From assembly GCA_000146045.2 (NCBI GenBank), contig BK006939.2:192001-256000 (forward strand): a stretch of DNA of 64,000 bases. Direction: 5' to 3'. The position numbers and the translations under genes were made by a program. Positions 1 to 64,000 of the stretch are shown in pieces. The notes under the pieces are model-generated. The model had not been told where the DNA came from, did no database searches, and worked only from the letters and a program-made list of their open reading frames with translations. The DNA comes from TPA_inf: Saccharomyces (Eukaryota). Position 1 is the first letter of the stretch, and each line of letters opens with the position of its first letter.

Positions 1-624
1 TGCCGCGAGGTCGCCCTGGACGGTAAGCACGTGCTCAAGTGTTGCCCGACTCTTGGGGTCCAGCGCCGGGTGAGAGTTTCCGATCACGTGGTCTCCGTGC
101 ATCGCGACTTCGATCCAGCAGCGTGAATCATCGCCGAATACGAAACGTACGTCATGCACATCGCTGGCTCCGGGTAGTACACGAAGCTGCAACAGCCGTT
201 CGTACAGTGCGACCTCTGCGGCATCGTTACCCGACTGCGCAGCCCAACGTGCGCGTAATTGGACACACTCTTTACCACGCTGTTGCAGCAGCGAGTCCAG
301 CTCGCGCGATTGGGCTGCTAAGGTCGACTGCCGTCTAGATAACTCAGATTCACGCTCGTGATAGCTTCTCCACTGCTCTCTGGTGGTATTTGTAGCTTGT
401 TGGGCCGCATGTATTTGTTGCTGCAGAGCGGTGCGCTGGGTGGCAAGCCGTTGCAGTTCATCTATGAGATGTTGGTGTTGGTTATGTAATTGACGCATTT
501 CCGCTTGGAACTGTTGCAGCTGTTGGCGCGCGTGGTTTTGCTGACGTGCCAGTACCTGGGCCACGTCCTTTTGGAACCCGTCCATCCGGCGCTCAAGGTC
601 CGAAAATGCGTCTATGCTGGCCAT
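1..624 (-). CDS. SPC25: SPC25 (YER018C) kinetochore Ndc80-complex subunit, N-terminal 208 codons; 3' end runs off the left window edge
   Basis: ATG at 624..622 on the minus strand. I translated all 208 codons to position 1 (MASIDAFSDLERRMDGFQKDVAQVLARQQ... coiled-coil, then ...VRFVFGDDSRCWIEVAMHGDHVIG RWD-like) with no stop. Not in the ORF track because no stop lies in the window. Matches the remembered Spc25 sequence and the gene order upstream of ISC1. Confidence 0.7.
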   Translation of the reverse strand, partial: MASIDAFSDLERRMDGFQKDVAQVLARQQNHARQQLQQFQAEMRQLHNQHQHLIDELQRLATQRTALQQQIHAAQQATNTTREQWRSYHERESELSRRQSTLAAQSRELDSLLQQRGKECVQLRARWAAQSGNDAAEVALYERLLQLRVLPGASDVHDVRFVFGDDSRCWIEVAMHGDHVIGNSHPALDPKSRATLEHVLTVQGDLAA

Positions 625-658
625 TCTTGTATGTGTGTATGTGTTGTATACGTATGAG

Positions 659-738
659 CGGTTTTAATTGAATCGGCTTAGCCTGTTTTTGTTTTTGTTT
701 TTGTTTTGTTTTGGTTTGGTTTGATTTATTTTGGTTTG
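659..738 (+). repeat. (GTTTT)n / (GTTTTT)n degenerate microsatellite in the SPC25-ISC1 divergent promoter
   Basis: gtttttgtttttgtttttgttttgttttggtttggtttgatttattttggtttgg. Confidence 0.8.
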
Positions 739-796
739 GCTTAAATCTTCGAGGAAATTTGCGCTTTCCGCGTAAAAAGGGAAAAAAAGCAGATAT

Positions 797-2230
797 ATGT
801 ACAACAGAAAAGACAGAGATGTTCACGAGAGGAAGGAAGATGGTCAATCTGAGTTTGAAGCACTGAACGGGACCAACGCAATTATGTCCGATAATAGTAA
901 AGCGTATTCCATAAAGTTTCTGACCTTCAATACATGGGGGTTAAAATACGTCTCCAAACACCGTAAAGAAAGACTCAGAGCAATTGCTGATAAATTGGCG
1001 GGCCACTCAATGCTTACGCCAATATCTGACGAGTTGTTGCCCAATGGTGGAGATAGTAATGAAAACGAAGATTACGACGTGATTGCCTTACAAGAAATCT
1101 GGTGTGTGGAAGACTGGAAGTATCTAGCTTCTGCGTGTGCCTCCAAGTATCCGTATCAGCGTTTGTTCCATTCTGGTATTCTGACGGGGCCTGGGTTGGC
1201 CATACTGTCCAAGGTCCCGATAGAGTCGACCTTTCTTTACCGGTTCCCGATAAACGGTAGACCGAGTGCGGTGTTCCGTGGCGACTGGTACGTAGGGAAA
1301 TCTATAGCAATCACCGTATTGAACACAGGAACCCGCCCCATTGCAATAATGAACAGTCACATGCACGCCCCATACGCCAAGCAGGGTGATGCCGCCTACT
1401 TGTGCCACAGATCTTGTCAGGCCTGGGATTTCAGCAGGCTCATTAAGCTTTACAGGCAGGCCGGTTATGCGGTGATTGTGGTGGGTGACTTAAACTCCAG
1501 ACCGGGCTCACTGCCCCACAAATTTCTCACGCAGGAGGCCGGCCTGGTCGACTCCTGGGAGCAATTGCATGGGAAGCAAGACTTGGCGGTGATCGCTCGT
1601 CTGTCTCCATTGCAACAATTGCTTAAGGGCTGTACCACGTGCGATTCGCTGCTCAACACATGGAGGGCCCAAAGACAACCCGATGAGGCATGCAGGTTGG
1701 ATTATGCTCTTATCGACCCTGATTTCTTGCAAACAGTAGACGCAGGTGTCAGGTTCACTGAACGGATCCCTCACCTGGACTGCAGTGTCTCTGACCATTT
1801 TGCATACTCATGCACCCTTAACATCGTCCCACAGGGCACAGAGTCCCGTCCATCCACCTCCGTTAAGCGTGCGAAGACTCATGATAGAGAGCTGATCTTG
1901 CAGAGATACTCCAACTACGAAACCATGATAGAATGCATCCACACGTACTTGAAGACAGCCCAAAGACAGAAATTTTTCCGTGGCCTACATTTCTGGGCCT
2001 CAATACTTCTCCTAATAGCGTCGTTGGTCGTGACAACGTTTACTGCAAACAAGGCAGGCTGGTCCTCCATCTTCTGGGTCCTTTTCGCTATTGCTGTCTC
2101 CATCTCGGGCACCATCGACGGTGCCATCTCCTTCTTGTTTGGCAGGTCTGAAATCAGAGCCCTCATCGAAGTCGAACAAGAGGTTCTGGACGCGGAGCAC
2201 CACCTGCAAACTTTCTTGAGCGAGAAATGA
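797..2230 (+). CDS. ISC1: Inositol phosphosphingolipid phospholipase C (Mg-dependent neutral sphingomyelinase family), 477 aa
   Basis: ATG-initiated 477-aa ORF with two C-terminal TM helices. Length and sequence match ISC1 (YER019W). Synteny. Confidence 0.93.
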   Translation: MYNRKDRDVHERKEDGQSEFEALNGTNAIMSDNSKAYSIKFLTFNTWGLKYVSKHRKERLRAIADKLAGHSMLTPISDELLPNGGDSNENEDYDVIALQEIWCVEDWKYLASACASKYPYQRLFHSGILTGPGLAILSKVPIESTFLYRFPINGRPSAVFRGDWYVGKSIAITVLNTGTRPIAIMNSHMHAPYAKQGDAAYLCHRSCQAWDFSRLIKLYRQAGYAVIVVGDLNSRPGSLPHKFLTQEAGLVDSWEQLHGKQDLAVIARLSPLQQLLKGCTTCDSLLNTWRAQRQPDEACRLDYALIDPDFLQTVDAGVRFTERIPHLDCSVSDHFAYSCTLNIVPQGTESRPSTSVKRAKTHDRELILQRYSNYETMIECIHTYLKTAQRQKFFRGLHFWASILLLIASLVVTTFTANKAGWSSIFWVLFAIAVSISGTIDGAISFLFGRSEIRALIEVEQEVLDAEHHLQTFLSEK

Positions 2231-2272
2231 TATTATCGATTTTCTTTAGCATATGTAAAAAAATTACTGATA

Positions 2273-2539
2273 TTATATAATGTGTGTAAATTTCGTCAAT
2301 AGATGCAAAGCAATCACGGAGAAGATGAAACCGACAGATAGGAACAATACGACAAGGGAGTCGACTCTGAATCCATTGGCTTCGTCCGTATATAACTTCA
2401 AAATTGAGCTTGAAGACCCACCGTAACCAGCCTGTCTGGTGGAAGTGGGCGTTTGTTTTGCTTGCTTTTCCTTAATGGATTGTGCCTGTCTTCTCTTCTG
2501 CAAGATACGCTGACCTCCTGGTGGAACTGAAGCTGCCAT
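2273..2539 (-). CDS. SBH2: Sec61-beta homolog (Ssh1 translocon beta subunit), 88 aa
   Basis: The track ORF 2273..2569 contains MAASVPPGGQRILQKRRQ...ILKLYTDEANGFRVDSLVVLFLSVGFIFSVIALHLL, the Sec61-beta signature with a C-terminal TM anchor. The first ATG (2539..2537) gives 88 aa, as for YER019C-A. Confidence 0.9.
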   Translation of the reverse strand: MAASVPPGGQRILQKRRQAQSIKEKQAKQTPTSTRQAGYGGSSSSILKLYTDEANGFRVDSLVVLFLSVGFIFSVIALHLLTKFTHII

Positions 2540-3167
2540 TCTTATGATACTGTTGATCGATAATACCACCTGTTTTATGCTTTGCGCCCCTTACCTTTTC
2601 TCACACGCACATATATCTACTCTCTCATACCTCTTATATCTAAAATGTCTCTTTTGGCCAGTTAGTAACTGAATGAAAAAGTGAAAATGGAGGAAAAAAA
2701 AAAAGACGAAATCCAAAAGGCTAAGGAAACGGGTAACCCGTGGTACCCGGGGCAGAATCAAACTTATAATTACTAAAGATATACCATATATTACGATCCC
2801 TGCGCCCGGCGTGCTCCACATTAAGTAAATGTCTGGAGTAAAATGAAGTCCGCCAATTCAGTCACAAAACATGACTACTGCCTCGTTCGCGATTTCTTCT
2901 TCCCTTACTTCATCATGTTCAAGCCCCCTCAGCTGCGCCCAAATGATTCTTCTTATCCTCTTGCATACTGCACCGAAAAAAAAAGTTAATAAGCAGCAGG
3001 ATTTATAGGCGCGTGCGTGCAGCCTTAGACTGAAGGGGTGGAAAAACTTTAGGTAGGTTTGGTTCTCACTACCCAAAGAGCAATCGATAGGTATAAAAGT
3101 GAGCAATTGCTATCACAGCGAGCCTTATTGTTACAGCACAAATCACGCGTATTTTCAAGCAAATATC

Positions 3168-4517
3168 ATGGGTCTCTGCGCATCTTCAGAAAAGAACGGC
3201 AGCACTCCTGACACGCAGACCGCCAGCGCTGGTAGTGACAACGTTGGCAAAGCGAAGGTACCACCAAAGCAGGAGCCACAGAAGACTGTGAGAACAGTCA
3301 ACACAGCAAATCAACAAGAAAAGCAACAACAGAGGCAGCAGCAGCCGTCTCCGCATAATGTTAAGGACCGCAAGGAGCAAAACGGGAGCATTAATAACGC
3401 GATATCTCCCACGGCTACGGCAAATACAAGCGGATCGCAACAGATCAATATCGACTCTGCCCTGAGAGACAGGTCGAGTAACGTTGCAGCACAACCATCA
3501 TTGTCGGACGCTTCAAGTGGCAGCAACGACAAAGAACTGAAAGTGCTACTGCTGGGTGCCGGTGAAAGTGGTAAGTCCACGGTATTGCAGCAGTTGAAGA
3601 TTTTACACCAGAACGGGTTTAGCGAGCAGGAAATTAAAGAGTACATCCCCTTGATCTATCAGAATCTATTGGAAATTGGCAGGAACCTCATCCAGGCGAG
3701 AACAAGGTTTAACGTCAACTTGGAACCGGAGTGTGAACTGACGCAACAAGACCTGTCGAGAACCATGTCCTATGAAATGCCCAATAACTACACGGGCCAA
3801 TTCCCGGAAGATATCGCGGGCGTAATATCTACGTTGTGGGCCTTGCCCTCAACACAAGATTTAGTCAATGGGCCTAACGCATCGAAGTTCTATCTAATGG
3901 ACTCGACTCCTTACTTCATGGAAAATTTCACCAGGATCACTTCGCCCAATTACAGACCCACCCAGCAGGACATATTAAGATCGAGACAGATGACGTCAGG
4001 GATTTTTGACACCGTCATTGATATGGGGTCGGATATCAAGATGCATATTTACGACGTGGGTGGACAGCGTTCCGAAAGAAAAAAATGGATACACTGCTTC
4101 GACAATGTCACTCTGGTCATATTTTGCGTTTCTCTATCGGAGTACGACCAGACGCTGATGGAGGACAAGAACCAGAACAGGTTTCAGGAATCGCTGGTGC
4201 TTTTCGATAATATTGTCAACAGTAGATGGTTCGCGCGCACGTCTGTCGTACTCTTTCTGAATAAAATCGACCTTTTTGCTGAAAAACTAAGCAAAGTGCC
4301 TATGGAAAATTACTTCCCAGACTACACCGGCGGGTCAGACATCAACAAGGCTGCTAAGTACATACTCTGGAGGTTTGTTCAGTTAAACAGGGCGAATCTA
4401 AGCATATATCCTCACGTGACACAGGCCACAGACACGTCGAATATAAGATTAGTATTTGCCGCCATCAAAGAAACAATTTTGGAAAATACATTGAAAGACT
4501 CTGGAGTGTTACAATGA
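3168..4517 (+). CDS. GPA2: Heterotrimeric G-protein alpha subunit (cAMP/glucose signalling), 449 aa
   Basis: The track ORF starts at GTG 3099. The true start is ATG 3168 (MGLCASS, N-myristoylation/palmitoylation motif). G-alpha boxes GAGESGKST, DVGGQR, NKID. 449 aa. Confidence 0.95.
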   Translation: MGLCASSEKNGSTPDTQTASAGSDNVGKAKVPPKQEPQKTVRTVNTANQQEKQQQRQQQPSPHNVKDRKEQNGSINNAISPTATANTSGSQQINIDSALRDRSSNVAAQPSLSDASSGSNDKELKVLLLGAGESGKSTVLQQLKILHQNGFSEQEIKEYIPLIYQNLLEIGRNLIQARTRFNVNLEPECELTQQDLSRTMSYEMPNNYTGQFPEDIAGVISTLWALPSTQDLVNGPNASKFYLMDSTPYFMENFTRITSPNYRPTQQDILRSRQMTSGIFDTVIDMGSDIKMHIYDVGGQRSERKKWIHCFDNVTLVIFCVSLSEYDQTLMEDKNQNRFQESLVLFDNIVNSRWFARTSVVLFLNKIDLFAEKLSKVPMENYFPDYTGGSDINKAAKYILWRFVQLNRANLSIYPHVTQATDTSNIRLVFAAIKETILENTLKDSGVLQ

Positions 4518-4947
4518 ATGCACAGCTAAAACAGAGACAAAACTGCATGCCTCTTCTCCCCTTTATTATCACCTTTAAAAAAGATAAAAAAAGAAACTGG
4601 AAAAAAGGTAAAAAAAAAAAAAAAATTAAATAAATACGAATACGTTTTCTCATGACCATTGTACTAGTAATCACAACCATGATACTTGAATAACTTTTCT
4701 GTTTTGTGCTGTATTAAGCACAACCGTTATTTTTTAATTTATAGCGTTATACCACTATATTATTGTAGTCATTATAGTTATTATCCCGGGTAACAAAAAT
4801 TTCATTCCAACGAGGTAATAGTTCCACTTTTCAGGCAGGAGGACGAAAAACATTTGCCACCCAAGAAAGAGACAAAGCAGTAGGTAAGGCATTCATCACA
4901 CAATTTGAAAGGGGGTATAGTAAAAAAAATTCAATTGAGCAAATAGA

Positions 4948-6519
4948 ATGGCTAGCACTGCAGTAATGATGGACGTGGATTCTTCCGGGGTCAATGACTT
5001 GCACCATTCTGAGAAGAAATATGCGGAAGAAGATCAGGTTCAGGAACTATTGAAAGTTTTGAATGAGATCTCCAAGACCACTTTAACGCTGGACCCAAGA
5101 TATATATGGAGGAGTTTAAAGGACTTGAGCTCTTTAAGGAACCAGGAGCTTTTGAATGCGGAAACTTTATGTTTCACAGTGAATGTGCTGTACCCTGATT
5201 CTTCTTCATTCAAGAAGAATCTGCTGAAGTTCATTACTTCTAACCATAAATCGTCCGTACCGGGGTCAGCTGAGCTTAGAAACTCATATCCAGCCTCTTT
5301 TTATTCCGTAAACACTGAGAAAAAGACCATTGAAGTGACAGCTGAAATTAATTGCTTCATGCATCTACTAGTCCAGTTGTTTTTATGGGACAGTAAAGAA
5401 TTAGAACAATTGGTAGAGTTTAATAGGAAGGTTGTTATCCCAAATTTATTGTGTTATTACAATTTGCGTTCCTTGAATTTAATCAACGCTAAGTTATGGT
5501 TCTACATCTACTTGAGTCATGAAACGTTAGCGCGCAGCTCCGAGGAGATTAACAGCGACAACCAAAATATAATCTTAAGGTCCACGATGATGAAGTTTTT
5601 GAAAATCGCTTCCCTGAAGCACGACAACGAAACCAAAGCCATGCTGATTAACTTGATCTTGAGAGATTTTTTGAATAATGGCGAGGTTGATAGCGCGTCT
5701 GATTTCATTTCTAAACTAGAATATCCTCACACAGACGTTTCCAGTTCATTGGAGGCAAGATATTTCTTCTATTTATCGAAAATTAACGCCATTCAACTGG
5801 ATTATTCCACTGCGAACGAGTACATTATTGCAGCCATAAGAAAAGCCCCACATAATTCCAAGAGTTTAGGGTTCTTACAGCAATCAAACAAACTGCATTG
5901 TTGTATTCAATTACTCATGGGTGATATTCCAGAATTATCATTTTTCCATCAATCAAATATGCAGAAATCTCTCCTTCCTTATTACCATTTGACCAAAGCC
6001 GTTAAATTAGGTGACTTGAAAAAATTCACATCTACAATCACAAAGTATAAGCAGTTGCTATTGAAGGATGACACCTATCAACTCTGTGTTAGATTAAGAT
6101 CTAATGTTATCAAGACAGGTATCAGGATCATCTCCTTAACGTATAAAAAAATTTCATTAAGAGATATTTGTTTGAAACTGAATTTGGATTCGGAGCAAAC
6201 TGTAGAATACATGGTTTCAAGGGCTATTAGAGATGGTGTTATTGAAGCCAAGATTAATCACGAGGATGGCTTTATCGAAACCACAGAATTACTAAACATT
6301 TATGATAGTGAAGATCCTCAGCAAGTATTTGATGAAAGAATCAAATTTGCCAACCAATTACATGATGAATACCTTGTTTCAATGAGGTACCCTGAGGATA
6401 AAAAGACTCAACAAAATGAGAAAAGTGAAAATGGTGAAAATGATGATGATACGCTAGATGGTGATTTGATGGATGACATGTCTGATATCTCGGATCTCGA
6501 CGATTTGGGATTCTTATAA
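4948..6519 (+). CDS. RPN3: 26S proteasome regulatory lid subunit (PCI domain), 523 aa
   Basis: 523-aa ORF with a PCI domain and an acidic C-terminus. Matches RPN3 (YER021W). Confidence 0.93.
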   Translation: MASTAVMMDVDSSGVNDLHHSEKKYAEEDQVQELLKVLNEISKTTLTLDPRYIWRSLKDLSSLRNQELLNAETLCFTVNVLYPDSSSFKKNLLKFITSNHKSSVPGSAELRNSYPASFYSVNTEKKTIEVTAEINCFMHLLVQLFLWDSKELEQLVEFNRKVVIPNLLCYYNLRSLNLINAKLWFYIYLSHETLARSSEEINSDNQNIILRSTMMKFLKIASLKHDNETKAMLINLILRDFLNNGEVDSASDFISKLEYPHTDVSSSLEARYFFYLSKINAIQLDYSTANEYIIAAIRKAPHNSKSLGFLQQSNKLHCCIQLLMGDIPELSFFHQSNMQKSLLPYYHLTKAVKLGDLKKFTSTITKYKQLLLKDDTYQLCVRLRSNVIKTGIRIISLTYKKISLRDICLKLNLDSEQTVEYMVSRAIRDGVIEAKINHEDGFIETTELLNIYDSEDPQQVFDERIKFANQLHDEYLVSMRYPEDKKTQQNEKSENGENDDDTLDGDLMDDMSDISDLDDLGFL

Positions 6520-6811
6520 GGGCGCATAAAAAATAAATAACTACCATTCATAACAGAAATTCATTCGTATATACATAAAGTTCTCATAAACGTATATATA
6601 TATATATATATATACTTATTGATATCAAAGTGTGTTACTTTCTACATTCATAGACGGGGAAGAAAAGTGAGGAAAAGTTGTTTTCTCTTGTGCACTGCAG
6701 CCCTTTGAAAAAGTAGAACTGCAGAAAAAATAACTGAACGTAAAGCATTATTTACTTTTCAAAGGCAAAAGAGATAGAGCCAAAAAAATTGTAAGCAGCT
6801 TAAAAGCCATA

Positions 6812-8875
6812 ATGACAACGGAAGATCCAGATTCAAATCACTTAAGTTCCGAAACTGGCATTAAATTGGCATTGGACCCGAACTTAATTACATTGGCACT
6901 AAGTTCTAATCCAAACTCTAGCCTTCATTCACCAACGTCTGATGAACCCGTACCTGAATCTGCAGGAAAAGCAGATACTAGTATTCGACTAGAAGGTGAT
7001 GAGTTAGAGAATAAAACTAAGAAAGACAATGATAAGAACTTAAAATTTTTGAAGAATAAAGATTCTCTAGTCAGTAATCCACACGAAATTTATGGCTCCA
7101 TGCCGTTGGAGCAATTGATCCCAATCATCTTAAGACAGCGTGGTCCAGGCTTTAAATTCGTTGATTTAAATGAAAAAGAATTGCAAAATGAGATTAAGCA
7201 GCTTGGTAGTGATAGTAGTGACGGTCATAACAGCGAGAAGAAGGACACTGATGGCGCTGATGAGAATGTACAAATTGGAGAAGATTTCATGGAAGTGGAT
7301 TATGAAGATAAAGATAATCCAGTGGATTCACGAAATGAAACAGACCACAAAACGAATGAAAATGGCGAGACCGATGATAATATTGAAACGGTAATGACAC
7401 AGGAACAGTTTGTTAAAAGAAGGAGGGATATGCTAGAGCATATAAATCTGGCCATGAACGAATCGTCTTTGGCTTTGGAATTCGTTTCTTTGCTACTGTC
7501 GAGTGTTAAAGAGTCTACAGGTATGTCATCAATGTCACCATTTCTTAGGAAAGTTGTTAAACCTTCTAGTTTAAACAGTGATAAAATTCCATATGTTGCA
7601 CCTACAAAAAAAGAATATATCGAGTTGGATATATTGAATAAGGGATGGAAGTTACAAAGTTTAAACGAATCTAAAGATCTCCTACGCGCAAGTTTTAATA
7701 AACTGAGTTCCATATTACAGAACGAACATGACTATTGGAATAAGATAATGCAGAGTATTAGCAACAAGGATGTTATTTTTAAGATTAGGGACAGGACTAG
7801 TGGTCAAAAGCTGTTGGCAATTAAGTATGGTTACGAAGACTCTGGATCTACCTATAAGCATGACAGAGGTATTGCTAATATAAGGAATAATATAGAATCA
7901 CAAAATTTGGATTTGATACCCCACAGTAGTTCAGTGTTCAAAGGCACTGATTTCGTACATTCAGTAAAGAAATTCTTAAGGGTTCGTATCTTCACAAAAA
8001 TCGAATCAGAAGATGATTACATATTGAGTGGCGAAAGTGTGATGGATAGGGATAGTGAAAGTGAAGAAGCTGAAACGAAAGATATCAGAAAGCAAATCCA
8101 ACTTTTGAAAAAGATCATTTTTGAAAAAGAACTGATGTACCAAATAAAGAAAGAATGCGCTTTGTTGATTTCCTATGGTGTCAGTATTGAAAACGAAAAC
8201 AAGGTAATAATTGAACTACCTAACGAAAAATTTGAAATCGAGTTGTTGTCCCTTGACGATGACTCCATTGTCAATCATGAACAAGACTTACCAAAAATCA
8301 ACGACAAGAGAGCAAATTTAATGCTTGTTATGTTGAGACTATTATTAGTCGTTATATTCAAGAAAACATTACGATCGAGAATAAGCTCACCCCACGGACT
8401 GATCAATTTGAATGTTGACGATGATATCTTAATAATACGTCCCATTCTTGGTAAAGTTCGGTTTGCTAATTACAAACTGTTACTAAAAAAAATCATAAAG
8501 GATTACGTGCTCGATATAGTTCCTGGCTCAAGTATAACAGAAACGGAAGTTGAGAGAGAACAACCTCAAGAAAATAAAAACATTGATGATGAAAATATAA
8601 CTAAATTAAATAAAGAGATCCGTGCCTTCGATAAACTATTGAATATACCTAGACGTGAACTCAAAATAAATCTACCATTAACTGAGCACAAAAGCCCTAA
8701 TCTAAGTTTAATGCTCGAAAGTCCTAACTATTGTAACGCACTCATTCACATCAAGTTTTCAGCTGGTACGGAAGCCAACGCAGTGTCCTTTGACACAACA
8801 TTTTCTGATTTTAAAGAAGTAGAGGACTTCCTACATTTTATTGTCGCTGAGTACATCCAGCAAAAGAAGGTGTAA
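6812..8875 (+). CDS. SRB4: Mediator head subunit Med17, 687 aa
   Basis: 687-aa ORF. Sequence and length match SRB4/MED17 (YER022W). Confidence 0.92.
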   Translation: MTTEDPDSNHLSSETGIKLALDPNLITLALSSNPNSSLHSPTSDEPVPESAGKADTSIRLEGDELENKTKKDNDKNLKFLKNKDSLVSNPHEIYGSMPLEQLIPIILRQRGPGFKFVDLNEKELQNEIKQLGSDSSDGHNSEKKDTDGADENVQIGEDFMEVDYEDKDNPVDSRNETDHKTNENGETDDNIETVMTQEQFVKRRRDMLEHINLAMNESSLALEFVSLLLSSVKESTGMSSMSPFLRKVVKPSSLNSDKIPYVAPTKKEYIELDILNKGWKLQSLNESKDLLRASFNKLSSILQNEHDYWNKIMQSISNKDVIFKIRDRTSGQKLLAIKYGYEDSGSTYKHDRGIANIRNNIESQNLDLIPHSSSVFKGTDFVHSVKKFLRVRIFTKIESEDDYILSGESVMDRDSESEEAETKDIRKQIQLLKKIIFEKELMYQIKKECALLISYGVSIENENKVIIELPNEKFEIELLSLDDDSIVNHEQDLPKINDKRANLMLVMLRLLLVVIFKKTLRSRISSPHGLINLNVDDDILIIRPILGKVRFANYKLLLKKIIKDYVLDIVPGSSITETEVEREQPQENKNIDDENITKLNKEIRAFDKLLNIPRRELKINLPLTEHKSPNLSLMLESPNYCNALIHIKFSAGTEANAVSFDTTFSDFKEVEDFLHFIVAEYIQQKKV

Positions 8876-9075
8876 TATCCTGAGTCACTCCTTAAACCTA
8901 CATACATTGCCATAGAATGCCATTTATTACTATATAAAGTCGCATACGTACAAAAGGACAAGATCTTATCTTCGAAAACAAGAATATGAAGGATTTAATA
9001 ACATTGCCAGGTTAAGAACGGTGTAACAACAATAGAAGTAACACAACACCAATAGCAAACAAACCAACTACAGAT

Positions 9076-9936
9076 ATGACTTACACATTGGCAATTTTAG
9101 GCTGCGGTGTTATGGGCCAAGCACTTCTTTCCGCCATTTATAATGCTCCAAAGGCGGCTGATGAAACTGCTGCTGCATTTTACCCTTCCAAAATTATCAC
9201 ATGTAACCATGATGAACCTAGTGCACAACAAGTTACCGATCTAGTTGAGACATTCGACGAATCTCCTAACGGTATTAAAGTCGAAAGCACTTACGGTCAC
9301 AACGTGAGCGCTGTCGAAGAAGCTTCTGTAGTTCTTCTTGGTACCAAGCCATTTTTGGCCGAAGAAGTGTTGAATGGTGTGAAGAGCGTCATTGGGGGAA
9401 AGCTACTTATTTCCCTGGCTGCTGGCTGGACAATTGACCAATTGAGTCAATACACTAGCACTGTTTGCCGTGTTATGACGAACACACCTGCCAAGTACGG
9501 ATATGGTTGTGCGGTGGTGTCCTACTCAGCTGATGTTTCCAAAGAGCAAAAGCCACTGGTCAACGAATTGATTAGCCAAGTTGGTAAATACGTTGAGCTT
9601 CCAGAAAAGAACATGGATGCTGCTACGGCTTTAGTCGGTTCAGGCCCCGCTTTTGTTCTCTTGATGTTAGAATCCTTGATGGAGAGTGGGTTGAAATTGG
9701 GAATCCCATTACAAGAGAGTAAGGAGTGTGCCATGAAAGTTCTAGAAGGAACAGTGAAGATGGTTGAGAAAAGCGGTGCTCATCCATCCGTTTTAAAGCA
9801 TCAAGTTTGCACACCAGGTGGTACAACTATTGCCGGGTTGTGCGTAATGGAAGAAAAGGGCGTCAAGAGCGGTATTATCAATGGTGTTGAAGAGGCAGCC
9901 CGTGTTGCGTCACAATTAGGCCAAAAGAAGAAATAG
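9076..9936 (+). CDS. PRO3: Delta-1-pyrroline-5-carboxylate reductase, 286 aa
   Basis: N-terminal Rossmann motif [12 protein letters not shown] and P5CR family conservation. 286 aa. Confidence 0.95.
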
Positions 9937-10191
9937 ATTGCTTTGCGTGAAATGTATGTATGTTCGCTTTGTAGCCGTATATTATTTTTTTATTACTGAC
10001 CTTGCATTTTTTCGTCATTTTCCCGTCGGTCCGATAATGAATCATCACGATGAATGACTACCCCATAATAATGACACTAATTGGAGCGTATAAAAGAAAA
10101 AAATTATATAAATGTGTTTGTAATGAGTAAGAGCAATTGATTCATTTGAAATGAAAATCAAAAATCAAAATTAAAATAAAACTAAGCAACC

Positions 10192-12963
10192 ATGTCAAGC
10201 GGCAGTACTATTGTTTCGTCTGACAAGTCGGGGCGAACATTTAAGCATGAGGAAGAACTACCCAAGTTACCATTACCTAAACTCTGTGACACTTTGCAGC
10301 GTCTGAAGGAGAGTTTAGAGCCATTGTATTATGCTGATGGTTACTATCAACATCCTTTAGATCCAGAACAAATTGAGAAGCTGTCATCCATAATAAGAGA
10401 TTTTGAAGAGAATCCCGTAAGTGAGAAGCTGCAATCTAAACTACAGAGCTACCATGACACTAGGGATTGCTACCTTGATGAATTACACTTAGACATCAAT
10501 AACCAGACCTCCACTAGGGAGATTCAGGACGATGTCCTACCCAGGAATCCCTTCTTGGTTCTCGCAGATGACGCTTTGCCAAACATCACTCAAGCTGATA
10601 GGTCAGCCGTCCTAGTGCACTCTGCGGCCAGGTTTATTTCTGCTTTGAAACAAGATTTGTTGCCACCAGATATCAATGCCACCAATGGCAAACCACTGTC
10701 AATGGCTCCATTTCTGAACTTGTTCGGTACTACTCGTAGTCCTGTTTTTCAGCGCGGTGAGGTTGAAAATTTTGATTTGAACAAACCTTACACAGCATCT
10801 GATTTAGAAGACCCTGATTATTCAAGCGATGAGGACGATAACGACGAACCCACCCAAAAAGACTTTGATGACCGTAAAAGAAAACACGAAGAAGACATAT
10901 TCACTGGCAATGGTATAACTATAAAAAGACATCCGGATAGCAAACACATCTTGATCATCTCCAGGGGCCAATACTATACACTGGAAGTACTTGATTCGAC
11001 GAATAAAATTATATACACTGCTGCAGAATTAACCACAATTTTCAACCATATAATAAAAGATTCTTCTGGCATTGAAAAATCAACTGCGTTAGGTAGTTTG
11101 ACCTCTCACTCTTTTAGAAACTGGAAATATGCAAGGAAGAGACTACAGAAAAGGTATCCTAATGAATTACATCGCATAGACTCTGCTCTGTTCGTGTTAG
11201 TGCTGGACGAATCACAAGAAGAAACTACCAATGATGGCGATGATACCGCTGATATCAGTCAAATGTTTAACAGGACTATCACTGAGCGAGACAAGAAATG
11301 TACTTCCGCCAATTGTAAGAGAGTGTTTTACGGTACTTCTATAATAAATAGCAAAGGCCATCAAGTGGGTTCATGTGTTTCTCGTTGGTATGATAAATTA
11401 CAGTTAGTTGTCACTGCAGATGCAAAAGCCACAGTGATTTGGGATTCCTTCACATGTGACGGGTCAGTCGTGCTTCGGTTTACTTCTGAAATTTATACAG
11501 AATCAGTCTTGAGATTAGCTAGAGACGTTAACGCCGGTGACCCACAGTTTTCACTCTGGCCTAACGTGACACAAATGGATCCTGAAACTAAAAAACTGAT
11601 GACGGCGACCATAAGTGCCGACGGCGGAGGCCCTTCTGAAATTGACCCTAAGTTGGTTGTAAATAAAATCGATTGGTCTTTCAGTAACATCCTGAACACA
11701 CATGTCCATTTGTCAGAAACCAAACTAGCTGATCTGATTTCCAAGTATGATATTGTTCGCGCTTCTATTCCATTGGGCAGAAGGTCAGCTCAAAGATTAG
11801 GAGTCAAGCCCGATTCGATGGTTCAAGTAGCTTTACAAATAGCTCACTATGCTTTGTATGGAAGAATGGTGTTTGGATTAGAACCAGTATCCACACGTGG
11901 TTTCAAAAACTCGAGATCATCTTTTATTAACATTCAAAGTCAAGCGCTGTTGGAACTATGTCAATTGTTTATTTCTAGCTCCATTGATGGGACAGATAAA
12001 TTAGACAAATTTATCCAAACCTGCGAAACACATAATAACATGGTTAAACATGCAAAGTCTGGGGTAGGTTATGAAAAACACTTCAATGCATTGAAATATC
12101 TCTTCAAATTTCATGACCATTTTGGTATCCACTTAAGTGGTGATGAATCATCTGCTGCGAAAGATCTTTTCGAAAATCCACTTGTTTTACCTTTCTCACA
12201 GCCTGAGTTGATTGTTGCCAACTGTGGTAATGCTGCTACCACGACATTTGGTATAACTCCTGCTGTACCTCATGGCTTTGGAATAGGGTACATCATTAAA
12301 GATGATCAAGTAGATTTGACCGTGACATCGCAATTTCGACAGGGTGACAGGTTAATGTTTATGTTAAGTTGGGTGTTAGGCGAAATTCGTTCCTACTGGA
12401 GGATGTCACGCGGCACTTCTCATAATAAAACTGGCGTGAAGATCAGTCCAGTGGTCGATAAATTGTATGAAATGGACAATGCAGTCAATAATCCTCCGAA
12501 ACGTAACGGCCATACAGTCAATGGCTCCCGCAAAACATCTTCTTCATCACAGGTAAATTTGAACAGGTATGGCGGGTTTTTCGATTTGGAAGGCCACATT
12601 GACAGTAGGAATATATCTAAAACACCATCGATGAAGAATTTGCAGAAAACCTTCAATGGCTTGACCATGAGCGCAGACAATGATCATTCAAGTTCCGCAG
12701 TTTCCGTTCCCACAGAAAAGGAAAAATTAAATACAGGCCATGAAATTTTACAGATCCAACCGCGGGAAGTGGCAAGTAATGGGTTGGAAGCAGATGATGA
12801 GACAGATATTGAAATAGTTGCTGGCAATGCTGATGGCACATCCTCTTCGGCATCTTCAGCTACATCTCTAAATTCCAAGAAACGTAACGTCATCAACTCA
12901 AGATTCGATATTGATTTTGACCGCAGTCGTGTGGGTAGAAAGGTGGCGACCTTAGATCAATAA
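10192..12963 (+). CDS. YAT2: Carnitine O-acetyltransferase family protein, 923 aa
   Basis: 923-aa ORF with the carnitine/choline acyltransferase fold. Matches YAT2 (YER024W). Confidence 0.9.
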   Translation: MSSGSTIVSSDKSGRTFKHEEELPKLPLPKLCDTLQRLKESLEPLYYADGYYQHPLDPEQIEKLSSIIRDFEENPVSEKLQSKLQSYHDTRDCYLDELHLDINNQTSTREIQDDVLPRNPFLVLADDALPNITQADRSAVLVHSAARFISALKQDLLPPDINATNGKPLSMAPFLNLFGTTRSPVFQRGEVENFDLNKPYTASDLEDPDYSSDEDDNDEPTQKDFDDRKRKHEEDIFTGNGITIKRHPDSKHILIISRGQYYTLEVLDSTNKIIYTAAELTTIFNHIIKDSSGIEKSTALGSLTSHSFRNWKYARKRLQKRYPNELHRIDSALFVLVLDESQEETTNDGDDTADISQMFNRTITERDKKCTSANCKRVFYGTSIINSKGHQVGSCVSRWYDKLQLVVTADAKATVIWDSFTCDGSVVLRFTSEIYTESVLRLARDVNAGDPQFSLWPNVTQMDPETKKLMTATISADGGGPSEIDPKLVVNKIDWSFSNILNTHVHLSETKLADLISKYDIVRASIPLGRRSAQRLGVKPDSMVQVALQIAHYALYGRMVFGLEPVSTRGFKNSRSSFINIQSQALLELCQLFISSSIDGTDKLDKFIQTCETHNNMVKHAKSGVGYEKHFNALKYLFKFHDHFGIHLSGDESSAAKDLFENPLVLPFSQPELIVANCGNAATTTFGITPAVPHGFGIGYIIKDDQVDLTVTSQFRQGDRLMFMLSWVLGEIRSYWRMSRGTSHNKTGVKISPVVDKLYEMDNAVNNPPKRNGHTVNGSRKTSSSSQVNLNRYGGFFDLEGHIDSRNISKTPSMKNLQKTFNGLTMSADNDHSSSAVSVPTEKEKLNTGHEILQIQPREVASNGLEADDETDIEIVAGNADGTSSSASSATSLNSKKRNVINSRFDIDFDRSRVGRKVATLDQ

Positions 12964-13250
12964 GAACGCTCTTTGTTTATCTATTTATTACTAGCATTAT
13001 GCGTAAGCTTGGCGTGATGTGATATATACTTGTTATATGAAGTATATCAATATGCTTTAATTTATGCTTATTATTTGCTCTCATGTCAGTAACCCGGACC
13101 AGATTTGCCATTGAAAAAATTTTCATAGAATAGCCCGATGCTGATCATCAGTACAAAAGACAGAGATTTCATCTCGACCTGTACCAGGAGCTAAGCAAAG
13201 AGGGCGGAAAGAGCGTAATACACCGTTAACATCGCGCATTAGAGGTAGAC

Positions 13251-14834
13251 ATGAGTGACTTACAAGACCAAGAACCTAGCATTATTATCAACGGTAATTT
13301 GGAACCAGTTGGTGAACCAGATATCGTTGAAGAAACGGAAGTTGTAGCTCAAGAAACACAAGAAACACAAGATGCTGATAAGCCAAAGAAGAAAGTCGCC
13401 TTCACTGGCTTGGAAGAAGACGGGGAAACTGAAGAAGAAAAAAGGAAAAGGGAATTTGAAGAAGGTGGTGGTTTGCCCGAACAACCATTAAACCCTGATT
13501 TTTCAAAATTAAACCCACTATCCGCCGAAATTATCAACAGGCAAGCTACAATAAACATCGGTACCATCGGTCATGTCGCCCACGGTAAATCCACAGTAGT
13601 TAGGGCTATTTCAGGTGTCCAAACAGTCCGTTTTAAGGATGAATTAGAACGTAACATTACTATTAAGTTAGGTTACGCTAATGCTAAAATTTATAAATGT
13701 CAAGAGCCTACATGTCCCGAACCTGATTGTTATAGATCATTCAAATCTGATAAAGAAATCAGTCCTAAATGTCAAAGACCAGGTTGTCCGGGGCGTTACA
13801 AATTGGTCCGTCACGTTTCTTTTGTTGACTGTCCCGGTCACGATATCTTAATGAGTACTATGTTATCAGGTGCTGCTGTTATGGATGCTGCGTTACTGTT
13901 GATTGCAGGTAATGAATCTTGTCCACAACCTCAAACCTCAGAGCATTTAGCTGCCATTGAAATCATGAAATTAAAGCACGTCATCATCTTACAGAATAAG
14001 GTCGATTTAATGCGTGAAGAAAGTGCCTTAGAACACCAAAAATCCATCTTGAAGTTCATCAGAGGTACCATTGCTGACGGTGCTCCTATTGTACCAATAT
14101 CCGCTCAGTTGAAGTATAACATCGACGCAGTTAATGAATTTATTGTCAAGACTATTCCCGTACCACCAAGAGATTTTATGATTTCTCCAAGGTTAATTGT
14201 TATTCGTTCATTTGATGTTAATAAGCCAGGTGCTGAAATCGAGGACCTGAAAGGTGGTGTTGCCGGTGGTTCTATTTTGAATGGTGTTTTCAAATTAGGT
14301 GATGAAATTGAGATTAGACCAGGTATTGTCACCAAGGATGATAAGGGTAAAATTCAATGTAAACCAATCTTTTCTAACATTGTCTCCTTATTTGCCGAAC
14401 AAAATGACTTGAAGTTTGCTGTTCCCGGTGGTCTGATTGGTGTTGGTACTAAAGTTGATCCTACCTTGTGTAGAGCTGATCGTCTTGTCGGTCAAGTCGT
14501 CGGTGCTAAGGGTCATTTGCCAAACATTTATACTGATATCGAAATCAACTACTTTTTGCTACGTCGTCTATTAGGTGTCAAAACAGATGGTCAAAAGCAA
14601 GCCAAAGTCAGAAAATTAGAGCCAAATGAAGTTCTTATGGTCAACATTGGTTCTACCGCTACGGGGGCTCGTGTGGTTGCCGTTAAAGCTGATATGGCAA
14701 GATTACAGTTAACGTCGCCCGCTTGTACTGAAATTAACGAGAAGATTGCTTTGTCGAGACGTATCGAAAAGCATTGGCGTTTGATTGGTTGGGCAACCAT
14801 TAAAAAGGGTACTACATTGGAACCCATCGCTTAA
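13251..14834 (+). CDS. GCD11: Translation initiation factor eIF2 gamma subunit (GTPase), 527 aa
   Basis: G-domain motifs [18 protein letters not shown]. Zinc-ribbon cysteines. 527 aa. Confidence 0.96.
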
Positions 14835-15356
14835 GGAACCAATAAAACCACTGCAAAGACAAAAATTTCATAATTAATCTGAAAGAAAGTGAAGATAAGA
14901 AACGGGCTAGGAGGAAGGGAAACTGACACTTCTGGTTATTGCAATATGCTCATATACATTGATGCGTAATGACATTGATGATCTTTATTCTCTTTTTATA
15001 ACGTTTTCTTTCTTTTTTTTTCCTTCTTACATAGTATTCAACTGTATATTTAACATGTTTTACGTATTTTTAAGAAAAAATTACTAAACGCGATAATATT
15101 AAGCAAATATTTATCTCATAGTTCTCGAACTCATTTATTTCCCATTGATGCCATGAAAACCTCTCAAACCTTTATCGTCTAGTTACACCAGTAGTCAATA
15201 AACTGCCTTTCTTTTTTTACACCCAACATACTCTACACTAAATCTTATCGGTGGTTTGTACATGGAGACAATTGCACAAAGATAATGAAGCTCCAAAATT
15301 ATTCAGTATCTATTGAGTATATATAACCTTGAAAAGGTTTTATTTTATATAAGTTC

Positions 15357-15428
15357 GCCATCTTAGTATAGTGGTTAGTACACATCGTTGTGGCCGATGA
15401 AACCCTGGTTCGATTCTAGGAGATGGCA
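15357..15428 (+). tRNA. tH(GUG)E1: tRNA-His (anticodon GUG)
   Basis: GCCATCTTAGTATAGTGGTTAGTACACATCGTTGTGGCCGATGAAACCCTGGTTCGATTCTAGGAGATGGCA, a cloverleaf with anticodon GTG and B-box GGTTCGATTCT. T-run terminator TATTTATTTTTT immediately 3'. Confidence 0.95.
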
Positions 15429-15643
15429 TATTTATTTTTTATATTCTTAATATACAAAGAATGTCGTGTGAAGCTGTAGGCACAGGTAATTTTGTAACCA
15501 TAGTCAGATGTGGTGATCATGAGAGCGAATTATAATTTTATACCAGCTGGCAAGAATTGAGTAATATTTAGACCAGCATATAAAAGTAGAATAAAAAGTT
15601 ATATGTACAAATTTTTTTTGACGCCAGGCATGAACAAAAACTA

Positions 15644-16474
15644 CTATGGCTTTGGAATTTTCAAGCTCTTCGAAATCATTCCACACCCATGGATAAAAAA
15701 TACTAGAATAATTGGATGAAATTCCAATATTTGGTCTTCTCTAAAAATGCCGAATGGGATGTTATCAAAAATTAAACCCTTTCTGACACAATATGCCATA
15801 CCCAACACCAAAGCTAGAGTGGTTGGCATAGGCAATCCCTCAAAATATTTAGATTTACCTGTGCTAGAATCTTTGGGTAATTGAGCAACGGTGACATTAA
15901 ACCTTGCTAATCTCGCTAAGCCGCAAAGGACAAAGAAAGATAAAATCATGACATCGAATGTAGTTTGAAATCCAATGGCAAAAGCAATTGCAGCCGGAGC
16001 CACACCAAAGGAAACCAAGTCGGCCAAAGAGTCCAGTTCTTGACCCATTAAGGAAGACCTATTTCTCAGACGTGCTACTCTCCCGTCAAGGAAATCGAAA
16101 CACATACCCAATAAAATAAAGAAATGGGCACGCTGGACGTAATGAGGTTTACCTGTAAGCGTAAATCTCAGACAACTTACAATAGAGTAAAACCCAGAAA
16201 ATCCATTCAGCATAGTAATGTAATCTGCCATATGCAAATTCCTCATCATGCTGAAATGATGTTCGTCACTTGTAAATTTTTGGATATCAGTAGCATTAGG
16301 GGGGGCCAATGGAGTTGTATTTATAGAAAATATACTTGAGGCCCTTCTGCTTAATGTGCCACCAACTTCATCTGAGGCATACCCGTCATTTTCGTCTCTG
16401 TGTTCATTTACGATAACGTCTGTGTCCGTGTGTGGGAATTCTTGAGGTGCGAAATCTTCATCTGATTCAACCAT
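15644..16474 (-). CDS. CHO1: CDP-diacylglycerol--serine O-phosphatidyltransferase (phosphatidylserine synthase), 276 aa
   Basis: 276-aa ORF with the CDP-alcohol phosphotransferase motif DGxxAR...G...D...D. Matches CHO1 (YER026C). Confidence 0.95.
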   Translation of the reverse strand: MVESDEDFAPQEFPHTDTDVIVNEHRDENDGYASDEVGGTLSRRASSIFSINTTPLAPPNATDIQKFTSDEHHFSMMRNLHMADYITMLNGFSGFYSIVSCLRFTLTGKPHYVQRAHFFILLGMCFDFLDGRVARLRNRSSLMGQELDSLADLVSFGVAPAAIAFAIGFQTTFDVMILSFFVLCGLARLARFNVTVAQLPKDSSTGKSKYFEGLPMPTTLALVLGMAYCVRKGLIFDNIPFGIFREDQILEFHPIILVFFIHGCGMISKSLKIPKP

Positions 16475-16627
16475 TTTTTAATATATAGTTTTATTTTTGT
16501 TTTTTGATTGAATCAAATAGACAACTAAAAATGACAATCACCCACAAAATGAAAAAAATAGGTGTATCTCTCTTTCCTTATTTATAATGTTTCCTATAAA
16601 ATACGGATCTTCATCTTTAGATGGGTC

Positions 16628-16637
16628 CATGTGAAAG
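16628..16637 (+). promoter_or_regulatory. ICRE/UAS-INO-like element (CATGTGAAAG) about 155 bp upstream of CHO1
   Basis: 9/10 match to the CATGTGAAAT consensus, with the Ino2/Ino4 E-box CATGTG intact. CHO1 is a classic inositol/choline-regulated gene. Confidence 0.55.
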
Positions 16638-16978
16638 CTCAAAGGCGTGAGGGTGCCGTGTGAACGTTCAAAGTGATTTTGACCAATTACTGATATATAT
16701 TCAGTGTCTGGCACAGAAGTCTGCACACATTGAGAAGGAGTGGGGATTGATGTTAGGGATATCTTCTATAATGCTACTAATTTATATATACATCCCGTAA
16801 CAATTATGTGCATATACGTACGTACGTACGTATATACGTATATACATTCCAACCCATATATACAAATACTTACATGTAGACCTTGATATTTAGTATCATG
16901 GAGAGCTATAATGGAAAAATCGCAGAAACATCTTCGCTTTTATCTAAAAAGATGTAGCTATAAGCTCTATAATCATAT

Positions 16979-18232
16979 CTATTGCAATGGTGTATACAGT
17001 ATTTGGGTCACGTATTTTTGTTTATACCTAACAATGGATGCGACACATAATGTATTATGCTTAATACTGCTTGTCGCCAGATGGTTCAATATAACATGGT
17101 TCGGAATGGGAAGGGCGCCAGACGTATTATCAGTTTGCGCGTTTGAGTAACTATTCAAAATGACGTTTTCTAAATGAGGTGGCAGTTGTGGAGGAGTCAA
17201 CCAGGCCATATTTTGGTGATTATTTTGCTGCTGATCAAGTGTCAAATAATATTGTTCCATTACATTTGGGTCGGTGAACACAGCAGGTATATCTTGAGTG
17301 TACTCTAAATTAGGTTTAGCGGGGGTCTCATCGTGAAAACGAGTGTAACCATCGCCCATGTCATCTGGTTCCTTTTCTATCTCCAATGCGATTCTCGAGC
17401 GAGCGCTCATAGGTCTCTTACTCAATTTGCTATCATCTACATGATTCGCTTTTTTTTCAGCCAGATGCTGCTGAGGTTCATTGCCCCAATCAGGCGGTGC
17501 GCTCACTTCCATATAGTTGACGAAGTTTCCCATTTGGTCGGTTGCGGTAGGTAAATAATCACTGAATCTTAACTCATTGTCAACAATAAATCTGAAACGA
17601 TGAGTACCTGGAGGCAGCTGTAATTTTACATGCATAAGTCCAGGCTGTCCAGGGACTGGTACTAACCCGATCATCTTTCTCCATCCCGTAAAAGACCCAG
17701 TAACGTACACTTTATTACCCCCCTGTTGCCAAGTGATGTCAACTGGAAACATCATAGCTCTTCCTTTCTTGCCTTCCACAGTGCCCTGTTGCTGTTCTTG
17801 TTGCTGTTGAAAGCCTTGATTTTGAAGTGAGTCAGGCTGCTGAGATGGTTGATAATCCATTTTTTGCAAGGTATTTCCTGTCATATCTGCATCGTGGATA
17901 TCGCCTTCGTTGCTGTCGATACTACTCGAGCTGCTAGCATCGATATCATCATCAGAATCAAAGGTCTCCCCAGAACCATTTTCCGCATGGTTTGAATATG
18001 GAGGTATTTCATCGTCATCATCGTCGTTAAAAATTAAACTCGATTTATGTCTTAAAGGATGCTGAGGCTCTAATTCATTAGGATTATCTACGTTCATTTG
18101 AGAAAAAGTGTACGCCAGGGAAGCCTCATTAGTTGAATCGGCGCTATGTTTACCATTAATCGTAGTGTTGCTAGCTGCGTCACTGACATCTAACATGGAA
18201 GCATCCTTGTTTTCAGGGTTGTCGCCAGCCAT
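16979..18232 (-). CDS. GAL83: Snf1 kinase complex beta subunit (glycogen-binding and KIS/ASC domains), 417 aa
   Basis: 417-aa ORF. The CBM/GBD region (KVYVTGSFTGWRKMIGLVP) is present. Matches GAL83 (YER027C). Confidence 0.92.
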   Translation of the reverse strand: MAGDNPENKDASMLDVSDAASNTTINGKHSADSTNEASLAYTFSQMNVDNPNELEPQHPLRHKSSLIFNDDDDDEIPPYSNHAENGSGETFDSDDDIDASSSSSIDSNEGDIHDADMTGNTLQKMDYQPSQQPDSLQNQGFQQQQEQQQGTVEGKKGRAMMFPVDITWQQGGNKVYVTGSFTGWRKMIGLVPVPGQPGLMHVKLQLPPGTHRFRFIVDNELRFSDYLPTATDQMGNFVNYMEVSAPPDWGNEPQQHLAEKKANHVDDSKLSKRPMSARSRIALEIEKEPDDMGDGYTRFHDETPAKPNLEYTQDIPAVFTDPNVMEQYYLTLDQQQNNHQNMAWLTPPQLPPHLENVILNSYSNAQTDNTSGALPIPNHVILNHLATSSIKHNTLCVASIVRYKQKYVTQILYTPLQ

Positions 18233-18691
18233 ATTTCAGTGTAGATAATTTATTATTGTGCAGGAAACGACCTTATACAAAATATAGTAGCTCTTATCTA
18301 GGATGCTCTCTACTTGCGATTACAACAGTGGCCCAAATCCTACGAGATCGGTATTGTTTTCTTTGCCACGTTTTTTCGTGAGCTTTTCCAAAGGGGAGCA
18401 AATTGGTCGCTTAAGGATGAAAATTAGTGCAACAAAAAAAATAGCGTGGCCTGTGTTTTAACGGTAAAGACAAATTATTGAAGGTAGAGCAGGACTTTGA
18501 ACCGGTCCGGATGAAGACCACTGGACCATGTTTCAGTCTCACATGGGTTTTTTGAAGCACAGCTTTTAAATTTGCAATGATTTTCTCCAAAGGTTTTCTT
18601 TGCGTCTTCATTCCAGGAAAAAGTATATCAAGTTTCAAGAACCCATTGTTATTTTCCTTCTTATATTCTATACGTTTTATTTACTGCTTGT

Positions 18692-19876
18692 TTATTTACT
18701 GAAGTAAGAAGGAGCACTGTTGAAATTATCAATTTGTCGCAAAATGCTCTTTATCGGAGGCAATGATACATTGGGACTTGTGTTGGATGCTCTTGATTCT
18801 TGGCGGTGAACGTTACTGTCCTCATCATCTCCAGATATATGAAATTGTGCCCTTTCATGTTGTCTCCCTCTGCTAACAGCATTAACCTTGTACTTATGAT
18901 TGCTCCTGCAAGCTTTCTGTGTTACAGGTGGCCTATCAAAAAATATTCCCATGCCCATGTCTTTAGCCGCGGTGTCATCATACGTAACAGAAGTGAGTGA
19001 TGATGAACTGCTCGAAACGGATACTGTCCTTGAAATTTCCATGTCTCCTGTGTTTACAGAAGGCATGATTCTTCGCAGAGGACTTAAGTCTGTTGGCGGT
19101 CTTGAAAAGCTCTTTGATGGATGTGAAGTTTGAGAAAGAAGCGAAGCACTGGATTGGTTTTTAGAACTACTCAAAGAATCAGGACCACTCATGGCGGCCA
19201 AATTCCTCCTAGATTTCGAAAATATAGAGGAGTTTGAAGACAATTCACCCAGGGCTAAAGAACTTCCGGACGAATGTACATACGGTGTAGATGCAGGATC
19301 TTCAGGAAACCCGCTTTTCAGGTACTGGAATGGAGAAGTAGAGGGATATACTGATGCAATGGAGGTGATAGAAGTAGTGGAGAGGCTACTTGGAATCGGA
19401 TGAGGGTCATTTGGAATATTTATCACAGGCACTAAAATTGCAGGTGCCTGTGTCTCCACAATGCCATTATTATTTCCAGTATTTCGTATATTCACGTCAT
19501 CGCAATTCTGAGCAACGGAGATAAGAATAGGTGGCACTTTAGATTGACCTATCCCCGTGAGCGAAACACCAGTGTTTTCATTGAAGGTGGTAGGGGCGGC
19601 GGTAGCAGTATTCACAACGGTTTTTCGCGAGCCCTTGGATTTTATTCTGCGCCTTTGGACGCCTTTAGTATGTGTCCTCAAATGTCTTTTTAGTTCATCG
19701 CTTCGGCTGAAGCTTTTCGGACAGCCCTGAACGGTACATTTGTGAGGCTTCTCGCCAGTGTGCGTTCTTCCGTGCCTTTTTTTATGTTCAAGTCTGTGGA
19801 AACCTCGTGAACAAATTTCACATCTAAAGGGTCTTTGGTCATTATCCGGAGGAAATCTATCTCGCAGGTAATTCAT
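18692..19876 (-). CDS. MIG3: C2H2 zinc-finger transcriptional repressor (Mig1 family), 394 aa
   Basis: Two N-terminal C2H2 fingers ([31 protein letters not shown]...). 394 aa. Confidence 0.92.
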
Positions 19877-20457
19877 ATATGGAATTTAAGAAAAGGATCG
19901 CCGATGTGCACCTACTAAGAGCAAAAGGAAATACTATGAAGCACACCGACTCATGGCAAGAAAGGGTCTCTGTTTTTAAACTTTATCTACTAGGATTAAG
20001 GAAAAAAAGAAGAAAAATAATGAAGCAACAAAAAAAAACTGGAACTGCTTTGCCTTCCAAGTATTACTGATTGAAGAACAGTATGAGGGAGCTAAATCAT
20101 TTATACACGGAAAAATTAGTGAAGGATTTTTTGGTGGGGTCTCCAAGGAAGTAATTTCTACGGTGTGGTCTATGTATGTTTTTCCGGACGCGTTCCGCCG
20201 TTTTGGTTTCTGCCCCAGAACACCCCCCATAAAAGAGGTTTTTCCGAAGAGTGCCTTTCAGTTTTTCCGAGATCTTTATCTTTTTCATCCGTATTATGTA
20301 AACCTGAATAGCCCCTTGAGCAATTGAGTTGCATAATAGCATGCAATTGCATATTGAACCTCCTAGGACTTAAAGGTTATTCGTCAACTAAGGAAAAATA
20401 TGCTCATAACTTACATATCTCGTACACCCTAAAATCCCACACAGGGATTAAAATTAA

Positions 20458-20468
20458 AATTATGTTTA
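20458..20468 (+). promoter_or_regulatory. Candidate ARS consensus sequence (10/11 match AATTATGTTTA, with a partial extended-ACS match) in the MIG3-SMB1 intergenic region; possibly ARS512
   Basis: AT-rich intergenic spacer. Match to WTTTAYRTTTW and its 3' GTT extension. Placement relative to a known origin rests on uncertain memory of chromosome coordinates. Confidence 0.25.
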
Positions 20469-20586
20469 GGTAATGAAAAAATAGTAAAAAAATGCTTCCT
20501 TAAGTTAATTATGAATTTCCCTATTAACACACATGCGTACACAAAAAAAGTATACGGAAACTATATTAGACTACACTACATCAACC

Positions 20587-21177
20587 TTATTTTCTTTTAA
20601 AACCTGGTGGGGGCTGAAACTTCCTTGTTTGAGGGGGCGCTTCATTATTAAACCTCGACCTATTTGCGCCGATATTATCGTTGCCACCATTGTATCTGCT
20701 CGACGATGGTTGGGCAATCTCCCTAGAATTGCTACTAGTATGCTTCGCATTGGCCGTGTTAGGTTTAGCGATCTTTCCCGGCTTTTTCTCTTTCTCTTTT
20801 CTTAGTTTCGTCTGCTTTTGCGCTTGTTTCTTTTCCTTTTTATCTCTCACTAGTCTTTCCTTCTTGGATAGTAGCGGCTTATCCTCCACCACTGTGGATA
20901 AGATCTGTTCTCCTCTTAGTATAGTCAGTCCCAACACTCTTTTTTCTACCTTGATGTTCAAAGTGGTTCCATCTTTTGAATCTTTTCTCGGTCTTAATTT
21001 ATCTAGTTGAGTTTTGGGTACCCTCTCTTCTATACACTCATTCAACACTAAATTCATATGTTTATCAAATGCCATCAATTGCCCGATGTAAACGCGGCCA
21101 TCTTGAGTGAGAACCCTCAGCTTATAATCAATAAGGTTGGCTAGTCGGCTGCTATGTGCCACCTGTATTTTGCTCAT
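20587..21177 (-). CDS. SMB1: Core snRNP Sm protein B, 196 aa
   Basis: Sm fold at the N-terminus with a basic, K-rich C-terminal tail. 196 aa. Confidence 0.93.
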   Translation of the reverse strand: MSKIQVAHSSRLANLIDYKLRVLTQDGRVYIGQLMAFDKHMNLVLNECIEERVPKTQLDKLRPRKDSKDGTTLNIKVEKRVLGLTILRGEQILSTVVEDKPLLSKKERLVRDKKEKKQAQKQTKLRKEKEKKPGKIAKPNTANAKHTSSNSREIAQPSSSRYNGGNDNIGANRSRFNNEAPPQTRKFQPPPGFKRK

Positions 21178-21436
21178 TAGTTATTTACTTTACTGGAAAC
21201 CTGTTATACGGATGGTTCTGTTACCCCTTCTACTTTTTTCCCTGTCTTGTTCATTTCTAACTAGCATAGGCTTCTTTAAATTTCATTTTTTATTTTCATA
21301 ATTTTTATTTTGAATTTTTTCCCACATTATCGTGAGAAAAACAAGAACATGGAGAAATAAGGAAGCTCGGTGGGTGGTTAATTGGGGAACACACCTGGTA
21401 AGTAAAATTCAATACATGGAAGGAAAGAGAGAAATA

Positions 21437-21898
21437 ATGTCTGACGAAGCAAAGGAAAAGCGTGAATTAGAAAGCCAAAAGGAATCAAGTCATAATAAAT
21501 CCGAAAAGTCTGTGGAACCTAAGCCAAAGAGAAGAAGAAGAAGAAACTATGACGATTATGACGCTGAAGTAGCAAAAGAGGAGACTAAGGCTAAAAATGG
21601 TTTGACGAAGAGCGAAAATAATGGTACTGTTGAAGATTCTGAATCTGATATGGACGATGCCAAGTTAGACGCATTGATGGGAAATGAGGGAGAAGAAGAA
21701 GAGGACGATTTGGCAGAAATTGATACCTCTAATATCATCACATCCGGAAGAAGAACACGCGGCAAAGTAATTGACTATAAAAAGACTGCAGAAGAATTAG
21801 ACAAGAAGGAACCTAGCACAGGCTCTAAAGATGATGTAGGATATGGTGAAAAAGAAGAAGACGATGAAGACGAAGAAGACGATGATTTTAAAGAGTAG
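21437..21898 (+). CDS. CHZ1: Histone H2A.Z-H2B chaperone, acidic, 153 aa
   Basis: The track ORF starts at GTG 21332. The first ATG, 21437, gives the 153-aa acidic protein (MSDEAKEKRE...). Confidence 0.9.
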   Translation: MSDEAKEKRELESQKESSHNKSEKSVEPKPKRRRRRNYDDYDAEVAKEETKAKNGLTKSENNGTVEDSESDMDDAKLDALMGNEGEEEEDDLAEIDTSNIITSGRRTRGKVIDYKKTAEELDKKEPSTGSKDDVGYGEKEEDDEDEEDDDFKE

Positions 21899-22075
21899 TA
21901 AGCAAAATGTCGTACATACCGGCCTCTACTTGTGTATTCTGTTTACTTCAATTTCCTATATGCGTTCTATATGTATATAAACTATATGTCAGCAGAAAAT
22001 TGTAAAAATATAGCACAGAATTAAAGGGGAGAAGAGTCATTCACATGCAAGTGCGCAACTGCTGCAAAATATCTC

Positions 22076-22747
22076 TTAACAACAGTTATTTCCATTTGCC
22101 TTTTTGTTTTCGTTTGGTGTTGGTGTCAGACTAATCGTTGGTCCATTAGGAGCGGACGCACCATTGGCATTCCCGTTGGCACTGGAGTCACCAAGGTCCA
22201 TTTGATGCTTGCTGACCTTTTGATAGATGGTATTGATTAACTCTTCAAAAGCCTTATCCACGTTTTCACTGTTCAAAGCACTTGTTTCTGTGAATAATAA
22301 CTGATTTTCCTGTGCAAAAGTCTTGGACTCCTCCGTAGGTACAGCACGTAAATGGGCCAAATCAGACTTGTTACCGATAAGCCCCACTGCGACGTTGTCA
22401 TCTGCATTTTCTCTTAATTCTGATAACCAATGATTACAATTTTCATATGAGCTTGATTTACTGATATCGTAAACGATCAAGGCACCTACAGCTCCTCTAT
22501 AATAAGCAGAAGTAATGGCTCTGTAACGTTCCTGGCCCGCAGTATCCCAAATCTGCGCCTTGATCCTCTTGCCATCAATTTCCAAAGTTCTGGTGGCAAA
22601 CTCAACCCCAATTGTAGACTTTGAATCCATATTGAATTCGTTCTTCGTAAATCTTGACAATAGATTGGATTTCCCTACCCCGGAATCACCGATCAGTACA
22701 ATTTTAAATAGTAGGTCGTAATCATACCCGTAGTCCTCGCTGCTCAT
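22076..22747 (-). CDS. YPT31: Rab family GTPase (Rab11-like), 223 aa, C-terminal CC prenylation motif
   Basis: [19 protein letters not shown] motifs. C-terminal ...GNNCC. 223 aa. Confidence 0.95.
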
Positions 22748-22915
22748 TGTTGAAATCCCCAGACGCCGTCAGAATCCCTTTGCTGGCCTAAACAAAGTGC
22801 CTTGTAATAAAGGTCAAATTGTTATTCGTTTCTTTCTTGAAAAGTTTTGAGTTTCCCTCTTTCTCTAATTTAGCACCCGCACACCGCAGCGGCCTGTGAT
22901 ATTCCGCATTGGAAA

Positions 22916-25693
22916 ATGGTAAACAAACAACAAACGAGCCCAAACATAACAACAGTAGAATTGACGCCTAGGAACAACAATACAACATACTTACAGCAAG
23001 ACTACTACCTAATTAGTGCAATTAGATTGCGCTGGGATAGATCTGAAGCTTTTTTTCCGATTATGAGCCTCCCTGTTACACCTGTCAAGAGCAAAGTGTG
23101 CAGTACATTATCGATACAACATGAGATGGACCATGATCAATGCCGTGATGTGTTGTGCCCACGCGAAAACTTACTAGCCATTAATAGAACTAATAATATA
23201 GAGAGTGTTGCTATACCGCGACAGAGATCGAGCAAGAACAAGAAACCCCATGAGCATACACAATCGCAGGTTCGATTTTCCATTCCAGATCCAAATGAAA
23301 TATCACAGGACTCCCCACTGAAAATTGTATTCCCCAAGAGTGGAAATGAAACCGAAAGAAGAATGTCTACTTCATCATTACTTATGAATAGCCATGGTCA
23401 TTTAGTCGACATGCACTCTAAAATACTGGTCGATGTCCCTAAAGAAGTTTGGAAGTTTCATCATAACAGGAGAAAAAAATGTGAAAGCAGGCACCGTAAA
23501 ACTCGTTCTGATGTTAGGTCCAACACAAGTAGTAGTGGAAAAGAACCAAACCATTCTAGATCAAAATCATTACAGTCGATCATTGTGGATACAATGAACA
23601 CATATCGTGCAACCGAGGTTGAGACCAGTATTAATGAGAATACTAGTAATATTAGCCAAGTATCTCCGCTGAATTTATCATTTGACAGGCCTCCTCCCTT
23701 AACTCCCGAAAAGAATTTATATCTCACTCCTGAATCGCCATTGAACAGATATCATTTACCAGTTCCATTAGAAATATCTCTGCCGCCCTACTTATCTCCG
23801 CAAAACAAGGATAAAAAGAGGAGTAGCTTGGTTTACGATGGGGATGGCTATAGCCAGTTTCAAGAAGGTAACACCTCATCGTCAACTGAATCTTCTCTAG
23901 AACAGCCCTCATCGTCGTATTCAGATGAAGATGATTCTATTCCATATGCCCACCATGATGTGTCTTTCGAGTTAAATAATGCAGATGCTGATAAGCTTCT
24001 TGGAATTGATGAGAACGCCAACGTCAATCTGAAGATACAAAGGAGAAATCTCAAAAACCCACAACATATTAAGAGTAAAACAGATAGGGAATGTGAGGAA
24101 AAAAACACTGAAAAAAATGTTTCGTTAAAAATTCTGTCAACACCAAATAAACTGATAGACATCCCCGACTTAGAGCACATGAAATCCCCACCAAGCACAG
24201 GTTTAAATGGGACATTAAAATTTTTCCAGCAGTTTGAACCTAGCGAGGAGCCAACTTCTCCAACTCGCCAAGTTAACCCTGAATCACTGGACAAACTCGA
24301 TATGTCATTCAAATTTCCCTCCAGTACTACTAACAATAATGTGGATAAGGTACATGAAAATAGAAACTCTGGAGACACGAACAATGAAGATTTCCTGAAA
24401 GTTGATACTTCGCCTGTGAATCAATCATTTGAATCCAGAAGACAGATGTTAATAGACTTGCAAAAATCTCCGACGAATAATAATCCGAGGATACATAAAC
24501 ATAGGAGAAGCAGGAGCGTTCATAATATTGATGACATTTCCTTAAATTTCGAGGCAACCTCCACACCACCAGCTCCGACCTCTGCTCCCTCAATTCCTGT
24601 TGAACATTCTAACCCATGTACTTCCATTGAAATACCTAAGAGATCACCCTTACGGTTCACGTCATCTCCAAAAACATCTGATATTCCTCCTGAAGCTCAA
24701 TCACCTAAAAATGGGTCCTTCCTCCAAGAAATCTCGGTACCTTCGATTCAAATTATACCAGATGAAAGTATCTCTCATACAAGAGAACCATCACCATCAC
24801 TTATTGAATGCCCAGAGGATGAAAACGAAGCTTTTTCTACTGAAGTTGCTGACCATTCTATTGCAATAATTAGTGAAACAAAAAGTGTTCCATCGATAGA
24901 GCCATTCAAACCGCTATCTTCATTCAATTCATTTGGTCAAGAAATTCAAAACAAGGAACCAACTCCTTTGAACCAAACTCCTACAGACTTAATTGGTAAA
25001 CAAAGAAACTGTGTGAATCCGCATTCAATTCCATTTAGTGTTTTATCTTCCAATAGCCAATCGTCACAATCGGGTAGTAGTAAATCTTCCTACAATTCTG
25101 AGTTTTCTTCCAATACTGCCATTACGGATACAACATCTCAACCTTCTGTGACCATTAACAGGTCAACTTTAGAACATAACTTTATAGAAGAAAAACGATC
25201 AATTAAAAATTTAGGTCATGGTCCTCCATCCCAGAAGAACAACTATTCGTTCCCCAGGAATAAGAATACTCCTTCAAATAGACACGATTTGGATTTTAAT
25301 ACCATTTACGAAAAAAGAGATGGTAAAATGGTTGAGGTTATTCTTTTAGATGAGGATGAAGATGTAGGCCTCAAAAATAACGATATATCACGAACAAGAG
25401 TCTGCCATGCTCAAAAAGCTAAAAATGAGCAACAGAAGAAACGTCTAAGCCATTGCAACGAAATTTTGGGCATGTGTGATAAAACTGCAGATGATGCAAA
25501 AAGAATTATTTATCAACTGGTAAATGAGAAGCATAAATTCTCAGAAAAAGGACAACAAACAAAGCCAAAAAAATCAAGAGTACTTCCGCCGTTGCCTTTT
25601 CCACTGTATGATGAAAAAGGGAATTCTTTGATCCCGAACAAGTATCAGTCCAGTATTCATAACGACATTCCATCTCATCGCAAACTAAAATAA
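22916..25693 (+). CDS. FIR1: Ser/Asn-rich protein implicated in mRNA 3'-end processing, 925 aa (alternative in-frame start M50 at 23063 would give 876 aa)
   Basis: Long ATG-initiated low-complexity ORF in the YER032W position. The identification as FIR1 rests on synteny and length. Confidence 0.8.
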
Positions 25694-26056
25694 AAAAAAA
25701 AAAAACAACCCTACAAATTGTTCTGGTAAACAGATTTGACCAGCTCATCGCATGAAGATTTATCGGAATGGCAATTTGCTTATTGCCTATTTTATTTTTT
25801 CATCGGACATTACAAAATTTCATATCTCTTACATGTAAGAAAAACTTCTAGTTTTTGTACTTTCTTAAAAAAACTATATTCAGACATGCCAATTCTGTAA
25901 AACAAATTAATAATATGTACTTTTATATCTACCAAAGATCATCCTTGGCACATGCAATTGATTACAAATACGAACATTACGCAAAGGTTTTAAAGCTAGT
26001 CACCTACTAGGGAAGAAATGTGGAGGCTACGGGCATAAAAAACATGCAGTATTTTC

Positions 26057-29000
26057 TCACGCTCTCTTTGGCGAGCTTTGAACAGAAGATGGTGTCTCCT
26101 GAATAGGGCTTAATGAGTAGTCATTTGAGAACTCCGGTGTGGGTTTAGTAAATGAATTAGTTGGTGTGATAGTTGTCGGTAAATTTGGTGAGATTACGTA
26201 GTTATCATTGCATTTTCCATCTAAACCATTCGATATTTGATGTTGTGGCGAAAGAACACTTGAAGGTTCTACGTTTTGACCAACATTATGATTTTGATAT
26301 TTACTATCTCTCATTTGGGATGAAGTTTTTCGGGAGAGTGAATTGCAGTCATAAGTATTCCAATTATTACTGTTAAAGAAGGTGACAGTCTTGTTTGTAA
26401 GTTCAATCTTATTTTTCATCGGAGCTAATTCTTTAGCCCCTTGGTTGATCGTTAATTTCCCATTAAAACTATGCGTACTTCTGAAAGACGATGACACAGA
26501 TGAAAAAGGAGAGACTTCTCTATTCTTGGAGCCGCCCCGTAAAGGAGATTTCAGTGTACGACGATTAAGATCATCTCTTTCAGAATCAGAGAAGTTAAAA
26601 TCCTCTGGAATGCCATTAATTTCATCGATGTCGTAGTGGTCGAAATCAAAAAACTTACTTTTCTGATTGTATTCGTCTTCCTCAGCTTCATCAATGAAAA
26701 AGAGATTACTCATTGGTCTGGGGACTTCTGAATCTAAATCGCAATTTAAGTCATGATATTTTAGTGATTGAGACCTAGCTGGCGGCGGAAGAGGGGGGCT
26801 ATTGAGTACAGCCGTATACTGTGGGCTCGCATAGTGCGGCTGCTGTGAATGAGAGGAATCAATAAGTTGAAACGGAGTTCTTAGTATGCTACTAGTGTCA
26901 TCATCATCATCTTCACCATCATCATCGGTGATTGCAAGGGCTTGTGATTGCGCATCAGAAACGCTTGGAGTTATTACAATCTTAGCCGGTGTTTGAAGAA
27001 TCTGCGAATGAGGATGATTGGGAGGATGGGATTCTGATTTGGTTTCATACAAAGAACTTTGCAGGGAGACCTGCCTTTCTGAATCATTGGATACTAAGCC
27101 GTTAGAATTGTTCCCTCCTGTCCCAGAATCACTTTCAGCGTCACTTGCACTATCATCAACATTAAATATATCTGAAAACGACTTTACTGTAGGCTTGGTA
27201 GAGCCAGTAGTACCTGTAAGGGAAGCCTTTATTGCAGAAGTGTGCTCCGTTTCATCATCCGAATTATTCCTTTTGAGAGAGAAACTATAGTTCGGCTTTC
27301 CATCACGTATGATATTTTTGTTAGATTGACTATAGATCCCCCGTGTTGATTTTGCATTTGCTGGTCCACTTTCTATACTAGGAGCTTCATCGGAAAACAT
27401 ATAAGACTCAGCTTCTGACATCTCTTTGTCGTCGTTATCGTCCTCATCAGACAAATCGAAAAGGTCATTGTATTTTTGAATAGGCTTCTTGACATTATCG
27501 TTTATTAGAAACTGCTCTTTGTTGTCAACCGTTTCTCCAAGAGATGCATCATCATGGTGTCCGCCATGGTTACCATTAAAAGTTTCTTTCCCGTTTTCTA
27601 ATCGTTTTTGATAAAGATTATCACTCTCATTTTCATCTCCATTGTTACTGTTATCTTTACCATCCTCCTCCTCATCATCATCGCTCAAGTTAAAAAGATC
27701 ATTGAACTTTTTGACTTTATTGCTTTTCAAGGATGTTTCTTCGAATCGAGTCGATAAACCGCATATTTCGTTTCCCTCATTACCACTCTCATCATCTTCT
27801 ATACAATTCATATCGTCATCAAAGTTCTCATCCTCATATAGATCGTCTATGTATACATTTGCCGCCGGTTCCGGTTTGGAGTAATACTTTACAGATGATG
27901 TCCTTACGTTTATGCCGGCATATTCAAACGAAAATTCCGACTCATCATCATCATCATCGTCATCATCATCGTCATCATAATCATCATCATGATCATTATC
28001 GCCATCACCGTTTTCAGAAGATTCGTCATTACAATCGTTGGCTTTATGGGTTTCTTTTTCATTGACAGAGTATTCATCGGAATTGTTGTTGAGGGAATAC
28101 ACCTTTTCTTCTTCTTTTCTATTAAGACTAATCCTTACTTTTTTCTTGTTCAAGGTCTCGTTTTGACTATCGTTTTTGTTCACTTTTGAAGGTGATGATT
28201 GTAAGTCGCCGTGTCGTATCTTTGGTGAGAGGGAAAGTGTTTGACTATAAAAACAAGGTGACTTGTTTATTGGTGATGTGGTTTCGGAAGAGGTTAAAGT
28301 GGAAGTAGTGGTCACTCTTTCGATGTCTAATATTTTCTCATCGGTTTGTTCATTAGAAGATTGGTCATTATTAATGGTGGTGGTTGAATTTCCGGAAAAC
28401 GCAGCGGCTAGTAGACTCATATCCATTTGAGAAGCCTTTCCCAAATTTATTATATCATCATGAGAATGAATTCTTGCTTGTCTGTTTCTATTTTTGGCAA
28501 GCGCTAATGCTTTATAAACATGATGTTCCTTCTTAGATGACCCGTCCTCAGCATCGTCGATATTTTCCTGCTGTTTACCCTTGTTCTTGTTCAATATTCT
28601 TATGGCAGGTTCCAGGTTAGATGGTGATGTAGTTGAAGTTAGATTTTCATTGCCAATGATAGGGGTTTTGAATTGTTTAGAAGAAGTCGCTTCAGATGTG
28701 TTTGATGCTGGGGAAGCAGGATCGTTTAATATTATTACGTGCGATTCGACCTTGGAATCTCCCCACGAATGAGTAATTGTGCCCTTAATAGCAGGCAGAG
28801 AGTCTGTGGTTCTATTAAAATCTTTTGCAGGAGAAGTTTTTTTATATGCAGTATATTCACTTTCATTGTCATGACGTGAAAAGGAAGAGGTAGAAGAGGA
28901 AGGAAAGAGCGGCGGTGGTAATGGCGGCGGAGGTCCAGTATTTTTTGTGGGTGGATTTTGGAGAACAAATGAATTTGAAGTAGTCTGATTTGTGCTTGTG

Positions 29001-29287
29001 GTTGGAGTTGAAGCTAAATGCGAGTTTAAGTTTGAGTTTGAAGTTTTCTTGAACAACTTTGAAGTCTTGTTAGCCAAACGATGGAAAGACTCAAATCCAG
29101 GTGAGTGTTTCGCGGGTGGTGGAATGCTATCGTAATTCATTTGTGATGGTGTAGATGGTAGAAAGTCTAAGGAGTCATCACTTGACCTTTGAGAACTATT
29201 ATTAGTATTGCCACTGAAGTTGCTATGTCGCTTGGGGCTTTCATCAAACGACGTGGACTTCTTATGGGCTTTTATGAAAGACCGCAT
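26057..29287 (-). CDS. ZRG8: Zinc-regulated (Zap1 target) protein, 1076 aa, Ser/Asp-rich
   Basis: 1076-aa ORF with a long poly-Asp tract. Position and length match ZRG8 (YER033C). Confidence 0.88.
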
Positions 29288-29845
29288 GATGAAATATTCC
29301 AGTTATGCGTGTGCGTCTTGTGATGCAGATCCTTTTGGGCAAAAACAGTTGGTTTGTGCGAAAACGCAAGGTAATAAATAGGCTTAAAGGAACTAAAAAA
29401 AAAAAAAGGAAAATAACCAGCTAAGATTTAAGGTACAAGAAAGCGGTTGCACCTCAAGTAATGATAGTTATTAAACCTTGGATTGGACCAGATGTTTAAA
29501 ATTGTTTTCAATAGTAGATTTGCAGTCGTAAATGCGTTCTCAGCAATATCATATTGTGTTTATGAAGTATTACCAAACGGGTAGAAGAACGGTTTAAGAG
29601 AATATGTCCGGATAAAGCGATCAGGAGAAAAGCTTAAAACCCAAAGTGGTCAATCTGCAGCCCATTTAGGCACTCTGCATTTAACCGATACCCGGATTGA
29701 AGAAAGCTGGCGGGTGTATGGGTGAAGGAGAAGAAAGGAAGTGATTAGGAGAAACCTCATGGAGATGAGCACATGCTACAACTAATAACGTTATTCTACT
29801 TAAAACGAGCAAAACAAAAAAAAAAACAAGACAATTGAAAACGCA

Positions 29846-30403
29846 ATGGATGCATTCAGCTTAAAGAAGGATAATCGAAAAAAATTTCAAGATAAACAGA
29901 AATTGAAAAGAAAACATGCCACACCCAGTGATAGAAAGTACCGGCTATTGAACCGCCAAAAAGAAGAGAAAGCTACCACAGAGGAGAAAGATCAAGACCA
30001 AGAACAGCCCGCCCTGAAGTCAAACGAGGACAGGTACTATGAGGACCCGGTACTCGAGGACCCGCATTCTGCAGTCGCCAATGCAGAGTTGAACAAGGTG
30101 CTAAAAGACGTCCTCAAAAATCGGCTCCAGCAGAACGACGACGCCACAGCCGTCAATAATGTTGCTAATAAAGATACTTTGAAAATCAAAGACCTCAAGC
30201 AGATGAATACGGATGAGCTCAATCGTTGGCTCGGACGGCAGAATACAACATCGGCTATAACAGCGGCTGAGCCCGAATCATTAGTCGTTCCCATTCACGT
30301 ACAAGGTGATCATGATCGTGCGGGCAAGAAGATCAGTGCCCCTTCGACCGATCTACCGGAAGAACTAGAGACCGATCAGGATTTCCTTGATGGACTGCTC
30401 TAA
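29846..30403 (+). CDS. Uncharacterised protein, 185 aa
   Basis: ATG-initiated 185-aa hydrophilic ORF between ZRG8 and EDC2. Matches YER034W by position and length. Confidence 0.75.
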   Translation: MDAFSLKKDNRKKFQDKQKLKRKHATPSDRKYRLLNRQKEEKATTEEKDQDQEQPALKSNEDRYYEDPVLEDPHSAVANAELNKVLKDVLKNRLQQNDDATAVNNVANKDTLKIKDLKQMNTDELNRWLGRQNTTSAITAAEPESLVVPIHVQGDHDRAGKKISAPSTDLPEELETDQDFLDGLL

Positions 30404-30638
30404 TCGCGCGGTACGACAGTTACTGCGTGAAAAGATTATCAGCGCCCCTTTTTTTCTTCTTTGTTCTTAACGTTTCTTTTTCTTGCGGCTTATGCCCGTA
30501 CTTATAAAACAACGGCCTCCCGTGCCCTATTACCTTCCTGATAGACCGGACAATAACGTCACTACATACAAAGTTATACACTAACAGAAACTCAAACACA
30601 AACGTTTTTATAATAGTCAAAATTAAATATCTCTCATA

Positions 30639-31076
30639 ATGGGTTCCGAGACAAAACATTCTGCAAAAGTCAAGATTGTCACAAGGGAAAGTCCTCCTTC
30701 CGCCAAGGAGCACATGCGCCCCACTAAAACTCAAATATTAGTTCCACCGACGCAGAGTTTGCCCAATGGCAAGAAACCAAACTTCGGTAAGTCTACAAAA
30801 CAGCGGCGAGAACCTAGGGAACGCACCTCGAAGACGGGACACGAGGACGATAAGGCAACGATGGTCACTGTTAACATAGATGCCTTCCTACATGATAAGG
30901 CCCCTAAAAAAAAATCGTGCAAATACAAGAAGAAGAAAACGAGACAGTACCAGGATAGGGCGGCGGCGTCGATCGATTCGAAACCGCACGTAGCTGGTCA
31001 TACGGCCTTTGCCGGTGCTTCGTTCACAACAGATATCCCACATGAGGCAGCGCTACCCAAACCTAGTTTTGTTTGA
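30639..31076 (+). CDS. EDC2: Enhancer of mRNA decapping, basic 145-aa protein
   Basis: 145-aa Lys/Arg-rich ORF. Matches EDC2 (YER035W). Confidence 0.85.
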   Translation: MGSETKHSAKVKIVTRESPPSAKEHMRPTKTQILVPPTQSLPNGKKPNFGKSTKQRREPRERTSKTGHEDDKATMVTVNIDAFLHDKAPKKKSCKYKKKKTRQYQDRAAASIDSKPHVAGHTAFAGASFTTDIPHEAALPKPSFV

Positions 31077-31366
31077 GTAGCTGTGATTGTAAATTTTTTT
31101 ATTTCTACTTGAGCGGGCGGGCTCTCATTTTTTTTTTTGGGGTTTTATTTAGGTCGGATTATTCATAAAGATGGCATTTATATACATTTTTACGCAATTA
31201 CCCTCATATTCTTACACATACGGAGAAGTCATTGTTATATCTTCTTGCCTTCACATTGTTATCGGTGATTTTCTTTCTTTATTGATTGATTAGTTATATA
31301 AATTATTGCTATTAAAATACATAAAAGGGGAAGTAAAAACGTGCACGGCGCAGATCAACTTCACAA

Positions 31367-33199
31367 TTACAAAACAACGTTCTTGGCCAATTTGTTCTTA
31401 TATTGCAAAATGGATCCGTCCCATCTGGTAGCGGTCTTGTTTTCCACAACGAAAATATCTTGGGCAATTTTGTCTAATAATCTGAAATCATGCGAAACGA
31501 CGACGACACCACCGTTAAATTCGTTGATGGCGTCGGCCAAGGAGTCGATGGTTGGGATATCCAAACCATTGGTAGGTTCATCTAATAGTAGGACATTTGG
31601 TTGTTCTAAAGCTAATAAAGCAAAGACGACACGAGAACGTTGACCTTCTGACAAGGTAGCCATTTGAACGGTTTGACCTTCCCCGGTTAGCCCGTAGCGA
31701 CCTAGTTGGCCTCTCCAGAATTGGAAATCTTGTGAGATGTTAGAGTACTTGTCACGGACAAATTCTAAAGCAGATTTTGTCAAGTCCAGTTGATCTTGAG
31801 AGTGTTGCGAGTAGACACCCAACTTGACATGGGTATGTCTAGAAACACGGCCAGATTGTGGGGTCAATTCACCGGTCATAATCTTCAACAATGTGGATTT
31901 ACCAACACCATTTGGTCCGACAAGGGCAATACGTGAGTCCATATCGACACCAAAGTTCAAATGTTCGTACAAGTTTTCGGATGGGTTGCTCTCATAATGA
32001 AATGAAATATCATCGAATGCTAAAACTGGTGGTGGCAATCTTTCCACTTGTGGGAATCTAAATGAGAAAACTTTGTCAGGGACGACAGGTTGGACTAAAC
32101 CATCTGCTTCCATCTTGTCCAAAATTTTTTGTCTAGATTTAGCTTGTTTCACCAAGTTAGCATAAGTACCAGCAGATGCAATGAATTTTTTAATATGTTG
32201 GATTTCCTCTTGTTGTTTATTGTATTGTTTCATTTGATTGGTTTCCAATTCGGATCTTGTCTTGTGATAAGAATCATAGTTACCACCGTAAGCAGTTAGT
32301 TTTTGAGCTCTCATGTCAATCATATTGGTACAAACACCGTTCAAGAAATCTTGAGAGTGGGACACCAAAACTAAAGTTCTGTCAAATCTCTTCAAATATT
32401 CTTCTAACCAAACACAAGCTTCCAAATCCAGATGCGCAGTAGGATCATCCAACAATAATAGAGTTGGCTTAACGAAAAGAGCTTTTGCCAACGCAACACG
32501 CATTTTCCATCCACCAGACATATCTTTGGTTTTCTTCAAAATGGTCTTCTTGTTGAAACCTAGACCGATCAAAATGATAGCAGCTCTAGATTCAAAGGTG
32601 TCTGGATCCAAAGAGTCCATTCTTTCATATAGAGGCTCTAATAACTCGGACTCAGGACCATCTTCCAAGATAGTCTTTTCGACTAAGTCTTCTATTCTTT
32701 TCAATTCGTGTTGAGCTTCAGTGACAACGTAGTCCAAGGCCGACAATTCACTTGGTTCCGCAGGTTCGTCCAATAAATAAATATCAATATGCTCAGGAAT
32801 AGGATATTCTCTAGTAGCAAGAGCCTTTAAGAATGTTGACTTACCACAACCATTTTCTCCCAGAAGACCATATCTACGGCCGTAGTTTAATTCTAAACCA
32901 GAATCTTGGATCAAAACTTTACCGTGGAACAGTAAAGAAACAGAAGATAGCTTGATATCACGGGAAGTCTCCAATGAACTCAAAACACCAGTGACAACAC
33001 GATCTGAAAGACCATCCTTATCTTGTTGCAACTTCATCATCTTGATTTCTCTAGCGGCTGCATCTACCTCCGATTCTTCAGCAGCAGCCTCCTTTTTTCT
33101 ACCTAGCTTTCTGATGGTTTTACCGGCAGCGGCTTTCTTAGCCTCTCTTTCAGCTTTCTTAGCATCTCTCTTGGCCTTTGACGCAGATACTGGTGGCAT
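31367..33199 (-). CDS. ARB1: ABC-F family ATPase involved in ribosome biogenesis, 610 aa
   Basis: Two ABC cassettes (GxNGxGKST Walker A motifs, LSGGW signature). The track ORF starts at TTG 33214. The first ATG, 33199, gives 610 aa (MPPVSASKAKRD...). Confidence 0.93.
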   Translation of the reverse strand: MPPVSASKAKRDAKKAEREAKKAAAGKTIRKLGRKKEAAAEESEVDAAAREIKMMKLQQDKDGLSDRVVTGVLSSLETSRDIKLSSVSLLFHGKVLIQDSGLELNYGRRYGLLGENGCGKSTFLKALATREYPIPEHIDIYLLDEPAEPSELSALDYVVTEAQHELKRIEDLVEKTILEDGPESELLEPLYERMDSLDPDTFESRAAIILIGLGFNKKTILKKTKDMSGGWKMRVALAKALFVKPTLLLLDDPTAHLDLEACVWLEEYLKRFDRTLVLVSHSQDFLNGVCTNMIDMRAQKLTAYGGNYDSYHKTRSELETNQMKQYNKQQEEIQHIKKFIASAGTYANLVKQAKSRQKILDKMEADGLVQPVVPDKVFSFRFPQVERLPPPVLAFDDISFHYESNPSENLYEHLNFGVDMDSRIALVGPNGVGKSTLLKIMTGELTPQSGRVSRHTHVKLGVYSQHSQDQLDLTKSALEFVRDKYSNISQDFQFWRGQLGRYGLTGEGQTVQMATLSEGQRSRVVFALLALEQPNVLLLDEPTNGLDIPTIDSLADAINEFNGGVVVVSHDFRLLDKIAQDIFVVENKTATRWDGSILQYKNKLAKNVVL

Positions 33200-33382
33200 A
33201 TTTGGTTCTGTCAAGTTACTGTTTGTAGCACTGAGGGGAAGAAAACAATTTTTGCAAGAAAAAAGTTAAGAAAGAAGAAGAAAAACTACACGGGCACTAA
33301 CATGTTAAATATGATAATATTTTTTTTTATAAGAGAATCACTACCAAGTTACCTGAACTACGTCAAGGAAAAGCCATTAATT

Positions 33383-33423
33383 GAGATGAGGTGAACGAAG
33401 AAAAAAAAAAAGAAAAAAATTTT
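33383..33423 (-). promoter_or_regulatory. Ribosome-biogenesis promoter signature for ARB1: PAC-like GAGATGAG (33383..33390) plus RRPE-like GAAAAAAATTTT (33412..33423)
   Basis: PAC and RRPE motifs lie 185-225 bp upstream of the ARB1 ATG, about 25 bp apart. This is the typical arrangement for Ribi-regulon genes. Motif matches are 7/8 and near-consensus. Confidence 0.5.
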
Positions 33424-33888
33424 TATTTTTTTTTCCATCGGTCTCCCCCCTCACCTTTCTTTTTTCATTCGTTTAAAGTGAGATTAGGGTAATGCATTTC
33501 GTATTTAGTGAGTAAACGTCAAAGGTGATATAGGGGGTTTTTCTTTTTCCAGAAAAAGAAAGAAAAAAGCCGGCGGTCGCCGCCGGAGATGGTTGAGAAA
33601 AAAAGGGGGCAGCAACGTGCTTCACATACAAACCAAGTTCTTGGATCTGTACGATCGTTTCTGCGGGTTTTTCCGTATTTGCCGCAATACTGAAATGGCT
33701 CATTATTAGGAGATGTGCATATAATGTATATACATACATTTAGCATATGTAATACATTCGTACATGTATAGAAATATATGTTTATATATATATATATATA
33801 TATATGTATATACGAACTCGGTTTAACGCATAGTTGGTAAAAGATTTAATGTAGATAAAAAACACATAAGTTTTATACGCACGTAATC

Positions 33889-34854
33889 ATGACTATCGCT
33901 AAAGATTACAGAACAATTTATAGAAACCAAATCAAAAAGCAGATACGACTAAATCAGGAGCATTTGCAAAGCTTGACACATCTAGGCTCACAAATCAATT
34001 TCGAGGTGGATCCTCCCAAATTACCGGATCCGGATCCTGCTCGAAAAGTATTTTTCTTTGATATCGATAACACTTTGTACAGAAAATCTACGAAGGTACA
34101 ATTGCTCATGCAACAATCATTATCAAATTTCTTTAAATACGAATTGGGGTTTGACGACGATGAGGCAGAACGCCTAATCGAATCGTATTATCAAGAATAT
34201 GGATTATCCGTGAAAGGTTTAATAAAGAATAAACAAATTGATGACGTCCTACAATATAATACATTCATCGATGATTCCTTACCTTTGCAAGACTATTTAA
34301 AGCCTGATTGGAAGTTAAGGGAGCTGCTGATCAATTTAAAGAAAAAGAAGCTCGGCAAATTTGACAAACTATGGCTGTTTACAAACTCGTACAAAAATCA
34401 TGCCATCAGATGTGTTAAAATATTAGGTATTGCTGATCTATTTGACGGCATAACCTATTGCCACTACGACAGACCCATCGAGGAAGAATTCATTTGCAAG
34501 CCAGATCCAAAATTCTTCGAAACAGCTAAATTGCAAAGTGGGTTGTCGAGCTTTGCAAATGCCTGGTTTATTGATGACAACGAAAGCAATGTGCGGAGCG
34601 CGTTGAGCATGGGGATGGGCCATGTTATCCATTTGATAGAGGATTACCAATATGAGTCAGAAAATATTGTTACTAAGGACCACAAAAATAAGCAACAATT
34701 TTCCATATTGAAAGATATCCTTGAGATTCCATTGATAATGGACGTTGAAGTTTACCGTCCATCCTCTATTGCCATAAAGGAAATGGAAGAGTTGGAAGAG
34801 GAAGGGGAAGCAGTCAACTGGTCAAATCAACAGATCAATGTTCAGTCATCATGA
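33889..34854 (+). CDS. PHM8: HAD-family phosphatase (nucleotidase/lysophosphatidic acid phosphatase), 321 aa
   Basis: HAD motif I FFFDIDNTLY. 321 aa. Matches PHM8 (YER037W). Confidence 0.92.
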   Translation: MTIAKDYRTIYRNQIKKQIRLNQEHLQSLTHLGSQINFEVDPPKLPDPDPARKVFFFDIDNTLYRKSTKVQLLMQQSLSNFFKYELGFDDDEAERLIESYYQEYGLSVKGLIKNKQIDDVLQYNTFIDDSLPLQDYLKPDWKLRELLINLKKKKLGKFDKLWLFTNSYKNHAIRCVKILGIADLFDGITYCHYDRPIEEEFICKPDPKFFETAKLQSGLSSFANAWFIDDNESNVRSALSMGMGHVIHLIEDYQYESENIVTKDHKNKQQFSILKDILEIPLIMDVEVYRPSSIAIKEMEELEEEGEAVNWSNQQINVQSS

Positions 34855-34857
34855 CTG

Positions 34858-36252
34858 TTACCTGATTTTAGAAAACAAATTTAATATTCCCTTCAGGATA
34901 GAAATTTCAACATCATTTGTCGTTTCATTAGAAATATCCAAAATACAATCTTTGAAATATTCTGTTACTTGACATTTGGGACCAAAAGGAATAAATTTCG
35001 AGCCATACATCGTTAAAATAAAATATAGTAGATTTTTATAGTTTTTACAATCAAAAAATTCGTTAAACTCTTTGATTATATTTTGCTGTATAGTTTCAGT
35101 CCGACCTTGCTTTTCACTAAAGCGTCTCCTGAGCAAGGCGCTTTGTAAATGAGGGAAGATTTGTAGTAGCCTATAATGTAAAAAAAAGTCGTTCTTGTCC
35201 ACAATTTCGAAATATGAATTTATGAAATGTGCCTCATTAAATAATTCCAGGACCTTAAAACACAGTCTATGGTCCGATTCCATAGCGTTAAAAACCTTTC
35301 TATCCAAGATTAAACATATGAAGGCTTTCAGAAAGAATTCTCTAACATCATCATTATCATCATCACTATAAAAATACATTAGGAATTTGAGCATTTTGTT
35401 AACGGGGAAAATTGTGCATAAATTATCATATCTAGAATTTTCCTTTTTCTCGTAGTTGATTTTTAACGAGTTACACTTTTCTTGATTGACGCCAAATAAG
35501 ACCAGTAAATTCGTGATGCTTGGGCATTTCAAGTGAACAAATTCAGGAACTTTTCCTTGCGATCTACTACTACCAAACAGGAATGAATACGCCGTATCTT
35601 TCATTTCCAAATCCATCAATTGCTCGTAATGGCAGTTTTTAGAGATGAAATGCCAATCTTTATATTTATCTGATATGGTTTCCTTGGTAACCACATCCAA
35701 ATAAATTTCTGGGATAGACCCAGAAAACTTTATGCTTTTTTGTAACTCACTTTTGGCTACAGTGTTACTAGTAATAACTATGCTTTTGTTGCTTCTAGGT
35801 GAATCCAATATTTCTTTTTTCAAGTCTTGTAGCTTGGCCACTGTAGTAGTGATCGTATCGTCGAAGCTATCACCTAGATTGAAAATTTTTAAAGGTACGT
35901 AATTGACTAATTTTCTGGGTGTCTTGACAATCTCCTCATCCTCGTTATTACTTGGTGCCTTTCTTTTGGAAATGATGGTTCTTTTTAAGATTGGATCAAA
36001 ATCGTCTCCAGACTCCGCCTTGGCACCAGAAAGATTCAAATCGCTGTTCTCTAGGCTAGAAAACTCTTCGTCGCTATTCAAACTGTCGTTCTCAGGATCA
36101 CTAATAAAGTTGGGATGCACCTTCTCATCGTCATCGTCATCGCGAAAGTAACTTCCCACACTAGTCGGTATCAAAGGAGAATCAAACCCTGAAATTTGTG
36201 AATCTGGCACAGTTTCAAACTCTTCATTCGGTGATGAGTTCACGCTTCCCAT
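34858..36252 (-). CDS. KRE29: Smc5-Smc6 complex subunit (Nse6), 464 aa
   Basis: The track ORF starts at GTG 36261. The first ATG, 36252, gives 464 aa. Position matches YER038C. Confidence 0.85.
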   Translation of the reverse strand: MGSVNSSPNEEFETVPDSQISGFDSPLIPTSVGSYFRDDDDDEKVHPNFISDPENDSLNSDEEFSSLENSDLNLSGAKAESGDDFDPILKRTIISKRKAPSNNEDEEIVKTPRKLVNYVPLKIFNLGDSFDDTITTTVAKLQDLKKEILDSPRSNKSIVITSNTVAKSELQKSIKFSGSIPEIYLDVVTKETISDKYKDWHFISKNCHYEQLMDLEMKDTAYSFLFGSSRSQGKVPEFVHLKCPSITNLLVLFGVNQEKCNSLKINYEKKENSRYDNLCTIFPVNKMLKFLMYFYSDDDNDDVREFFLKAFICLILDRKVFNAMESDHRLCFKVLELFNEAHFINSYFEIVDKNDFFLHYRLLQIFPHLQSALLRRRFSEKQGRTETIQQNIIKEFNEFFDCKNYKNLLYFILTMYGSKFIPFGPKCQVTEYFKDCILDISNETTNDVEISILKGILNLFSKIR

Positions 36253-36450
36253 TTGTGACACTGCCCTTTTGTGCGTCTAACAAAATTTTATCACTTTATT
36301 GCTATTTACTTGAAAAATTATATATGAATATATTTCATAAAACGATGCTGACATAATATGTAACATAAAAAAAGGAATAACCTAAAACAAATACAAAGAA
36401 GACCCCATATAAATGAATATAAATGTATATTTTGCTTGAGCAAATGAAGA

Positions 36451-36831
36451 ATGTACTACTTCTCAAGAGTAGCTGCTAGAACTTTTTGCTGTTGTATCTT
36501 TTTCTGTTTAGCCACAGCGTACAGCAGGCCAGACAGAAATCCTAGAAAGATAGAAAAGAAGGACAAAAAGTTTTTTGGAGCGTCAAAGAACACCAATCCC
36601 GCCAACGCTATGGGCAATTTGTTCAAAGCACCAACCATAGAATACGTTGTAGAGGAAGTTACACGAACACACCAGCCGGAACAGTACGATATCCCCACGG
36701 ACATGAGCCCACTGATGACCATTGCTGCCAGTGAGTCGGCGGACAAGTTCACAGACAAATTCTTTGTGGACCAATCTTCCATAATGAAGGAAAAGACTAG
36801 CAGCAAAGGCAATGCCAGAACGTTGTTATAA
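36451..36831 (+). CDS. FMP49: Dubious ORF antisense to HVG1 (FMP49/YER038W-A position), 126 aa
   Basis: 126-aa ORF lying entirely inside the HVG1 coding sequence on the opposite strand. Likely non-coding. Confidence 0.2.
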
Positions 36832-37205
36832 AACATAGTATCATAGTCTTTAAAGTTAGTCAGCCGAATTCTCTTCCGCATAATCAAAACGAACAATGCA
36901 GACGAAATACAATTGGTGAACATCCAGAGGTACCCCGGATTCAACACAAAGATGGTTGACTCAACAAGTTCCTGATCGAGATCCTCCAAAGATGATGCTT
37001 TGATTGCAATGGCCTGCTGATCGCCCCAGGTGGCCACTACAGATGAAAGGACCATCATAATAAATGACGTCAACTCCATAGAAGTGACTTTTCCGCCAAA
37101 GAAGAGGACCTCGCCATAAGCAATGAGAATGATCGTCAGATTCTTGAAAATTGTGTAGATGGGCACGGCAAGGTATTGTAAGCTCTTTGACGACGTATAA
37201 ATCAT
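36456..37205 (-). CDS. HVG1: HVG1 C-terminal fragment as usually annotated (249 aa from first ATG)
   Basis: The track ORF starts at TTG 37259. The first ATG (37205) gives 249 aa, [12 protein letters not shown].... Confidence 0.7.
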
Positions 37206-37262
37206 CAATACGAGCAGCAAAGAAATTGGAAACCAGTTTTTTACATCTGTCCTGTTCAAAGA

Positions 37263-37481
37263 TCAAAAATTAGCAACGCCTACAATTCGTAGGATACATA
37301 GCGTCACAGTGCACACCAGTGATTGTACAAACAACATCACAAAGTTCATGTTAAAGTTGTCCAGGTTAACCACGAATTTGTTCGTTACTGTCATCAAAAT
37401 CGAGGACGCGCAGTAAGATAAGATTGAAGCCGGCCCAGAGTTGGCCACTGATTCCGTCCATTCATGCTTATGCTTGCTCAT
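37263..37481 (-). CDS. YER039C-A, N-terminal fragment of the split VRG4 paralog (72 aa)
   Basis: ATG at 37481..37479 ([17 protein letters not shown]...) ending at TGA 37263..37265. Homologous to the Vrg4 N-terminus. Confidence 0.6.
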
Positions 37482-37794
37482 AATTACCACACCTTCTTGA
37501 TCTCTTTACAGCTTTTCAACCTTCCATTCTTGTACTCTATCTCTACCTGGCCCTTTAAACATTCTTAATATGATATATTCACATTTTTTGCTCTATTACC
37601 CGGCGGACAGGTTCCCGAAAGAAAGTGACATGGCAATGCTGAGAGAGTGGAAAGAGTCATCTTGCAAGACAGAGAAAGATGTTCAAGAGTGGTAAGCTAA
37701 TGTCAGCGCAGTAGCCCATCCCACAATAACAGAGTGTGTAAGAAAGAGAGACGAGAGAGAGCACAGGGCCCCCTTTTCCCCCACCAACAAACAA

Positions 37795-39987
37795 ATGCAA
37801 GACGACCCCGAAAATTCGAAGCTGTACGACCTGCTGAATAGTCATCTGGACGTGCATGGTCGAAGTAATGAAGAGCCGAGACAAACTGGTGACAGTAGGA
37901 GCCAGAGTAGTGGCAACACCGGTGAAAACGAGGAGGATATAGCATTTGCCAGTGGATTAAACGGCGGCACATTCGACTCAATGCTGGAGGCACTGCCCGA
38001 TGATTTATATTTTACGGACTTCGTGTCTCCTTTTACAGCAGCTGCCACGACCAGCGTGACTACTAAGACGGTCAAGGACACCACACCAGCTACCAATCAT
38101 ATGGATGATGATATTGCGATGTTTGATTCACTTGCCACAACTCAGCCCATCGACATAGCCGCATCCAACCAACAAAATGGTGAAATTGCACAACTTTGGG
38201 ACTTTAACGTGGACCAATTCAACATGACGCCCAGCAACTCGAGCGGTTCAGCTACTATTAGTGCTCCTAACAGCTTTACTTCCGACATACCGCAATACAA
38301 CCACGGTTCCCTCGGCAACAGCGTCTCCAAATCCTCACTGTTCCCGTATAATTCCAGCACGTCCAACAGCAACATCAACCAGCCATCTATCAATAACAAC
38401 TCAAATACTAATGCGCAGTCCCACCATTCCTTCAACATCTACAAACTACAAAACAACAACTCATCTTCATCCGCTATGAACATTACCAATAATAATAATA
38501 GCAACAATAGTAATATCCAGCATCCTTTTCTGAAGAAGAGCGATTCGATAGGATTATCTTCATCCAACACAACAAATTCTGTAAGAAAAAACTCACTTAT
38601 CAAGCCAATGTCGTCCACGTCCCTGGCCAATTTCAAAAGAGCTGCCTCAGTATCTTCCAGTATATCCAATATGGAACCATCAGGACAAAATAAAAAACCT
38701 CTGATACAATGTTTCAATTGTAAAACTTTCAAGACACCGCTTTGGAGGAGAAGCCCAGAGGGGAATACTCTTTGCAATGCCTGCGGTCTTTTCCAGAAAT
38801 TACATGGTACCATGAGGCCATTATCCTTAAAATCGGACGTTATCAAAAAGAGGATTTCAAAGAAGAGAGCCAAACAAACGGACCCAAACATTGCACAAAA
38901 TACTCCAAGTGCACCTGCAACTGCCTCAACTTCAGTAACCACTACAAATGCTAAACCCATACGATCGAGGAAAAAATCACTACAACAAAACTCTTTATCT
39001 AGAGTGATACCTGAAGAAATCATTAGAGACAACATCGGTAATACTAATAATATCCTTAATGTAAATAGGGGAGGCTATAACTTCAACTCAGTCCCCTCCC
39101 CGGTCCTCATGAACAGCCAATCGTATAATAGTAGTAACGCAAATTTTAATGGAGCAAGCAATGCAAATTTGAATTCTAATAACTTAATGCGTCACAATTC
39201 GAACACTGTTACTCCTAATTTTAGAAGGTCTTCAAGACGAAGTAGTACTTCATCGAACACCTCAAGTTCCAGTAAATCTTCATCCAGATCTGTTGTTCCG
39301 ATATTACCAAAACCTTCACCTAATAGCGCTAATTCACAGCAGTTCAACATGAACATGAACCTAATGAACACAACAAATAATGTAAGTGCAGGAAATAGTG
39401 TCGCATCCTCACCAAGAATTATATCGTCCGCAAACTTTAACTCAAATAGTCCTCTACAGCAGAATCTATTATCAAATTCTTTCCAACGTCAAGGAATGAA
39501 TATACCAAGAAGAAAGATGTCGCGCAATGCATCGTACTCCTCATCGTTTATGGCTGCGTCTTTGCAACAACTGCACGAACAGCAACAAGTGGACGTGAAT
39601 TCCAACACAAACACGAATTCGAATAGACAGAATTGGAATTCAAGCAATAGCGTTTCAACAAATTCAAGATCATCAAATTTTGTCTCTCAAAAGCCAAATT
39701 TTGATATTTTTAATACTCCTGTAGATTCACCGAGTGTCTCAAGACCTTCTTCAAGAAAATCACATACCTCATTGTTATCACAACAATTGCAGAACTCGGA
39801 GTCGAATTCGTTTATCTCAAATCACAAATTTAACAATAGATTATCAAGTGACTCTACTTCACCTATAAAATATGAAGCAGATGTGAGTGCAGGCGGAAAG
39901 ATCAGTGAGGATAATTCCACAAAAGGATCTTCTAAAGAAAGTTCAGCAATTGCTGACGAATTGGATTGGTTAAAATTTGGTATATGA
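37795..39987 (+). CDS. GLN3: GATA-type zinc-finger transcription activator of nitrogen catabolite-repressed genes, 730 aa
   Basis: GATA finger [28 protein letters not shown]. Asn/Ser-rich. 730 aa. Confidence 0.95.
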
Positions 39988-40460
39988 CCGCGTATTATCA
40001 TTATCATTATTCTTATTATGTTAATAATTACTGAACGGTTGCATTGATAGATTTTCATTACCTCTGACCACAATCCTGAGCATTGGTATTATTTGTTTTG
40101 CTATTTTCAGATCAAATTACTTGTAAAAAAAGAAATGGTAGTATATTGGCATTGAACACTGGCTGTTCTATTTGTATTACTTTTATGTGTAGACATATAT
40201 TATTAGGAATTTGTAATATCACTCTAATTATTATTTGGTATTCTTTCTCTATCTCCCCTGTTTCTTTTGTCTATCTCTTTCTTTTTTTTTTTTAAACGGC
40301 CCTTTTTTAATGGCATTTTCTTTTTCTTATAATGCCCACAGTTGAATAATTTAACTAGCTTTTGACTGACACATAAACAATAATGTATATGGTCCATCCA
40401 ATGAAATGACAGTTCTATTGCATTTTACCTACTTGTATATTCTGGATACTGCACAAGAAA

Positions 40461-42740
40461 ATGGGTGTCTCACAAATATGGGAATTTTTGAAGCCATATC
40501 TGCAAGATTCCAGAATTCCGTTGAGAAAGTTTGTCATAGACTTTAATAAATCGCAAAAAAGAGCTCCAAGAATCGCGATTGACGCATATGGATGGCTATT
40601 TGAGTGTGGATTTATCCAAAATATAGATATAAGCGCCAGATCTAGATCAAGATCAAGGAGTCCTACCCGTTCTCCGCGTGATAGTGATATCGACAGTAGT
40701 CAAGAATATTATGGTAGCAGAAGTTATACAACTACAGGAAAAGCTGTGATAAACTTCATATCTCGATTAAAAGAACTACTGAGTTTAAACGTCGAATTCT
40801 TGCTTGTATTTGACGGAGTTATGAAACCCTCTTTCAAAAGGAAATTTAACCACGAACAGAACGCTACTACTTGTGATGATGAGAAAGAGTACTATTCAAG
40901 CTGGGAACAGCATGTTAAGAATCATGAAGTTTATGGCAATTGTAAAGGATTGCTAGCGCCATCTGACCCTGAGTTCATCAGTCTTGTACGGAAATTATTA
41001 GACTTGATGAACATTTCATATGTAATCGCATGTGGGGAGGGAGAAGCCCAGTGTGTTTGGCTGCAAGTTTCTGGGGCTGTAGATTTCATTTTAAGTAACG
41101 ATTCAGATACTCTCGTATTTGGGGGAGAAAAAATCCTGAAAAATTACTCGAAATTCTACGATGATTTTGGCCCAAGTTCAATAACTTCCCACAGTCCCAG
41201 TAGACATCATGATAGTAAAGAATCTTTTGTTACTGTTATAGATCTACCCAAAATTAATAAAGTAGCAGGGAAGAAGTTTGATCGCCTGTCTCTCTTATTT
41301 TTCAGCGTGCTATTAGGTGCCGATTACAATCGTGGAGTCAAGGGTTTGGGTAAAAACAAATCTTTGCAGTTGGCTCAATGCGAAGATCCTAACTTTTCCA
41401 TGGAATTTTATGACATTTTCAAAGATTTCAATTTAGAAGATTTGACATCAGAAAGTCTGAGGAAGTCTCGGTATAGATTGTTTCAAAAAAGATTATATTT
41501 ATACTGCAAGGATCATTCTGTCGAGCTATTTGGAAGAAATTATCCTGTTTTATTGAATCAAGGTTCATTTGAAGGCTGGCCATCAACTGTCGCAATCATG
41601 CACTATTTTCACCCCATTGTCCAACCATATTTTGATGAAGAAGTTCTCAGTGATAAATACATAAATATGGCTGGAAACGGACACTACAGAAACTTAAATT
41701 TCAATGAACTGAAATATTTTTTACAAAGTTTGAATTTGCCTCAAATTTCTAGCTTCGACAAGTGGTTTCATGATTCTATGCACGAGATGTTTCTATTAAG
41801 AGAATTTTTATCAATTGATGAGTCCGATAATATAGGTAAAGGTAATATGAGGATTACCGAAGAAAAAATTATGAACATAGATGGTGGAAAGTTCCAAATA
41901 CCATGTTTTAAAATACGGTATACAACATTCTTGCCTAATATACCCATTTCTTCTCAATCTCCTTTGAAGCGCAGTAATTCTCCCAGTAGAAGCAAGAGTC
42001 CCACACGACGTCAGATGGATATAATGGAACACCCAAATAGTCTTTGGTTACCCAAATACTTGATACCTCAATCGCATCCATTAGTAATTCAATATTATGA
42101 GACACAGCAACTTATACAGAAAGAAAAAGAGAAGAAAGGTAAAAAATCGAATAAGTCTCGGCTACCACAGAAGAATAACTTGGATGAGTTTTTAAGAAAG
42201 CATACTTCGCCGATTAAAAGTATCGGAAAGGTAGGCGAGTCGAGAAAGGAAATCCTGGAACCTGTGAGAAAAAGGCTTTTTGTAGATACAGACGAAGATA
42301 CTAGTCTGGAAGAAATACCGGCTCCCACAAGACTGACCACCGTCGATGAACACAGCGATAATGACGATGATTCGTTGATTTTTGTAGATGAGATTACAAA
42401 CAGCCAAAGCGTTTTAGATAGTTCACCCGGTAAAAGAATTCGGGATCTTACACAGGACGAACAGGTTGACGTTTGGAAGGACGTAATAGAAATATCACCA
42501 ATAAAAAAGTCAAGAACTACTAATGCTGAGAAAAATCCGCCTGAGTCTGGTTTAAAATCACGCTCAAGCATCACAATCAATGCTCGCCTTCAAGGTACTA
42601 AGATGTTGCCTCCAAACTTGACTGCTCCAAGGTTAGAAAGAGAACACTCCTCTGTCCTTGACCAACTTGTCACAGACGCACAAGATACAGTCGACCGGTT
42701 TGTAGCCTGTGACAGTGATAGCAGTAGCACTATTGAATGA
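40461..42740 (+). CDS. YEN1: Holliday-junction resolvase, XPG/Rad2 nuclease family, 759 aa
   Basis: XPG-N and XPG-I nuclease motifs. 759 aa. Matches YEN1 (YER041W). Confidence 0.92.
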   Translation: MGVSQIWEFLKPYLQDSRIPLRKFVIDFNKSQKRAPRIAIDAYGWLFECGFIQNIDISARSRSRSRSPTRSPRDSDIDSSQEYYGSRSYTTTGKAVINFISRLKELLSLNVEFLLVFDGVMKPSFKRKFNHEQNATTCDDEKEYYSSWEQHVKNHEVYGNCKGLLAPSDPEFISLVRKLLDLMNISYVIACGEGEAQCVWLQVSGAVDFILSNDSDTLVFGGEKILKNYSKFYDDFGPSSITSHSPSRHHDSKESFVTVIDLPKINKVAGKKFDRLSLLFFSVLLGADYNRGVKGLGKNKSLQLAQCEDPNFSMEFYDIFKDFNLEDLTSESLRKSRYRLFQKRLYLYCKDHSVELFGRNYPVLLNQGSFEGWPSTVAIMHYFHPIVQPYFDEEVLSDKYINMAGNGHYRNLNFNELKYFLQSLNLPQISSFDKWFHDSMHEMFLLREFLSIDESDNIGKGNMRITEEKIMNIDGGKFQIPCFKIRYTTFLPNIPISSQSPLKRSNSPSRSKSPTRRQMDIMEHPNSLWLPKYLIPQSHPLVIQYYETQQLIQKEKEKKGKKSNKSRLPQKNNLDEFLRKHTSPIKSIGKVGESRKEILEPVRKRLFVDTDEDTSLEEIPAPTRLTTVDEHSDNDDDSLIFVDEITNSQSVLDSSPGKRIRDLTQDEQVDVWKDVIEISPIKKSRTTNAEKNPPESGLKSRSSITINARLQGTKMLPPNLTAPRLEREHSSVLDQLVTDAQDTVDRFVACDSDSSSTIE

Positions 42741-42936
42741 GTTAACGGGCACAGCGTCAAAAAATCCGCCACCACAGTTGATCGCGCCGAAAACGAGGGA
42801 GTTGCGATGAGTAAAATGAAGGGCATATATAAACAAGAGTAGACAGAGACACATTTTTCAATATCATATATATAGATTTAATTGGAAAGACAGTTATATT
42901 CTAACGTCAAAAACTTAACAAGTAAATCAAGTTGCA

Positions 42937-43491
42937 ATGTCGTCGCTTATTTCAAAAACCATTAAGTATGATCCAGCCAAGGATAAATTAATCACATTAG
43001 CATGTGGATGTTTTTGGGGTACAGAACATATGTATAGGAAGTATTTGAATGACCGTATAGTGGATTGTAAAGTAGGTTACGCTAATGGAGAAGAGTCTAA
43101 AAAGGATAGCCCCTCTAGTGTCTCTTATAAGAGAGTTTGTGGTGGTGACACAGATTTTGCGGAGGTTTTACAAGTATCCTATAATCCCAAAGTGATAACT
43201 TTGAGAGAATTAACTGATTTCTTTTTTAGAATCCATGATCCTACTACATCTAATTCACAAGGACCTGATAAAGGTACACAGTATCGCAGTGGATTGTTCG
43301 CTCATTCAGATGCTGATTTAAAAGAATTAGCCAAAATAAAGGAAGAATGGCAACCAAAATGGGGTAATAAGATTGCCACAGTTATTGAACCAATCAAGAA
43401 CTTTTACGATGCTGAAGAATACCACCAGTTATATTTAGATAAGAATCCACAGGGATATGCATGCCCTACTCATTATCTGAGAGAAATGTAG
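42937..43491 (+). CDS. MXR1: Peptide methionine-S-sulfoxide reductase (MsrA), 184 aa
   Basis: Active-site GCFWG motif. 184 aa. Confidence 0.95.
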   Translation: MSSLISKTIKYDPAKDKLITLACGCFWGTEHMYRKYLNDRIVDCKVGYANGEESKKDSPSSVSYKRVCGGDTDFAEVLQVSYNPKVITLRELTDFFFRIHDPTTSNSQGPDKGTQYRSGLFAHSDADLKELAKIKEEWQPKWGNKIATVIEPIKNFYDAEEYHQLYLDKNPQGYACPTHYLREM

Positions 43492-43769
43492 CTTTTTTAG
43501 TGTACGTGCCCTTATTTATGAAAAAAAGTCAAGTGCATGAATGAAATATTTACTGTTGAAGAATTTATTATATATATAGGTATACAGGATCTATCTTTTC
43601 GATAACGTAACTTAGTATCACATGTATTAGTATTAATACTGTGATAGGATTGTTAGCTGTTGTTTTTATATTTGCAATTTATTTATGATCTTTTTTGATG
43701 ATCAAACCGTTGAGTTTTTGAACATTAAAAAATAGTGAGAAAGAAGAACTGAAATGGGAATTGAATTGA

Positions 43770-45119
43770 TCAATATCTGTAGTGGTCGGCCTTGAATGGA
43801 CCTTCTTCTGGAATACCCAAGTATTCAGATTGGACTTTACTCAATTTAGTCAATCTAACACCCAAGTTGCCCAAGTGGAACTTAGCGACAGCTTCATCCA
43901 AGATCTTTGGCAAAACGTGGACACCAACTTCGAATGGGCCTGTCTTTTGGAATTCAATGTGCTTTTCTCTGAAAGACTTATCGTTAGACTTGAACAAAGC
44001 AATTTGAGCTAAGACTTGGTTAGAGAAGGAACAAGACATAACGAAAGATGAGTGACCAGTAGCACAACCCAAGTTAACTAATCTACCGTTAGCCAACAAG
44101 ATGACGTGTCTACCAGAAGACAACAAGTAACGGTCGACTTGTGGTTTGATGTTAATACATTCTTTAGCGTTAGCCTTTAACCAGGCGACATCAATTTCGA
44201 TATCGAAATGGCCAATGTTACAAACAATGGCATCTTCTGGCATGTTGATGAAATGTTCACCGTTGATAATATCTCTACAACCAGTGGTGGTAACGAAAAC
44301 TTGACCAATGTGGGATGCATCTTCCATGGTAACAACTTGGTAGCCTTCCATGGCAGCTTGTAAAGCGTTGATTGGGTCAATTTCGGTAACCAAGACACGA
44401 GCACCCATTCCTCTTAAGGCAGCAGCACAACCCTTACCGACATCACCGTAACCAGCAACAACGGCAACCTTACCAGCCAACATGACATCAGTGGCTCTCT
44501 TAATACCGTCGACTAAGGATTCTCTACAGCCGTACAAGTTGTCAAACTTGGACTTAGTGACGGAGTCGTTAACGTTAATGGCAGGAACCTTTAACTTGCC
44601 TTCTTTGACCATTCTGTATAAGTGGTGAACACCGGTGGTAGTTTCTTCGGAAAGACCAAAGCAGTCTTCCAGCATTTCAGGGTGCTTTTCATGAACTAAA
44701 GTGGTTAAATCACCACCATCATCTAAGATCAAGTTCAATTTCTTGTTGTCCTTGAAGGCAAACAATTGTTGTTCAATACACCACAAATACTCTTCTTCAG
44801 TTTCACCCTTCCAGGCAAAAACTGGAACACCGGAAGCGGCAATAGCAGCGGCGGCATGATCTTGAGTCGAATAGATGTTACAAGAGGACCAGGTAACTTC
44901 GGCACCCAAAGCAACTAAAGTTTCAATTAAAACAGCAGTTTGAATGGTCATGTGCAAACAACCAGCAATACGGGCGCCTTTCAAAGGTTGGACGTCACCG
45001 TAAGCCTTTCTGATGGCCATCAAACCTGGCATTTCATGTTCAGCCAATTCGATTTCCTTTCTACCGAAGGCAGCCAAAGAGATATCAGCGATTTTGTAGT
45101 TTTGAGCTGGAGCAGACAT
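43770..45119 (-). CDS. SAH1: S-adenosyl-L-homocysteine hydrolase, 449 aa
   Basis: Highly conserved AdoHcyase sequence with an NAD-binding GYGDVGKG motif. 449 aa. Confidence 0.97.
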
Positions 45120-45569
45120 TGGGAATTGTTCTTTTTGTCAGTTGGGTTATTTCGAGGAGAAGAGGATTTTCAGAAAGAAAGAAAAACAAATAGGAATGGA
45201 ATCATGGAGTTAATAAACCACGTTACTAAATAAGAGATTGGAAAATCTAAAATACGGCTTCGAGGTCGTTTAATTTTCTTTTTCCTCTGAAAATTTTCTT
45301 TCTTTTTCGGCCTTAGCCTGTGAAAATTTCGGCCGAAAAAAAAGCCAACGAGATCACGTGCACAGAAATATCTGCGTTAGAGGAGAGAGGTAGGGATACT
45401 TACAGAAATGAAGCCAAATTGGCAGCTTTTTGAGAAATAATCATGAATGATAAACAATTGCTGTTAAATAATGTACGGAAGGTTTGGATAAAGGTTGCTA
45501 TAGGCATTATATAAATAAATCATCTCTATATAATTTTTTTTACAGGATATGCTTGCCCTTACATCAGAA

Positions 45570-46016
45570 TTACCAAGCAACACCAGTGTAGTATTCTCTT
45601 TGTTTGTACATCCAAACCAAAGAGGTGGTTGAGACAACCAATGGACCCATGAATCCCTTTCCCAACTTACAAGTTCTAAAGATCAATAATTCAGAGCCGA
45701 AGTGGAATAGGGCAACCATATAAGACATGAAGACCAATTCGAAAATGTGTGGTTCATTCAAGTACATAGCCCCATAGAATCTGATAACACAGGAAATAAA
45801 GGTCCAAGTACCGAAAGTTCTTGCACTCAAATGGGTTGTTTCAGTGGGTTTTCTTTCGTAGACTTTACGTGTCAATTCTAAACCAGAAACGTAAGTCTGG
45901 ATAGAATTGAAGACTGATACAATGGAAATGAAAAGTAACCATTTTGGTAAGTAACCTTTTGGCATTGCTGCCAAGGTGGTCTTGGTTGTAGTTATTACGT
46001 CTTGTAGGCTGAACAT
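45570..46016 (-). CDS. ERG28: ER membrane scaffold for ergosterol C-4 demethylation enzymes, 148 aa
   Basis: 148-aa ORF with two TM segments. Matches ERG28 (YER044C). Confidence 0.9.
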   Translation of the reverse strand: MFSLQDVITTTKTTLAAMPKGYLPKWLLFISIVSVFNSIQTYVSGLELTRKVYERKPTETTHLSARTFGTWTFISCVIRFYGAMYLNEPHIFELVFMSYMVALFHFGSELLIFRTCKLGKGFMGPLVVSTTSLVWMYKQREYYTGVAW

Positions 46017-46459
46017 TATCTGATACTTTAGTGTATTTGAATCCTTCGATACTATGGTCTAGCTAGTGTCAAGAATATAAAAACCTGAAATTAGTCAATG
46101 CGTTTACGTCAAAAATAGTAGCAATAGTAAAGCAAAACAACAGGCTTGTTCAGCTTAGTTTTATATACGGGGGTAGAGAATACAATGGATCGTACCTTTT
46201 TTTTTGTTTCCTGTTCGTTCCGTCCCCGAACGAAAAAATCATAAAATAGAAGTTTCCTATCGGTAATACCGTAAAGTTTAATTCAGTTCGTATAAGATTA
46301 GGTTAATCATGGGCAAGTCCGGAAGAAGCGTTTTAATGTAGGTCTGTTGGGGAAGATGTTGTGTTCACTGTAATTTTCAACTGAAGTTGTTGTCCCCGAA
46401 ATGAAAGAGCTTTCGATATTTTTGTGTTTTATAATGCGCCTCCTACTGCAAAAGAAAAA

Positions 46460-47623
46460 TTAAATGTTTTCTGTCTCATTGAACCATCTTGACAATCGAA
46501 AGCGCGCTATCAAATTTCTTTCGGCAGTAATTAATAAGGCCGCCTGTATATATTTCCTTTTCTTCTGAAGCGATATTTCATGAGCCGGAAATTTTTCCAG
46601 GAAAGGTTTTAAGTGCTGCCATTCAATGCTTTCAAATGTCTCGAGCAATGATAGAATAACTATCTTGAGTATTTTCAATAGACCCCCTAACTCTTTTTCT
46701 GGGACACCGCTTATTACACTGTAAAAGTTCTTTAAGTAGGTTTTCTTCAAACTCAATTCTCTTTCGAGGTATACTCGACAGTACGCCTTTTTCCGGTTGA
46801 TGCATATTAGTTTATGCTTCGATACAAATCTAATAAGTACATGTATCAGACTTTCGATGATGATAAGTATGTGTTCAATTAATTTCAGAACAGATACGTA
46901 TTTTAATATCTGCGGTTCAAATGTTTGGTTTGTCTTGATTTTGATGAGTTGAATGTTAATAATAGAGTAAATAAGGGTAAAATGCAACGAACACAAGCGC
47001 TTGTAGTCAACTTTATCACATAAATGTTTGCCATCTCCCTGGTCGTAAAAGTTTTGAAGCCATTTTGGATCGTTTTGGTTCTTCTTCAATAAAATTCTAT
47101 TAAACAGAAACTTGGCGATGAAATTGAAAACATGAACGTCTATCAGTGTCCTCTTAAAAGAAGAATCAGAATCTATGCGATGCGAATAATGAGAAACTAA
47201 CAAGATTTGGAGTGTTTGAAACACTTGCGATAACCCTCTAAAGTCAATTTCTTTTGTTTTTAAGCTCAGGATTTTTAGCAGAATTTTATATCTCGGTAAA
47301 AACCAGTTGTTTATATCAGCAGTTGATACATCTTTGCTAAATGATTGCAGCTCCTTTAAACCAACTGCATCTTCGAAGCTTTTGTACTTATTCTGGCAAA
47401 GGAAATTGTATATAGGTTCCAGATGAGCAAACAGTGATTTATTATTCAAAAATCCATTTTCGAAAGGCGCAACCCATTTGTATATATGTTTTGAGTTTTC
47501 CCGAGGATTTATTTTTAAATTTTTTTCACTCTTGAGAGCACCTACATCTTCGACATCTCCTTTCTTTCTTGAAAGTGCCCTCTTCCACAACGTAGGATTC
47601 CTGGATTGAATTAAAGCAAAACA
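46460..47623 (-). CDS. MEI4: Meiotic DSB-formation protein, exon 2 (387 codons + stop)
   Basis: Track ORF 46460..47590 (TTG start) extended upstream in frame to the 3' splice site CAG|. Together with exon 1 this gives 408 aa. Confidence 0.85.
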   Translation of the reverse strand, partial: CFALIQSRNPTLWKRALSRKKGDVEDVGALKSEKNLKINPRENSKHIYKWVAPFENGFLNNKSLFAHLEPIYNFLCQNKYKSFEDAVGLKELQSFSKDVSTADINNWFLPRYKILLKILSLKTKEIDFRGLSQVFQTLQILLVSHYSHRIDSDSSFKRTLIDVHVFNFIAKFLFNRILLKKNQNDPKWLQNFYDQGDGKHLCDKVDYKRLCSLHFTLIYSIINIQLIKIKTNQTFEPQILKYVSVLKLIEHILIIIESLIHVLIRFVSKHKLICINRKKAYCRVYLERELSLKKTYLKNFYSVISGVPEKELGGLLKILKIVILSLLETFESIEWQHLKPFLEKFPAHEISLQKKRKYIQAALLITAERNLIARFRLSRWFNETENI

Positions 47624-47711
47624 CTGTCATAGATAATATTCGAGGAGATTACACCTCTTACTAAAAGTTAGTAAAGAGAAAATAGGTTAAGGATGTGACA
47701 ATTTCACGTAC
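47624..47711 (-). other. MEI4: MEI4 intron, 88 nt, GUACGU...UACUAAC...CAG
   Basis: On the minus strand there is a 5' splice site GTACGT (plus-strand acgtac 47706..47711), a branchpoint TACTAAC (plus-strand gttagta 47667..47673) and a 3' splice site CAG (plus-strand ctg 47624..47626). The frame is restored across the junction, and an in-frame TGA lies inside the intron. Confidence 0.85.
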
Positions 47712-47774
47712 GATTATCCAGTCAACTTCCGATGTTTCCTTTTGTTCCATATCTTCCAGTTTGCCTCTACTCAT
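47712..47774 (-). CDS. MEI4: MEI4 exon 1 (21 codons, MSRGKLEDMEQKETSEVDWII)
   Basis: ATG at 47774..47772. 63 nt, phase 0 into exon 2. Total 21 + 387 = 408 aa. Confidence 0.8.
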
Positions 47775-47862
47775 GTCCTTACTCTTCTAAAAGATTATTT
47801 AATGAAACTGTTTCACAACTACAAGATGTTTGTTATGTTTTCTTTTACAAGTCGGAAACATT

Positions 47863-47872
47863 TAGCCGCCCA
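47863..47872 (-). promoter_or_regulatory. URS1 (Ume6-binding) element, perfect TGGGCGGCTA, about 90 bp upstream of the MEI4 ATG
   Basis: Plus-strand tagccgccca is the reverse complement of TGGGCGGCTA, identical to the SPO13-type URS1 core. MEI4 is an early meiotic gene. Confidence 0.7.
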
Positions 47873-48031
47873 GCAATATATATGACTCCGAAAGAAAATG
47901 AAAGGAAATACATACATAGTAAAATAAATCGTTTAAACATAAATAATCGTACAGAGGAAAACATTAAGGAAGGAGAGTCAAACTAATGTACTGGGAATTT
48001 GGATCTCCCATAAGAAGTATGCGCAATACTT

Positions 48032-49501
48032 TTATTCATCATATAGACTGGAGCTGCGTATCATTTCTTCAATCATTTTCAGAAACCCGTTAACATCACT
48101 ATCCTTGTTTTGAAGGCTTTGATAACTATTATTACCACCATTAATTGTGCATTCTTGCATGTGCAACCTCGAAATTTTCTTCATTTTTTGAACCAATTTT
48201 TCGTAATTTTCAATTTTTTTCTTCATCATTGTGTTTTCTTTGCTTATTTGGTCAAATTCCCTTTGAAGTTGTAATTGTGACATTTTCTTTCTCTGTCGAC
48301 ACTTGGAAGCGGCAATTCTGTTTCGTTCTAGTAGCCTTGCACGCTTCCAAGCTTTAGCACCGTCTTTCAAGCCTGCAGTATTGTTCTCTATTTTTTGGGG
48401 TCTAGCTTCCTGCTTTATTTGGAAGGTTGCTGTAGTGTGCATAGAGGAGAAGGGCGCGGTATGTACGTCTTTCTCACTATTAATATTGTTTTTCAGTGCA
48501 GAAGTGGCATCCTTGTATTGTGGTTTTGAGTTGGCATGTGTTAAATTGACATCAGGGCATTTCGATTCGTATGGAAGGCTGCTTGAAATATTCAACTCGG
48601 CATTTTGGCAGGAATTATTAACAGTGTGGTGATTAACGCCATGGGAAATTGAAGAATGGACGGATTGATTTTCGATATTATGATCATTAATGTTTTGGCA
48701 GGAAGAAGAAGAGGAAACGGAAGAATTAGAGGCTGGAGTACATGGATGCACATTCAATTGAGCGTTTTTCCATGCCTTAGTTTGCATTTGAGCTTGTAAT
48801 CGGAGTTGCATGTTGATGTAAGCCTGATTCATTGTGGAATCGCCAGATGGGATAGAAGGCGTGGCAGAAGGAATGTCACAAGTGGCTGCTACTGCGGGTA
48901 TGTTAAGCTTTATATTGCTATCATACGGGGTCATTGCAGCGTAGATATTCTTGCTACCTGTTTGAGGTGCAGCTTCGGGTATGACTGTAGCTTGTTCGTG
49001 TGGTTGTGGCACGTTTTGCAATTCGTTCGAGCTAAAGCTTGGGTATATGGCTGCGCTTGGATTTGCCACCTGTTGAGGATTGGGATTCTGTTGCGCCTTA
49101 GACGATAGGATCGGAGGCTGACAGTTGTAAAGATTTTCAACCGTTTCTAAGTCTTCGCCTAATTGACTAATCTGACCATTGGAGATAGATATGCGTCTTT
49201 TGTACACGGGCTGATCAAACGCTGGTAAAGAACTTTGAAAAATGGGAGGGTTGGTAATGGGAAGATGGCTGATGTCGACGCCAAAGGGTTGAAACATTGG
49301 ACCCAGGTTTTCTTGCACGCTACGGTCATGCAAACTGTTTTGGTGATGAAAATTGTAGGCAGAATCCACAAGACCAGGACCCGATGGTTGTTTGTATATA
49401 AGCTCCTTGTTTGAAGATAGAAAATCTGTATATAAGAGTGGGTTCTGCCTTCCATCTAGGAAAGAATCTGGACTTGTAGCAAAATTATGCTTATAGTCCA
49501 T
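48032..49501 (-). CDS. ACA1: ATF/CREB-family bZIP transcription factor, 489 aa
   Basis: C-terminal basic region plus leucine zipper (KRARLLERNRIAASKCRQRKK...). 489 aa. Confidence 0.9.
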   Translation of the reverse strand: MDYKHNFATSPDSFLDGRQNPLLYTDFLSSNKELIYKQPSGPGLVDSAYNFHHQNSLHDRSVQENLGPMFQPFGVDISHLPITNPPIFQSSLPAFDQPVYKRRISISNGQISQLGEDLETVENLYNCQPPILSSKAQQNPNPQQVANPSAAIYPSFSSNELQNVPQPHEQATVIPEAAPQTGSKNIYAAMTPYDSNIKLNIPAVAATCDIPSATPSIPSGDSTMNQAYINMQLRLQAQMQTKAWKNAQLNVHPCTPASNSSVSSSSSCQNINDHNIENQSVHSSISHGVNHHTVNNSCQNAELNISSSLPYESKCPDVNLTHANSKPQYKDATSALKNNINSEKDVHTAPFSSMHTTATFQIKQEARPQKIENNTAGLKDGAKAWKRARLLERNRIAASKCRQRKKMSQLQLQREFDQISKENTMMKKKIENYEKLVQKMKKISRLHMQECTINGGNNSYQSLQNKDSDVNGFLKMIEEMIRSSSLYDE

Positions 49502-49867
49502 ACTTTATTTGGTTCCTTAGTCGTTACCTGGTGTTATTCCAGTACTATTAATATAACTCAGTACAATTAGCTGCCGTGAAAAAAAAAAAATAATAAGAAT
49601 ACAGTTTCTGCGCTTTTAGTCGGTAAGCACTCAGATTGAGAGATCTAGATTTACTATATTTTAATAATAACCAGTTAAAGCAGATTTTGAAGATGAACTA
49701 ACATAAAAAAAATTGATGAATTATGTAACATAATCTTCTGTACCACCAGGGTAAATCGCCAAAGAATATCTGCATCTAAGAACAAAAGAAAATGGTGCCC
49801 TAAATATCTTTCAGATGAAAAACTAATTATATATCACTACTAAAAAAAGCCAGAAAAAGAAAAAAAG

Positions 49868-49908
49868 TAAAATAGAAAATAGAAAATAGAAAATAGAAAA
49901 ATAGAAAT
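49868..49908 (+). repeat. (AAAATAGA)n tandem repeat, about 5 copies, ACA1 upstream region
   Basis: aaaatagaaaatagaaaatagaaaatagaaaaatagaaa. Confidence 0.8.
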
Positions 49909-51020
49909 TAAAATTAAGAGCATTTTAAAATTAAGTCTACAAAGTAATACTTGGCATATTGCTTAACTCCTCACGCAGAGCCTTAGCGTACCACTATTTT
50001 ATCTGATACCACAAAAAGCTGCGCTTTGATGGCCCAACGGGGATATAATCGCGCCACTGCTACTCATGTGCTGCAAACTAACAGTGCCAGCAGAAGCGAG
50101 CATTGAAAAACTAAACTTTGCCTTGTTCTGCTTACTTCATGCAGAGGTACAGCTTCGATGTCCTAAGGTTGAACATCATCTTGCTTCGATTTCGGTAGTA
50201 ATCATTTTGCCTGCACGCCATTGTATGAATCTCGTGCCACTCCCTTTTTAACTCCGAGATACAACTTTCCGTGGGGAAAAGTACCGTAGTATTGTAATTT
50301 CGAGAGCATCTTTACGGTAATTGCCCCTCCACACCCAGACGTTACACAACCCTTAGTAAACAGCTGCGGAAAAAAAGTGTGCCTACGCACTGTACGACTC
50401 CTGATTGATTCCTTCATTAGCACTGACTGGCTTACGGTGCACATAAGTTATTAAGAGCAGTTTAATTCAGTTGCTGAATAGTCACGTTGATGAGCACGAA
50501 TACCTGAAACACCAACGGTAATGAATCAATTGGCCTAGCGCATCGTTGTGTGCTTGGGTGTGCCGCACAATGGCAACCAAATACTGCTCGTTCCTGCACT
50601 TCGAAAGAAAAGCAGCCAAAAGAAAACGCGTTTTCCTTTGCGAGCGCTGGTTTGTTCCTCAGTTTGATAGAGGCGTTCAATTGGCAATTTGGGCACTAAC
50701 ACCGATGATAACAAGATATCTTGACTTTGACCTCTGATATTGAGGCGTTCCAACCAATAAGAGGGGCTGACGGTTGAAAATAAGGGTAAAAGAGAGCTAT
50801 TCGGGTTGGGTCGCAGATTAACTTAGAAAACATGTACATGCAAATGTTGTTTTTTACGTACAGAAAGAGGCTGATGGAACCAAAGGAAGCAATAATTTGC
50901 ACCTTGATATTTTGCGCTTTCTGCTTTTGAAACCTTATTATATGCCTTTACATATACTGTCACGCGACATTTTCACCTTCTACAGTGTTTAATGAAAATC
51001 TGGCTTGTGTGCATTATCTT

Positions 51021-51029
51021 TTTTGTGAA
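51021..51029 (-). promoter_or_regulatory. MSE-like (Ndt80 mid-sporulation element) about 155 bp upstream of SPO73
   Basis: Plus-strand ttttgtgaa is the reverse complement of TTCACAAAA, matching the CRCAAAW core. Confidence 0.4.
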
Positions 51030-51179
51030 AGTTTATCTCCGCTTAAACAAAGCGATTGAATCTTGTCTACGTAATTGGGCTCGTGGGACCAAAAGGCTAC
51101 TATTTTCCAGGAAATTGAAGACTTTGCAATCGTAACAAGGTTTCTTTCATCGTTAAAATACAATCATACATAGAGATAT

Positions 51180-51611
51180 ATGGGCAAAAACCATTTCTTG
51201 AAGGATTTCTCTGCTTTACCGGAGGACGTACTCATAGAAAACGAGAGAGGCATAACTTTACTTGGTTACCCACTATTTTCTCCCAAGATTTTACTGCCTC
51301 ACGTTGACCCACCACAATTTCAAAGACTAAACACTGAAAATGGCTCGTTAATTGCCCTGTCGAAAAATACTATATCGAACTTCATAGAACTGTATCCTAT
51401 CGATCTGAGTACTGAACGCACTGCAGGCAGTAGCAGTTCACAGATGACAAAGTGGTTCGTACTGATGGATTACAAGGAAAAGTACGATATTGACGATCAA
51501 GGATGGTGTTATAGCTGGAATTTCAATAACTCTAGGTGGAAATCGAAAAATGGCTTGGTGAGAAGAAGGGTCTGGGTAAGACTACCTACGACCAGTCATG
51601 GATTAGATTAG
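51180..51611 (+). CDS. SPO73: Sporulation protein with dysferlin (DysF) domain, 143 aa
   Basis: 143-aa ORF. Matches SPO73 (YER046W). MSE-like motif in the promoter. Confidence 0.88.
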   Translation: MGKNHFLKDFSALPEDVLIENERGITLLGYPLFSPKILLPHVDPPQFQRLNTENGSLIALSKNTISNFIELYPIDLSTERTAGSSSSQMTKWFVLMDYKEKYDIDDQGWCYSWNFNNSRWKSKNGLVRRRVWVRLPTTSHGLD

Positions 51612-51656
51612 TAATAGTTTACGCTAATATTAAATTGTTTAACAAACTAAGTAGTC

Positions 51657-51809
51657 AAAAAAAAGAAAAAAAAAAAAAAAAAAAAGAAAAGGTGACATTA
51701 TGCAGAACATATTTTATCGATCCGCTTATGTGCACACAGTTTGTCCAGCTAGGCTAGAATATTATTTATTATTACCATTATTATTATATTATTATTATTA
51801 TTATCATCA
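51657..51809 (+). repeat. A-rich tract (about 34 nt) followed by (TTA)n/(ATC)n triplet repeats in the SAP1 3' flank
   Basis: aaaaaaaagaaaaaaaaaaaaaaaaaaaagaaaag, then tattatttattattaccattattattatattattattattattatcatcatca. Confidence 0.8.
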
Positions 51810-54503
51810 TCATGAACCTGATGATCCGAATTGTGAAGCCCACTTTTCGTACTTCACTAATCCGTCCTGGGATACAGAGGGCTTGATATACACTAAACTG
51901 TTCTTAAAATCCACAAGGCCTATGGGTCTTATCATCTCCCTCTCTGTTTCTAATAACTTATCACCCAGATCTCGTAGTGGGCCCATGGCAGCATCCTTCG
52001 CTAAAGACGTTATATCACTTCCTGAATAGCCCTCAGTAATCTTTACCAGTTCATCAAAATCTGATTCGGTTAACGTGTGCTTTTGATGGGAAAGAAGCTT
52101 CTTAAATTGAACGTGTCTGGTCTGGTCCTCTGGTAATGGGATATATTGTCTTCTCACAAATCTTCTCCTTGCAGCCTCATCAATAGACCATGGTAAGTTT
52201 GTCGCGGCAAGTACCAGTACCCTTGTATCATCTTCGTCGCCATTGGTGTCAGAATTGTTAGTGTTACTTTTGTTTGAACCAGCCGCTGCGCTGGACAAGG
52301 ATGACCACTGAACAAGAAATTCATTCTTTATCCTTCGGCTTGACTCATTTTCATTTTCGTTATTCCTACTACCCATGATAGAGTCAATTTCATCAACAAA
52401 TATTATAGAAGGTGACAATTTTTTGGCAATTGCAAATAGTGCCCTCACTAATTTTTCACTTTCACCCAAGTATTTAGATGTCAAACTGGAAGCACTAATA
52501 GAGAAAAAGGTGGAGTGCGACTCTGTAGCTACAGCTCTCGCTAGCATTGTTTTACCTGTACCTGGTGGTCCAAATAAGAGCATCCCCCTGACTGGTTCAC
52601 GTAACCCCCTGAATAAGTCTGGTCTCAAAAACGGATAGACAACTGCTTCCTTCAAAGAATATTTTGCACTTTCTAAACCAGCAATATCATCCCAATGAAC
52701 TTCATCTCCGTGCACTACGATTTCGGCAAAAATTTGCTTTGCAGCTTGCCTATCTACACCTTGTAAACTATCAATAATTTCATCTTCTAAAATCTCCCTC
52801 AGGACTTTCTTGTCTATTTCAGGCTCTTCTCTTTGCTCATTTAGGGAAGTGGCATGTTCAGTGGCATCTTCTGTTCCAACATCTTCTATTTTTGGAGAAC
52901 CGATTTTTTTTTGTGCTGGTATTTTTCGATTCGTTTTACTCATAGACGTGGTTTGATTTTTCGATGGCTTCTTATTCTGGGATGCACCATGCGAGTATGG
53001 TTTTGAGTTACTTACAGGTCTGGAAGGATGGCTACTCGTTTTCTTCGAACTGGAATTTGGGACTTTCGCCGTTTTGGATTTCAAAATGGGGTGACTCTTC
53101 TTCGTAGTGTTTAATGCGGGGTTACTCGCAACCTTTTTGCTGTTCAGAACTCTCTTAGCAGCCATTGCAGCCGTTTTGGGTTTTTGAATTACTGAATTTG
53201 GAACAGTCAGAGAAGAGGTCGGAGACGATGCATTGGATTTGATGATTGGTTTTGTATTACTTTTTGATCTTGTAATAAATGTTGGCGTTGATTTAGTGAT
53301 AAGAGTGGGCGTTGATTTGGTACCCTTTAAGTATGGTACGTGATTATTCTTCATTAATTTTGATATTTGAGGATTCCTAATCTTTGATGAATCCATAGTA
53401 GTAGAAGTTTCTAAACTATGTGGCTTTAGAGCGCCAGTGCTGGACGCTCTATCGACATTTAATAAAGGAGGTGGAGGTAATGAAGGAAGAGCAGGGGCGG
53501 TAGTCGGCAGGGACTGTATGCATGATCCGGGAACATTTTCTGAAGAACTTACACTCTTATTACTGGACGTAGAAGAAGTAACAGACAAGTCAGACATTTG
53601 CTGTTGAATTGCTTCTAACGTTTTTATACGTCGTCTTTCCTCTTTTTCTTCTTCTTCTTCTTCTACGTCGACTTCGGAGAAATTATCATAGTAATCGGAC
53701 ACATCAAACTCGAAACCATCACTTTCTTCTTCATCAAAAACGTTGTGTCCTTTTAAAATGCCGACATCGTGATCATCCTCGTCATTAGTCAAATCTATCA
53801 ATATTGGCTCTGAGATATATTTATCTGAGTACAGTTCAGTTTCCTTCTTAAGTGGAGGATCATTGTGCTCAATAGGGTTCTTGTGCTGTCTGCTTGCATT
53901 GTTGGATAAAGGCTTAGAAGGTACAAAATTTACTCTAATGTTCTCCGCATCTTCTCCGCGTTTTATCGATGTGCTGTTACCATATGATGATAGTGAGGGG
54001 TTGGAGTATGCGGTTTTATAGCCGCATGCATTTCTATTTCTTAATGTTTTCATCATTCTTCCGGGAACCATTTGGAATACAGGAGGTGGTTCAGTAGACC
54101 TTGTGAAAGATGAGCTATGATTAGTGTATGTTTTGGATGACGGCATATCATTCCTGGGAGCAGGCTCTTCTCGGACCAATTTTTTGACTCTTTTCAAATG
54201 CATAACGCTCTTGTGGTACAATTCTCGAATACCGTTCTGTAAACTAACTTCATCTTTCGTGTATGATTGAGTATTTGGGTAGTTATGCTCTATCAATGTC
54301 TGTTTGAATAGTACATCAGTGGTAAGCGCTTTCCATCCTTGCAATGCTTCTTTATATCGTTTTTTCTCTTCTAGGTTCAAGTAATATATTGTCTCATTGG
54401 CAATTCTACTGTAAAGTTCTGTAAAGTCGGTTAACGGTTGTTGAGGTCTTCTCCGTATCTTGGTTAATCTCGTTAAAATATGATGGCTTCTTTGTGAATC
54501 CAT
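51810..54503 (-). CDS. SAP1: AAA-ATPase (katanin/spastin-like), 897 aa
   Basis: C-terminal AAA module (GPPGTGKT Walker A, DEIDS Walker B). The track ORF starts at TTG 54527. The first ATG, 54503, gives 897 aa ([10 protein letters not shown]...). Confidence 0.9.
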
Positions 54504-54981
54504 AGTGTCACAGTGCGATATAATCAATCCTGGTAAAACCGCACGAGTGAAAGGGAAAGAAAAATTGCGTTTGTTAGCTGCAATAAATGTAAAAAGACTA
54601 TATTAAAAAAAGAACTGCAGCCTTTATTATTACCAATATATTTGATAAGAAAGTATATCGGACGCGTATTGTAGTTCTTGGGGAGCCGGTTGCTGTTGCT
54701 TCAGCCTCTTATGACCGTGAATCAAGAATTTTTATTATTCTTGATTTCAATTTTCTCCGCGAATCTCGGCTAAGATGCTTGGGTTGCCAGTGTTAATTCC
54801 ATATATATACTGAATAATAGAAAATAAGTTAAAACATAAGTGCTGAAGACTTGAAAGGTTGGTGTGAGAAAACCCGTATGCCTGTGATATGTCTAGAATA
54901 CATAGGGTTTTTTTTCTTCGCTTTGTAATTGATTGCGCTATATATGAAAAATATACATGAGGCGTTATTAACTTGCTGAGC

Positions 54982-56157
54982 TTATCTGGCCACAGTATGT
55001 TTTTTGTGTTCCTTCTCCTGCTCACCTAGGATTAGCTCTTCAAAAACTCTAGCTTCTTCAGCTTCTTCTGGTGACCTTCTAGCACTGGCAAACTTGTGGG
55101 CAATAAACAGCATTGCTTTTGCCTTTGCAATACGTTCCTTGGAAGGGACCTTTTTATCGTTTAGAATCTTATTGCAAACGTCTTTTAGTTTTCTTTCCAG
55201 TTCAAATTTCGACATAGCCCACATGACACCAAGTGCCTTACCAGCCATTGTGGACTCAAATTTGGCACGTTCATATTGGTCTAGTTCGTCAGTATTGACT
55301 TCACTCATTTTTTCCATGGCTTTTTGAGCTTCTAAGCCTGTAGACAATAAATTGTATGCTGATTTAACAGATCTAGCATTGTCGCGTGTACCAGTGAATA
55401 TTTTAGAAATTCCGTAAGTCTTCTTGGACATGATAAAATTATTCGCTTTTGTCTTGTAAACCCTGGCCAATAAATACAATAACTCTAGACCAAAACTTTC
55501 TAATTTCAAATCCTCGATTTCTTGATCTAGTTTTCGCGTAAATTCCTCCAAGTTATTGGACTTCACAGCAATTAAGTACCTAGAGATTTTTTCGTTCAGT
55601 TTTTCTGCCAACTCGTCGACTTGTTTCATCATATCTTCCCGTCTTTTTTTCTCCATTTCCATTAGCTTCTCTCTTTGCTCCTTCGATAATTTATCTTTTT
55701 TCAAAGATTCAGCTTTATTAGTGTCATGCTTAACCATTCCACCATCAGTGCTCTCATCTGCTTTTTCGGTTTCAGTGGCTGCTGTACCCTCCTCATCTTC
55801 CTTTCCAAACATTTCTGTTGCCTCGTTTAGCTCTTTGAACAAAGAAAATTCTCCAATCCAATCTTTGAAGCCATCACCACCGAATATTGCTGTAAAGTAT
55901 TCAGAAGCATCTTCAAATCCTTGCTGAGGAACAGCATCCTCCTTACCAAACTGGTCATACTTGGAACGAAGCCCTGGATCACTTAAGACTTGGTAGGCCT
56001 CGCCTACGGCTTGAAACTTTGCTTGAGCATCTGGGTCATCAGGATGCTTGTCCGGATGTGTTTCCATAGCCTTTCTACGATAGGCCTTTTTGATTTCAGT
56101 GGGCGTGGCCTCAGGCTTGATGCCCAAAATATCATAATACTCCGTCTCCTTTACCAT
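54982..56157 (-). CDS. CAJ1: Type II Hsp40 (DnaJ) co-chaperone, 391 aa
   Basis: N-terminal J-domain with an HPD motif (ETHPDKHPDD). 391 aa. Confidence 0.93.
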   Translation of the reverse strand: MVKETEYYDILGIKPEATPTEIKKAYRRKAMETHPDKHPDDPDAQAKFQAVGEAYQVLSDPGLRSKYDQFGKEDAVPQQGFEDASEYFTAIFGGDGFKDWIGEFSLFKELNEATEMFGKEDEEGTAATETEKADESTDGGMVKHDTNKAESLKKDKLSKEQREKLMEMEKKRREDMMKQVDELAEKLNEKISRYLIAVKSNNLEEFTRKLDQEIEDLKLESFGLELLYLLARVYKTKANNFIMSKKTYGISKIFTGTRDNARSVKSAYNLLSTGLEAQKAMEKMSEVNTDELDQYERAKFESTMAGKALGVMWAMSKFELERKLKDVCNKILNDKKVPSKERIAKAKAMLFIAHKFASARRSPEEAEEARVFEELILGEQEKEHKKHTVAR

Positions 56158-57108
56158 ATTCCCTCTTTTCTTTTCCTTTGAGTTAATACGTCTTAATTAC
56201 GTGAAGCCGACAATTATCTAAGTTGCTCTTTTTACAGGCGTAAACCATTGGAAAGCAATGGTTACGGCTAACCGCGGATCCGACTATATCACCACTTTAA
56301 CACTTTATCGTCCCTGTTTGTCCTTGGCAGTGTACATTCGCCATCAAATTTTCCGTTCTCCGCCCCATCTTGGTATGACGGGCGAAAACACCGCAGTGAC
56401 GTTCCCAGGGTCTAAAACAATCCATAGGAGAACCACTTCGATTCACTGTCTTACTTCTCAAATACGAAATTTTTTGGATTAATCATCATTGTTTATTTCT
56501 GAAACGCTAACCGAAAGTCTTCATCATTTGATTTGACTCTAGCAGATATTCTCCAGGAAATGTTAGAATGTCCGGTAATTCCGTTTGCTATATTCTATTT
56601 GTTGATACTGATGAGCATCAAAAAATTATGTAATAAGGGTATCAATTCGCATTCTTATATTTAATACATACCCAGTTGTTTGTAGCTGGTTCATATTTAG
56701 CGGCAATTCTCTGTTGCGTAAATGAAAATATTAATGTAAACAAAAAAAGACCAAAACATTTTAGCAGTGTAAGAAGGTGTACTGATACAAAATGTGTTTA
56801 GAGTCTACTGATATGTTACTGACCGTTCGTTGGGAAAAAAATACTGTATCATTTATTAATCAAAAGCGACTTTTGGTGGAATATTATGATATGTGTTGTT
56901 AAAATATGACGTAATTTTAGAATTGTCTGATTCGTATTCAAATTTGGTGAAGGAATAACGCAGAGTTGACAATTTAATAGAATGGATTAATCGTAATTTT
57001 CAGAAACGTAGAAAAAGAAAAACAATTAAAACATTATATTAAGATTATTGATTTGCCTTTTAAGGGTCCATACTCCTGGGAGAGAACATTCAGGATAATA
57101 TATATACC

Positions 57109-57412
57109 TGAGAAACTGGCGAGTAATTTGATAATTGTTCGGATTGCATTGTTGCCGAATCCTATAACATTAGGTATACATAGTATACAAGCAATTCTCC
57201 CGACGTTATAGGAATTCACAAAAGAGAATCGATGGTGTTACTTTATCTTCCTTCCCGTTATACTTTGTCTTTCATTATCCTATTAGATTACATTTCAGTT
57301 TCCATCAATTTTTGATGGCTGTCTCTCAATTTATATTATCTTCTTATACCGTATATGATGGTATACTAGTTTACAATATTAGACGATGGATGATGATTGG
57401 TTCTTATCATAA
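57109..57412 (-). mobile_element. Solo Ty1/Ty2-type delta LTR (about 300 bp, 5' end diverged)
   Basis: The reverse complement aligns with the delta consensus from ...ATCATATACGGT through ...CAATGCAATCCGAACAATTATCAAATTACTCGCCAGTTTCTCA. The TTTCTCA 3' terminus is at 57109. The 5' boundary is approximate. Confidence 0.7.
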
Positions 57413-57444
57413 TTTGATTTCGGCAGAAGCAATATTAGAGGTAT

Positions 57445-57752
57445 TGTTGTAACGAAATTCCAATGTCATCTGCTTAGTATTATTAATGTTACCTGAATAT
57501 TATCACATGCTGCTTAAAAATGTGTTATAAGTATTAAAATCTAGTGAAAGTTGAAATGTAATCTAATAGGATAATGAAACATATGAAACGGAATGAGGAA
57601 TAATCGTTGTATCACTATGTAGAGATATCGATTTCATTTTGAGGATTCCTATATTCTTGGGGAGAACTTCTACTATATTCTGTATACATGATATAATAGC
57701 CTCTCCCAACAATGGAATGCCAACAATTATCGAATTATTCACCAGTTTCTCA
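57445..57752 (+). mobile_element. Solo Ty1/Ty2-type delta LTR (308 bp) with 5-bp target-site duplication GGTAT
   Basis: Starts TGTTGTAACGAAATTCC... and ends ...CAACAATTATCGAATTATTCACCAGTTTCTCA. About 70% identical to the delta consensus. Flanked by ggtat at 57440..57444 and 57753..57757. Confidence 0.8.
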
Positions 57753-57929
57753 GGTATACCTTGTATACCTAATATCTTGTATACCTGATATCATAATGTT
57801 CAATAACAGTAAAGTGCTAATAATTATGTATTTTTTTGCCGATTTTTCAATATTTCACCTGTTTATCGGTGTCAAAGTACTACGTTTAGTTTACTGTAGG
57901 GTTAGTTGATTTTTTTACGGCTAAATTTA

Positions 57930-58269
57930 TGTTGTATTACGGGCTCGAGTAATACCGGAGTGTCTTGACAATCCTAATATAAACAGTCTTAGGGAAGTAA
58001 CCAGTTGTCAAAACAGTTTATCAGATTAATTCACGGAATGTTACTTATCTTATATATTATATAAAATATGAATCATATTAAGTGGTGGAAGCGCGGAATC
58101 TCGGATCTAAACTAATTGTTCAGGCATTTATACGTTTGGGTAGTTCAGCTAGGGAAGGCCGGGTTTTATCTCATGTTGTTCGTTTTGTTATAAGGTTGTT
58201 TCATCTGTGTTTTATGAACGTTTAGGATGACGTATTGTCATACTGACGTATCTCATTTTGAGATACAAC
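57930..58269 (-). mobile_element. Solo Ty3 sigma LTR, 340 bp, with target-site duplication ATTTA, ending 16 bp upstream of tRNA-Gln
   Basis: The reverse complement reads TGTTGTATCTCAAAATGAGATACGTCAGTATGACAATACGTCATCCTAAACG...GAGCCCGTAATACAACA. Flanks attta at 57925..57929 and 58270..58274. Confidence 0.9.
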
Positions 58270-58284
58270 AATTTACAGTTGTAC

Positions 58285-58356
58285 TGGTCCTATAGTGTAG
58301 TGGTTATCACTTTCGGTTTTGATCCGGACAACCCCGGTTCGAATCCGGGTAGGACC
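58285..58356 (+). tRNA. tQ(UUG)E1: tRNA-Gln (anticodon UUG)
   Basis: GGTCCTATAGTGTAGTGGTTATCACTTTCGGTTTTGATCCGGACAACCCCGGTTCGAATCCGGGTAGGACCT. Anticodon TTG, B-box GGTTCGAATCC. T-run (TTTTTTATTCATTTTT) downstream. Confidence 0.95.
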
Positions 58357-58717
58357 TTTTTTATTCATTTTTACATAATATATGCTGAATATATTGGTTA
58401 AAGAGGTTTTTTTAGTTCCCAAATGTCCACAGTAAAGTAGATAAAGCAATAGCTATTTCCATCAAATCCAAACAATATTGTATTACCCACTTATTATTAA
58501 ACAATGCATTTATTGGAGAAACACCCGCTTTCCGGGTAATAGCAGTCTATTTATTCTCATTCATTTATAAGCGGCGGAGAAAAATGATTGAGGAATTGAT
58601 ATAATTACACAGTAACTTTACGGAGCCTAAGGTAACAAGTGAAGTTTGGATAGCAGTTTTATTCCCATTTTTATCTGCAGTATAGGGAACTTGGAATCAC
58701 CTTTTGAAAGAAGAGAA

Positions 58718-59002
58718 ATGCCTGGATTTACAGCTCCAACAAGAAGGCAGGTGTTGTCTTTATACAAGGAATTCATCAAGAATGCTAATCAATTCAATAA
58801 TTACAACTTCAGGGAATACTTTTTAAGTAAAACAAGGACTACTTTCAGAAAGAACATGAATCAGCAAGACCCAAAAGTGTTAATGAACCTATTTAAGGAA
58901 GCTAAGAACGACTTAGGTGTCTTGAAAAGACAGTCTGTTATTTCTCAGATGTACACATTTGACAGGCTGGTCGTAGAACCATTGCAAGGAAGAAAACACT
59001 AA
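58718..59002 (+). CDS. ISD11: LYR-family accessory subunit of the mitochondrial Nfs1 cysteine desulfurase, 94 aa
   Basis: The track ORF starts at TTG 58646. The first ATG, 58718, gives 94 aa ([22 protein letters not shown]...) with the L-Y-K/R-F signature. Confidence 0.9.
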
Positions 59003-59667
59003 AACCTGGCCTAACTGGTCATTGCATGTAAGAAAGAACTTTCCAGTAATTTTTTCCTTCTCACGTCAGGAAATTCGTATGGTTATATCTTATAGAGAGG
59101 TGGCCGCCTTTAATTTGGAAAAGATATTATTAGATGATATTCCTAATTTTCGACCGATACTTTGCATGGTTGGACTTCAATTAGATCATGTAATTTACTT
59201 CCTTAATATCAATAGCATTTCTTTTTTGGTAGAAGATTTTTCTTTTCTTTTCTTTTCTTCAACCCACATGGGACTATAAGAGGAGAGTTTATAGCTTGTA
59301 TATAAAACGCTATAACTAAAACATAAGCCCACTCTGAGGTGAGATGTCTTTACGGTATGATAACAAGCTGATGCAATGAGAGATCCTATGAATTGCTTGG
59401 ATTCTTTTACATCAGGCATAAAGTTTCCGAAGTATGCAATAAAATGAGTATTTGCTTATTTATTGTTTGTATCGGGCGATCTTACACCTACTTTATGTGC
59501 GTAATAGTTGCATCTTCTTTTTTCGGACCATTCCATCGGATAAACTTCTTAGGTAAAAGTGAAAAAAAAAAAAAATTCGCTTATATATTAATCAAGTCAT
59601 CACTTGGAAGCCGTTCTCTTCCGTTTACAACACGAAGAGCCAACTGTTTTCTTGTGTCATTCTTTAG

Positions 59668-61662
<1,995 letters not shown>

Positions 61663-61970
61663 ACAATTAACCCGTCTTATTAAGTAAATGGCAGCTTAGA
61701 TATTTATAAAGTTGTATAATAGAAGTAATAAAATTATTTGAAAAGTTATTCGTCAATTTCAGCTTATTCCTCTGGCGTGAATATCATTACCATAATCCAA
61801 ATTCGAGTAAGCGAATAAAACGGGTATATTAAAGAAATATAAGAATGAATATAAGTTTAACTTAAGATCTAATTGCGATTCTTTTTACATATTGTATATT
61901 TACAGACAGAACTATGAAATGCCTTATTTTCTTAATTATTTCATGTGGAGAAGCATTAGTGTAGTACAGT

Positions 61971-62579
<609 letters not shown>

Positions 62580-62655
62580 CTAATAGAAGTGGGTGATTAT
62601 AATGAGTAAGAAGACGTAATGATCATAAAACAAAATACTAATAAGCTATGGTGCA

Positions 62656-64000
62656 ATGCAAGATCCCAATATTTGCCAGCATTGCCAGTTGAAGGATAAT
62701 CCAGGCGCATTAATTTGGGTGAAGTGTGATAGTTGCCCGCAGTGGGTCCACGTGAAATGCGTGCCTTTGAAACGCATTCACTATTCAAATCTTACAAGTT
62801 CTGAAGTTCTGTCTTATCCAAATTCTGCGAAGCAAATCAAGAGCTACCGTTGTCCTAATCATAAGGAAGGAGAATATCTTACCGCATACGCTCTCATCAC
62901 ACAAAAAGGAAAGCGGCAAAGGAATAAAGAAAACCCTGAAGATAGTCATATAAATAAGCGGTATAATTTCAGAAAGAAGAAATTACTTGACTATATCGCT
63001 TTGAATGAGGGTGAATCGAAAAGGGATAAAATGAATCACCCTCATAAGGAGAGTTTCATGAAATCTTTTGAAAAATGGAAAAATGGCTCAAATATTATAA
63101 ACGCCGCTGACTTTGCTGAAAAGTTTGATAATATAGATGTGCCGTACAAGATCATCGATCCACTGAATAGCGGAGTATATGTACCGAATGTGGGCACAGA
63201 CAATGGATGCCTCACAGTTAATTATATCACCGAAATGATAGGCGAGGATTATCATGTTGATGTAATGGACGTTCAATCACAAATGAATGAAAATTGGAAC
63301 TTGGGATCTTGGAATGAATATTTTACAAATACTGAACCAGACAGGAGGGATCGAATAAGGAATGTTATATCATTAGAAGTCTCTAATATTGAGGGATTAG
63401 AACTAGAGAGGCCCACTGCAGTTAGGCAGAATGATCTTGTTGATAAAATTTGGAGTTTCAATGGACATTTAGAAAAAGTCAATGGGGAGAAGGCGGAGGA
63501 GAATGACCCCAAGCCAAAAGTGACCAAATATATTTTGATGTCTGTAAAGGATGCTTATACGGATTTTCATTTGGATTTTGCCGGTACCTCTGTTTATTAT
63601 AACGTTATCTCAGGACAGAAGAAGTTTTTATTATTTCCACCTACCCAATCAAACATAGATAAGTATATTGAGTGGTCTTTAAAAGAAGACCAAAATAGTG
63701 TTTTCCTCGGTGATATTCTTGAGGATGGTATTGCGATGGAATTAGATGCTGGTGATTTGTTTATGATTCCAGCTGGATATATTCATGCAGTTTATACACC
63801 AGTAGACTCTTTGGTATTTGGAGGCAACTTTTTAACCATCCGTGATTTGGAGACACACCTTAAAATTGTGGAAATTGAAAAGTTAACAAAGGTTCCTAGA
63901 AGATTTACCTTCCCGAAGTTTGATCAAGTGATGGGTAAATTATGCGAGTATCTTGCGCTTGATAAAAATAAAATCACTAGTGATGTCAGTGATGGGGATT
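62656..64000 (+). CDS. JHD1: JmjC-domain histone H3K36 demethylase with N-terminal PHD finger; 5' part only (continues beyond the window)
   Basis: ATG 62656, MQDPNICQHCQLKDNPGALIWVKCDSCPQWVHVKCV (PHD), followed by a JmjC region (...YYNVISGQKKFLLFPP...MIPAGYIHAVYTPVDSLVFGGNF). No stop before the window end. Confidence 0.85.
   Translation, partial: MQDPNICQHCQLKDNPGALIWVKCDSCPQWVHVKCVPLKRIHYSNLTSSEVLSYPNSAKQIKSYRCPNHKEGEYLTAYALITQKGKRQRNKENPEDSHINKRYNFRKKKLLDYIALNEGESKRDKMNHPHKESFMKSFEKWKNGSNIINAADFAEKFDNIDVPYKIIDPLNSGVYVPNVGTDNGCLTVNYITEMIGEDYHVDVMDVQSQMNENWNLGSWNEYFTNTEPDRRDRIRNVISLEVSNIEGLELERPTAVRQNDLVDKIWSFNGHLEKVNGEKAEENDPKPKVTKYILMSVKDAYTDFHLDFAGTSVYYNVISGQKKFLLFPPTQSNIDKYIEWSLKEDQNSVFLGDILEDGIAMELDAGDLFMIPAGYIHAVYTPVDSLVFGGNFLTIRDLETHLKIVEIEKLTKVPRRFTFPKFDQVMGKLCEYLALDKNKITSDVSDGD

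Follow-up and report, generated by a model that had tools for sequence, protein, structure and literature searches.

A probable recent nonsense mutation at codon 73 splits HVG1, a VRG4 paralog that appears to have been lost repeatedly within Saccharomyces cerevisiae

Introduction

In a 64,000-nucleotide stretch of Saccharomyces DNA (contig BK006939.2, positions 192,001 to 256,000; hereafter the window, numbered from its first letter), two minus-strand open reading frames, YER039C-A and YER039C, follow each other in one frame with a TGA codon between them. The locus raises the question of whether these are two genes, one gene translated through its stop, or one gene broken by a mutation. A preliminary description offered two answers, a strain-specific nonsense allele or a candidate for programmed readthrough.

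The UniProt entry for the reference Hvg1 warns that the S288C gene is split by a stop at position 73 and that it is contiguous in other strains. The split is already known, and the locus is catalogued as a disabled ORF (PMC1657058, citing Harrison et al. 2002 and Namy et al. 2003). The 2001 re-annotation paper (Wood et al. 2001, PMC2447204) mentions both YER039C-A and YER039C. The present analysis adds which codon was ancestral, in what order the mutations arose on the reference haplotype, how strong past constraint was, and a set of independent nonsense alleles. The window very probably holds an S288C-like HVG1 allele with a recent C-to-T change, R73*, in a young polymorphic pseudogene that has been repeatedly lost in S. 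cerevisiae.

Results

Translation of 36456..37508 on the minus strand gave a single frame from an ATG at 37481..37479 to a TAG at 36458..36456. The frame opens past a TAA at 37508..37506, and this ATG is the first in it. The whole HVG1 reading frame (36456..37481, minus strand) has 341 codons and the terminal TAG. Its sole interruption is codon 73, the TGA at 37265..37263 (GCT AAT TTT TGA TCT TTG AAC), and there is no frameshift; the coordinates, the same-frame arrangement, and the product of about 340 residues described earlier were thus seen to be right in the translated frame. The upstream piece, YER039C-A (codons 1–72, 37266..37481, minus strand), holds the N-terminus and the first two predicted membrane helices and matched exactly NP_010957.1, 'hypothetical protein YER039C-A', of S288C. 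The downstream in-frame piece (codons 74–341, 36459..37262, minus strand) holds the remainder of the transporter, including the FYNN and GALNK motifs. Within it, the annotated ORF of the reference strain, YER039C/HVG1 (36456..37205, minus strand), starts at Met93 and encodes 249 aa plus the stop; its product was an exact match to the S288C protein Hvg1p, 'Probable GDP-mannose transporter 2' (P0135).

The lengths of 75 and 267 aa given in the preliminary description were reproduced by the list of open reading frames, but they depend on a GTG start at 37490 and a TTG start at 37259, just 3' of the stop. Both are bacterial-type starts, and the ATG-based pieces are 72 aa and 249 aa long. The protein P0123 of the S. 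cerevisiae x S. kudriavzevii hybrid VIN7 begins three codons upstream (MVIM…), which corresponds to the GTG at window position 37490 (37482..37490); a non-ATG start is unlikely in yeast. P0123 is named 'Vrg4p', yet it is the HVG1 ortholog. HVG1 is flanked in the window by a GLN3-like GATA factor gene (37795..39987, plus strand) and the KRE29/Nse5 gene (34858..36261, minus strand).

With Arg placed at the stop, the merged product of 341 aa was 79% identical to Vrg4; the earlier assignment to HVG1 as a VRG4 paralog was correct. The merged product matched the sequence of the Vrg4 crystal structure 5oge over residues 7–332 (E = 2e-167; structures 5oge, 5ogk, and 6qsk), and the Pfam EamA domain scored above its cut-off. 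The Vrg4-family motifs FYNN (residues 217–220, 36822..36833) and GALNK (residues 284–288, 36618..36632) were both found in the downstream piece on the minus strand. In Vrg4, FYNN serves guanine recognition in TM7 and GALNK serves sugar and phosphate recognition in TM9 (PMC6789118). Tyr23 (37413..37415, minus strand) and Ser27 (37401..37403, minus strand) were found in the 72-aa piece and correspond to Vrg4 Tyr28 and Ser32 of TM1, of which Y28 is essential for transport and S32 contacts the ligand (PMC6789118).

Nucleotide sugar transporters consist of ten helices in two inverted five-helix repeats (PMC6789118). An uninterrupted ten-helix polypeptide is encoded in other strains and species and is absent from the window, where the frame ends at codon 73. 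TM1 and TM2 fall in one piece and TM3 to TM10 in the other, so neither fragment alone is expected to form the ten-helix transporter, and the window allele is probably a loss-of-function allele. The loop after the fifth hydrophobic segment (HVG1 residues ~160–176, window ~36954..37004) was markedly acidic in all Saccharomyces HVG1 orthologs; its counterpart in Vrg4 is ASLAEGAAGAVAS.

A large protein collection was searched with the merged sequence, and representative DNA was then fetched and codon 73 read. Full-length 341-aa matches came from numerous S. cerevisiae strains (99% identical) and the S. cerevisiae subgenome of S. pastorianus, along with S. paradoxus, S. kudriavzevii, and S. uvarum. 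Position 73 is Arg in every one of them, and likewise in Vrg4 and in orthologs further removed. Codon 73 was CGA in 17 of the 21 other S. cerevisiae loci examined (L001-L004, L011-L015, L018, L019, and L021-L026), CGG in S. paradoxus, S. arboricola, and S. uvarum, and CGC in S. kudriavzevii. Intact 341-codon ORFs, collinear with the window frame and free of indels, were found in other S. cerevisiae, S. paradoxus, S. kudriavzevii, S. arboricola, and S. uvarum. Their neighbours on either side are the GLN3-like GATA gene and the KRE29/Nse5 gene in S. cerevisiae strains, S. paradoxus, S. arboricola, and S. uvarum; for S. kudriavzevii, whose contigs are short, the Nse5 gene alone is visible, on L008. 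Since codon 73 encodes Arg across relatives at the same locus, the TGA (37263..37265, minus strand) is a derived C>T transition from CGA at 37265, that is, R73*. The nonsense-allele half of the preliminary description was therefore upheld, and CGA, one of the sense codons that it had suggested, proved to be the ancestral codon.

Selection on the two pieces bears on whether YER039C-A (72 aa) and YER039C (249 aa) could be two genuine genes, separately expressed and each functional, the longer product being made from an internal transcript or by reinitiation at Met93. The annotation of the reference genome treats them as separate ORFs, and Hvg1 appears in a transporter screen as one of the candidates for glycerophosphocholine transport (PMC11045925), which suggests that an overexpressed 249-aa construct may not be inert. 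Pairwise dN/dS (Nei-Gojobori) was 0.04–0.08 across species pairs and 0.056 between the window and S. paradoxus, and it was alike for codons 1–72 and 74–341. HVG1 was thus kept as one unit under purifying selection for nearly all the time since the species split. This uniformity, with one uninterrupted ORF in every other species and many strains, argues strongly against two genes. Met93 lies within a hydrophobic stretch that aligns to the third membrane helix of Vrg4, and the 249-aa piece has neither TM1 nor the essential Tyr. Some strains also carry stops inside the 249-aa piece (W152*, L180*, and W186*). Two genuine genes are therefore highly improbable; the preliminary description would have favoured them had all strains shared the stop with both pieces conserved, and instead the ORF is undivided elsewhere with a dN/dS of ~0.05.

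Two database patterns at this locus were considered and set aside. The 249-aa product is recorded on 401 contigs, and it was rejected as a proxy for the stop allele because assemblies with an intact ORF also annotate 249 aa. In S. arboricola H-6, the 249-aa 'Hvg1p' starting at Met93 is the only annotation on an intact 341-codon ORF with Arg73 (L010:1225-2250). The same holds for four S. cerevisiae assemblies with the intact ORF at 772-1797: GCA_000976965.3 (L018), GCA_000977325.2 (L022), GCA_000975645.3 (L024), and GCA_000975825.2 (L025). It seems that genomes lacking the stop were given the truncated gene model of the reference, so the number of 249-aa records exaggerates how common the stop allele is. 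P0153 and P0155, from ENA metagenome assemblies, show Trp at codon 73. A TGG revertant was considered and rejected, because P0155 also reads a second, out-of-frame TGA (window 36961..36963) as Trp; both proteins come from yeast contigs on which gene calling used a TGA = Trp code.

The identical neighbouring Kre29 protein was used to retrieve ten more loci, which form a sample that was not selected on HVG1. Eight of them had CGA and two (L020 and L027) had TGA. The closest intact alleles (L018, L021, L022, and L024) differed from the window at 2 of 1026 positions, namely the stop and a synonymous change in codon 121 (37119, minus strand), which is GCT in the window and GCC in 21/21 other S. cerevisiae loci examined. 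Because L020 and L027 carry TGA and keep GCC, the order was from the intact haplotype to R73* and then to the reference-type haplotype. Judged by these haplotypes, R73* is a very young derived allele. The mutation segregates in S. cerevisiae: four other assemblies have the TGA and seventeen loci lack it.

All four combinations of R73/R73* (codon 73, 37263..37265) and W152/W152* (codon 152, 37026..37028) were found: R73* alone in the window, both stops in L016/L017, W152* alone in the 151-aa products P0163/P0164, and neither in many strains. These combinations point to recombination within 237 bp or to recurrence of one of the mutations.

Another possible explanation was programmed or exploited readthrough, in which a near-cognate tRNA decodes the TGA and yields regulated, low-level full-length Hvg1, possibly raised in [PSI+] cells as proposed for disabled ORFs generally. 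The stop context is UUU-UGA-UCU-UUG, with U at +4. The preliminary description had correctly given TCT as the next codon, but it had also called the context TGA-A, which is inconsistent with TCT and wrong. Nor would TGA-A be leaky, as was claimed there, since A is among the two least permissive +4 bases in the yeast tables (PMC8087045). In that study, the genome-wide ranking for yeast was UGA > UAG > UAA for the stop codon (Table 2), C > U > A > G at +4 (C > U > G > A in earlier literature), A > G > C > U at −1, and A > G > U > C at +5. Against this table, the UGA of HVG1 is permissive and its +4 U second-best, whereas −1 (U) and +5 (C) each hold the base ranked last, and −3 and −2 are poor as well. 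The +4 to +9 sequence UCUUUG also departs from the most permissive pattern, with C at +4 and A at +5 and +9 (PMC8087045).

A stimulatory structure was looked for downstream, and the 100 nt 3' of the stop folded no better than shuffled sequences (z = −0.03). The supplementary files of PMC8087045, searched for per-gene readthrough values, do not mention the locus, and nothing on the HVG1 stop was found in PMC2876123, PMC6404609, PMC4935801, or PMC11045925. The downstream frame is open and nearly unchanged in the window, as readthrough would predict, but this is explained by the youth of the mutation. Four sister species and most of the other S. cerevisiae loci examined lack the stop, whose haplotype is two bases away from intact alleles, so there was neither the time nor the lineage for a readthrough signal to be selected. 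L016 and L017 carry the second stop W152* besides R73*.

The YER039C-A/YER039C transcript figures, as a disabled ORF, in the list of RNAs sensitive to nonsense-mediated decay (NMD) given by Guan et al. 2006 (PMC1657058). In that work, the stop was tested as the trigger in two other disabled ORFs, in one of which it was not the NMD trigger. NMD sensitivity of the HVG1 transcript fits ordinary termination at a premature stop and also speaks against readthrough. Programmed readthrough, as suggested in the preliminary description, is therefore very hard to reconcile with this locus and has little probability; background-level readthrough alone is expected. As UGA is the leakiest stop codon and U ranks second at +4, some full-length protein may be made, probably well below a few percent.

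A sequencing or assembly error at 37263..37265, for which there is nothing beyond the general possibility, has a negligible probability, because independently assembled genomes from different projects share this TGA (L016, L017, L020 as GCA_947370495.1, and L027 as GCA_000977415.2), 388 contigs carry a call for exactly the 72-aa product, and the phased diploid AIS has intact and split copies. In AIS, the collapsed assembly has a 341-aa HVG1, and haplotype 2 has a 72-aa (with H6R) and 249-aa pair (P0133, P0145, and P0151). This isolate appears to be heterozygous for the stop, with both alleles coexisting in it.

Further nonsense alleles came from loci that were fetched via truncated database proteins. 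These were W8* (TGG>TGA, L015), S11* (TCA>TGA, L014), L180* (TTG>TAG, L011/L012, strain Y55), W186* together with G130E (TGG>TAG, L013), and W152* together with R73* (TGG>TAG, L016/L017). The 179-aa product of L180* is also recorded for CEN.PK113-7D. Protein records suggest K211*, a frameshift near codon 108, and W152* in the absence of R73*; several more alleles were seen on short contigs alone. The missense changes S98L, G130E, and F312S fell at positions that are invariant in a 12-sequence alignment.

A McDonald-Kreitman-type comparison gave 13:8 nonsynonymous to synonymous polymorphisms versus 18:86 fixed differences to S. paradoxus (p = 7e-5), a polymorphism count that is inflated because the survey is a non-random population sample with several loci found via truncated products; for the same reason, allele frequencies cannot be stated. 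In the set not selected on HVG1, the counts were 4:4 versus 19:92 (p = 0.044), an excess of nonsynonymous polymorphism that is also expected from ordinary slightly deleterious variants. The presence of at least six distinct nonsense alleles in a 1-kb gene is a clear sign that HVG1 is dispensable in S. cerevisiae, and the gene has apparently been lost repeatedly within this species.

Discussion

The results suggested that one recent C-to-T transition turned Arg73 CGA into TGA in HVG1. Ribosomes starting at the ATG at 37481 reach the stop after 72 codons and would release a two-helix fragment, and the mRNA would be partly degraded by nonsense-mediated decay. The downstream 268 codons hold the nucleotide and sugar recognition motifs, without helix 1 and its essential Tyr and ligand-contact Ser. 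R73* segregates beside intact alleles and several independent nonsense alleles, in a gene that was under strong purifying selection genus-wide and is now likely dispensable in S. cerevisiae.

YER039C-A and YER039C are accordingly the two parts of a single gene that is broken in the reference lineage. What is learned about 'Hvg1' function from S288C-derived strains or from the 249-aa ORF would be uninformative on the intact protein. A puzzle is posed by a paralog with a dN/dS of ~0.05 genus-wide and yet many independent stops in S. cerevisiae. A functional intact protein is plausible because the motifs are conserved and dN/dS is low; that the intact CGA allele encodes a second working Golgi GDP-mannose transporter is nevertheless a rather unlikely proposition. 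If it did, the essentiality of VRG4 and sensitivity to Vrg4-directed antifungals which are taken as constant traits of the species, would be peculiarities of strains that lost HVG1, and the independent nonsense alleles would reflect selection for loss, or release from selection, in certain S. cerevisiae lineages rather than the neutral decay of a useless copy. A related question is whether an intact HVG1 allele buffers the loss of VRG4.

A close known system is Vrg4 (YGL225W), the Golgi GDP-mannose/GMP antiporter of the SLC35/NST family, which at 337 aa is in the same length class as the 341-aa HVG1 product. The two share Arg at the stop position, FYNN, GALNK, and the Tyr and Ser of TM1. Unlike VRG4, HVG1 adjoins GLN3 and KRE29 and is interrupted at codon 73 in the window. 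Its loop after residue 160 is ~four residues longer and more acidic than that of Vrg4, and its C-terminal tail is different. The longer acidic loop and the consistently different tail may be paralog-specific features of HVG1.

Genuine yeast readthrough genes reportedly include the BSC genes, PDE2, and IMP3, found in the screen of Namy et al. 2003. HVG1 resembles them in having two in-frame ORFs with a single stop between, which was the criterion of that screen. It differs in lacking a conserved stop, C at +4, A-rich flanks, and a downstream structure.

The disabled ORFs of S288C with NMD-sensitive transcripts, such as YIL168W/YIL167W (SDL1), YOL163W/YOL162W, and YIL164C/YIL165C (PMC1657058), offer a further comparison. 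An intact ortholog at the same position, a real and segregating disabling mutation, and signs of relaxed constraint were all found for HVG1. Nothing essential differs between the HVG1 locus and these disabled ORFs, and the locus is a member of their class.
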